DNA of 35,485 nucleotides from assembly GCA_028277465.1 (NCBI GenBank), contig JANQGF010000243.1, positions 1 to 35,485 on the forward strand. The letters are read 5' to 3'. This document shows positions 1-35,485 of the stretch, one piece after another. Both the position numbers and the translations under genes were made by a program. Position 1 is the stretch's first letter, and each line of letters opens with the position of its first letter. Under the pieces are notes generated by a model. It had not been told where the DNA came from and did not search any database. It was given only the letters and a program-made list of their open reading frames with translations. The DNA comes from Chromatiaceae bacterium. GTDB taxonomy: Bacteria > Pseudomonadota > Gammaproteobacteria > Chromatiales > Chromatiaceae.

Positions 1-22
1 CCCCGTCTTCCCGAATAGCTGA

Positions 23-58
23 CTTAGTAATGATTCAGAAACAACCTACACACCGTAG
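23..58. repeat. 36-bp sequence cttagtaatgattcagaaacaacctacacaccgtag, copy 1 of a perfect direct repeat (second copy at 35327-35362)
   Basis: Exact 36/36 match by eye between 23-58 and 35327-35362. Flanking sequence on both sides differs between the copies. Confidence 0.9.
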
Positions 59-93
59 GGCGGCTCAAGTTGCACCACTTGTTTCTGAATCGT
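40..93. repeat. 13-bp inverted repeat gattcagaaacaa / ttgtttctgaatc enclosing a 28-nt loop (hairpin partly overlapping the 36-bp repeat)
   Basis: Positions 33-45 gattcagaaacaa and 81-93 ttgtttctgaatc are perfect reverse complements. Confidence 0.8.
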
Positions 94-237
94 TCCTTAG
101 AGAAGGGCTGACCTCTGCGGCGACGCCGGTGCGGGGCAGGATGCCCCGTTTTCTTCAAGCGTAGGCATCGCGCACCCTCCACGCGCCAGGATTCATTCTC
201 CGGGGTGCCGCAACCACTGCATGACCGGCAGCCGCGA

Positions 238-837
238 TCACCCTCGGCCCGGGCCGGTCACCGAATCGCGCAGCGCGCGTGCAGTCGCCAGCAGAACCGC
301 TCGCTGCGGGGCGGGAAGCTCCGAGTAGATCATCATCAGCTCGCGCATCTCTTCCGGAAAGGACAAGAAGAGCGGGTCGTGCTCGACATGCTGCTCGTCG
401 AACCAACCAACGGCTGCACCGAGCAGCTGTTCCAGCCGACCCGAGAGCTCGTCCGAGATCGGCAAGAATGGATTGTCCAGATGCTCACGCAGACGTTTGC
501 GCGAGATCCGCAGGCGCTTGACCGTTCGATCCAGCCGCTCCGTGTCCTGCTCGATACCGGCCATGGCGTGGACCAGGTTCTGGTGTCGCACCGCCTGCTG
601 ATCTCGCTCGTTGGGGCGGATCGGACCTTGTCCGAACATCAGCCAGCAAGCGGAGACGCCCGTGGCCGCGGCGATCAAGAGCATATCGTCGGCCCCCGGT
701 GTCGAGATGCCGGCCTCGTAATTTCCGAGCCGGGAGGGTTTCCAGCCGGGGATGCGCTCGAGCAGGCTGGCCTGGGTGGGTAGATCGGCCATCTTGCGGG
801 CGAGCTTGATACGGCCGGGGATGGTGGTCGCTTGCAT
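238..837 (-). CDS. XRE-family helix-turn-helix transcriptional regulator (199 aa) with an uncharacterised C-terminal domain
   Basis: The N-terminus IKLARKMADLPTQASLLERIPGWKPSRLGNYEAGISTPGADDMLLIAAATGVSACWLMFG is a Cro/C1-type HTH. ATG at 835-837. Divergent from the AT-rich promoter region 840-900. Confidence 0.75.
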   Translation of the reverse strand: MQATTIPGRIKLARKMADLPTQASLLERIPGWKPSRLGNYEAGISTPGADDMLLIAAATGVSACWLMFGQGPIRPNERDQQAVRHQNLVHAMAGIEQDTERLDRTVKRLRISRKRLREHLDNPFLPISDELSGRLEQLLGAAVGWFDEQHVEHDPLFLSFPEEMRELMMIYSELPAPQRAVLLATARALRDSVTGPGRG

Positions 838-869
838 TTGGCCAGTTTACAAGAATCTTGAAAATTTTG

Positions 870-897
870 TTGACATGCTTGTTCGATCGGCTAGACT
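870..897 (+). promoter_or_regulatory. Sigma70-like promoter (TTGACA, 16-nt spacer, TAGACT) in an AT-rich divergent region
   Basis: TTGACA at 870-875 and TAGACT at 892-897. This is the only AT-rich stretch in the area. It faces the terminator at 1145-1179. Confidence 0.4.
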
Positions 898-1144
898 TGT
901 CCGTCATCAAGGCAAGCGTGATCGAAGTCGATCCGGCGCTCGATGAGACTTCGATTCTCGGCTGGTTCTCTCCGGCCACCGATTCTGAGGATTCAGGCTC
1001 CATGACATCCAATGACCAGATCAGGCAACGAGCGCTCTCAACCGGTTTCCGGTATGGGAGGGACCATGCCGTCACTCTGAGCTGAGCCTGGACTGAGCGC
1101 GATCTCGGGAGGCCCAGCGCAAGGGCCTCCTGTCAGGACTCCGA

Positions 1145-1179
1145 CCCTGACCGGGAGCGACCCGGTCAGGGTTTTTTTT
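1145..1179 (+). terminator. Rho-independent terminator
   Basis: Stem ccctgaccggg / cccggtcaggg (11 bp, loop agcga) followed by TTTTTTTT. Confidence 0.8.
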
Positions 1180-1321
1180 GCCTGGCGGTGTGGCACCGCC
1201 CAAGGTCTTCGCGGAAGGCGTCGCGTGGTCAGCGCACGGGGTTCTGTATGCCCCCGCGGCAGGCTGGCGCACCCCCAGGGTGTCCGCTTCGTCTGTACCG
1301 ACTGCCTGGCGTCCGTGAAGT

Positions 1322-1398
1322 GACAACGTAGCTCATTTGGGTAGAGCAGCTGGTTGATAACCAGTGGGTAGCGGGTTCGAATCCCGCCGCTGTCTCCA
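1322..1398 (+). tRNA. tRNA-Ile (anticodon GAU), 77 nt with encoded CCA
   Basis: Manual cloverleaf fold. Acceptor gacaacg/cgctgtc has one A-C mismatch. D arm is gctc-atttgggta-gagc. Anticodon arm is gctgg-ttGATaa-ccagt, with U33 and A37. T arm is gcggg-ttcgaat-cccgc. Discriminator t, then cca. Confidence 0.75.
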
Positions 1399-1713
1399 TT
1401 GGCGACCAAGGGTTGCCCTTGGATTGGGCTTGAACCCCAATCCTCAACCAAGAGGCGAGCCCCAGCCACCGGACAGGGGGACCTCCGCCCCAGGGCGGGC
1501 CGGCAGGGAGGCCGAGATGGCAGCGTCGCCGTGATCTTGCGCGGCGGGCAAAGGTCGGGCCAGCTCCGCAGGGTATCAGGCTCCGGATGCAGGAGTGCAT
1601 CAGAGTGGATCGGGAGGATCCCGGACCGAGCCGGCGGAGTCCGCCCGGCAGACGCCCGTCGCCCATCGCGGCGGCGCGGGGCGAGCCCTTCTTTCAGCAC
1701 CATGACAGAGAGG

Positions 1714-1876
1714 TAAGGCGATTGCCGGAGACTCTCATACCAGATGGCGCCGGATTGACGGCTGCCTTCAAGGAGCGCCGGCAGGATCATAGCCGGGTTA
1801 TGTGACTGCTGGCGCGACACAGAAGGCAGGCGTCAAGACCAGCCAGGTGGTATGAGAGTCGACAGAAATCGCCTAA
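1714..1876 (-). repeat. Copy 1 (minus orientation) of a 163-bp structured repeat element with a long terminal inverted stem and internal hairpins. Candidate ncRNA or MITE.
   Basis: About 90% identical to 28081-28243 when reverse-complemented. Terminal pairing ggcgatt...gactctcatacca with tggtatgagagtc...aatcgcc. Internal hairpin ctgcc-ggcgctccttgaa-ggcag. Confidence 0.8.
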
Positions 1877-1959
1877 CTCTCGATGTCGACCGACCGTCCG
1901 AGGCGTGAGCCACTCGGGCTCGGGCGCCTCGGTACCCGCGAGGACACAGGAGAAGCAGC

Positions 1960-3177
1960 ATGAACATCATGGGATACAAGCGACAGGTCGTGGCCCAGCA
2001 CCAGCGTGCACTGGTGCTGAAGAACGGTGTGCTGGTCGAGATTCTGGGCCCGGGTGTCTACCACTGGCTGGATCTCACGGGCGCCGTCGAGATTCAGGTC
2101 TCGGATCTGACCAATCCGGAGCTGGTCCATCCGCACGCTGAGGTCTTGCGGAAGGAGTCCAGCCGGCTCTGGGACGCCTGGATCCAGACCATCGAGACCG
2201 GCGAGCGCGAGGCCGGGCTGGTTCGCTTCGATGGTCGTCTCGCTCACCTGCTGCCGCCCCTGAGCCGCCGCTTCTATTGGAAGGGACCCGTGCAGGTCGA
2301 TCTTGAGCGGATCGATCTGAGCCAGGACCCCGCGATCGAGCCGGCACTGCTGGAGGCCTTGCGCCAGACGCGTCATGCGCGGCCCTTCACCCAGGTCTCG
2401 GCTGGTTCACGGGAGAAGGCACGGGCCCTGGGCAGGGAGCTGGCGGGTATCGACTTCCTCGACAATGTCCTGGAGGAAGAGGTGGCGGATCACCAGCTGG
2501 GACTGCTGGTCATGGATGGTCGGTTGGTCCGGACCCTGGAGCCCGGCGTGCACGCCTTCTGGAACTTCGCCCGCAATCTGCAGGTGGAAGTGACGGACCT
2601 GCGACTGCAGGAGCTGGAGGTCCAGGGCCAGGAGATCCTGACCAGGGACAAGGTCAGCCTGCGGATCAATCTGACCGCCCACTATCGGGTGGTCGACCCG
2701 GTCAAGGTCCGGGCGATGTTGCCCCGTCCCAAGGACTACCTCTATCGCGAGCTACAGTTCAGTCTGCGCCAAGGAGTCGGCGACCGCACCCTGGACGAGC
2801 TGTTGAACGAGAAGGGGACACTGGAGCAGGGCATGCAGGAGCGCGTGCGAGCACGGGCCGAGGCCTATGGGATCCTGGTCGAGGAGCTGGGGATCAAGGA
2901 TGTCATCCTTCCGGGCGACATGAAGCAGATCCTCAATCAGGTGGTCGAGGCGGAGAAGGCGGCGCAAGCCAACCTGATCCGTCGCCGCGAGGAAACGGCG
3001 GCCACCCGGTCGTTGCTCAACACGGCCAAGCTGATGGAACAGAACCCGATCCTGCTGCGGTTGAAGGAGCTGGAGACCCTGGAGGGCGTCACGGATCGGG
3101 TTGGTAGCCTGACCCTCTTCGGCGGCATGGAGTCCCTGCTCCAAGGATTGGTGAGGATCGAGGCGCCGAAGGGTTGA
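1960..3177 (+). CDS. SPFH/band-7 (stomatin/prohibitin-like, slipin-type) domain protein, 405 aa
   Basis: The C-terminal half ...TRDKVSLRINLTAHYRVVDPVKV...IKDVILPGDMKQILNQVVEAEKAAQANLIRRREETAATRS... is SPFH-like. The N-terminal half has two related beta-rich repeats. RBS aggag 6 nt upstream. Confidence 0.7.
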   Translation: MNIMGYKRQVVAQHQRALVLKNGVLVEILGPGVYHWLDLTGAVEIQVSDLTNPELVHPHAEVLRKESSRLWDAWIQTIETGEREAGLVRFDGRLAHLLPPLSRRFYWKGPVQVDLERIDLSQDPAIEPALLEALRQTRHARPFTQVSAGSREKARALGRELAGIDFLDNVLEEEVADHQLGLLVMDGRLVRTLEPGVHAFWNFARNLQVEVTDLRLQELEVQGQEILTRDKVSLRINLTAHYRVVDPVKVRAMLPRPKDYLYRELQFSLRQGVGDRTLDELLNEKGTLEQGMQERVRARAEAYGILVEELGIKDVILPGDMKQILNQVVEAEKAAQANLIRRREETAATRSLLNTAKLMEQNPILLRLKELETLEGVTDRVGSLTLFGGMESLLQGLVRIEAPKG

Positions 3178-3187
3178 ACCAGAAACG

Positions 3188-3201
3188 GCGGTCGACCGCC
3201 G
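3188..3201. other. Perfect 14-bp palindrome ggcggtcgaccgcc in the SPFH-rtcB intergenic region
   Basis: Read directly from the sequence. No following T-run, so more likely a protein-binding site or RNA hairpin than a terminator. Confidence 0.5.
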
Positions 3202-3289
3202 GTGACTCGAGCGCGAGACCGATCGCACCCGAAGCGCCGGTGGTCGCCGAACCGGACCGAACGAGCATTTCAGCCGCCAGGAACCAACG

Positions 3290-4480
3290 ATGCCCATCAA
3301 ACGCGTCATCAGCGAAGGCCGTGTCCCGGTCATGATCTACACCGAAGACGTGGCCGAGAACGCCGTCCAGCAGCTCGAGAACGTCTCCCGGCTGCCCTTC
3401 ATCCATCACCATGTCGCCGCGATGCCCGATGTCCATTGGGGCATGGGGGCGACCATCGGCTCGGTGATCCCGACGCTCGGGGCCATCATCCCGGCCGCGG
3501 TCGGCGTCGACATCGGATGTGGCATGAAGGCGTTGCGGCTCTCCCTGCGCGCGGAGCAGCTTCCCGATTCGCTCGGCCAGCTGCGTTCAGCCATCGAGCA
3601 TGCGGTCCCGGTCGGGATGGCAGGCCACCCGGAGGATGCCTGGTGCGAGGAGGGGCTGAAGCGGGTGGCGCCCGGCCTGCAGCCGATCCTGGACAAACAC
3701 CCCAAGATCAGTGCCCGCTGGCAGAGCCAGCTCGGCAGCCTGGGCGGCGGCAACCACTTCATCGAGCTCTGTCTCGATCAGTCCCAGCAGGTCTGGATCA
3801 TGCTGCACTCCGGGTCGCGCGGGATCGGCAACCGTATCGGCATACACTTCATCGACTTGGCCAGGCGTGAGATGGAGCAGTGGCATATCCAGCTGCCGGA
3901 TCGGAATCTGGCCTACTTGCCGGAGGGCAGCCGCTATTTCGACGACTATGTCGAGGCGGTCGGTTGGGCGCAGGACTACGCGATGGAGAACCGGCGCCAG
4001 ATGATGCGGCTCATCCTGGATGTGCTGCAGGATGAGGTGCAGCGCGGCCAGCTACCGCCCTTCGCGGCAACCGACGAGGCGATCAACTGTCACCACAATT
4101 ATGTGGTACGCGAGCATCACTTCGGCAAGGAGGTCTATCTCACCCGCAAGGGTGCGATCCGGGCGCGCGAGGGCGACCTGGGGATCATCCCGGGCAGCAT
4201 GGGGGCACGCTCCTACATCGTGCGCGGTCTGGGCGACCCCATGTCCTTCTGCTCTTGCTCGCACGGGGCCGGACGGCGCATGAGCCGCGGCGAGGCGACG
4301 CGTCGTTTCACTCGCAGGGACCTGGAGGACCAGACCCAGGGCGTCGAGTGCCGCAAGGACAAGGGGGTGATCGACGAGATCCCGGCGGCCTACAAGGACA
4401 TCGACGCGGTGATGGCGAGCCAGAACGACCTGGTCGAGGTCGTGCATACTTTGAAGCAGGTGTTGACGGTCAAGGGTTGA
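3290..4480 (+). CDS. rtcB: RNA-splicing ligase RtcB (3'-phosphate/5'-hydroxyl RNA ligase), 396 aa
   Basis: Hallmark motifs PDVHWGMGATIGSV, GGGNHFIE and CSCSHGAGR. Length matches the RtcB family. Confidence 0.9.
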   Translation: MPIKRVISEGRVPVMIYTEDVAENAVQQLENVSRLPFIHHHVAAMPDVHWGMGATIGSVIPTLGAIIPAAVGVDIGCGMKALRLSLRAEQLPDSLGQLRSAIEHAVPVGMAGHPEDAWCEEGLKRVAPGLQPILDKHPKISARWQSQLGSLGGGNHFIELCLDQSQQVWIMLHSGSRGIGNRIGIHFIDLARREMEQWHIQLPDRNLAYLPEGSRYFDDYVEAVGWAQDYAMENRRQMMRLILDVLQDEVQRGQLPPFAATDEAINCHHNYVVREHHFGKEVYLTRKGAIRAREGDLGIIPGSMGARSYIVRGLGDPMSFCSCSHGAGRRMSRGEATRRFTRRDLEDQTQGVECRKDKGVIDEIPAAYKDIDAVMASQNDLVEVVHTLKQVLTVKG

Positions 4481-4657
4481 CGGAACGTCGCCCGATGTGG
4501 GATCCAGGGTGCCGGGACCGGTATCCAGTGGAGCACCCGCCGAGCCAAGCGCCGACAGGATGCTCCAGCAGGCGATCGAGCGGAGCGCCTGTCGGCTCAC
4601 CCGGTGCCCCCGTCGCCCATCCGTGGGAGGACAGCCGCCGTTCAAGAGGACCTCGAA

Positions 4658-5641
4658 ATGGCCGCGTATCGCCGCTTTCTTGCACCCCTGCTGTTGGCCG
4701 GGCTCACATTGGCGCCCGCCTCCCGGGCGGCGGTCGACCAAGTGATCGTCTTCGGTCACATCCTGGCCGAGTCGACGGCCCACCATCGTCAGCTGATCTG
4801 GGCGAGCCAGGAACTCGCCCGTCGCTCCGGTGCGCGCGTCCAGCTCACGGTCTACCCGGCGGGACAGATCGGAAGCACCGATGCACAGGTCATCGAGGGC
4901 TTCCACACCGGCACCGCCGACATGGCCTATCTGAGCTTCGGCCACCTGCTCGAGGTCTTCCCGCCTCTGGCGATTGGCGCCGGCCCCTTCGTCTTTCGCG
5001 ACTTCGAGCATTGGCAAGGCTTCGCTGACAGCGCCATCTATCACGAGCTGGTCACCGAGATGGAGAAGGAGCTGGATCTGAAGGCGTTTGGACTCGCCTA
5101 TTACGGCGCGCGCCACGTGACGACTCGCACCCCCTTGAGCGGCCCCGAGGCGCTGCGCGATCTGGTGATCCGGGTGCCCAACATCCCGACCATGATCCTG
5201 ACCTTCCGCGCGCTCGGTGCCGAGCCGGTCCCCTTGCCTTTCAAGGAGACCCATCAGGCGCTACGCGAGCGTATCGTCGACGCCCAGGAGAACCCGCTAC
5301 CGGCGATCTTGGCAATGCGCTTCTACGAGGTGACACCGGTCGTCAATCAGACCGCGCACATCTTGGACGCGCAGATCATCGTCATGGATGGTGAACGTTG
5401 GCGTTCGCTGGACTCAGGTGCCCAGCAGCTCCTCGAGTCCGTGCTCGCCGAGGCGGCACGCCGGGTCACGCGGGATGTCCGCGCCGAGGAGCTCAGCCTG
5501 CCCGAGAGGCTGCGAGCCCTCGGGGTCAGCTTCAATCCGATCGATCGCGAGCCGCTCATCCGCGCCATCGTGCCGCTTCACCGCAGCGCCTACTTCCCTT
5601 GGGGCGGCGAGCTCTACGACCGTATCCAGGCCTTACGGTAG
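4658..5641 (+). CDS. TRAP-transporter solute-binding protein (DctP family), orphan with no DctQ/DctM nearby
   Basis: Signal peptide MAAYRRFLAPLLLAGLTLAPASRA. DctP-like fold motifs. RBS aagagga. No membrane TRAP subunits are in the window. Confidence 0.7.
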   Translation: MAAYRRFLAPLLLAGLTLAPASRAAVDQVIVFGHILAESTAHHRQLIWASQELARRSGARVQLTVYPAGQIGSTDAQVIEGFHTGTADMAYLSFGHLLEVFPPLAIGAGPFVFRDFEHWQGFADSAIYHELVTEMEKELDLKAFGLAYYGARHVTTRTPLSGPEALRDLVIRVPNIPTMILTFRALGAEPVPLPFKETHQALRERIVDAQENPLPAILAMRFYEVTPVVNQTAHILDAQIIVMDGERWRSLDSGAQQLLESVLAEAARRVTRDVRAEELSLPERLRALGVSFNPIDREPLIRAIVPLHRSAYFPWGGELYDRIQALR

Positions 5642-5658
5642 GAGCCGGTTCGAACGCC

Positions 5659-7689
5659 ATGGACATGCCCAACGTGGACGCACCAGGGCCTGGGCAGCCC
5701 GAGGCGTTCGGCTCCAGGGGCCGAGTGGCCACTCCCAAGGTATCGCCTTGGACCCGCCGCCCAACCCCGGGCTTGACCGGGCGCTCCCGATACCGCGCTG
5801 GGGTGGCCGGCACGGTGGCGGTCTGGGGTGAGAAGGGGCTCGGCATCCGGCGCCTGCTCTTCCTTGGGACCGCCCTGCTCATGACGCTGGGGACGGGAAT
5901 GGGGCTCTACTCGGGTCACCTGACCAGCGAGTTGCATCGGAGCATGACCGAGCATGAGCGCGAGACCGATGCCTCGGTCGCAGCGGCTCGTGCGGCCTTC
6001 GCGGGTGCCAACCGGCTCAGCCTGGCGTTACGGGACCTCGCCCGCGCCGAGAACCCGCGGGGACTGGGTCTGCGAGCTAACGCGGTGAGTCGGGCCCTGG
6101 TCGCGAGTCAAGACCAACTGGACAGGATGCGCGTTCAGCTGCACCGTGGCGGCTGGCTGCCCGAGGCGACGGCGATCGTCGCCGTCACGCGTACGGAGAC
6201 CGAAGTCCAGACCAGTCTTGCACAGCTGGTGGAGGCCGTCGGCACCCAGATCGAGGCCGATGCCGCCGTGGCGGATCGCCATCGGCGCCTCAAAAGGGCA
6301 TTCAATCGCTACTTCCGGGCCAGCAGCAAGGTCGAGGTCTCGATGCGCACTCGGGCCTCTCGAGTACTCGCGATCGACCTGGTCGAGGCCGCCCAACAGG
6401 GGCGGTTGCAACGGCGTCTGGACCGCTTCTTCGAGCGCGAGATGTCCTGGGTGGCCACCAGCCGGGATCTGGTGAAGGACGGCCTCGAGCTGTTTCGACG
6501 AGCCACAGAGCTGCTCGCGAGCAGCGATCGAGCGGCACTTCGCGAGGGCCAGGAGGGGGTGCGGATCTACGCGAAGCGCTTGCAGGTCTACCGCCGTCTG
6601 CCCGACTCGGAGACACGCCGCATGCTGGCGACGGCGACCTCCGACTATGTCGCGTTGGCGTCTGGGGAGCCAACGCTGGAGGTGATCCGCGGTCGCGTAC
6701 TGACCGGTGGGGCGGCCCGCGCAGCGGCACTGGATCGCGCGCTGGCCGATTGCGACAGACTGAAGGGCCACATCTACGACCTGACCCAACGGCTGACGCA
6801 CCAGGCGCGCCAGGAGTCCGCAAGGCGCCAGAGCAGCCTGGAACGTCGACGCGCGCTGCTGCAGGCCGTCACCATTGCAGCCGGTATCCTGGTGCTCGCG
6901 CTGGTCTATCTCTTCCTCGCAAAGCGTGCGATTCGGCCCTTGGAACGCCTGACGGCGAGGATGCGACGCATCTCCGACGAGCTCGACCGCGGCGGCGACG
7001 GCAGCCTCGCGGACCAGGCACTGCCCACCGACGAACCGGCACTCGACGAGGTCAGGGCCATGACTCGGGCGTTGCGGTTACTGCAGCGTACCTTGGCCGA
7101 TCGCGAGCAGGCCCTGCAGCGCAAGCAGCTGGAGCTGCAGCGCTTGGCACATCACGACTTCCTGACCGGTCTGCCGAACCGGGCACTTCTGGCCGAACGC
7201 ATCGAGCAGGCCGTCCACCGTGCCGATCGCAATGGCCAATTCGTCGCCGTCGCGCTGCTCGATCTAGACGGCTTCAAGGCCGTCAATGATGAGTTCGGCC
7301 ATGACCTTGGCGACCAAATGCTCAAACGGGTCGCCGATCTGCTCACGGCCTCCGTGCGTCTGGTGGACACGGTGGCGCGCTGCGGCGGTGACGAGTTCGT
7401 CTTTCTATTGCCGGACCTGGAACAGCCGGAAGACGCCGAGCCAGTCCTGAGAAGGACCCTGAACCGGATCGGTGAGCCGTCGCGCCTGGACGGAGGGATC
7501 CGCGTCCAAGTGAAAGCAAGCATCGGCTACACCCTCTACCCCCTGGATGACAATACGGGCGATACCCTGATTCGGCATGCCGATCAAGCCATGTACGACG
7601 CCAAGCGGAGCGGTGGCAACCAGCTTTGGGTCTATGGAGACGACGGCAGCACTCGCCCGGTCGGCCCCGCTCCGATGGGTGCGCCGTGA
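5659..7689 (+). CDS. Membrane-anchored sensor diguanylate cyclase (periplasmic/coiled sensor region, HAMP-like linker, GGDEF domain)
   Basis: TM segment IRRLLFLGTALLMTLGTGMGLY. The C-terminal GGDEF domain has an intact RCGGDEF motif and DGFKAVND. The start at 5659 is uncertain. Confidence 0.75.
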   Translation: MDMPNVDAPGPGQPEAFGSRGRVATPKVSPWTRRPTPGLTGRSRYRAGVAGTVAVWGEKGLGIRRLLFLGTALLMTLGTGMGLYSGHLTSELHRSMTEHERETDASVAAARAAFAGANRLSLALRDLARAENPRGLGLRANAVSRALVASQDQLDRMRVQLHRGGWLPEATAIVAVTRTETEVQTSLAQLVEAVGTQIEADAAVADRHRRLKRAFNRYFRASSKVEVSMRTRASRVLAIDLVEAAQQGRLQRRLDRFFEREMSWVATSRDLVKDGLELFRRATELLASSDRAALREGQEGVRIYAKRLQVYRRLPDSETRRMLATATSDYVALASGEPTLEVIRGRVLTGGAARAAALDRALADCDRLKGHIYDLTQRLTHQARQESARRQSSLERRRALLQAVTIAAGILVLALVYLFLAKRAIRPLERLTARMRRISDELDRGGDGSLADQALPTDEPALDEVRAMTRALRLLQRTLADREQALQRKQLELQRLAHHDFLTGLPNRALLAERIEQAVHRADRNGQFVAVALLDLDGFKAVNDEFGHDLGDQMLKRVADLLTASVRLVDTVARCGGDEFVFLLPDLEQPEDAEPVLRRTLNRIGEPSRLDGGIRVQVKASIGYTLYPLDDNTGDTLIRHADQAMYDAKRSGGNQLWVYGDDGSTRPVGPAPMGAP

Positions 7690-7708
7690 TTCCGACTCCT
7701 TGCGAGCA

Positions 7709-8317
7709 TCACTTGACCGGGATCTTCATGCTGTCCTTGCCATGGCGTCTGAGCAGGGCCTCGACCCGCTCGGCCTCCGCCTTGCTCGCGAAGGCGTCGG
7801 TACGAACCCGGTGCGTGGTCCGCCCATTGGCAAGGGTCGCGGCCTGAACACGAGTAGTGACCCCCAGGAGTGCCAGCTCGGCCTTGAGACGCTCCGCGTC
7901 CGCCATACGACGGAAGGAGCCGACCTGGACGACATAGCTCCCGCGAGGGGCCGTGGTGGCAGGTGCAGCAGGCGGTGTCTTCGCGGGGCTCGTTGCCGTC
8001 TGGCCTGGAGTCGTTTGCGCCGCCGGCGGTCGCGCCGGCGGCGGGGGTGGTGGCGCGTCGCTACCCACCTCGACCTCGGTGTCACGCAGGATTTCCTCGA
8101 AGCGGAAACTCGGCTTGACGGGCGCTGGTCGTTCATCCTGGCCGGGTGTTCTCGCCGTCTCGGCAGGGGTCTCGGTCGGCGGGTGGCGAGCCGAATAGAG
8201 ACCGCTCACGACGGCACCGAGCAGGGCGCCGGAGAGGAACCACCAGATACAGGAGCGGCCCTGTTTGCGCTTCGCCGTCGGGCGAGCGGGTGAGCCGCGT
8301 CGGTAATCGCGCGCCAT
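7709..8317 (-). CDS. SPOR-domain cell-division protein (FtsN/DedD-like): TM, Pro-rich linker, C-terminal SPOR
   Basis: TM IWWFLSGALLGAVVSGLY and a Pro/Ala/Thr-rich linker. The C-terminus YVVQVGSFRRMADAERLKAELALLGV...RVRTDAFASKAEAERV is a SPOR fold. Sits downstream of argS as in Pseudomonas-type gene order. Confidence 0.75.
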   Translation of the reverse strand: MARDYRRGSPARPTAKRKQGRSCIWWFLSGALLGAVVSGLYSARHPPTETPAETARTPGQDERPAPVKPSFRFEEILRDTEVEVGSDAPPPPPPARPPAAQTTPGQTATSPAKTPPAAPATTAPRGSYVVQVGSFRRMADAERLKAELALLGVTTRVQAATLANGRTTHRVRTDAFASKAEAERVEALLRRHGKDSMKIPVK

Positions 8318-8318
8318 C

Positions 8319-10100
8319 CTACATGGCCTCCGGGGCCGAAACCCCGAGTAGGCCCAGCCCGTTGCGCAACACCTGTCGAACGGCCAGGATCAGCTTGATC
8401 CGGGCGTCGCGCAAGGCCGCGTCTGTCACCAGGAACTGGTGGGCGTTGTAATAGGTATGGAGCTCGTTCGCCAGATCGCGCAGATAATGGGTGAGCTGGT
8501 GCGGCTCCTCCTTGAGGGCCGCGGCTTCGACCACCTCGGGGTAGCGGGCCACTGTGCGCAGCAGTGTCTCCTCCTGATGCTCCGTGAGGCGCTCCAGATG
8601 GGTCGTGCCGGCGCTGGGCTCGATCTCCATGCCCCGCTCGGCCGCCTGGCGCAGCACGCTGCAGACCCGAGCATGGGCGTACTGCACATAATAGACCGGG
8701 TTATCGGAGGACTCGGACTTGGCGAGATCCAGATCGAAGTCCAGGTGCTGTTCGCAGCGGCGCATGACATAGAAGTAGCGGGCGGCGTCGCGCCCGACCT
8801 CTCGACGGAGCTCGCGGAGGGTCACGAACTCGCCGGATCGGGTCGACATCTGTACCTTCTCGCCCCCCCGATAGAGGATCGCGAACTGCACCAAGAGCAC
8901 GTCGAGTCGGTCGGGATCCTCGCCCAAGGCCGTGAGCGCTGCCTTGACCCGGGGGATATAGCCATGGTGATCCGCACCCCAGATGTCGACGACACGGTCG
9001 AAGCCGCGCTCGAGCTTGTCCAGATGATAGGCGACGTCCGAGGCGAAATAGGTCGTCTGGCCGTTCTCGCGGACCAGGACCCGGTCTTTCTCGTCCCCGA
9101 ACTCCGACGCACGGAACCAGAGTGCGCCGTCCCGCTCGTAGAGGTGGCCGCGCTCGCGCAGGCGCTCGATCGCCCGATCGACCGCGCCGCTCTCGGTCAG
9201 CGCGCGCTCGGAGTACCATTCCTGATAATCGACGCCGAATTGGGAGAGGTCGTCGCGGATGTCGTCGAGGATGGTGTTGAGGCCCAGCTCGAAGACATAG
9301 CGATACCGGTTGTCGCCTAGAAGACGTTTCGCGGCGACGACGAGCCCATCGATGTGCGCCTCTTTGTCGCCCTCCAGGTCCTGGGGCTCGCCCTCCTGTG
9401 GGGTGTCCGGCGGTAGGCCTCCGCAGACCGTCTCGGTGTCCACGCGGTAGGCGTCGCCATGCTCGCGGTGCAAGGTCGCCGCGATGTCCCAGACATAGTC
9501 GCCCCGATAGCCGTTGCTGGGGAATCTCAGATCCTCGCCGCAGAGCTCCAAGTAGCGCAGCCAGACCGAGGTGGCCAGGATATCCATCTGGCGCCCGGCG
9601 TCGTTGACATAGTACTCACGATGAACCTCGAAGCCGACCGCGGCCAGAAGGTCTGCGACCACCGCCCCGTAAGCGGCGCCGCGTCCGTGCCCGACGTGCA
9701 GCGGACCCGTCGGGTTCGCCGAGACGAACTCGACCTGGACCCGGCGGCCGGCGCCGATCCGTCCTCGGCCGAAGTCGTTCCCCGCCTCGAGGATCTGTGG
9801 CACGAGGCTGCGATAGGCGCCCTCGGCCAAAAAGAAGTTGATGAAGCCGGGACCCGCGATCTCCACCCGCGCCACCAGGGGCGACGGCGGCAATGCATCG
9901 ACCAGCCGCTGGGCTAGGTCGCGCGGCCTGGTACGGGCGGGCTTGGCGAGCACCAGAGCGACATTGGTGGCGAAATCCCCATGGCCGGCCTCGCGGGTCC
10001 GTTCCAGCTGGGGCTCTGGCAACGCCTGGACCCCGAGCCCCCCCTCGGCGAGAAGCCGACCGAGCGCGGCGTGGATGAGGTCTTTGATGTCTTGCTTCAT
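8319..10100 (-). CDS. argS: Arginine--tRNA ligase
   Basis: Conserved ArgRS sequence throughout, including the HVGH class I motif region [13 protein letters not shown] and a C-terminal anticodon-binding domain. Confidence 0.9.
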
Positions 10101-10200
10101 GCAGGTCGTGGATCGAAGCGCCAGTGTGGCGCCTGGTTCGGTGAAGGCAGCGCAAGAGGATACCTGAAAGCGGTCTCTTGGGCAGGATAGGTCAACCCAT

Positions 10201-12468
10201 CTAGAGCATCTCCTGAGGATCCACGTCCAGCGACCAACGCAATCCCCCGGCCCGGGACAGACCGCGCAAGTCCCTGCACCAACGGGTCAGAAAGGCCTGG
10301 AGCAGCGGCCGCTCGAGGGAGTGCGCCAGGAGCTGGGCACGATAACGGCCCGCGCGTCGCTCCATGGGGGCAGGAACCGGTCCGAACAGGCGGACGCGCG
10401 GTTCGGTGAGACCTTCAGCCAGTGCACGTGCTCGGCGCAGGAAACGCGTCGGTTCCGCCGCTCCAGGGGCCTCGGCCCGGACCAGCGCGAGGTGGGCGAA
10501 TGGGGGCAGCTCGGCCGCGCGACGCTCGTGCAATGCCGCCGCCGCGAACCCCCCGTAGCCCTCGCGCAGCAGGGATTGCAGCAATGGGTGTTCCGGGTGT
10601 CGCGTCTGTAGCACGACCCGGCCCGGCCGTTCGGCTCGGCCGGCCCGCCCGGCCACCTGGACGATGAGCTGTGCGGTGCGCTCTGGGGCACGAAAGTCGC
10701 TGGCGTAGAGCGACTGATCCAGCTCCAGGATCCCCGCCAGGGTCACGCCTGGGAAGTCGTGCCCCTTTGCCAGCATCTGGGTGCCGAGTAGGATCTGCAC
10801 CTCGCCACGTCGGATCGCGCCGAGCCGGCGGGTCAGCTCGCCCTTGCGCCGGGTGCTGTCCCGATCGATACGGGCGATGCCGGCGTGCGGGAAGAGGGCA
10901 CGGAGATCCTCCTCCATGCGTTCCGTCCCGCGGCCGAGCATGCGCAGATCGCTCCCACTGCAGGCGGGACAGAGGTCCGGCAGCGCGCGCGACCAGCCGC
11001 AGTGATGGCACCAGAGACGTCGCTGGTTCAGATGCAGGGTCAGCCGAGCATCACAGTGTGTACATTCACCGATCCAGCCACAGGAGTGGCAGGTGAAGAG
11101 GGGGGCATAGCCGCGCCGGTTCAGGAACAGCAGCACCTGGTTGCCGGTCGCGATCTCGTCGTGCATCTGCGCACGCAAGACGGGTGACAGGCCAGCCCGC
11201 AAGGGCTGATGACGGATGTCCAGCAGGGAGATGGTCGGCGTTCGCGCCGGGCCAGCCCGGCGTGGCAGCCGCAGCCAACCATAGCGCCCGGTCCGGGCGT
11301 TCTGCAGGGTCTCGAGCGAGGGTGTGGCCGACCCCAGCACCACCGGACAGCCCGTCAGTTGGCCGCGTCGGACCGCCAGGTCGCGCGCGGAGTAACGGAA
11401 GCCCTCTTGCTGTTTGAGCGAGGCATCGTGCTCCTCGTCGACCAGGATCAGCCCGAGGCGCGGCAGTGGGACGAAGATCGCCGAGCGTGTCCCGAGCACC
11501 AGTGCCGCCTGGCCTTGGGCCGCCCGATGCCAGTTGCGCTCGCGCTCGCCCGCGCTGAGCGCCGAATGGAGCAGGGTCACTGATCCTGGCAGGCGTTCAC
11601 GGAAACGCGTCTGCAATTGAGGCGTGAGCCCGATCTCGGGAACCAGGACCAAGGCCTGCTGACCGGCGGCCATGACGGAGCCGATCAGGCGGATATAGAC
11701 CTCGGTCTTGCCGCTCCCGGTGACCCCGTCGATGAGGAAGGGTCGAAAGCTGCCGAGGGCGTCTTGGATCGTCGCCACTGCGGTCCTTTGGTCGGTGTTC
11801 AGGGTGGGGCCCGCGACCGCCGGGCACGCGGGAAGCGCCCCCCCAGTCGTGTCTGGATCCAGCCGGCAGTCGGTGACCAGACCCTTGGAACGCAACGCAC
11901 GCAGGGCCGCCCGGCCGTCGCCCAGCCTCGAGGTCAGCTCGACCAGGGCCACACCCTGCGGGTGGGCGCGTACCAGTGCGAGCAGCTCCCGCTGCCTGGG
12001 TGCGCGGGCCAAGGTCCGCAGGTCGAGCCCCAGACCTTCCGGCGTCGCCCGCATACCGGGAACCCGTTCTTCGCGCAGCGGTTCGGGGCGACGCAGACGC
12101 GCCGGCAGGGCAGTGAAGAGCGCCTCTCCGAGTGGCTCCTGATAATAGGCCGCCGCCCATTCGATCAGGCGCAGGTCCGACCGCGTGAACAGAGGGTAAG
12201 GATCCAGGACCAGCTCAATGGGTTTGAGACGCGCCGGATCCTGGTCGGTTCGGGTCACGACCGCCATCAGGATCCCAACCCGCTTGCCGCGGCCGAAGGG
12301 CACGAGCAAACGCGAGCCTGGCAGGAGCCTCGGCGGAGACGAGGAGAGCGGCGGCAGATAGTCGAACAGCTCGGCCAACGGGGCCGACACGGCGACACGC
12401 AGGATGGTCGCGGGGGCACTGGAAAGGGACAAGCATCGGGGACGTAAGGGGAAAGTAGAACTGCTCAC
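10201..12468 (-). CDS. priA: Primosomal protein N' (PriA replication restart helicase)
   Basis: Walker [17 protein letters not shown]-type helicase motifs. Cys-rich zinc-binding region [20 protein letters not shown]...CHHCGW. The annotated start is GTG and the true start is uncertain. Confidence 0.9.
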
Positions 12469-12821
12469 AAGTTCTGTGGATAAGTCTGGGGATAGGCTTT
12501 GGAGATCGCTCGCCAGGCCACGCCACTGTCACAATTCCGTCCGCTTGGCAAAGATCTGACCAGTTACTCAATAATATTATTTTTCAATGTGTTGAAGGAT
12601 TTCGTTCGATAGCCACTCAAGAGGGTCTTGACAAATCTGCCGCAACCGGGATGTCCAATCGGGTCTGTGAATGAACAAGCCCTTCGGGCGGGAACAGGCG
12701 TCCGTTGGGCCCGCAGGCCGAGACCCGCCGGGCGCGTGAGCGCGAGTCGCAACCCCGGGTCGAGAGGCCCACTTCAACGCGCACTCCTTCACGGTTTGCG
12801 CGAGTGAGTCAAGCGAGTATC

Positions 12822-13457
12822 ATGCTCGCAAATTCCGAGCCGTATCCAACTATGTTGCCACTGAATCAACAGGTACTGCGAACGGATTTGGCGGGTATGC
12901 CCCTGGAATGGGTCAACTACCGCGTCGCGGCCCGACTCTATTTCTTGGGTCAGGTCGCATACTCCTGCGGGGACCTGCTCTTCCTGCTGCGCGGCGGGAT
13001 CAATGCCCTCACCCGGGTCCAGAGCCAGCTCCAGATCCACTCCATCATCGCGACCTACGGCATTCATCACGCCCTGAACAAGCTTCAGGAAGACTATGTG
13101 CCGCCGCTGTCGAATCGCACCCTCTTTCAGCGCGACGACCATATCTGCATGTACTGTGGGCAGCGTTTCTCGCCGCGTCATCTCTCGCGAGACCATGTTC
13201 GCCCCTCCAGCAAAGGTGGTCAGGACCAGTGGAACAATGTGGTCACGGCTTGCGTGCGCTGTAACAACCACAAGGCCGGGCGCTCGCCCGAAGATGCGGG
13301 CATGGAGCTGCTGGCCGTCCCTTTCACACCGACCCATGCCGAGTACATCTATTTGATGGGCCGTAATGTCCTGGCAGATCAAATGCAGTTCCTGCGCGCC
13401 CACTTTCCCCGAACCAGCCCATTGCATCGGAGGCTCGATCGAGGAAGGCCCGTATGA
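12822..13457 (+). CDS. HNH endonuclease family protein (211 aa)
   Basis: HNH motif CMYCGQRFSPRHLSRDHVRPSSKGGQDQWNNVVTACVRCNNHKAGR. The ATGA stop/start overlaps the next gene. Confidence 0.7.
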   Translation: MLANSEPYPTMLPLNQQVLRTDLAGMPLEWVNYRVAARLYFLGQVAYSCGDLLFLLRGGINALTRVQSQLQIHSIIATYGIHHALNKLQEDYVPPLSNRTLFQRDDHICMYCGQRFSPRHLSRDHVRPSSKGGQDQWNNVVTACVRCNNHKAGRSPEDAGMELLAVPFTPTHAEYIYLMGRNVLADQMQFLRAHFPRTSPLHRRLDRGRPV

Positions 13458-14329
13458 AGGCGTGGGGCGCGATCGCCGAGCACATAGGCGCCGCCACCGG
13501 GGAACCCTTCCAGATTCAGCGGAGCCGCTCGGTTGCCGGCGGCTGCATCAATCGGGCGACCCTACTGAGCGACGGCAGGCGGGATTATTTCGTCAAGCTG
13601 AACTCGGCCGATCGGCTGGCCATGTTCGAGGCAGAGTCCGAGGGGCTCGCGGCCCTGGCGGCGGCCAACGCCATCCGCGTACCTGGGCCGGTCTGCGCCG
13701 GCGTGGCTGGCGACCAGTGTTATCTGGTGATGGAGCGACTCGACCTCGGTGGGCGTCTGGACGCTGCACGGGCCGGGCGTCAACTGGCCCAATTGCATCG
13801 AGCGACCGGGGACGCCTTCGGTTGGCACAGAGACAACACCATCGGCGCCACTCCCCAACGCAATAAGATCTGCGCTGATTGGGTCGTCTTCTGGCGTGCC
13901 CATCGGCTCGGTTTCCAGTTGGAGCTCGCCGCCGCCAATGGTTACGGTGGACGTCTGCAAAGCGCCGGGGAACGCCTGCTGATCGGGCTGGAGGGGCTTC
14001 TCCTGCATCGGCCCCTGCCCTCGCTCCTGCATGGCGACCTCTGGGGTGGCAATATCGGGTCGACCCCCGACGGACAGCCAGTCGTCTTCGATCCGGCGGT
14101 CTATTATGGCGACCGGGAGACAGACTTGGCCATGACCGAACTCTTCGGCGGCTTCGGCGCCGATTTCCACCGGGCCTACCGAGAGGTCTGGCCGCTCGAT
14201 CCCGGCTATGCGACGCGCAAGATCCTCTACAACCTCTATCACATCCTCAATCACCTGAATCTCTTCGGTGGCGGCTATCTCAGCCAGGCCCAGGGGATGA
14301 TCGACCGACTCCTCGCAGAGATCCGCTGA
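13454..14329 (+). CDS. Fructosamine/ketosamine-3-kinase family protein
   Basis: Family signature near the C-terminus YNLYHILNHLNLFGGGY, plus HGDLWGGN and an aminoglycoside-kinase-like fold. Confidence 0.8.
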   Translation: MKAWGAIAEHIGAATGEPFQIQRSRSVAGGCINRATLLSDGRRDYFVKLNSADRLAMFEAESEGLAALAAANAIRVPGPVCAGVAGDQCYLVMERLDLGGRLDAARAGRQLAQLHRATGDAFGWHRDNTIGATPQRNKICADWVVFWRAHRLGFQLELAAANGYGGRLQSAGERLLIGLEGLLLHRPLPSLLHGDLWGGNIGSTPDGQPVVFDPAVYYGDRETDLAMTELFGGFGADFHRAYREVWPLDPGYATRKILYNLYHILNHLNLFGGGYLSQAQGMIDRLLAEIR

Positions 14330-14457
14330 GTTGCTCCATTTTCCGGGTGACAAGATGCGCTGAGTTCCGCAAAGATGACGAATATGTTAAAAACCTCGCC
14401 AATGGGTCAAAGGCAGGTTTGAACCTAAGCTTGAAGTACGCAGATCATTTCTTCTCC

Positions 14458-14967
14458 ATGCCTCGCGAACTCTTGATTCTCCGTCACGCCAAGTCGGATT
14501 GGGACTCTGGCGCCGCCAATGATTTCGATCGGCCACTCGCCAAGCGAGGCAAGCGCGACGCGCCCAAGGTCGCCGCCTGGCTCTATCGCGAGGGGCTGGT
14601 CCCCGACCATGTGATCAGCTCGCCGGCCGAGCGCGCCCGCCAGACCGCGACCAAGGTCTGCGAGGGGCTGGATATCAAGAAGAAGCGCATCGTCTGGGAG
14701 AGCGATATCTACCAGGCGGGCGTCCCGGAGCTGTTGGAGGTGCTCGCCCGGTGCCCGACCAAGGCCGGCACCGTGCTCATCATCGGTCACAACCCCGGCC
14801 TGGAGGAGCTGGTCAGCTATCTGGCCGGCGAGGACCTGGACCTCCCCCAAGACGGAAAGCTGTTGACCACGTCGGCCGTGGCGCGACTCGAGATGCCCGA
14901 TGAGTGGGGCAGGCTGGCACCGGGCAGTGGGCAACTCATCTCCATCACGCGTCCCAAGAACCTCTGA
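14458..14967 (+). CDS. sixA: Phosphohistidine phosphatase SixA-like (histidine phosphatase superfamily)
   Basis: LILRHAKS catalytic RHG-type motif at the N-terminus and GHNPGLEEL near the C-terminus. About 169 aa. Confidence 0.75.
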   Translation: MPRELLILRHAKSDWDSGAANDFDRPLAKRGKRDAPKVAAWLYREGLVPDHVISSPAERARQTATKVCEGLDIKKKRIVWESDIYQAGVPELLEVLARCPTKAGTVLIIGHNPGLEELVSYLAGEDLDLPQDGKLLTTSAVARLEMPDEWGRLAPGSGQLISITRPKNL

Positions 14968-15028
14968 GTCGCGCTGTTCGATCGGCGCTTCAGGCGCGCG
15001 GCGAGATGCCACGCCCGCTTCAGTCGTC

Positions 15029-18000
15029 TCACCGACTCGGAGCTCGAGTGGCGTTTCCCGCACCCTGGACATGTTGCTCGAGCCGCCGGATCTCCTCGAT
15101 CGTCTCATTCGAGAGCCTGGCGAAGCGCTCGGAGAGCAGGTGTTGCGCCGCTTCTCGCTCGCCGGCCATGACATGTCTCAGGACATCGCCCGCGCAAAGA
15201 TGGAAATCTGCATGTTTGGTGCGCAACGCCTCGTAGGCGGGATCGGCAACCAGACCGCTGCCAGTCCCCACCATCCACTCGCCCAGGGCGCATCGGTCGT
15301 CGCGTGAGACCAATTCGGGATCCTGGGGCTCGCTGCGGCCCTCGACCACGCGTCGAAGCCTCTTCGACCACTGCTTGTGCCCATAGATGACGTCGTCGAA
15401 GTCGATGTCATCGGTCTCGTCCATCCTGTCTGCCTCCAACTGGCGGTCCCCCTGTCTGTGATCGACCTTGAAGACGGCCACGGCTCGACCCAGCCCGCCG
15501 GCCTGATCCTCCAGGCTCTCCGCCGCTGCCGCGGCCTCTTCCACCAATGCCGCATTGCGCTGCGTCACCTCGTCCATTTGGGCAATGGCCTGGGCCACCT
15601 GATCGACGCCGGTGCTCTGCTCCCGGCTGGCGTCGGCGATCTCGGTCACGAGTGCCGCCAGCTGTCGAATGGATTCCACGATGGTCTCCATGGTACCCCC
15701 AGCCTCCTCGACCAGCTTCGCGCCGGCGTCGATCTTGGCCACCGAATCGCCGATCAGGCCCTTGATCTCTCTGGCCGCCTGGCCGCTGCGCTGAGCCAGA
15801 CTCCTCACTTCGGCGGCCACCACCGCGAAGCCCCGGCCCTGTTCGCCGGCCCTGGCCGCTTCCACCGCCGCATTGAGCGCGAGGATATTGGTCTGGGAGG
15901 CGATGCCGTCGACCACCCCGATGATCTCGGCGATGTGACCGCTGGCTGCCTGGATCGCGCCCATGGTGTCGATCACCTGAGTGACCAGCTCGCCGCCCTT
16001 CTCCGCCTTGCTGTCGGCACCCTGCGCCAGCTCGCTCGCGCTCCGGGCGTTCCCGGCGTTCTGTTGGATGCTGGCATTGAGCTCCTCCATGGAGCTCGCG
16101 GTCTCCTCCAGGCTGCTTGCCTGCTCTTCGGTGCGCTCGGACAGGTCCGCATTTCCCGCCGCAATCTCTCCTGCGGCCGTATTGATGGCGTCGGTGGTCT
16201 CCTGGATCCCCAGCACCAGCCTTTCCAGATGTGCCACCGTCGCGTTGGTGTCTTGCTTCAATTCCGCGAAGCGGCCCTTGTAGCGCGACTCCATCTTCGT
16301 CGTGAGATCTCCCTGTGCGACCGCCCGCAGAACACTCGCCAGATCGTCCAGCACCCGCGAGACGGTCTCGATGAGGTTGTTCATGCCCTCGGCGAGGTCG
16401 AGGAAGAAGCCCTGCTTGTCGTCCATCCTCAGTCGGTGGCCGAAATCACCCCGCGCGACCCCGTCCAGCAGGGCATCCAGCTCGTCTTCGGCGACCACCT
16501 CTGCCGTTCGGTCGATCCACTCCACGACCGTGCCGAGACGTCCACCTCGCGCCTCCAGGACCGGGTTGGCGACGAGCCGGAAGGTGCGCCCGCCCCTCTT
16601 GATCTGGGTGATGTAGGTCCCGTTCAGCTCGGCCAGATGCTCGCGCTCGCGGGCCCCGTCCGGATGAAGCTCGGCGAAGTCGCGTCCCAGCAGCCGGTCG
16701 GCGTCGAAGTCCGGCGACTCTCGGCGGAGATCCGCCTCGGCCTTGCGCATCATCTCCACCAAGGCCGCGTTCAGATAGATCAGAGTGCCGGCGTCGTCGA
16801 TCACCATCATGTTCGTGGACGCCTTGTCGAGCGCGCTCTTGATCCGCTCCATCTCAGCGGAGTGGCGACGCTCGGCGCGGGTGCGCTCGGCGAGCTCCGT
16901 CTGCATGGCGGCGACCGCCTCGATCAAGGTGCCGACCTCATCGCTGCGCGCACTGTGGATCCGGGTCCCGTATTCGCCGCCGCCGATCTTCTTCAGGATC
17001 CCCACGACCTCACGGACGGGCTTGACCAGGATGCGTTGCGACAAGAGGGGGAGCAGGGCGCCGATGGCCAGCAGAAGCAACCCGGAGGCGACGAGCAAGG
17101 CGTTACGCAGACGAGCAGCGTCCTGCGAGAACTGGTGCGCGGGGACACTGCCGGCCACCAACCAGTTCCAGCTCGGATAGCGCTCGTAGACGAGGAGTTG
17201 CTCGCTGGATGCCAGATCGCCCTGCCCTTCCTGCGGCCAGTGGACGCGGGCCAGACCACGACGCTCTGCGAGCATCTCAGGAAGGAGGGGGCGGCCTTCC
17301 GCGTCCTCGACATCCGGCATCGGCTCGCCTTCATCGAACGGATGGACGAGGAGGCGTCCCGCTCGCTCGCCTGGACCCGCATCCAGGACCCAAAAGAAGC
17401 CATCTCGACCCACCTGGATGGCGCGGATCTCCTCCTTCAGCGCCGCGAGACCAGCGCCGAAATCGATCCCGATGGAGACGAGACCGATCACCCGTCCCTT
17501 CAGGATCAGGGGGCGGTATCGGACCATGAGGTCGCGGCCGAGTTCGACTCGCCTGCCGAGGTATTCCTCCCCCGCGACGAGCTTGGCGTAGCCCGGATGC
17601 CCCTGGCCGAGCGAGTCCCCGAGTGCAGGCCGACCTCGTTCGTCCAGGAGCGAGGTCGCGATGGGCAGGAAGCCATCCGCCTGACGGGCGAAGAGGGTGA
17701 CCGAGGCCCCGGTCTGGCGGCTGAAACGGTCCACCCAAGTGAGCTCGTCGCTGAGGATGGATGCCAGGTCCCGTGGCAGCGGGGCGGCCGTCTCGTCGAT
17801 CCAGTCGGGTTCATCGGTTTCCAGTGCGAGCCTGTCCTCGAAGGGTCCCGAGAGGACATTCATTAGACGCTCGGTCTCCTGACTCAGCGCGGCGTCAGAG
17901 CGCTCGACCATCACCAGGACCAGGCGCAATTGCGCCTCCAGTTGGTCCCTGGTTTGACGCTCCAGAAGGGTCCGCGCCTGGTCCCCGAGTTGTAAGGCCA

Positions 18001-18085
18001 CCACCGCGAGCGAGAGCGCAATCAGGCTCGAGGCGGCCGCGGTCAGCTTCAGGCCGACCGATGTCTTCACGCGTACCTTTGGCAT
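15029..18085 (-). CDS. Methyl-accepting chemotaxis protein (about 1018 aa): periplasmic Cache-like sensor, HAMP, PAS, HAMP, MA signalling domain, C-terminal CZB zinc-binding domain
   Basis: Two TM segments flank a roughly 300-aa periplasmic domain. The MCP signalling core is ...[36 protein letters not shown]... The C-terminal region [14 protein letters not shown]...CALGEWM...H..H is a CZB domain. Start chosen at the ATG with GAGG RBS (18085). Confidence 0.8.
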
Positions 18086-18098
18086 CGTCACTGCCTCT

Positions 18099-18887
18099 TC
18101 AAATCCGACACTTGGATGTCTCACCTGCCACACCGCCCAGCGCCTCACGGACATCTCGGGCAAGCTCGGAAGGGTCGCTCGAGCGAACGATGCGAGCCAG
18201 CTCGATCGCCAGTCGTTCCAGGATCAGCAGCGCGTTGATCAAGCGGGCGAGATGGCCTCCCATGACCGAGGCGTAATCCGACAGACCGATCCGGAGCGAC
18301 CGCTCGAGTGTCTCGACCAGGCGCCTGAGGGTCGGGTTGGTGTCTGCATGATATGTGTTTACGATCCGCGCGACCGGCCCCACCTTCATGAGCTCGCCGG
18401 CATAGCGCGGGGCACGCGACCAGCTGTACTTGCCGTCGGGTTTGTGTTGCTCGGCCTGATCGGTCTCCCAGTCGATGGGCGTGAGGCCTTGACTGCTCGA
18501 GGGCCTGAGGTCGCGGTCCGGCTGGTCCTGGTCATCGATGAAATCCAGTGCGCACAGGGTGTAGAAATGCAGGAGATAATCCTGGAGTTGGTCGGCGCCG
18601 ACGATGAGGTTGCGCAGTCGCTGTCCCTTGGGGTTCGGCCGCAGGTCCAGGGCGTCCTCCAGCGCCAAGGCGGCGGCCTCCGCATGGCCGTAAGGGTAAA
18701 CCCCACAGACCCGCTGGGTCATCTGCTGTGCTACTCTGGCATCGTGCCCGATCAGTGCCTTTTCGATCCCGCGGAGCATGTCCGCGGTACAGTGGGCATC
18801 GACGACCTCATCATCCACGACGCGGGTCACGAAACGCAGATGGCCCTCGATGCGGGTCATGGGGTCGACGATGACTTGACGGAACAT
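18099..18887 (-). CDS. Degenerate NiFe-hydrogenase large-subunit-like mini protein (about 262 aa)
   Basis: It retains the N-terminal region [16 protein letters not shown]...[17 protein letters not shown]...HFYTL, where the first CxxC is degenerate (CGVY). It retains the distal segment [24 protein letters not shown]. The roughly 300-aa middle region and the C-terminal Ni-binding motif are missing. A pseudogene is possible. Confidence 0.5.
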
Positions 18888-19184
18888 GGAGGCTCTCACA
18901 GGGTCTCTAGGCTCCGTGCACCGGGAGAGGCGACCTGCTCCCAACCGGCCCAGAAGACGCCTTGGCAGCGAGCCTCGATCGGCACGGGGATGGAGGGCCC
19001 AGGCCGCGCCAATGGTGACGGCGAAGCTGGTGGTAGACCGGCCATCCCCAGGAGGTGCAGCCTGCCTTCTGGCGGAATTCAGTCCCTGGCCACAACCGGG
19101 AGAAGAGCATACTGGCAAGTCGGAGCGAGAGGCTAGATCGGAAGATTGATTGGAATCAGTAGTCACACTCTTTTTAAGTCTCAA

Positions 19185-22100
19185 ATGAGTTATCAGAACA
19201 GCCGAAAGGGTGAGGATCGCCGTCTTCATGTGCGCCATCGGGTGAACCTGTCCGCCGCCATCAGTGGACCGAAACACCCCCGATTGGACTGCCAGGTTCG
19301 CGACATCTGCAAGGGAGGGATGCTGCTGGATCTGGGTGAGGAGGACAGGAGGCCGCAGTTCGAGCCGGGCGATCATTGTCAGATCCGTTTCGACCTGTCC
19401 GACCAGGGTGGCCCGGGACCGATACAGGCCCGCATCGAGGTGGTCCGTCGAGCGCAATCGGGTCTCGGTGTCCGCATCCTTGCTCTGGCCGAGGACGGTG
19501 AAGAACGGCTGACACGCTTCATCGACCAAATCGAGCGACCCGTCGGTCTGGGCAGTCGGGCCGAGCTCACCCGGGACCAGTCGCGCGCGCGTGCGGTCTT
19601 GCGGGAGGTCAGTCAAGAGTATCTGCCGGAGCTGCTGGATTCCCTGCTCAATACCATCGTCGACGAGCTCTGGGCCTTCTGCGAGCGTGCTGAGAGCGAT
19701 TCGGCGCGCTCGCTCTTCACCAGCGAGATTGGTCTTCTGGTGCGCTCCATCCTGAAGGAGCGCCTGCCGCAACAGTTGCGGGACGCATTGATCGAGCCTT
19801 TGGCATCCCTCGGCGACATCTCCCCGGACAGGGACGACGCGAAGGGTGCACAAGCGGAGGAGCCCAGGGAGCTGGAGCTCGTCGAGCCCGACGCCTTTGA
19901 GACCTGGCTCGTCAAGTCGGAATTGAGTAACCGATTGGAACAGGCGTCACGGAAGACGCTGCAGACCTTGCGTGTCCAGACCTCGACCATCTTCGGTGGC
20001 GTGGTGCTGCCAATCGAGCCCGAGGGGTTCACCGAGATCCTCGAGCAGTCCCTGCGGTCGACCTCGATCGGGGGTGCGGTCCTGAGGAAATCGCTCCAGA
20101 TCGCGGGTGATTACCTGGGCAACCATCTCGGGGTCCTCTACGAAGAGGTCTTGCGGGCCTGGTCGGCGGCCGGACTCCCGATCTTCGAGCGACCTCCTGC
20201 GCAGCAGGAGGTCCGAGCGACCTGGCCGGTTCAGGAGCCGGCGGGTGGCGAACAGCAAGGGTTGCCGGCCACCCCCGTCCCGGGTCGAGAGGCCCCGCTT
20301 CGACAAACCAGTGCGAACCGGCGGCGTGTGCCGTCCCGAGGACTCGGTCTCGCCGATCTCTTGGCCAAGCTGCGGGCCGACGATGCGGGTCTCGCCCCGG
20401 CCTCAGGGCAGGCGCTCGCGCATCAACCACTGAAGGAATCCTGGTGCCAGTGGTTCAACAGCATCGACGCCCAGAGCCGCGATCTGCTGCAGTCGCCGCA
20501 GTTGCAGGAACGGGTCGAGCTGACCGATCGGATGCTCGCCCACATCCTCAATGACGTCGCCACGCCGACGCAGCTCAAATCCGTGCTCAAGCGGATCCCG
20601 ATCCACTTTCTCTCCATGGCGGTCAGTCAGCCGGGTGCCCTGGTCGATGAGGACCACCCACTGGTCGAGCTCATGAACCGATTGGAACGCCTGTCGCTGT
20701 TCCTGCCGAATGGCGAGCGCGACGACCAGCCGCTGAGCCGGGAGTTCGATGAGCTGGTCCGGCGGATGGTCTCGACCCAGGCGCACGACATGGGTGCCCT
20801 GCGTGAGCTGTCGGGGCAGCTGCAAGGGCTGGATGCGCGTCTTGGCCAGCTGTATCGAAGGAATGTCACCCACTGGGTGGATGTCTGTGAAACCAAGGAA
20901 CGTCAACGACTGGCGCGCGAGCAGGTGCGCGACCGGCTCAACGCCGCATTCGGCGGGCGGCAGGTTCACCGGATCCTGCTCGAGCTTATGGAGAGCGGCT
21001 GGCACAGCCTTCTGGAGTCGGTCTGCCAGTACAGCGGACCGGAGGGGCCGAGATGGAATCGGCATTGGGGCTCCCTGTGGAGTCTCCACCGCGCGACCGG
21101 GGGGCAAGAGGACGAGGCTGAGGGCGGCGAGCGTCAGGAGATCTCGGGCCTGATCGAGTCGCTGCTCAACGGGCTGGCCTCCGTCGGGATCGATCCCTTC
21201 ACCAGTGCCGAGCTGCTCGGGCGGATCGAGGCCGTGTTGGAGCGCGTGCGTCTGGGCCGGGTCCCGACCGATGGCTACTGCGCCTTCGAGGAGCTCGCCC
21301 CCAAGCGGGAAGATGCGCCAGATCTGCCCCCGCCGGATCTCCCGCCGTCGGAGTGGGAGCAGGGCTCGGCCCAGATCGATGCGGTGCCGATCGGTGCCCT
21401 CATCTGGATGCGCGACAAGGAGACGATCCGCGCACTGCGCCTGGTGTGGCGAAGCGATGACGGGTCTCGGCTCGCCTTGACCGACCCGCTGGGCAAGCGT
21501 CTCAAGACCATTCGCCGCAGCCGTTTGGTCAAGGCGCTGTTCAGGGGTAAGGCGCAACCCCAGGTACCCTCTCGGGAGCGGGTCATGACCCGTGCCGCCG
21601 AGGCATCGATGGCCGAGATGGAGGAGCGTTTGCAAGACCATGAGCACCGGGATCCAGTGACCGGGCTCGCGAACCAACATCGGTTGGTGGGTTCCCTGAC
21701 CAGCCTGCTGGTCTCTCGCCCAGACGGGTCGAGCCTGTACGCCTTGGGTTTCCTGGAGCTGGACCGTTTCGACGTCTTGACGGGGACCTATGGCTTCGGG
21801 GCGGGAGAGGAGATCCTCGCGGCAGTCGCCCGGCTGCTGCGAGAGCAGCTGCCGGACGCCCCCTGTCTCGCCTACCTGGGTGGAAGCCGTTTCGGTCTCG
21901 TGGCACAGGCGACGGACCGCGAGCATGCCGGTCAGATCGGCGAGGCGGTGCGCCGTGGTTTGAACCAACTCGCGTTCGAGTGGGAGGGCAAGGCCTGTCG
22001 GGTGTCCGCGAGCCTGGGTATCAGCCTCTCGACGGCCGAGGGCTGTGCGCCGGGGCATCTGCTCTCCACCACCGGTCTCGCCTGCCTCGCGGCACAACGC

Positions 22101-22991
22101 AACGGGGGTGACCGGGTGATGCTCTACAGCGAGGACGACGAGGTCATCCGCGATGAGATAGAACAGATGCGCCGCTGGATGCAGACGGAAGACGCCATCA
22201 AGGCCGAGCGCCGCCGGCTGCGCTGTCAGCGGATCGCCCCGATCGATCCCGCCTTTGGGTCTTCGCATCATTACGAGATCTTGCTGAGCGTCTACGACGA
22301 TCAGGGACAGCCCTTGCCTCTGGATTCATTCATCGCCTCCGCGGAGGCCTTGAATCTGATGCGTGAAGTCGACCGCCAGGTCATGGAGGCGACCTTCCAA
22401 TGGCTGCATGCGTGTCCGGAGGAGGCGAGCGCGGTCGGGGGTGTCGCCATCAACCTCTCGGGGCAGTCGCTGAGCGACCCGGATCTGGCGGCGTCCATTC
22501 GGGCAAACCTCGAGCGCTGGAAGATTCCGCCCGAGCTGGTCGGGTTCGAGGTGACCGAGACCGCTGCCATTTCCGATCTCGATCGGGCGGTGGTCACCCT
22601 CAATGAACTCAAGGCGATGGGGTGCCCCCTCTATCTCGACGATTTCGGCTCTGGTCTCTCCTCGTACGGCTATCTCAAACGTCTACCCGTGGACTACATC
22701 AAGATCGACGGCTCCTTCATCAAGGATATCTTGATCGATCCCCATGATCAGGAGATCGTGAGGTCCTTCAACGAGATCGCCCATTTCATGGGCAAGCAGA
22801 CGATCGCCGAGTATGTCGAGAACCCGGAGATCCTCGACCTGCTGCGAGAAATGGGTGTGGACTATGCGCAAGGCTACGCGATCGAGAAGCCGCGCTTCAT
22901 CGACGAGCTGGCTGCGGTCGCCACGAATGAACAGCCCTCCCCGGAAGGCATTCAGGCGTCAATGAACAATGGGGTGCGGGCGAGCGGTTGA
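19185..22991 (+). CDS. Large c-di-GMP signalling protein: N-terminal PilZ domain, roughly 700-aa uncharacterised region, degenerate GGDEF, intact EAL phosphodiesterase
   Basis: PilZ motifs RRLHVRHR and DICKGGMLLD. The GGDEF-like domain has GGSRF in place of GGDEF. EAL motifs EIL, NLSGQSL, EVTE, DDFGSG, KIDGSF, EYVE and QGY are all present. Confidence 0.8.
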   Translation: MSYQNSRKGEDRRLHVRHRVNLSAAISGPKHPRLDCQVRDICKGGMLLDLGEEDRRPQFEPGDHCQIRFDLSDQGGPGPIQARIEVVRRAQSGLGVRILALAEDGEERLTRFIDQIERPVGLGSRAELTRDQSRARAVLREVSQEYLPELLDSLLNTIVDELWAFCERAESDSARSLFTSEIGLLVRSILKERLPQQLRDALIEPLASLGDISPDRDDAKGAQAEEPRELELVEPDAFETWLVKSELSNRLEQASRKTLQTLRVQTSTIFGGVVLPIEPEGFTEILEQSLRSTSIGGAVLRKSLQIAGDYLGNHLGVLYEEVLRAWSAAGLPIFERPPAQQEVRATWPVQEPAGGEQQGLPATPVPGREAPLRQTSANRRRVPSRGLGLADLLAKLRADDAGLAPASGQALAHQPLKESWCQWFNSIDAQSRDLLQSPQLQERVELTDRMLAHILNDVATPTQLKSVLKRIPIHFLSMAVSQPGALVDEDHPLVELMNRLERLSLFLPNGERDDQPLSREFDELVRRMVSTQAHDMGALRELSGQLQGLDARLGQLYRRNVTHWVDVCETKERQRLAREQVRDRLNAAFGGRQVHRILLELMESGWHSLLESVCQYSGPEGPRWNRHWGSLWSLHRATGGQEDEAEGGERQEISGLIESLLNGLASVGIDPFTSAELLGRIEAVLERVRLGRVPTDGYCAFEELAPKREDAPDLPPPDLPPSEWEQGSAQIDAVPIGALIWMRDKETIRALRLVWRSDDGSRLALTDPLGKRLKTIRRSRLVKALFRGKAQPQVPSRERVMTRAAEASMAEMEERLQDHEHRDPVTGLANQHRLVGSLTSLLVSRPDGSSLYALGFLELDRFDVLTGTYGFGAGEEILAAVARLLREQLPDAPCLAYLGGSRFGLVAQATDREHAGQIGEAVRRGLNQLAFEWEGKACRVSASLGISLSTAEGCAPGHLLSTTGLACLAAQRNGGDRVMLYSEDDEVIRDEIEQMRRWMQTEDAIKAERRRLRCQRIAPIDPAFGSSHHYEILLSVYDDQGQPLPLDSFIASAEALNLMREVDRQVMEATFQWLHACPEEASAVGGVAINLSGQSLSDPDLAASIRANLERWKIPPELVGFEVTETAAISDLDRAVVTLNELKAMGCPLYLDDFGSGLSSYGYLKRLPVDYIKIDGSFIKDILIDPHDQEIVRSFNEIAHFMGKQTIAEYVENPEILDLLREMGVDYAQGYAIEKPRFIDELAAVATNEQPSPEGIQASMNNGVRASG

Positions 22992-24109
22992 GACGCCTCC
23001 TGGTCTTCGGCCTCGCCGTGCTCCTCGGCGCGCTGGGCGGATGTGGAAGAGACCCCGGTCCCGAACCGACCGCGCGGCGGGTCGGCACCGACTCGGCACA
23101 CCTGGTCAGTGCGATCCGCGTCGAGCGGCGCGCCTCCAGCACGCACCATGAGCGTCCAGGCTCGCTGCGTTATCGCCGCCTGATGCGCGTCTTCAATCAG
23201 GAAGAGGGGCGGATCACCCGCTTGGAGCTGTTCGAGGGTGACCGGGTGAGCGAGGGACAGCCCCTGGTGCAGCTGGATGACGATCTGCTGCGGGCCGAGC
23301 TCGACAAGGCACGCGCCACCTTGCAACAGGCGCGGCTCGATCTCGAGCGGCTGGAGGACCTGGGCCGCCGACGGGCCGTCTCGGAGTCTGAGGTGAGCCT
23401 GTCACGGACGGCGCTAAGCCTTGCCGAGGCCGATGTCCGCCTGCTCGAAACACGTCTCGCCTTCACTCGGATCCTGGCCCCATTCGATGGCGTCATCATC
23501 GAACGGCTGGTCGAGCCGGGCGACTTCGTCTCCAAGAACACCCGTTTGCTCTCGCTCGCCGATCCCGGATCGCTGGTGGCCGAGGTCTACGCCTCCGAGC
23601 TGATCCTGCCCCATCTGCGGGTCGGCGACCCGGCCCGGCTGCGCATCGATGCGCTCGGCGACCGGGACTTCGCGGCCCGGGTGCTGCGAATCCATCCGAG
23701 GCTCGAGGAGACCAGCCGCCAGGGCATCCTCGAGCTCGCACTCGACCCGATCCCAGAAGGTGCTCGGGCCGGTCAGTTCGTGCGCGCCTTCCTGGAGACC
23801 GAGTCTGTCGAGCGCTTGCTGGTGCCCTTCCGGGCGCTGCGGCGCGACCGCGAGGGCGAATTCGTCTGGCTGATCGGGGCAGAGGGCCGGGCGACCCGAC
23901 GGTCGGTGCGTGGCGGGCTTCAGATCGGCGACAGCATCGAGATCCGTGACGGACTGGAGCCGGGTGAGCGCGTCATCACCCGCGGTTTCCTGGGTCTGCG
24001 TGCGGGCAAGGTGGTCAAGGTCCCCTCGTCGCAGGGGCCCGAGCACCCGATGGATGCGGGCCATGAGCGGCGGGCGGCCGAGTCCGCGGCGGTGTCGAGG
24101 GGCGATTAG
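22988..24109 (+). CDS. RND efflux periplasmic adaptor (membrane fusion protein, HlyD/AcrA family) lipoprotein
   Basis: Lipobox LLGALGGCG. Coiled-coil, lipoyl and beta-barrel segments typical of MFPs. TTG start in a TTGA overlap with the upstream stop. Confidence 0.75.
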   Translation: MRRLLVFGLAVLLGALGGCGRDPGPEPTARRVGTDSAHLVSAIRVERRASSTHHERPGSLRYRRLMRVFNQEEGRITRLELFEGDRVSEGQPLVQLDDDLLRAELDKARATLQQARLDLERLEDLGRRRAVSESEVSLSRTALSLAEADVRLLETRLAFTRILAPFDGVIIERLVEPGDFVSKNTRLLSLADPGSLVAEVYASELILPHLRVGDPARLRIDALGDRDFAARVLRIHPRLEETSRQGILELALDPIPEGARAGQFVRAFLETESVERLLVPFRALRRDREGEFVWLIGAEGRATRRSVRGGLQIGDSIEIRDGLEPGERVITRGFLGLRAGKVVKVPSSQGPEHPMDAGHERRAAESAAVSRGD

Positions 24110-24267
24110 CGGCGCAGCCGCATCCGCCGGCGGACGGAGAACTTGTCCGACTTGGCATCCTCCAAGTTGGATCGCCTGAGCAGAGGCAGGCCCGACCTCA
24201 TCCAGGCTCACGCTGTTGTCGGGTGAGCGTCCCGCGCCGCGCAGGAACCTGCAGAGAAGAGCCCGTC

Positions 24268-27465
<3,198 letters not shown>

Positions 27466-27532
27466 GACAGCCGGACTTGCCACCGCCGTAAGGACGTCGG
27501 CCGTGCCATGCGTCCAGCTTGGGACCCGTCGA

Positions 27533-27556
27533 AAGCGCCTCGAGCCGAGTCGAGGC
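27533..27556. other. Hairpin gcgcctcga-gccgag-tcgaggcgc between the convergent RND and VOC genes
   Basis: 9-bp perfect stem. No clear U-tract on either strand, so a weak or questionable terminator. Confidence 0.3.
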
Positions 27557-27656
27557 GCTCCGAGTTGCAGACGCGCGGGCGACACCTGCCGCCCCGCCCG
27601 CATTGGCTACCGACAGTTGCCGCGGTACCCACGCGCCCGCGGCCCCATTCCCCTTC

Positions 27657-28049
27657 TTACTCGGCCTTCATCTCATAGGTGATGGCCGAGAGCGTGGCGC
27701 CCTGAGGATCCTGAAAGACGCAGAAACGGCCGACGGTGGGAATATCCTGGGGCGGCAACAGCACCTTTCCCCCCAATTCGACGACCTTGGCGGCCATGGC
27801 GTCGACGTCCTCGACCGTGACATAGGCGCCCCATTGGGGTGGCGCACCGGCGGCCTGGGGTGGGATGGGCATCATGCCGGCGACCTGCTTGCCGGCGACC
27901 TCGATCACCGAGTAAATGGTGTCGCCCATGTTGCTGTCCTTGATGTCCCAACCGAAAAGCTGGTGGTAGAAGGACTTGGCGGCATCCATGTCGGTCGTCA
28001 TCAGCTCGTTCCAGCTGAAGGCGCCCGGGGTCGAAAAGACATCGCTCAC
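27657..28049 (-). CDS. VOC/glyoxalase-bleomycin-resistance superfamily protein (130 aa)
   Basis: Typical VOC beta-alpha-beta-beta-beta modules: FSWNELMTTDMDAAKSFYHQLFGW, and CVFQDPQG near the C-terminus. Confidence 0.7.
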   Translation of the reverse strand: MSDVFSTPGAFSWNELMTTDMDAAKSFYHQLFGWDIKDSNMGDTIYSVIEVAGKQVAGMMPIPPQAAGAPPQWGAYVTVEDVDAMAAKVVELGGKVLLPPQDIPTVGRFCVFQDPQGATLSAITYEMKAE

Positions 28050-28080
28050 TGCAACCTCCTGATGTGTGTTGGCATCGGTC

Positions 28081-28243
28081 TTAGGCGATTTCTGTCAATT
28101 CTCATCCCACCTGGCTTGTCTTGACGCCCGCCTTCTGCGTCGCGCCAGCAGTCACATCGCGCGGCGATGCTCCTGCCGGCGCTCCTTGAAGGCAGACGCC
28201 AATCCGGCGCCATCTGGCATGAGAATTTCCGGCAATCGCCTTA
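28081..28243 (+). repeat. Copy 2 (plus orientation) of the 163-bp structured repeat element
   Basis: About 90% identical to the reverse complement of 1714-1876. Terminal stem ggcgatttctgtcaattctcat... pairs with ...atgagaatttccggcaatcgcc. Same internal hairpin ctgcc-ggcgctccttgaa-ggcag. Confidence 0.8.
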
Positions 28244-28303
28244 TCGGTCAGTCCTTCCTATAGTCGAGGAACGCGGAAGGTGCAAATCGGGAAGATCGAT
28301 GGG

Positions 28304-29644
28304 TCAGAAATTCCAGCGCAGTCCGGCGGTTAGCACATTGCTGCGACGCCTGCCGTCCTCCTCCAGACTGGAATCCAGCTTCAGGTTCAAGTAGAGGTAG
28401 CGCTCGAAGTCCTTGAGGGCGTATCGGACTCCGACCACGCCGTACTTGAGGCGATAGTCGCCCGCCAGCGGTTGCCCGGGGGCGGGCTCGAGCCAGTTCC
28501 AGCCGAAGGTGCCCCACCATTTGCCACGCAGCCGACGCTGTCCGTAGAGCTCCCACCCGAATCCGTCGAAGTAGTGGCCTTGGTCGGTGGTTTCATGATT
28601 GCGAAGCCGGGCGACGACGGTCCCGAGATACCAGTCATCGCTGAACCAGCGGGCCCCGAGCGCCAATGCCTCGGCGTTGCCGTGGATGCCCAGGCCGCGC
28701 AGCCTCGGGCTCAGATGGTTCGGAATCTGAGCGTGGTTGTAAGCGATCCCGAAGGAGAAGTTGGTGCTCGTCGCCAGGAGGGCGCTGAGACCGATCGCCC
28801 GGCCATAGTGGGCACCCTGGACGTCTGGTATGGGCTCCCCGCTCTGTAGCTGGACATTTAGGCTGAAGGGCTCGAAGCCCAGCAACTTGGGCAGGACATC
28901 CAAATGGACCCGGGTCTGGATGGCTTGCTCCGCCCGGCCGGTGCCTGTGTAGCCGCCGTCCGTCCCGGCGTTGTAGGTGCCGACGGCCTGCCCGCCGGTG
29001 CCGGCGAAACGGTCGGTGAAGCTGGTAACCTTGTAGTAGACGGACCAAGTCTTGCCGATCACCAGGAAGAGGTTGGGCGACTCGAAGCTGAGATAGTGCA
29101 GACGCGGGAAGAAGCTGTCGCCGCGCCCCCCCGATGGGGAGTTTCCGTTGGCCAGGGCCGCAATCTCGTCGAGCAGCTTGAAGCCGGCCTCGCCGCGGAT
29201 CGACAACCACTTCTGCGGCATCACTTGATAGCGGCCCTGGACGCCGATCCTGGAACTGCCGTCCTCGATACTCTGTCGCTCGGAGGTCGCGCGGAAACGC
29301 ACCCTTAGACTGCCGTAGACGGAAAAGAGGTTCGGCTGCTCCGAGGGGGTGTCCTTGGGCGTGGTCGCGGCCTCGCGCTGGATGGTCCGCTGCTGCTGCG
29401 TCAAGGGGTCTTCCTCGGCCTCCTCCTCGCGCGCTCGGGCCTGCGTCTCGCCCGTATCGGTGACTCGTTCCCGCGCCTTGGGCGGCGCCTCCGCGCCGAG
29501 GGCAGACGTGGCGCGCCCCGTGAGCCCGAGGCAGAGCAATGCGACGCCGATCCAAACGACTCCAGGGGACAGGGGTCCCGCCTTCGAGCCCCCCCTCAGG
29601 CTGCGACCAACGAACCCGGGAGCGAGCGGACGAGGCTCAGTCAC
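28304..29644 (-). CDS. Outer-membrane beta-barrel porin (446 aa), C-terminal ...GLRWNF
   Basis: Signal-like segment VVWIGVALLCLGLTGRATSALGA. Alternating beta-strand pattern and an aromatic C-terminal residue. GTG start overlaps the glutaminase stop by 8 bp. Exact start uncertain. Confidence 0.65.
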   Translation of the reverse strand: MTEPRPLAPGFVGRSLRGGSKAGPLSPGVVWIGVALLCLGLTGRATSALGAEAPPKARERVTDTGETQARAREEEAEEDPLTQQQRTIQREAATTPKDTPSEQPNLFSVYGSLRVRFRATSERQSIEDGSSRIGVQGRYQVMPQKWLSIRGEAGFKLLDEIAALANGNSPSGGRGDSFFPRLHYLSFESPNLFLVIGKTWSVYYKVTSFTDRFAGTGGQAVGTYNAGTDGGYTGTGRAEQAIQTRVHLDVLPKLLGFEPFSLNVQLQSGEPIPDVQGAHYGRAIGLSALLATSTNFSFGIAYNHAQIPNHLSPRLRGLGIHGNAEALALGARWFSDDWYLGTVVARLRNHETTDQGHYFDGFGWELYGQRRLRGKWWGTFGWNWLEPAPGQPLAGDYRLKYGVVGVRYALKDFERYLYLNLKLDSSLEEDGRRRSNVLTAGLRWNF

Positions 29645-30731
29645 GCAGCAGTCGGTCGATCGAATGCAAGTGCCATTTGGTCACCAGGCGCTCGATCGCC
29701 AAGGCTCCGCGCACGCTGTTGCCCGCGGCATCGAGCCGTGGCGAGTAGGCGACGATGGCGCCCCAGCCCGGCACCACCGCCAGGATGGCGCCACTCACGC
29801 CGCTCTTGGCCGGCAGCCCGACGCGTGTCCACCAGAGACCACTCTGCTCGTACATCCCCGCGATGACCATGACCGAGAGGACGGTCCGCACCGTCTCGCG
29901 ACTCAGGACGCGGCGCCCGCTCGTCGGCTGGACGCCACCGGTGGCGAGCGTGGCGCCCATCCGCGCGAGATCCGCGACCGTCACCCCGACGATACAGGCC
30001 TCGAGATACCGATTCGTGACGTCGTCGACGTCGCCCTCGAGCCGGCCCGCGGCCTTCATCTGATAGGCCAGGGTATAGGTCAACGCCCTTGGCTCGGCGC
30101 GCCAGGCGTCGTTGATGGCGAGGGGGTCATGAGCCATCGCCGAGTAGAGCGCGACCACGGCGTCGGTCTTGGCCTCCGGGCTTGCGCCCTGTAAGAAGCT
30201 ATGCGTGGCGATCGCACCGGCGTTGACCAGCGGGTTCTGCTCGGTGGTCTCGCGCACGGCGCCGGCCGCGACCTCGTTGTAGGGCATGCCGGTGGCGCTG
30301 GCCCCGATCTTGTCGAGCATGAAATCCGCCCCGCGCTGCTCCACGGCCAGGGCATAGGTGAAGGGCTTGGAGACGGACATGAGTGGAAAACGGGTCTCGG
30401 CGCGTCCCGCGTTGAAGCTGCGACCGTCCACCAGGGCCACCGCGATGGCGAAGTCCTCCGGATCGGTTCCTTCGACCGCCGCCGAATAGACCTCGCCCTC
30501 CCGATTGTCGGCGAGCTCGGCGATCACGGCCTCGGCGTCGCGCAGCATGTCCGCCAAGGTCGGATCCGCTGCCCCCCGCGGGGCCGAGGGGATTGCCCCC
30601 TCGGTTTCGATGTCGCCACGCGTCTGGGTGGCTGCCACACTTGGCTCGGCTTGCAGCGTCTGGGCACCGCCCAGGCCGAGCACCCCGAGCAGGAGCATCA
30701 GAAGGCGGAGCCTGTTACGCGCTTTCATCAT
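29637..30731 (-). CDS. glsA: Glutaminase A family enzyme with an N-terminal signal peptide (predicted periplasmic)
   Basis: Serine-dependent beta-lactamase-like glutaminase motifs MSVSKPFTYALA, LVNAGAIA, GMYEQSG, LPAKSGVSGAIL, YSPRLDAAGNSVRG. Signal peptide MMKARNRLRLLMLLLGVLGLGGAQTLQA. GGAGG RBS. Confidence 0.8.
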   Translation of the reverse strand: MMKARNRLRLLMLLLGVLGLGGAQTLQAEPSVAATQTRGDIETEGAIPSAPRGAADPTLADMLRDAEAVIAELADNREGEVYSAAVEGTDPEDFAIAVALVDGRSFNAGRAETRFPLMSVSKPFTYALAVEQRGADFMLDKIGASATGMPYNEVAAGAVRETTEQNPLVNAGAIATHSFLQGASPEAKTDAVVALYSAMAHDPLAINDAWRAEPRALTYTLAYQMKAAGRLEGDVDDVTNRYLEACIVGVTVADLARMGATLATGGVQPTSGRRVLSRETVRTVLSVMVIAGMYEQSGLWWTRVGLPAKSGVSGAILAVVPGWGAIVAYSPRLDAAGNSVRGALAIERLVTKWHLHSIDRLLRD

Positions 30732-30795
30732 CAAGCCTCCGGAAGGATCGCGCCCGAATGGCCGGGATCTGGCATCAGACGCTGGGTTCGCACAT

Positions 30796-33021
30796 TCAAT
30801 CCATCCAGCCAAGCACATCGCGGGCGACCGACCAGCGCGGTTTGCCCTCCTTGACCGCTTGGCCCTGCACCCAGTAGTCATAGAGGGTATCCAGCTCCCC
30901 GCTCTGCTGCTTGAGCAGCAGCCAATTGTCGATGTAGTCCTTCATCAGGTTGTCGCCCTTGGGCAACGCCAGCGCGATGGGGATCCGGATGACGGGCTTC
31001 GGCACGACCAGGCTGTAGCTGGGATTCAGGAGGGTGTAAGCGGAGCCGATCATGGCGAGCGTGACCAGTGCGTCTGCTGGCTCGGCACCATCCTCCTTGG
31101 TGAAGAAGTCCCCCAAGGCCCCGAGCCGAACGATCTCGGCCTGCGGAGCGGCGCGTGCGATGTGATTCTCGTACAGCGACAAGCCTTCGAGCACGGCCAC
31201 CCGCAGACCCTCGCGCTCGCGGACGGCAGCGACGCTGGCGAATTTCTTGCGTTGCGCGTCCGAGATGACGATGCCGAGGCCGTCGCTCAAGTAGGGGATG
31301 GAGAAGGCGGCGCTCCGTGCGCGCTCCGGCGTGATGGTGAGGCCGGTCGCGATCAAGTCGCATGCGCCATTATCGAGGAGCTCCGCGAAACGCTGGCGCT
31401 CGATCGGGATCAAGTCGAGCCGCACGTCGAGGTCGGCGGCGAGCCGGTGCATCAGCTCGATGTCATGGCCGACCAGGTCCCCGGCGCGATTCACGTAGGA
31501 CTGTGGCAGCAGACCGTCCACGTAGCAGGCCCGCAGCGCTTGGCGCGCGATGATCAGATCCAGGACGGATCGCTCCGTGTCCAGGATCTCCGGCTGCGGG
31601 GGTTGCTCGGTGCGGTCGCTGTAGACGCGCGTTCGCTCCCAGGGTGCCTCCTTCAGATTCATGGAGAGAATGGCATCGTCCTTGGTGTAGCGATTCTCCA
31701 CCAGGGTAGAGAAGAAGAGGTTGATCAGCAGCAGCGTTCCGACCCCGAGAGCCGCCGAGCCAGCCACGAAGACCGCGAGGCGCCGCCAGCGCACCTTGAG
31801 CACGCCGGCCACGGCCGCGGTGATCAACAGGGACAGGGCAACGGTATGCACGCCCGCCAGCAGGGTCCCGAAGCGCCCGGTGAAGACGTCCACGGCGATG
31901 AAGAGATTGAACATGTCCGCCGGGATGTTCATGAGGTCCAGCAGGAAGGGAAGCGCGATGACGACCTCACCGAAGAAGCTGAACAGACCGGAGACGAGAA
32001 ACTCCGGATACTGGGATAGTGGTACGGGATTCCCGGCGAACCACCCGGCGAAGAGGACGAACGAGAGGGCGATCAGCTTGCCCAGGTTGGGGATGTTGAA
32101 ATTGATCGGCGTGACCACGTCGACCACGGAGGAGGATTCCTCGCGCGAGACGCCCGCCCGCTCCAGGATCTCCTTGGTCGATTCGGCCAGCAGCGGCAGC
32201 ACGATCAAGAGCGAGCCGGTGGCGAAGGCCGTGACCAAGGCGTCCCGCGTCGTGACGAGGGTGTCCTTGAAGCCGATCGGCGTCAAGGCCGACACCAGCC
32301 CCGGGACGACCCAGAGGCTCAGCAGGAGCGCCATCGCGATATAGGTGACGATATACACCTGCACCCGGCCGAACTCCTCCACGCCCAGGGTCCCGGAGGC
32401 GGTGGCCGTCAGGGCGAAGACGCCGATGGGCGCCAGTTTGGCCACGAACTGGGCAATCAGCATCAGTGCGTGGCTGAGCTCATCGAGAAAATCCACCAGG
32501 AGCGCCTTGCCACGCAGCAGCGAGGTGGCGAGCCCCATGGCGATACAGAAGAGGACGATGGCGGGGATGGTGCCCTCGCTCAGGGCCTCGAACGGGTTGG
32601 CCGGAATGTAGAGCGCGAGGAAATCGGTCGGCGTCGGCTCTTCCAAGAGGCTAGTGCTGTAGAAAGATGCCGATTCCCAGTTGGGATAGCCGAGCGGAAT
32701 CAGGGCGACGACAAGTAGGATGATGCCCCAGAAGACCAGGATGAGACCGCCGCCCTTGATCGCGAGCAGCTTGATGCGGTCGATGCTCAAACGGCCGATG
32801 GCGGCGATCAGAGAGACGACGATGTAGGGGATGACCGTCATCTGCAGCAGGGCGATGAAGATGGACCCCAAGGGTTGAACGACGGCGGCCGACTCGCCGA
32901 AGAAGAGCCCGGCGGCAATCCCCAGCACCAGGCCGATGATGACCTGACCGGAGAGCCCGATCCGAGGCAGCCTGAACCCCCTGCTGTCGGCGATCCTGTC
33001 GGGGCTGGCGCTCGTGCTCAT
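30796..33021 (-). CDS. Fusion protein: N-terminal dicarboxylate/amino-acid:cation symporter (DAACS, GltP-like) plus C-terminal periplasmic amino-acid-binding (SBP type 3) domain
   Basis: Multi-TM N-terminal region with DAACS-type hairpin regions, about 480 aa. The C-terminal roughly 250 aa carries a classical SBP_bac_3 pattern (...DLIATGLTITPERARSAAFSIPY...). GGAGG RBS. 4-bp overlap with the upstream gene. Confidence 0.7.
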   Translation of the reverse strand: MSTSASPDRIADSRGFRLPRIGLSGQVIIGLVLGIAAGLFFGESAAVVQPLGSIFIALLQMTVIPYIVVSLIAAIGRLSIDRIKLLAIKGGGLILVFWGIILLVVALIPLGYPNWESASFYSTSLLEEPTPTDFLALYIPANPFEALSEGTIPAIVLFCIAMGLATSLLRGKALLVDFLDELSHALMLIAQFVAKLAPIGVFALTATASGTLGVEEFGRVQVYIVTYIAMALLLSLWVVPGLVSALTPIGFKDTLVTTRDALVTAFATGSLLIVLPLLAESTKEILERAGVSREESSSVVDVVTPINFNIPNLGKLIALSFVLFAGWFAGNPVPLSQYPEFLVSGLFSFFGEVVIALPFLLDLMNIPADMFNLFIAVDVFTGRFGTLLAGVHTVALSLLITAAVAGVLKVRWRRLAVFVAGSAALGVGTLLLINLFFSTLVENRYTKDDAILSMNLKEAPWERTRVYSDRTEQPPQPEILDTERSVLDLIIARQALRACYVDGLLPQSYVNRAGDLVGHDIELMHRLAADLDVRLDLIPIERQRFAELLDNGACDLIATGLTITPERARSAAFSIPYLSDGLGIVISDAQRKKFASVAAVREREGLRVAVLEGLSLYENHIARAAPQAEIVRLGALGDFFTKEDGAEPADALVTLAMIGSAYTLLNPSYSLVVPKPVIRIPIALALPKGDNLMKDYIDNWLLLKQQSGELDTLYDYWVQGQAVKEGKPRWSVARDVLGWMD

Positions 33022-34163
33022 TCCGCGGCCTCCGTGGGTGCGGCGCTGAGGACCTCCGGATCGACAGCATCCGCGCCGGGCAACGCGTCCCACACCTTGC
33101 GGAACGCCGTGTCATCCAGGAGGCGCGCCAGCAAGGGGGGCTCGATGCCAAGACCCGTCTCCGGAATGACGGAGTAACGCTTCAGGACGGGGTTGATCAG
33201 GAGCGCCCGGCGGGCAGCCTCCGAGGCGGCCGCCATGTCGCCGGCCTCCGCTTGGGCGCCGGCCAGGGCGATGAACCCGGCGTCGCTGAATTGATAGAGC
33301 TCGACCGCTTCCGCGGCCTTGGTCAGGGCCGTCTCGATGGCCTGTGCGCGGTCCGACGCGTCCGGGCTGCTGGCGCGCGCCTCGCGTAGTGCAGCATGGG
33401 CCTCCCTGACCGCGACCTGCGAAAGCCGAATCCCCAGGAGTCGAAAGAGCTCCTTGATCGGCGTCGGATGGTCTTCGACATGCAGATCGACCAGCCGGTC
33501 GTGGGCGCCCATGTAGCCCGCACCTTGGCGTACCACCAAGAGTGCCGCCGACTGCCGGCCGCGGGCATCACCACCAGCGGCTTGGCCCGCCGCCAAGGCC
33601 GTCACCAGGCGGGTGGCGAGATCGCGGTCGGTGGTCTCGAAGGCCGCGGCCATAGCCTCCACGACCTCGGGGCCGGTGAGCAGATTACCCTGTACCGCGT
33701 AGTTGTCGCCTGTCTTGCCGCCGGACCAAGGCAGCGTCTCGCCGCCGGTGAAGGTGGCCGCGGAGCCGTCGGCGGCCACGATACCGACCTGGCGCTGCGC
33801 ACGCAGCGGATCCTCGGCCAGCAGTCGCTGCAAGGTCTTCTCCGGTGACTCGCCCGCCTCGAGCAGCCCGAGACCCTGCGCCCCATAGAGGATGTTGCCC
33901 CGCGCCTGCGTGGCCAAGGCGCCGACATTGGCCCTGGCGTGGGGTACCACCGAGCCGACGCCGAAATACTTCGACTGCACCGCAACGCCGAGATCCCCCG
34001 TTTCCGCATCGCGCGCGACAATAGAGAAGGTCGCAATAGGCTCGGCGGCCTGGGGCTTGATGGGAAGGAGTATCAGAAAGAAAAGAAGGAGCATGGTGAG
34101 GAAGGAGCTGCGATCCCAGGTCCGGGAATCGAGCTGCTGCGGTGAACGAGCGCTCGGCATCAT
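33018..34163 (-). CDS. DUF1028-family (Ntn-hydrolase-like) secreted protein with a C-terminal helical/TPR-like extension
   Basis: Signal peptide LLLFFLILLPIKPQAAEP, then the DUF1028 start TFSIVARDAETGDLGVAVQSKYFGVGSVVPHARANVGALATQA. First gene of the minus-strand operon. Confidence 0.65.
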   Translation of the reverse strand: MMPSARSPQQLDSRTWDRSSFLTMLLLFFLILLPIKPQAAEPIATFSIVARDAETGDLGVAVQSKYFGVGSVVPHARANVGALATQARGNILYGAQGLGLLEAGESPEKTLQRLLAEDPLRAQRQVGIVAADGSAATFTGGETLPWSGGKTGDNYAVQGNLLTGPEVVEAMAAAFETTDRDLATRLVTALAAGQAAGGDARGRQSAALLVVRQGAGYMGAHDRLVDLHVEDHPTPIKELFRLLGIRLSQVAVREAHAALREARASSPDASDRAQAIETALTKAAEAVELYQFSDAGFIALAGAQAEAGDMAAASEAARRALLINPVLKRYSVIPETGLGIEPPLLARLLDDTAFRKVWDALPGADAVDPEVLSAAPTEAAE

Positions 34164-34514
34164 GGCTTTCACCTTTTGTGATTACTGCACAGGACAATGA
34201 GCGATGCCCCACTATCATAGCGCAGCGATTGCGCCGGATGGAGGTGGGCTTCGTGCGTTGGTGGGCCCGTGGACCATGGCAGAATCCGCGCTGGGTGCTA
34301 AGATTCTTGAGGAAGATACTGGGGGAATTGGCCGCCCTACTTGGAGGCGGGGGGGTCTTTGTTCACGTCGTTTCGAGCGCGTGGGGCGAAACCGGAAATC
34401 GCGGTCTCGCTTCTGGCAGTCATCCGGCCAAGATGGCCAACCATCAGTGTCTCCTCAAGTGCCTGAATAGGCCACGCACTCACTGTCATAACCACTTAAT
34501 TAACTGGAGGAACG

Positions 34515-35075
34515 ATGAAAAGACTCGGCCCTTTGTCAACGATCGTCGCATTGCTTCTGCTCCATCCCTGGGCTGTTGCGGATGACGTCGAGGACGACGC
34601 TCTCAGGAACGTCAAGTACGAGTACGCGGCGAAGTTCGTCTGTGGAGATGATCCCCAACCAGCCTATGTGCGCGTGGTTCCGGGCTTCTATGCCACCGCG
34701 ATCAACATCCATAATCCCAATAGTCGACGGACCCAGCTGCGATCGAAGGTCGCGCTGACGTTTCCGCCCGCCGAAAACGAGCCCGGGGAGATCTCCGACT
34801 TCCTGGAGCACAAGCTCGCTTCTGACCAAGCCTTGGAGATCGACTGCGAGGAGATCTTCGGCACCTCCCAGAGCGACTCCGCCTATTTCCCCGGGAGGCG
34901 ACCGGGTCTCGGTTTTCCAAGCTACATCAAGGGCTTCGTCATTATTCAGAGTACACGAAGCCTCGACGTAACCGGTGTCTATACCGTCGCGGAGGGCACC
35001 GCCGGCACGAACCTGACGCCCCGTGGGATCGATGTCGAGCAGATCCGCGAACGGTTGGTCAAATCCAAGAAGTAG
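34515..35075 (+). CDS. Secreted hypothetical protein (186 aa) with local lower GC
   Basis: Strong RBS ctggaggaacgATG. Signal peptide MKRLGPLSTIVALLLLHPWAVA. No recognisable domain. Two Cys residues in the mature part. Confidence 0.6.
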   Translation: MKRLGPLSTIVALLLLHPWAVADDVEDDALRNVKYEYAAKFVCGDDPQPAYVRVVPGFYATAINIHNPNSRRTQLRSKVALTFPPAENEPGEISDFLEHKLASDQALEIDCEEIFGTSQSDSAYFPGRRPGLGFPSYIKGFVIIQSTRSLDVTGVYTVAEGTAGTNLTPRGIDVEQIRERLVKSKK

Positions 35076-35326
35076 AGGCACGCAGGAGATGCCGATGTCA
35101 TGAGCGCGATCTGTGACCGGTCCGCTCACGTTTTGGCGATCGGCATCCCGCCCTCTCACCTAGGTTGATCTCCAGAAAACATCCTACCCGTCGGTTGGGG
35201 TGAGGAACGAACCCCAACGCGGCCTGTTGGGCTTCGCTCTCGCTCGGCCCACAACCTACAACCGGTCGATATCTTGGGTAAATTCTTTCCAGGGAATCGC
35301 CTAGGTCCAAAATCCTGGTCGAGACC

Positions 35327-35362
35327 CTTAGTAATGATTCAGAAACAACCTACACACCGTAG
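35327..35362. repeat. Copy 2 of the 36-bp perfect direct repeat (see 23-58), embedded in a hairpin-rich non-coding region 35190-35485
   Basis: Exact match to 23-58. Adjacent hairpins ttgggg-tgaggaacgaa-ccccaa, gttgggc-ttcgctctcgctcg-gcccac, ttgggca-aagcgaagcg-tgcccaa and gctag-tcg-gctagc. Partial internal duplication caacctaca(a/c)accg at 35250 and 35347. Confidence 0.85.
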
Positions 35363-35485
35363 TTGGGCAAAGCGAAGCGTGCCCAACGTGTGACCGGCAT
35401 GCTAGTCGGCTAGCTGGTGCAAGTCCAGCCATGGCCCTTGGGAGAAGGGAACATGTAGGCGAAGGCAAGGGTGCCCGAAGAAACT

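Follow-up and report, generated by a model that had tools for sequence, protein, structure and literature searches.

The locus

The window analyzed here, which is the whole 35,485-bp stretch of DNA from a Chromatiaceae bacterium, encodes in its interior a Band-7 protein, RtcB, a GGDEF protein, ArgS, PriA, an HNH protein, a fructosamine kinase, a chemoreceptor, a PilZ-GGDEF-EAL protein, an RND efflux pair, a porin, a glutaminase, a transporter, and a DUF1028 protein. Neither an integrase, an excisionase, or a transposase nor any phage or conjugation gene was found within this 35-kb interior. Near the left end lie a tRNA-Ile(GAT) gene (1322-1398, + strand) and a gene for an HTH_3/XRE-like regulator (238-837, - strand), with no integrase accompanying them; a tRNA together with an HTH/XRE-like regulator is a combination often found at island junctions. 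A stand-alone HNH endonuclease ORF of 250 aa (12705-13457, + strand) is located between priA and the fructosamine kinase gene. The last ORF stops at 35075, and from there a noncoding stretch of at least 410 bp runs to the window end.

The two ends of the window carry the same 36-mer, CTTAGTAATGATTCAGAAACAACCTACACACCGTAG, at 23-58 (copy 1) and 35327-35362 (copy 2), both on the + strand and with an identity of 36/36. The repeat is AT-rich, in a window with a GC content of 65.5%. When up to three mismatches are allowed, the window holds two matches to the 36-mer versus an expected 0.00 (100 dinucleotide-preserving shuffles), so that the pair of perfect direct repeats 35.3 kb apart reported in the initial annotation stands far beyond what shuffled sequence yields. 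A 13-nt core, GATTCAGAAACAA, occurs at 32-44 (+), 79-91 (-), and 35336-35348 (+), that is, three times versus 0.22 expected; copy 1 thus has two inverted core arms, and copy 2 has one within the window. The 13-bp inverted-repeat hairpin previously noted at copy 1 was recovered as such: its arms at 32-44 and 79-91 are complementary at 13/13 positions, the pairing extends to 22 nt at 86%, and the RNA fold of 23-104 reaches -31 kcal/mol (z = -5.8). Just to the right of copy 1, at 131-158 (+), is an intrinsic-terminator-like hairpin followed by a T run (GCGGGGCAGGATGCCCCGTTTTCTTC). This suggests that the terminator belongs to a + strand gene located upstream, outside the window, with copy 1 situated in between.

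We also considered whether the pair could be an artifact of a circular contig or of terminal overlap. This was rejected, as positions 1-22 do not match 35305-35326 and the two sequences also diverge after the 36-mer.

A dispersed family of small elements

A scan with the central 24-mer of the element, across a collection that holds one genome per species for 185,579 species and of which the window's own genome is not a member, returned six more copies (L004 to L009) on six contigs with six different flanks. The family therefore stands at eight sites with different flanks, two in the window and six on contigs of metagenome-derived genomes (MAGs) from four bins. All six contigs are MAGs of one project (isolate names PL23a, PL23b, and PL25a), and the bins are labeled Chromatiaceae (three contigs), Thiohalocapsa, Rhodospira, and Phycisphaeraceae. 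The initial annotation had preferred a dispersed structured repeat family and had named confinement of the repeat to the two window sites, together with an identical arrangement of the intervening 35 kb in relatives that lack it, as the finding that would count against it; the six further loci, five of which carry the match at the very end of their contig, speak for its preference. MAG bin labels are a weak guide to host range, since short repeat-ended contigs are easily misbinned. The tetranucleotide correlation between the MAG contigs and the window is 0.89 to 0.95, slightly below that of same-sized pieces of the window, and this comparison gives no verdict on misbinning. The near-identical copies in bins of different classes and phyla (Chromatiaceae, Rhodospira, and Phycisphaeraceae) could instead, though with a low probability, reflect recent cross-lineage transfer.

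The full element measures 96 to 98 bp and is laid out, from left to right, as TAATGATTCAGAAACAA, CCTACACACCGTAG, GTTGGGCAAAGCGGAGCGTGCCCAAC, AAGGGCGGCTCAAGTTGCACCAC, and TTGTTTCTGAATCGTTC(C). Its left terminal inverted repeat, TAATGATTCAGAAACAA, is AT-rich and 17 nt long and agrees with the opposite end, GAACGATTCAGAAACAA, at 15/17 positions in register and at 13/13 positions of the core. Inside are a short CCTAC..GTAGG palindrome and a GC-rich inner hairpin (GTTGGGC-N10-GCCCAAC) that has a GTAG prefix in most copies, and between this hairpin and the right terminal repeat, TTGTTTCTGAATCGTTC, lies a unique segment, AAGGGCGGCTCAAGTTGCACCAC. The consensus folds as one long hairpin (-47.3 kcal/mol, z = -7.5). 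When used as an nhmmer query, the consensus scores E = 1e-24 to 1e-27 at the MAG loci and 3e-12 and 4e-11 at the window copies, with no match in the window beyond these two.

Copy 1 is a 68-bp short form without the inner hairpin (28-95, + strand), delimited on the basis of the nhmmer match (E = 3e-12), the inverted arms, and the fold. Its terminal inverted repeats occupy 28-44 (TAATGATTCAGAAACAA) and 79-95 (TTGTTTCTGAATCGTTC), and it is bordered on the left by CTTAG at 23-27 (+), a putative target-site duplication identical to the CTTAG on the right at 96-100 (+). Of copy 2, only the left part is present, at 35332-35387 (+; E = 4e-11, model positions 1 to 62): the left terminal repeat, CCTACACACCGTAG, and the inner hairpin, TTGGGCAAAGCGAAGCGTGCCCAA(C), at 35363-35387 (+). 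The target pentamer on its left, at 35327-35331 (+), is again CTTAG, the same as that of copy 1 by chance; the base immediately upstream is A at copy 1 and C at copy 2.

This anatomy accounts for the 36 identical bases, of which 5 are the CTTAG target and 31 the beginning of the element. Since both copies have the same pentamer, the match sets in 5 bp ahead of the element, and it breaks off after 36 bp because copy 1 is without the inner hairpin: after ...CCGTAG, copy 1 runs straight into GGCGGCTCAAG..., with the 28- to 29-bp hairpin missing. Past the hairpin, CCCAAC is followed by AAGGGCGGCTCAAG... or AAGGGCGG in the other, intact copies and by GTGTG in window copy 2. The two flanks had been called unrelated. 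They do differ upstream, but downstream the description holds only in part, because copy 1 continues into the right half of the same element and copy 2 into the inner hairpin and then a group II intron. In the full form, the inner hairpin is bordered by AGG on both sides, and its left junction is variable, being 4 bp shorter in L008 and 1 bp shorter in window copy 2. From these AGG borders and variable left junctions, we infer slippage deletions at the hairpin as opposed to separate insertions. The absence of the hairpin from copy 1 is thus probably a slippage deletion between the flanking AGG repeats.

Neither the 68-bp short form nor the 96- to 98-bp form has an ORF of its own or any Pfam or Rfam content. 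No Rfam family matched the element, whether at the gathering threshold over the whole window or at permissive E values over both window ends and a full copy; the Rfam searches returned tRNA-Ile, a weak partial group II match, and chance matches (a miRNA, a lncRNA, and a twister-sister fragment). The left 22-mer of the element had 0 matches in the JGI metagenomes, IMG/VR viral contigs had 0 matches to the element, and blastn of the whole element against PLSDB plasmids gave no match. An arm-gap-arm pattern scan of the JGI metagenomes gave one match, at 7187-7250 of L011 (Ga0315285_10004518). It has the same 13-nt arms (GATTCAGAAACAA and TTGTTTCTGAATC) but an unrelated loop and unrelated flanks; we judge this AT-rich hairpin, on a contig with 35% GC, to be a chance palindrome match and not a relative.

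Flanking duplications and target preference

Both flanks are visible in three copies only, and in these, the bordering pentamers are direct repeats: CTTAG/CTTAG at window copy 1, CCAGG/CCAGG at L008, and ATTAG/CTTAG at L009. Reading the flanks as direct repeats fits 14/15 positions, versus 11/15 if they are read as an extension of the inverted repeats. The single visible flanks are CTTAG, ACAAG, CTAAG, and CCAAG (twice). Together, the sites point to a strongly preferred near-palindromic target with the consensus C-Y-W-R-G. With the terminal repeats aligned in register, the duplication measures 5 bp; it may also be 3 to 4 bp long, as there is almost no variation at the outer C and G. By our own count over the eight sites, the odds of seeing three matching 4-mers under a "conserved flank motif" are about 0.03.

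At L009, the element sits exactly between the stops of two convergent genes, encoding the C terminus of an HATPase_c histidine kinase and an AAA_22 ATPase, and both stop codons, TAG and TAA, fall inside the duplicated CTAA/TTAG. This arrangement indicates that one original 4- to 5-bp overlap of the two stops was duplicated and that both genes were left intact. More generally, since the target contains TAG/TAA, insertions can fall at or between stop codons without damage to the genes. The Logan contigs with neighboring genes (L001 to L003) yielded no empty-site allele; L002, the sole contig from a related strain, differs over all of window positions 1-187 and offers no clean empty site there.

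Contig ends and a second repeat family

Independent Logan assemblies of three runs cover the window end genes at 100% protein identity. One contig (L003) matches window positions 74-1760 at 100% and ends at 74, inside copy 1; another (L001) ends at 35205, inside the hairpin cluster beside copy 2. The earlier suggestion that sequence of this kind breaks assemblies is borne out by these two breaks, along with the five of six MAG contigs described above. Independent assembly support ends at 35205, and none was found for positions 35206-35485.

The third contig (L002, from SRR20820735) is 99.87% identical to window positions 188-1766 and wholly different to the left of 188. Its positions 1580-2000, opposite window positions 1-187, hold a sigma-70 family gene and a spacer with a CCTAC...GTAGG palindrome and no copy of the element. 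The breakpoint falls at ...AGG|ATTCATT, about 90 bp from the element.

L002 and L003 both end at about 1760 to 1766, inside another dispersed repeat, which forms a second family (about 165 bp; TAAGGCGATTGCCGG...GACAGAAATCGCCTAA) and has inverted ends of its own. The window carries two copies, at 1716-1880 (+) and 28077-28243 (-), which are 88% alike and in opposite orientation, and the family also occurs at the end of L005 (a Chromatiaceae MAG contig), at both ends of L002, and at the end of L003. This second family is probably another family of the type that we propose below for the 36-mer.

A group II intron in copy 2

From 35388 to the window end at 35485 (+), copy 2 is interrupted directly 3' of its inner hairpin by a group II intron (GTGTGACCGGCATGC...), which runs off the window after its first 98 nt. 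The sequence from 35388 reads GTGTGACCGGCATGCTAGTCGGCTAGCTGGTGCAAGTCCAGCC..., with GTGTG at the intron start. An Rfam search of this stretch gave RF02003 (group-II-D1D4-4) at 13 bits, a partial match at the window end that is below the family threshold. A stronger indication came from blastn against plasmids, which aligned 96 nt of the stretch, at 85% identity, with a plasmid of Methylomonas sp. AM2-LC (CP157006.1), matching it in two places. In the plasmid, the homologous 96 nt open a complete intron (locus L010, with GTGTG at position 3000) that scores 85.7 bits with RF02001 and 47.1 bits with RF00029 (domains V and VI, ending near 5027) and that encodes a 436-aa protein with RVT_1 and GIIM domains, for which Pfam reports no HNH domain. 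The alignment of the window with this homologue includes a compensatory change, from CCG/CGG to CTG/CAG. The 5' GUGYG and the domain I structure are thus present in the 98 nt that the window covers, while domains V and VI and the reverse transcriptase-maturase ORF are read from the L010 homologue. We conclude that a group II intron was retro-inserted into copy 2 and that 35388-35485 represents its 5' end; the intron probably belongs to class C (IIC). Because the intron cuts copy 2, the right half of the element must lie beyond the window. The covered length of 98 nt equals k - 1 for the "k99" assemblies that appear in the names of the related MAG contigs, a coincidence-level agreement that would fit a contig stopping at a multicopy intron.

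Class C introns choose their site by a stem-loop and a 3- to 4-nt IBS1. Here, the splice site lies at the stem foot (0 to 1 nt), so that the IBS1 of the window intron would overlap the 3' strand of the stem. Such a location is in keeping with published observations that IIC introns are located after terminators or other inverted repeats (PMC1702495) and that mobile elements are frequent group II intron sites (PMC7306698).

The hairpin cluster beside copy 2

The noncoding stretch around copy 2 contains three TTGGG..CCCAA hairpins. Apart from the inner hairpin of copy 2, these are a REP-like TTGGGG..CCCCAA hairpin with the prefix GTCG (35195-35217) and a REP-like TTGGGC..GCCCACAA hairpin with the prefix GTAG on the other strand (35227-35256), and the stems at 35195-35256 fit the GTTGGG/CCCAAC pattern of the inner hairpin of the element. 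Local alignment over 35173-35259 finds the element core here twice, as degenerate partial copies in opposite orientation: a forward copy at 35173-35199 (CAGAAAACATCCTAC..CCGTCG and a GTTGGGG hairpin) and a reverse copy at 35225-35259 (a hairpin and CCTAC). Their alignment scores are 28 and 30, versus a mean of 16.7 (standard deviation, 2.3; maximum, 26) for shuffles. A hairpin-dense noncoding stretch with internal partial duplications, as the initial annotation described it, is therefore what surrounds copy 2.

We also tried an integron attC site as an explanation for GTTGGGC...GCCCAAC. The two heptamers match GTTRRRY and RYYYAAC, but in the wrong order, and a unit of 25 nt is far too short; this candidate was rejected.

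Proposed origin and alternative readings

In total, we posit that a single family of small noncoding, nonautonomous transposable elements (MITEs) has inserted twice in the window, at the sites marked by the 36-mer, a reading to which we assign a probability of roughly 0.78. MITEs range from roughly 50 to 500 bp and have no transposase gene, and the element is correspondingly small and without such a gene. The anatomy that defines MITEs is that of small, noncoding elements with terminal inverted repeats, target duplications, and dispersed copies (PMC3184786 and PMC10969869). The element has the terminal inverted repeats, and its target-site duplication is seen on three pairs, at a target that is preferred and near-palindromic. 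No autonomous insertion sequence with matching ends, and no transposase, was found in the window, in L001 to L009, or in the plasmid and viral collections, the collections having been scanned by exact words of at least 14 nt.

The mechanism that we envisage for the MITE is as follows. A DDE-type transposase encoded elsewhere in the genome would bind the terminal repeats and would either cut and paste or copy the element into a near-palindromic C-Y-W-R-G target, which would be duplicated upon insertion. Both window copies would have happened to land in CTTAG. Copy 1 would then have lost its inner hairpin, while copy 2 would have kept it and would later have been invaded by the group II intron, starting directly 3' of that hairpin. 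If so, the right half of copy 2 would be predicted to resume past the intron with AAGGGCGGCTCAAGTTGCACCACTTGTTTCTGAATCGTTC, followed by CTTAG.

Can a different origin explain the same sequences? One candidate is that these are REP/REPIN units, each a GTAG and a GC-rich hairpin, spread by a RAYT (an IS200/IS605-like tyrosine/HUH transposase), with the AT-rich arms forming the outer part of a REPIN-like hairpin. The GTAG prefix of the inner hairpin in most copies is consistent with this idea, as are the two further TTGGG..CCCAA hairpins beside copy 2, whose opposite orientation is like that of a REP doublet, and the behavior of the hairpin as a module, absent from copy 1 and differing at its left junction in L008 and window copy 2. 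However, the symmetry of the element is limited to the outer 17 nt and its interior is asymmetric, unlike that of a REPIN; its outer arms are rich in A and T instead of G and C; and a RAYT/Y1 transposase gene was not seen among the scanned ORFs of the window and the loci. The flanks, too, are direct repeats, and single-strand transposition of the IS200/IS605 type is not known to make any. Put differently, the GTAG/GTGG prefix with a GC-rich palindrome in inverted doublets is found for the inner module and for 35195-35256 only, and the lack of a target duplication and the associated RAYT that would be expected of REPs do not describe an element flanked as a whole by direct repeats. We consider this origin unlikely for the element and keep a REP/RAYT origin of the inner module as a minor rival, given the REP-like appearance of the GTAG-hairpin units; the inner module, taken by itself, may have come from a REP.

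Still less probable in our estimation is that the copies are structured small RNA genes or cis-regulatory hairpins, such as terminators, that have been kept by selection and not transposed. The fold is indeed of high stability (z = -5.8 for copy 1 and -7.5 for the consensus), copies lie downstream of genes, the L009 element has a position between convergent genes at which a terminator acting in both directions would be of use, and the minus strand gives a terminator-like score for the CCTAC..GTAGG mini-hairpin with TTGTTTCT after it. Yet the copies are near-identical at unrelated loci and have flanking duplications, which argues for recent copying and against conserved genes, and the variation among them is too little for a covariation test. 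The alternative of an ncRNA family, raised in the initial annotation, did not fare well either, as there is no Rfam match and no promoter-like site. A terminator or RNA-stability side effect may exist and would be an exaptation of the element, not an alternative origin.

The weakest reading, that the repeats are att-like recombination scars bounding a 35-kb integrated island, could call upon a perfect pair of direct repeats 35.3 kb apart, the nearness of the tRNA-Ile gene (1322-1398) and the HTH/XRE-like gene (238-837) to the left copy, and the different arrangement of the near-identical strain L002 to the left of 188, but it can in effect be ruled out, because the interior is made up of housekeeping genes (priA, argS, rtcB, chemotaxis, efflux, and transport) without an integrase, the sequence recurs at six further, unrelated sites, and copy 1 is self-contained, having a terminal repeat at each end and a flanking duplication that belongs to it alone; moreover, the repeat is neither in nor adjoining the tRNA, and L002 diverges about 90 bp away from the element and not at the 36-mer. 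An att-bounded island would be expected to have an integrase, accessory content, and repeats at its junctions only, none of which is the case here. Rejection of an island boundary in the initial annotation, which had cited the lack of an integrase or transposase, is thus upheld, and the complete copies with both flanks visible each have a short flanking duplication of their own.

Implications

Under the MITE reading, the fragmented assemblies of this purple-sulfur-type bacterium are explained by at least two MITE-like families and a multicopy intron, and the repeat pair should not be read as an island boundary. The reading also adds an undescribed MITE family, one with a target that contains a stop codon and with insertions that land harmlessly between genes. 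The intron at the foot of the inner hairpin of a MITE is a natural example of stem-loop targeting and of nested mobile elements. Neither principle, stem-loop targeting by group II introns or mobile-element nesting, is new; a functional coupling among the MITE, the REP-like hairpin, and the intron is a possible, and the sole, mildly novel angle. We speculate, as a rather unlikely extension of the data, that the locus represents a three-layer nested system in which a DDE-mobilized MITE carries a REP-like GTAG hairpin that is gained and lost and that serves as the landing pad for a class-C-like intron. If this were true, the number of safe homing sites that the chromosome offers to the intron would grow as the MITE spread.

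Comparison with known systems

Like Correia elements, which occur as short and long forms, the family includes a short variant with an internal deletion, namely, window copy 1. For a broader comparison, we used Correia (Neisseria), RUP (Streptococcus pneumoniae), ERIC/IRU (enterobacteria), Nezha (cyanobacteria), and MITEAba12, as described in PMC3184786, PMC10969869, and PMC2229807. The element is like these bacterial MITEs in being about 100 bp long and noncoding, in having terminal inverted repeats and short target duplications, and in having copies, here dispersed over eight sites, that are mostly intergenic and fold as a long hairpin. In contrast, it has no sequence similarity to any of them, its C-Y-W-R-G target is unlike the TA target of Correia and RUP, and, unlike the listed MITEs, it carries an inner REP-like GTAG hairpin. 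We regard it as an undescribed MITE-like family with a C-Y-W-R-G target.

With regard to a mobilizing partner, an IS5-type insertion sequence is what we take, from ISfinder family descriptions, to be a candidate. The likeness consists of a short duplicated target, with CTAA on one strand in 3/8 sites, and of one element end that starts with GGAA/GAAC, and it is a resemblance only. IS1380, IS701, and ISH3 make 4- to 5-bp duplications and fit equally well.

As for the intron, its first 15 nt are similar to those of the class IIC intron B.h.I1 (GTGTGCCAGGCATGC versus window GTGTGACCGGCATGC, based on primer sequences in PMC1702495), and it lies 3' of a stem-loop, as do the class C introns B.h.I1 and O.i.I1 (PMC1702495 and PMC4748821). 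The L010 homologue, with a reverse transcriptase and maturase and without a Pfam HNH domain, is likewise similar to class C. Two features set the window intron apart: its site has no T run, unlike class C terminator sites, and it splices at the foot of the stem, whereas B.h.I1 sites are 3 to 11 nt downstream.

What the first reader, a model, noticed from the sequence alone, without database searches (positions are those of the whole stretch)
1714..1876. A 163-bp structured element present twice (1714-1876 and 28081-28243) with compensatory stem substitutions
- The two copies are in opposite orientations, the same length (163 bp) and about 90% identical.
- Each folds with a long closing stem formed by its termini (ggcgatt.../...aatcgcc, plus a 9-13 bp inner stem) that encloses conserved internal hairpins such as ctgcc-ggcgctccttgaa-ggcag.
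- Within the inner stem, two base pairs differ between copies in a compensatory way. Copy 1 has gactctcat/atgagagtc and copy 2 has aattctcat/atgagaatt, so G-C becomes A-T and C-G becomes T-A at paired positions.
- This compensation indicates selection on pairing rather than on sequence.
- That points to a small structured RNA family or a MITE-like mobile hairpin.
- Copy 1 lies in the leader region between the tRNA and the SPFH-rtcB operon, antisense to that operon.
- Copy 2 lies between the porin stop codon and the VOC gene start.
Basis: seen in the sequence. Interest (0 to 1): 0.85.

Follow-up and report, generated by a model that had tools for sequence, protein, structure and literature searches.

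The report
Small hairpin transposon (MITE), two copies
The twice-occurring 163-bp hairpin is a copy of a previously undescribed miniature non-coding transposon that is scattered through purple sulfur bacteria, an ordinary kind of selfish DNA rather than a dedicated RNA gene.

Summary
Two inverted copies (1714-1876 and 28081-28243) are 147/163 identical, and two stem pairs differ in a compensatory way. The 163 bp is a 157-bp element (GGCGATTGCCGG...GACAGAAATCGCC) plus a TAA on each side. I recovered 157 copies at 134 distinct insertion sites, in Thiorhodococcus, Thiohalocapsa, other Chromatiaceae genomes and sediment metagenomes. In 98 of 134 sites the flanking triplets are identical (TAA/TAA or TTA/TTA; Fisher p=7e-21), within a Y-TWA-R target. 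Paralogous empty sites carry a single TWA. Five orthologous tRNA-SPFH intergenic regions lack copy 1, and nested insertions occur. This is a MITE with a 3-bp TWA target duplication. I infer mobilisation by an IS5/Harbinger-type transposase, but no autonomous partner was found. Covariation is strong (33 of 47 pairs; 94% of cells paired). It is concentrated on internal branches of the copy tree, copy orientation relative to genes is unbiased, and no promoter or terminator signals were found. The hairpin therefore appears to serve the element's propagation, not a host RNA function. Verdict: a new member of a known kind, of low to moderate interest.

The parts
1714..1716 (+). Left target-site duplication (TAA) of copy 1
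   Evidence: The same triplet recurs at 1874-1876. Across the family, flanking triplets are identical at 98 of 134 sites.
1717..1873 (+). MITE copy 1, 157 bp, forward orientation on the + strand
   Evidence: Alignments. nhmmer E=5e-58. Hairpin of -102 kcal/mol. Absent from five orthologous loci.
1717..1729 (+). Left terminal inverted repeat of copy 1 (GGCGATTGCCGGA)
   Evidence: Nearly invariant in copies that were found through an internal 18-mer, so the search did not force it. The first 7 nt pair with the last 7 nt in 129 of 129 distinct copies.
1861..1873 (+). Right terminal inverted repeat of copy 1 (GACAGAAATCGCC)
1874..1876 (+). Right target-site duplication (TAA) of copy 1
   Evidence: sequence
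28081..28083 (-). Target-site duplication of copy 2 (TAA on the - strand; this is the element's right side)
28084..28240 (-). MITE copy 2, 157 bp, forward orientation on the - strand, between the porin stop and the VOC start
28084..28096 (-). Right terminal inverted repeat of copy 2
28228..28240 (-). Left terminal inverted repeat of copy 2
28241..28243 (-). Target-site duplication of copy 2 (TAA on the - strand; this is the element's left side)

Best explanation
The element is a non-autonomous DNA transposon (MITE) of 157 bp. Its terminal inverted repeats are GGCGATT(G/T)C..., and its two halves are complementary, so either strand can form one roughly 75-bp imperfect hairpin.

Shown:
- It inserts at TWA trinucleotides, within a preferred Y-TWA-R context, and duplicates the TWA.
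- It sits at many unrelated, mostly intergenic sites in Chromatiaceae genomes.
- Sites with and without the element exist.
- The two window copies are two independent insertions of one subfamily.

Inferred:
- It is moved in trans by a DDE transposase of the IS5 / PIF-Harbinger type. That type makes 3-bp TNA/TWA duplications and has GG... termini.
- The hairpin is maintained because lineages that keep both arms matched remain mobilisable. Once inserted, individual copies decay.
- Effects on the neighbouring SPFH-rtcB and porin/VOC transcripts are possible if the hairpin is transcribed, but they would be incidental.
For: Family size and spread:
- nhmmer finds 157 copies, 148 of them full length, in 1.28 Mb of fetched loci. 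They come from Thiorhodococcus minor, Thiohalocapsa, Chromatiaceae MAGs and metagenomes.
- There are 134 unique insertion sites and 133 distinct element sequences.

Target-site duplication:
- Flanking triplets are identical at 98 of 134 sites. The middle base is A/A at 56, T/T at 49 and discordant A/T at 10 (Fisher p=6.6e-21).
- The base before the triplet is C/T at 107 of 134 sites, and the base after it is G/A at 118 of 134.

Empty sites and mobility:
- Paralogous empty sites carry a single TWA: L140 vs L109, L109 vs L130, L118 vs L123, L128 vs L077.
- Orthologous HTH-tRNA-SPFH loci in five relatives lack copy 1, and the alignment resumes across the junction.
- L120 contains a nested insertion and a 529-bp long variant.
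- Flanking DNA holds about one extra copy per 38 kb.

Hairpin:
- 47 consensus pairs, 33 with compensatory changes. 94.1% of cells are paired against 83.7% in shuffles (0 of 500 reach it) and 31-52% when partners are slid.
- Structure-preserving changes make up 72% on internal branches against 47% on terminal branches (p=1.2e-7).

Against a gene-like role:
- Relative to co-directional neighbours, 15 copies are sense and 24 antisense. 23 lie between convergent genes and 11 between divergent genes.
- No promoter- or terminator-like sites were found.
- There is no Rfam hit.

Literature:
- Small size, TIRs, direct repeats, stable predicted hairpins and empty/filled sites are the accepted MITE signature (PMC3184786).
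- A 3-nt target is described as typical of the IS1031 group of the IS5 family (PMC2516522).
Against: - No autonomous IS with these termini was found in the fetched loci. The transposase family is therefore inferred only from the duplication length, the target and the GG termini.
- The forward strand folds better in 126 of 134 copies.
- G.U wobble cells outnumber A.C cells 453 to 104, and G.U exceeds A.C at 29 pairs against 6. A purely double-stranded cut-and-paste model does not predict this.
- A weaker bias in the same direction occurs in unpaired columns (129 vs 105), so part of the asymmetry may be mutational.
- My gene calls for the orientation test are crude, being based on GC3.
Confidence: 0.85

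Rival explanations
1. A family of functional structured small RNAs, or cis-acting mRNA elements such as stabilisers or RNase III sites, whose hairpin is selected at the RNA level. On this view the spread by transposition is secondary.
For: - Covariation is strong.
- The forward strand is more stable in 126 of 134 copies.
- G.U cells exceed A.C cells, and the G.U excess is also seen as events on terminal branches (121 vs 76).
- Both window copies are sense to their neighbouring genes.
- Other bacterial MITEs are reported to be co-transcribed and to influence expression (PMC3184786).
Against: - Orientation relative to co-directional genes is unbiased or slightly antisense (15 vs 24).
- No promoter- or terminator-like signals were found.
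- There is no Rfam family match even at E<=10.
- 53% of changes at stem pairs on terminal branches break the pairing, against 28% on internal branches.
- Copies insert into other repeats and into each other.
- The transition bias is of similar direction in unpaired columns.
Confidence: 0.07
2. A MITE mobilised by a transposase other than the IS5 type, for example an IS630/Tc1-mariner (Stowaway-like, TA duplication), IS3 or IS30 family enzyme.
For: - No partner IS was identified.
- From my own knowledge, IS3 and IS30 family members can also make 2-3 bp duplications.
Against: - The duplication is 3 bp, not 2. The middle base co-varies between the two sides (p=7e-21), and empty sites carry one TWA.
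- The termini are GG...CC, not the TG...CA of IS3.
- From my own knowledge, the palindromic Y-TWA-R target resembles IS5 (YTAR) and Harbinger (TWA).
Confidence: 0.15
3. A REP/REPIN-type palindrome spread by a RAYT (IS200/IS605-like tyrosine/HUH) transposase through single-stranded DNA hairpins.
For: - The whole element is a hairpin.
- The strand-specific G.T tolerance would fit a single-stranded DNA intermediate.
Against: - From my own knowledge, and in general terms from PMC3184786, REP units are short (20-40 nt) and REPINs are not flanked by target duplications. This element is 157 bp.
- Here a precise 3-bp duplication and terminal inverted repeats are present.
Confidence: 0.02

Closest known systems
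Tourist-type MITEs and their IS5 / PIF-Harbinger transposases (bacterial IS5 family, subgroups with a 3-nt target such as IS1031)
   Same: - The duplication is 3 bp, TAA or TTA, at a short palindromic target.
- The terminal inverted repeats are short and start with GG.
- The element is small, non-coding and multi-copy.
- Basis: PMC2516522 for the 3-nt target; my own knowledge for Tourist/Harbinger.
   Different: - No autonomous partner has been identified.
- The arms are complementary along the entire length, not only at the termini.
- The host is Chromatiaceae, where the held literature describes no MITE.
Classical bacterial hairpin MITEs: Correia/NEMIS (Neisseria), ERIC (enterobacteria), RUP (pneumococcus), Nezha (cyanobacteria), Chunjie (Geobacter)
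   Same: - The size is 100-250 bp, with TIRs, direct repeats and intergenic location.
- Predicted hairpins are very stable.
- Empty and filled sites are used to show mobility (PMC3184786).
- Compensatory changes that preserve structure were reported for bcr1 (PMC3184786).
   Different: - There is no sequence relationship: no match in plasmids or Rfam.
- From my own knowledge, Correia uses a TA duplication, whereas this element uses TWA.
- No promoter, IHF site or RNase III site has been demonstrated here.
REP/REPIN elements with RAYT transposases
   Same: Both are abundant intergenic palindromes that can fold as DNA or RNA.
   Different: This element has TIRs, is 157 bp long and is flanked by a 3-bp target duplication.

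Membership tests
Bacterial MITE | Small (about 100-600 bp) and non-coding | tested here: met
   The core is 156-158 bp in 126 of 136 copies. It is too short to encode a transposase.
Bacterial MITE | Terminal inverted repeats | tested here: met
   GGCGATT pairs with AATCGCC in all 129 distinct copies except one (the second pair is G-G in one copy). The repeat extends imperfectly to about 13 nt. It is also conserved in copies that were found through an internal motif.
Bacterial MITE | Target-site duplication flanking each copy | tested here: met
   Triplets are identical at 98 of 134 sites, and the middle base is concordant with p=6.6e-21.
Bacterial MITE | Many dispersed copies at unrelated loci | tested here: met
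   134 unique flanks in several genera and in metagenomes, with about one extra copy per 38 kb.
Bacterial MITE | Insertion polymorphism (empty versus filled sites) | tested here: met
   Paralogous empty sites carry a single TWA. Five orthologous loci lack copy 1.
Bacterial MITE | An autonomous IS with matching termini | tested here: inconclusive
   None was found in 1.28 Mb of fetched loci.
IS5 / PIF-Harbinger-mobilised (Tourist-like) MITE | 3-bp TNA/TWA duplication at a short palindromic target | tested here: met
   TAA or TTA at 105 of 134 sites, within a Y-TWA-R context.
IS5 / PIF-Harbinger-mobilised (Tourist-like) MITE | Cognate DDE (DDE_Tnp_1-type) transposase recognising the termini | not testable with these tools
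   No partner was retrieved. This needs complete host genomes or ISfinder.
Stowaway-like / IS630-Tc1-mariner MITE | TA dinucleotide duplication | tested here: not met
   The duplication is 3 bp with a co-varying middle base.
Any curated RNA family (Rfam 15) | Covariance-model match at or near the gathering score | tested here: not met
   Only the tRNA passes. The best hits on the element score 13-17 bits with E>1.
Independent small-RNA gene | Own promoter and terminator, with consistent orientation to its context | tested here: not met
   No sigma-70-like or intrinsic-terminator-like sites were found. Orientation is unbiased. Expression itself is not testable here.
REP/REPIN | Short REP units, no target duplication, associated RAYT gene | tested here: not met
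   The element is a 157-bp unit with TIRs and a 3-bp duplication. RAYT linkage was not examined.
Intrinsic terminator | GC-rich hairpin followed by a U-tract | tested here: not met
   No T-run follows either copy.

The most novel reading that the evidence does not exclude
The hairpin may be selected in a strand-specific, single-stranded form.
- The forward strand tolerates G.U(T) wobbles far more than A.C (453 vs 104 cells; 163 vs 93 inferred events).
- The forward strand folds about 12 kcal/mol better on average.

If this is not mutational bias, one of two things follows. Either the element propagates through, or is recognised as, a top-strand DNA hairpin, which would be unusual for a DDE-type MITE. 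Or its transcript has a conserved RNA-level role, such as a processing or stability element, across Chromatiaceae.
Probability: 0.12. Interest if true: 0.5.

Novelty: new member of a known kind. Interest (0 to 1): 0.25.

Why it matters
- **Annotation:** the family should be masked or labelled as a MITE in Chromatiaceae genomes, not reported as a novel structured RNA.
- **Assembly:** a Logan contig ends inside copy 1 (locus L185), as expected if the repeat breaks short-read assemblies.
- **A caution for RNA discovery:** strong, statistically clean covariation can arise in a mobile palindrome. Covariation alone does not establish an RNA gene.
- **An evolutionary pattern:** stem-preserving changes are 72% on internal branches against 47% on terminal branches. 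This is a neat example of selection acting on the transposing lineage rather than on inserted copies.
- **Markers and local effects:** the copies are useful strain-level insertion markers. They could incidentally alter expression of the SPFH-rtcB and porin/VOC transcripts.

Tried and rejected
- **Rfam:** the gathering search of the window found only the tRNA. Permissive searches over the element found only chance-level hits.
- **Plasmids:** blastn of copy 1 against PLSDB gave no match.
- **Viral contigs:** the scan with the left terminus returned 8 hits. All are an unrelated AT-rich phage promoter/RBS region, and nhmmer finds no element in them.
- **Autonomous partner:** I looked for isolated termini and for paired inverted termini 400-2500 bp apart across all loci. 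Only pairs of separate MITEs and truncated copies turned up. ORFs next to the isolated termini in L070 and L152 did not look like transposases by eye; they were not scanned against Pfam.
- **Source look-up:** an exact-sequence look-up of the window's RtcB found nothing on record. P0009 was also not on record.
ctgcc/ggcag was rejected because it is not conserved.
- **Promoter or terminator roles:** no consensus sites were found.
- **A 2-bp TA duplication model:** rejected because the middle base is concordant between the two sides and empty sites carry one TWA.
- **Mutation versus selection for the G.U excess:** the split into paired and unpaired columns was inconclusive.
- **Ascertainment caveat:** the invariance of TTCAAGGAGCGCCGGCAG in L001-L064, and of the termini in L065-L184, is partly forced by the search patterns. 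Each set was used to check the other.

Full report
**1. The observation**

Window 1714-1876 (+) and 28081-28243 (reverse complement) align without gaps and are 147/163 identical. Each folds far better than shuffled controls, at -102.2 and -104.9 kcal/mol with z about -11.7. Pfam confirms the neighbouring genes:
- Band_7/SPFH at 1960-3177.
- RtcB at 3290-4480.
- A glyoxalase/VOC protein at 27657-28049 (-).
- A porin at 28304-29644 (-).

The tRNA lies at 1322-1398.

The anatomy, however, is a single long imperfect hairpin formed by the two halves of the element. It is not a closing stem around internal hairpins. The proposed ctgcc/ggcag hairpin is not kept in relatives: two of its five pairs are paired in only 26% of copies.

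**2. Relatives**

It nevertheless recovered true copies in the following:
- Thiorhodococcus minor (three loci).
- Thiohalocapsa.
- Chromatiaceae MAGs.
- Several uncultured gammaproteobacterial MAGs.

A metagenome scan that specified only the two termini returned 120 more loci. nhmmer over all 1.28 Mb found 157 copies, 148 of them full length. The closest named homologues of the window's SPFH protein are from Thiorhodococcus and Thiocystis, at 72-76% identity. The window is an entire 35,485-bp contig.

**3. Termini and target duplication**

The conserved unit runs from GGCGATTGCCGG to GACAGAAATCGCC and is 156-158 bp in most copies. The three bases outside it on each side behave as a direct repeat, not as part of the inverted repeat:
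- Among 134 unique insertion sites, the two triplets are identical in 98.
- The middle base is A/A in 56, T/T in 49, and discordant A/T in only 10 (Fisher p=6.6e-21).
- The base before the triplet is a pyrimidine in 107 of 134, and the base after it is a purine in 118 of 134. The target is therefore Y-TWA-R.

The outer T and A were fixed by my metagenome pattern, but the middle base was free. Copies found through the internal motif show the same flanks.

**4. Mobility**

Several copies sit inside another repeated sequence. Paralogous copies of that repeat are uninterrupted at exactly that point and carry one TWA. For example, L109 has GCGTTAAGTGTAGG where L140 has ...TTTAA[element]TAAGTGTAGG. 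The pairs L109/L130, L118/L123 and L128/L077 behave likewise.

The orthologous HTH / tRNA / SPFH regions of five relatives contain no copy:
- GCA_029257105.1
- T. minor
- T. drewsii
- T. fuscus
- Thiorhodovibrio winogradskyi

With the element and one TAA removed, the window aligns across the junction with L186. L120 shows one copy inserted into another, and a 529-bp longer variant with the same termini. Flanking DNA holds about one further copy per 38 kb, which by extrapolation suggests on the order of 100 copies per genome. Together these are the defining features of a MITE (review: PMC3184786).

**5. The hairpin and the covariation**

On 130 copies, RNAalifold predicts 47 pairs, and 33 of them show changes on both sides that keep the pair. 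94.1% of cells are standard pairs, against 83.7% in column shuffles (0 of 500 reach the observed value) and 31-52% when partners are slid by 1-3 columns.

I then asked where that selection acts. Parsimony on a neighbour-joining tree of the copies gave these counts of changes at stem pairs:

| Branch type | Paired to paired (both sides changed) | To G.U | To A.C | To other mismatch | Structure-preserving share |
|---|---|---|---|---|---|
| Internal | 74 | 42 | 17 | 29 | 72% |
| Terminal | 40 | 121 | 76 | 109 | 47% |

The difference is significant (Fisher p=1.2e-7). Lineages that went on to leave several copies kept the stem, while individual inserted copies tend to erode. That pattern is expected if the hairpin matters for being mobilised, or if the arms are homogenised in active copies. 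It is not expected if each copy serves its host as an RNA.

**6. Tests of an RNA-gene reading**

- No Rfam family matches, even permissively.
- No sigma-70-like promoter or intrinsic-terminator-like site lies in or next to either copy, and no U-tract follows the hairpin.
- With a crude GC3-based gene caller, copies between co-directional genes are sense in 15 cases and antisense in 24.
- Copies are commoner between convergent genes (23) than divergent genes (11), as expected if promoter regions are avoided.

One observation is left over:
- The forward strand folds better in 126 of 134 copies, with a mean of -78 against -66 kcal/mol.
- G.U cells outnumber A.C cells 453 to 104, and G.U exceeds A.C at 29 pairs against 6.
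- A weaker bias in the same direction exists in unpaired columns (C>T+A>G 129 vs G>A+T>C 105; in paired columns 238 vs 199).

I therefore cannot separate mutation bias from strand-specific selection, and I carry this forward as the novel case.

**7. Mechanism and classification**

Shown: a 157-bp non-coding element with TIRs inserts at TWA and duplicates it.

Inferred: it is mobilised in trans by an IS5 / PIF-Harbinger-type DDE transposase. The grounds are:
- The 3-bp TWA duplication.
- The short palindromic target.
- The GG termini.
- A published statement that a 3-nt target is typical of the IS1031 group of IS5 (PMC2516522).
- My own knowledge that Tourist/Harbinger elements duplicate TWA.

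No autonomous partner was found in the fetched DNA, so that membership row stays open. A TA-duplicating (IS630-type) origin and a REP/RAYT origin both fail tested features.

**8. Novelty and verdict**

Nothing in the held literature describes a MITE in Chromatiaceae. There is also no plasmid, phage or Rfam match. This is a new family of a well-known kind of element. It is solidly characterised but unsurprising, with interest at about 0.25. For the window, copy 1 is a lineage-specific insertion 84 nt upstream of the SPFH start. It lies just downstream of a conserved structured non-coding region. Copy 2 occupies most of the 254-nt porin-VOC spacer. Any regulatory effect of either copy is speculative.

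**9. Seen in passing, and possibly more interesting than the finding**

The 'tRNA' upstream of SPFH-RtcB keeps its body but changes its anticodon among orthologous loci: GAT, CAT, TTG, GAT, GAT, GCT. It is followed by about 300 nt of conserved non-coding sequence, with 26 compensatory pairs in five sequences. Rfam gives only a sub-threshold YrlA hit, at 16 bits against a gathering score of 69. Details are in the list of passing observations.

Noticed in passing
window 1322-1695 (+); orthologues L186:2514-2885, L187:2406-2775, L197:1904-2272, L198:1900-2268, L199:1945-2020: The tRNA gene just upstream of the SPFH-RtcB operon keeps a near-identical body but carries different anticodons in orthologous, syntenic loci. 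They are Ile-GAT (window, T. drewsii, T. fuscus), Met-CAT (GCA_029257105.1), Gln-TTG (T. minor) and Ser-GCT (Thiorhodovibrio; its body was not aligned with the others, and no RtcB gene is called in that locus). It is followed by about 300 nt of conserved non-coding sequence that folds into a large structure with 26 compensatory pairs in 5 sequences. No Rfam family matches; YrlA scores only 16 bits against a gathering score of 69. This could be a tRNA-like or Y-RNA-like module tied to the RtcB RNA ligase, and it deserves its own follow-up.
   Followed up: partly
window 23-58 and 35327-35362: A perfect 36-bp direct repeat (CTTAGTAATGATTCAGAAACAACCTACACACCGTAG) sits near both ends of the contig, with unrelated flanks. 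The first copy looks like part of a hairpin unit of roughly 65 bp (GATTCAGAAAC...GTTTCTGAATC) bounded by CTTAG on both sides, which may be a second small mobile repeat. The window is a whole contig, so repeats at both ends probably mark assembly breakpoints. No copy was found in the other fetched loci.
   Followed up: partly
L130:6436-6712, L109:224-437 and 1763-1955, L151:170-407, L070:4706-4918, L077:835-1212, L128:435-630 and 6708-6946: The metagenomic host genomes carry at least two other dispersed repeat families. One has arms AACGCAACCTACACCC ... GTGTAGGTTGGGTTAGGCG. The MITE has repeatedly inserted into these repeats, and they supplied the paralogous empty sites. Their nature is unknown.
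   Followed up: no
L120:2968-3298 and L120:3938-4466: One MITE copy (3108-3269) is inserted inside a divergent copy. Separately, a 529-bp variant has the same termini but a longer repeat-rich interior. It starts immediately at the stop codon of a peptidyl-tRNA hydrolase-like ORF (identified by eye, not scanned), with the TAG overlapping the insertion site. It could be an intermediate deletion derivative of the unknown parent IS.
   Followed up: partly
L185 (Logan SRR20820739 contig, equal to window 1828-3742): An independent short-read assembly of the same organism ends inside MITE copy 1, as expected if this repeat family fragments assemblies.
   Followed up: no
window 1767-1775 and 28182-28190; alignment A3 columns 57-67: An unpaired internal-loop motif, TTC-AAGG(A/C)G, is among the most conserved interior positions of the element across subfamilies. 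That includes copies found only through their termini. It may be a protein-binding site (transposase or a host factor), and it resembles a Shine-Dalgarno sequence on the forward strand.
   Followed up: no
L052 (contig labelled Candidatus Binatia) and L009 (contig labelled Candidatus Phaeomarinobacter): Two very short contigs (1.4 and 2.3 kb) in MAGs of unrelated phyla carry copies 92-96% identical to window copy 2. These are probably mis-binned Chromatiaceae fragments rather than cross-phylum spread.
   Followed up: no

Follow-up and report, generated by a model that had tools for sequence, protein, structure and literature searches.

MITEs are about 50-1000 bp in size. Among other short bacterial repeats, the Correia (NEMIS) elements of Neisseria and the ERIC/IRU elements of enterobacteria are intergenic, measure 100-160 bp, form long hairpins when co-transcribed and can affect the mRNA processing of neighbouring genes, and REP units span roughly 20-40 nt. 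The ends of the IS427 group of insertion sequences begin with GG-, with duplications of 2-4 bp. Bacterial MITEs that share their ends with IS5-family elements are known: those of P. gingivalis share ends with ISPg1/3/4/9, and the ATR element of Neisseria shares ends with ISNme1 (PMC4596501). Within the IS5 family, the IS1031 group is described as typically using insertion sites of 3 nt (PMC2516522). TWA and C|TNA|G targets have been described for the PHIS superfamily of DDE transposases, which includes IS5 and is characterised by 3-bp TWA or TNA duplications within short palindromes (PMC4482050).

We analysed a 35,485-nt stretch of DNA from a Chromatiaceae bacterium (GCA_028277465.1 JANQGF010000243.1:1-35485), hereafter the window, in which a repeat at 28081-28243 separates a porin gene from a VOC/glyoxalase-family gene. 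This repeat is very probably one copy of a MITE whose family is scattered through purple sulfur bacteria, that is, a fairly ordinary insertion and not a regulator built for the glutaminase-porin operon. With its Y|TWA|R target, the family is apparently undescribed, and the literature that we searched contained no report of MITEs in Chromatiaceae.

Two inverted copies in the window

The sequence-only reading of the window had marked a structured repeat between the porin and VOC genes and a second copy of it, and both hold. A sharply bounded 163-nt repeat lies at 28081-28243, at the coordinates given in that reading, and its counterpart is inverted relative to it (Table 1). Repeat finding gives a 173-nt inverted match (88%) between 28081-28253 and 1704-1876, and BLAST aligns the two copies at 90% over 163 nt, a match far beyond chance. 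In pairwise alignment their similarity begins abruptly at TTAGGCGATT... and stops abruptly at ...AATCGCCTTA, and these limits are the TTA/TAA-flanked ends. The letters at 28081-28243 read TTA-GGCGATTTCTGTC...CCGGCAATCGCC-TTA; the terminal inverted repeats are imperfect and ~31 nt long, the right one containing a 7-nt block that is mismatched with respect to the left.

Table 1. Coordinates of the probable MITE copies in the window, their parts and the genes flanking the copy at 28081-28243.
Feature	Position	Strand	Remarks
Left target-site duplication (TTA)	28081..28083	+	Same trinucleotide at right end
Probable MITE body, 157 bp, non-coding imperfect palindrome	28084..28240	.	Family conservation falls sharply at both ends
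Left terminal inverted repeat (GGCGATTTCTGTCAATTCTCATCCCACCTGG)	28084..28114	+	Complementary to 28210-28240
Right terminal inverted repeat (...CCATCTGGCATGAGAATTTCCGGCAATCGCC)	28210..28240	+	Reverse complement of left repeat
Right target-site duplication (TTA)	28241..28243	+	Equals 28081-28083
Second probable MITE copy	1714..1876	-	88-90% identity to 28081-28243; opposite orientation
Porin gene, upstream neighbour	28304..29644	-	Pfam Porin_4; context, outside element
VOC/glyoxalase-family gene, downstream neighbour	27657..28049	-	Pfam Glyoxalase; context, outside element

The repeat at 28081-28243 is located downstream of the porin gene, 60 nt from its stop (28304), and upstream of the VOC gene, 31 nt from its start (28049), which is a GTG with AGGAGG 6 nt upstream. 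The other copy, flanked by TAA/TAA when read on the + strand, lies between tRNA-Ile(GAT) at 1322-1398 and an SPFH/Band-7 gene at 1960-3177. In three runs, short-read Logan contigs stop ~25-48 nt into the element at either end of both copies, one of them (L067) inside copy 1714-1876, and exact-protein look-ups with VOC, porin and SPFH returned only short Logan contigs ending inside the element. Such breaks are expected of a repeat in de Bruijn assembly, and a MITE explains why short-read assemblies of the source organism break at these points.

Two ORFs spanning the copies had been set aside as artefacts in the sequence-only reading, and the family bears this out. MLLPALLEG lies on the + strand of copy 28081-28243, and MILPALLEG inside ORF 1038-1820(-) at copy 1714-1876. 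The ATG of the MLLPALLEG frame occurs in 118 of 151 copies, its peptide varies (MLLSALLEG, MRLLSLLED, MRLLSRLEA and others), and the frame has no stop within the element and runs on into whatever flank follows. Gene calling by self-trained codon usage recovers the window genes that have Pfam support and never picks this frame. The main subfamily has a different internal ORF, which is not kept in frame by the window copies, and no conserved ORF is present in the family (151 copies).

Several further features of the window were recorded. The tRNA-Ile(GAT) gene (+), ~315 nt upstream of copy 1714-1876, stands alone and adjoins an HTH_3 repressor-like gene (238-837, -); this region may be the edge of an integrated element. 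An HNH endonuclease-domain gene (12705-13457, +) lies between priA and fructosamine-kinase genes and is unrelated to the MITE. An exact 36-nt direct repeat, CTTAGTAATGATTCAGAAACAACCTACACACCGTAG, with a GC content much below that of its surroundings, is found near both window ends (23-58 and 35327-35362), the first occurrence being followed by a short inverted repeat (ATGATTCAGAAACAA ... TTGTTTCTGAATCGT, about 30-95). It also occurs in contig L063 (5753-5816, 89% over 64 nt), has no Rfam match, and may represent another repeat family or an element boundary.

A dispersed family and its duplicated target

Two scans define the family. The first used a conserved 19-mer on one genome per species and returned 59 loci, mostly of Chromatiaceae, five of them in the isolate Lamprocystis purpurea DSM 4197; the isolate Thiorhodococcus minor DSM 11518 and a Thiohalocapsa MAG also carry the family. 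Since a 19-mer search word fixes the core as invariant, the second scan, of metagenomes, was anchored on the two ends only, and yielded at least 120 loci. Both scans pooled gave at least 166 full-length copies at no fewer than 155 distinct insertion sites in Chromatiaceae genomes and metagenomes. The element is multi-copy, with tens per genome: some MAGs hold ~13-20 or more copies each, and JTS-AC285 ~20 or more. A BLAST search of a plasmid collection returned no match to the element, and the single 19-mer match among viral contigs (L188) is a chance match without it.

In the 155-site set, 102 copies have a 157-nt body and 33 have a 156-nt body. Positions 1-163 of the family alignment are highly conserved, and conservation collapses at either boundary. 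The outer 7 nt on the left, GGCGATT, are nearly invariant over the 155 copies, as is CCGGCAATCGCC at the right end across the family, and the family ends, GGCGATT...AATCGCC, constitute imperfect terminal inverted repeats. At the gathering threshold, Rfam (Rfam 15) matches only the tRNA-Ile in the window, and no family matches the element; with E up to 10, the surroundings of 28081-28243 give one weak Ms_IGR-4 match (28321-28358) outside the element, and with E up to 1 nothing overlaps copy 1714-1876.

Flanking trinucleotides are identical at 117 of the 155 sites, against 58 expected, and none of 20,000 permutations reaches 117; the first sample had given 31 of 41. The duplicated triplet is TTA/TTA 59 times and TAA/TAA 55 times, with few cases of TGA/TGA and TCA/TCA. 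C or T precedes it at 140 of 155 sites, and A or G follows it at 120 of them. These preferences define a palindromic target, Y|TWA|R, whose central T(T/A)A is duplicated over 3 bp, as TTA/TTA at the window copy 28081-28243. Non-identical triplets flank 38 of the 155 copies, which is consistent with decay. That TTA and TAA are about equally frequent among near-identical copies is as expected for a palindromic target that is entered in either orientation.

Empty sites related to occupied ones are also available, as several copies lie, with exact junctions, inside another repeat family whose other members are unoccupied. These related sites carry a single TWA exactly where the occupied sites read TWA-element-TWA. 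For example, the occupied locus L073 reads ...GTAGGTTGCGT[TAA]-element-[TAA]GACGCC..., and the empty site in L138 reads ...GTAGGTTGCGT[TAA]GACGCC...; likewise, the TTA/TTA-flanked copy of L114 corresponds to a single TTA in L138, and the TAA/TAA-flanked copy of L092 to a single TAA in L114. For copy 28081-28243, the 22-mer that joins the two flanks (GCATCGGTCTTATCGGTCAGTC) is absent from JGI metagenomes. Target duplications and empty sites together indicate that the element arrived by insertion. The proposal, made from the sequence alone, that this is a mobile hairpin inserted between genes is thus supported by its sharp ends, inverted repeats, 3-bp duplication, related empty sites and presence at 155 unrelated sites. 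The repeat family that hosts these insertions is unrelated to the MITE (L138 ~6400-6720, L114 230-480, also L092, L160, L073 and L177) and contains ...ACGCAACCTACACCCACATG...GTGTAGGTTGGGTTAGGCGCGCTG...; the MITE entered it repeatedly at different TWA sites, and the related empty sites come from it.

A multi-copy, intergenic and palindromic repeat could also be a generic, host-maintained REP/BIME-type unit instead of a transposable element. We find this hardly credible for a 157-bp unit, far longer than REP units, which is bounded by terminal inverted repeats and a target duplication, for which precise empty sites exist, and which does not form the clustered inverted doublets of REPINs, with more than one full copy at only 9 of 156 loci. 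The REP/REPIN (RAYT-associated) class was rejected on the 157-bp unit, the single copies and the 3-bp duplication. Nor is the element a generic REP sequence present in every intergenic region, an outcome that the sequence-only reading had named as fatal to its case: it occupies two of the ~19 intergenic regions of the window.

Almost all copies (150 of 155) are intergenic. Of 116 neighbouring gene 3' ends, 33 have a stop codon that shares bases with the duplicated triplet, with stop-in-TWA offsets of -3 and -4 (for example L029 6796-6958 and L062 2716-2878); insertion on a stop codon regenerates the stop and leaves the gene intact. At a genomic GC content of ~65%, a preference for TWA directs insertions towards spacers and stop codons.

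Precise insertion, inverted repeats, the TWA duplication, the lack of a transposase and the many copies lead us to regard the element as a MITE. Having no transposase, it would be mobilised in trans. The driver is most likely a chromosomal DDE transposase of the IS5/PIF-Harbinger (PHIS) type, encoded by an IS with matching GGCGATT... ends. This assignment is probably correct as far as the length and sequence of the duplication and target can tell, namely a duplication that is AT-rich and short (2-4 bp; TWA or TNA) and lies within a palindrome, here Y|TWA|R. The element itself inserts precisely into Y|TWA|R, with duplication of the central TWA. Copy 28081-28243 entered a TTA that separated the porin stop from the VOC start, and its presence there reflects this target preference, not any need of the glutaminase-porin operon; in GC-rich genomes, Y|TWA|R is found mainly at stop codons and in intergenic DNA. 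A search of the window and of ~1.24 Mb of loci revealed neither an autonomous element nor a transposase gene with matching ends. Stray end matches in L015 and L031 and paired-end scans at 300-4000 nt led to no parent IS; all-against-all clustering of 1,866 ORFs for multi-copy proteins and Pfam searches of 18 window proteins returned no transposase. A 526-nt end-bounded element in L126, considered as a parent IS, proved to be a MITE copy interrupted by another repeat.

Some family members depart from the usual form. Contig L126 (700-4470) holds a cluster of divergent members, in which copy 3111-3266 is nested within copy 2969-3295 and copy 3938-4463 is split by ~385 nt belonging to another repeat. 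In L061 (5259-5290), a 20-nt remnant consisting of the two ends only (GGCGATTTCCGGCAATTGCC) lies between TTA and TCA and abuts a full copy; it resembles a second insertion into the duplicated site whose interior was lost afterwards, or an abortive event. Truncated copies in L063 (4892-4966) and L013 (129-259) are 92-97% identical to the window copy 28081-28243, on contigs of ~53% GC binned as Chlorobium and Candidatus Phaeomarinobacter. Transfer across phyla was considered for these and is weakened by L063, which also carries the 36-nt repeat of the window ends and is therefore probably a mis-binned contig of the same organism. A binning error, or a low-GC island within that organism, seems more likely than inter-phylum transfer.

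Hairpin structure and the porin-VOC neighbourhood

Predicted RNA folds of the repeat at 28081-28243 reach -78.3 kcal/mol (z -5.7) on the + strand and -104.9 kcal/mol (z -10.1) on the - strand, and DNA parameters give -40.8 and -50.5 kcal/mol, respectively. The more stable hairpin belongs to the minus strand, on which the porin and VOC genes read in sense. The complement of the window's + strand is the more stable one in 147 of 155 copies, and RNAalifold yields -44.3 kcal/mol for the stable strand versus -6.0 kcal/mol for the other.

Covariation was analysed in 90 copies. Among 47 predicted consensus pairs, 30 display two-sided changes; paired cells amount to 94.7%, versus 85.3% after shuffling (none of 500 shuffles is as high as observed) and 34-50% if the partners are displaced by 1-3 columns, and the covariation score is 0.343 versus 0.168. 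Parsimony on 41 copies counts 44 Watson-Crick-to-G·U events versus 14 to A·C. Aligning arm against arm, independently of any folding program, isolated mismatches are G·T on the stable strand 183 times versus 30 times on the other strand. Clustered internal-loop mismatches, which dominate the transition counts of the in-register arm comparison, are symmetric (677 versus 636), and the asymmetry is therefore confined to the helices. A replication-strand mutation bias was considered as its cause and is unsupported, as the stable strand has a positive flanking GC skew at 51 of 113 loci. The entire body, beyond the ends, is thus kept as a hairpin by compensatory change, with G·U tolerated on one strand.

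It is apparently among propagating lineages that this constraint operates. If both ends co-evolved with a single transposase, covariation close to them could be accounted for, but not the strand bias or the covariation of the central helices, and whole-hairpin covariation with one-stranded G·U is not predicted by simple double-strand cut-and-paste transposition. It is conceivable, albeit unlikely, that propagation or a selected function depends on one strand folding in single-stranded form, either as ssDNA during mobilisation or as RNA. A strand-specific hairpin intermediate would explain both the body-wide compensatory changes and the G·T bias. If this were true, an element with terminal inverted repeats and a target duplication would nevertheless have a strand-specific structured intermediate. 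The strand-specific covarying hairpin is the one point worth pursuing, as it hints that single-strand structure matters for spread.

The strand-specific structure, with its compensatory hairpin, its G·T excess and a stable strand that is nearly always the same, would also be explained if the element moved as a single-stranded hairpin by a non-DDE route, through an HUH/Y1 transposase on the model of IS200/IS605 or REP/RAYT, or through a tyrosine recombinase acting on a folded strand on the model of integron attC. Its ends even have a superficial likeness to attC cores, as with GTTAGGC and GCCTAAC at copy 1714-1876. We nonetheless judge this route quite improbable. The 3-bp duplication has a middle base that is variable yet matched (TTA, TAA, TGA, TCA), which fits a staggered cut, and the ratio of 59 TTA to 55 TAA fits orientation-free palindromic insertion and not homology-dependent recombination at a fixed core. 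The core-like motifs stand in the reverse order of attC, their outer base is usually Y/R and not G/C, and there are neither cassette ORFs nor arrays. IS200/IS605 and REP/RAYT elements are not known to make a target duplication or to have terminal inverted repeats, and an HUH route gives no account of either.

The sequence-only reading had also proposed that the repeat, in plus orientation and antisense to its neighbours, might act as an antisense or 3'-UTR-derived regulator of the glutaminase-porin operon. Orientation has little meaning for a near-palindrome, and calling it antisense is arbitrary, the best-folding strand being in sense with both porin and VOC. A dedicated cis- or trans-acting RNA regulator of this operon (antisense or 3'-UTR-derived small RNA) would suit the position in the porin 3' flank and the very stable, covariation-supported hairpin; it is extremely improbable on all other counts. 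The comparison of related intergenic regions that had been recommended goes against it: the closest porin homologues available are 63-75% identical, and in the three closest available glutaminase-porin loci the pair is kept, the gene downstream is different and no element follows the porin. As the VOC gene is not the neighbour of the porin in relatives, a strictly orthologous site could not be scored for presence or absence. Elsewhere, copies adjoin unrelated genes, across the 155 insertion sites. A consensus scan of 27600-28700 found neither a sigma-70-like promoter nor an intrinsic-terminator-like site, the element has no Rfam match, and target duplications and empty sites speak for arrival by insertion. 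Finally, copies are randomly oriented with respect to their neighbours. In tandem contexts the stable strand runs in sense at 24 copies and in antisense at 26, the counts are 21 and 34 where only one neighbour is known, and a smaller sample had given 12 versus 10. RNA-level selection by host transcription was for this reason rejected as what maintains the family.

Effects on neighbours would then be a by-product of insertion. Read-through from porin to VOC would carry an intercistronic hairpin of ~-105 kcal/mol, as modelled, which could impede, process or stabilise the RNA. Local co-option, in which the minus-strand hairpin within this read-through serves as an RNase III site, a block to 3' exonucleases or a transcription barrier and so uncouples or tunes porin and VOC expression, is compatible with a MITE origin as an added effect. 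We consider it unlikely. In its favour, both flanking genes have the stable strand as their sense strand, the element ends just 31 nt before the VOC start, so that any upstream VOC promoter now lies beyond the hairpin, and the Correia and ERIC elements offer an analogy for such effects. Against it, the hairpin is followed by no U-tract and no terminator-like site, and in the family the stable strand is not preferentially transcribed (24 versus 26 in tandem contexts, 21 versus 34 with one known neighbour); co-transcription effects accordingly do not maintain the family. A TTGACA hexamer on the minus strand, 12 nt from the element tip and facing VOC (region 28056-28103), is kept in most family members and could form hybrid promoters where the flank supplies a -10 box; at copy 28081-28243, this outward-facing TTGACA has no matching -10.

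Comparison with described elements

For annotation of the window, a false lead is removed, as there is probably no dedicated small RNA at this locus, and two spurious ORFs are flagged. The MITE family often lands on stop codons without disrupting genes, and its copies could be used to mark insertion polymorphism between strains and as bait in finding its transposase.

Integron attC sites resemble the family in being imperfect palindromes whose structure is kept over sequence, with the GTTAGGC / GCCTAAC core-like motifs, and are recognised as folded single strands. The assignment was rejected because the motif order is reversed (5'-YTWAGGC...GCCTWAR-3' versus 5'-RYYYAAC...GTTRRRY-3') and the MITE copies are single and scattered in ordinary intergenic regions. 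Moreover, the MITE is flanked by a variable and duplicated triplet, unlike the fixed crossover point of attC, and its 157 nt exceed the usual attC range. Correia and ERIC elements are likewise intergenic repeats that fold into a long hairpin, which for the present family is a predicted fold; Correia elements duplicate TA, whereas the MITE duplicates TWA, and there is no sequence similarity between them.

The IS5-family MITEs are similarly small, non-coding, multi-copy and mostly intergenic, with inverted repeats and a short duplication, and are also presumed to be mobilised in trans (PMC4596501). The Chromatiaceae family differs in its ends (GGCGATT... versus GAGAC.../ACGTC...) and in its uniform 3-bp TWA, compared with variable duplications in those MITEs. 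The IS1031 group of the IS5 family has the same 3-nt insertion site (PMC2516522); IS1031 and IS427 elements are autonomous, measure 800-1000 bp and encode a transposase, whereas the MITE has 157 bp and no gene. The likeness extends to PIF/Harbinger-Tourist and PHIS elements (IS5, PIF/Harbinger, NuwaII; PMC4482050), with which the family shares a 3-bp TWA in a short palindromic target and, as in C|TNA|G of PHIS, a C before and a purine after the triplet. PIF/Harbinger-Tourist elements are eukaryotic, and their likeness to the MITE is limited to the pattern of target and duplication, alongside the common form of a short non-autonomous derivative that can fold along its entire length.
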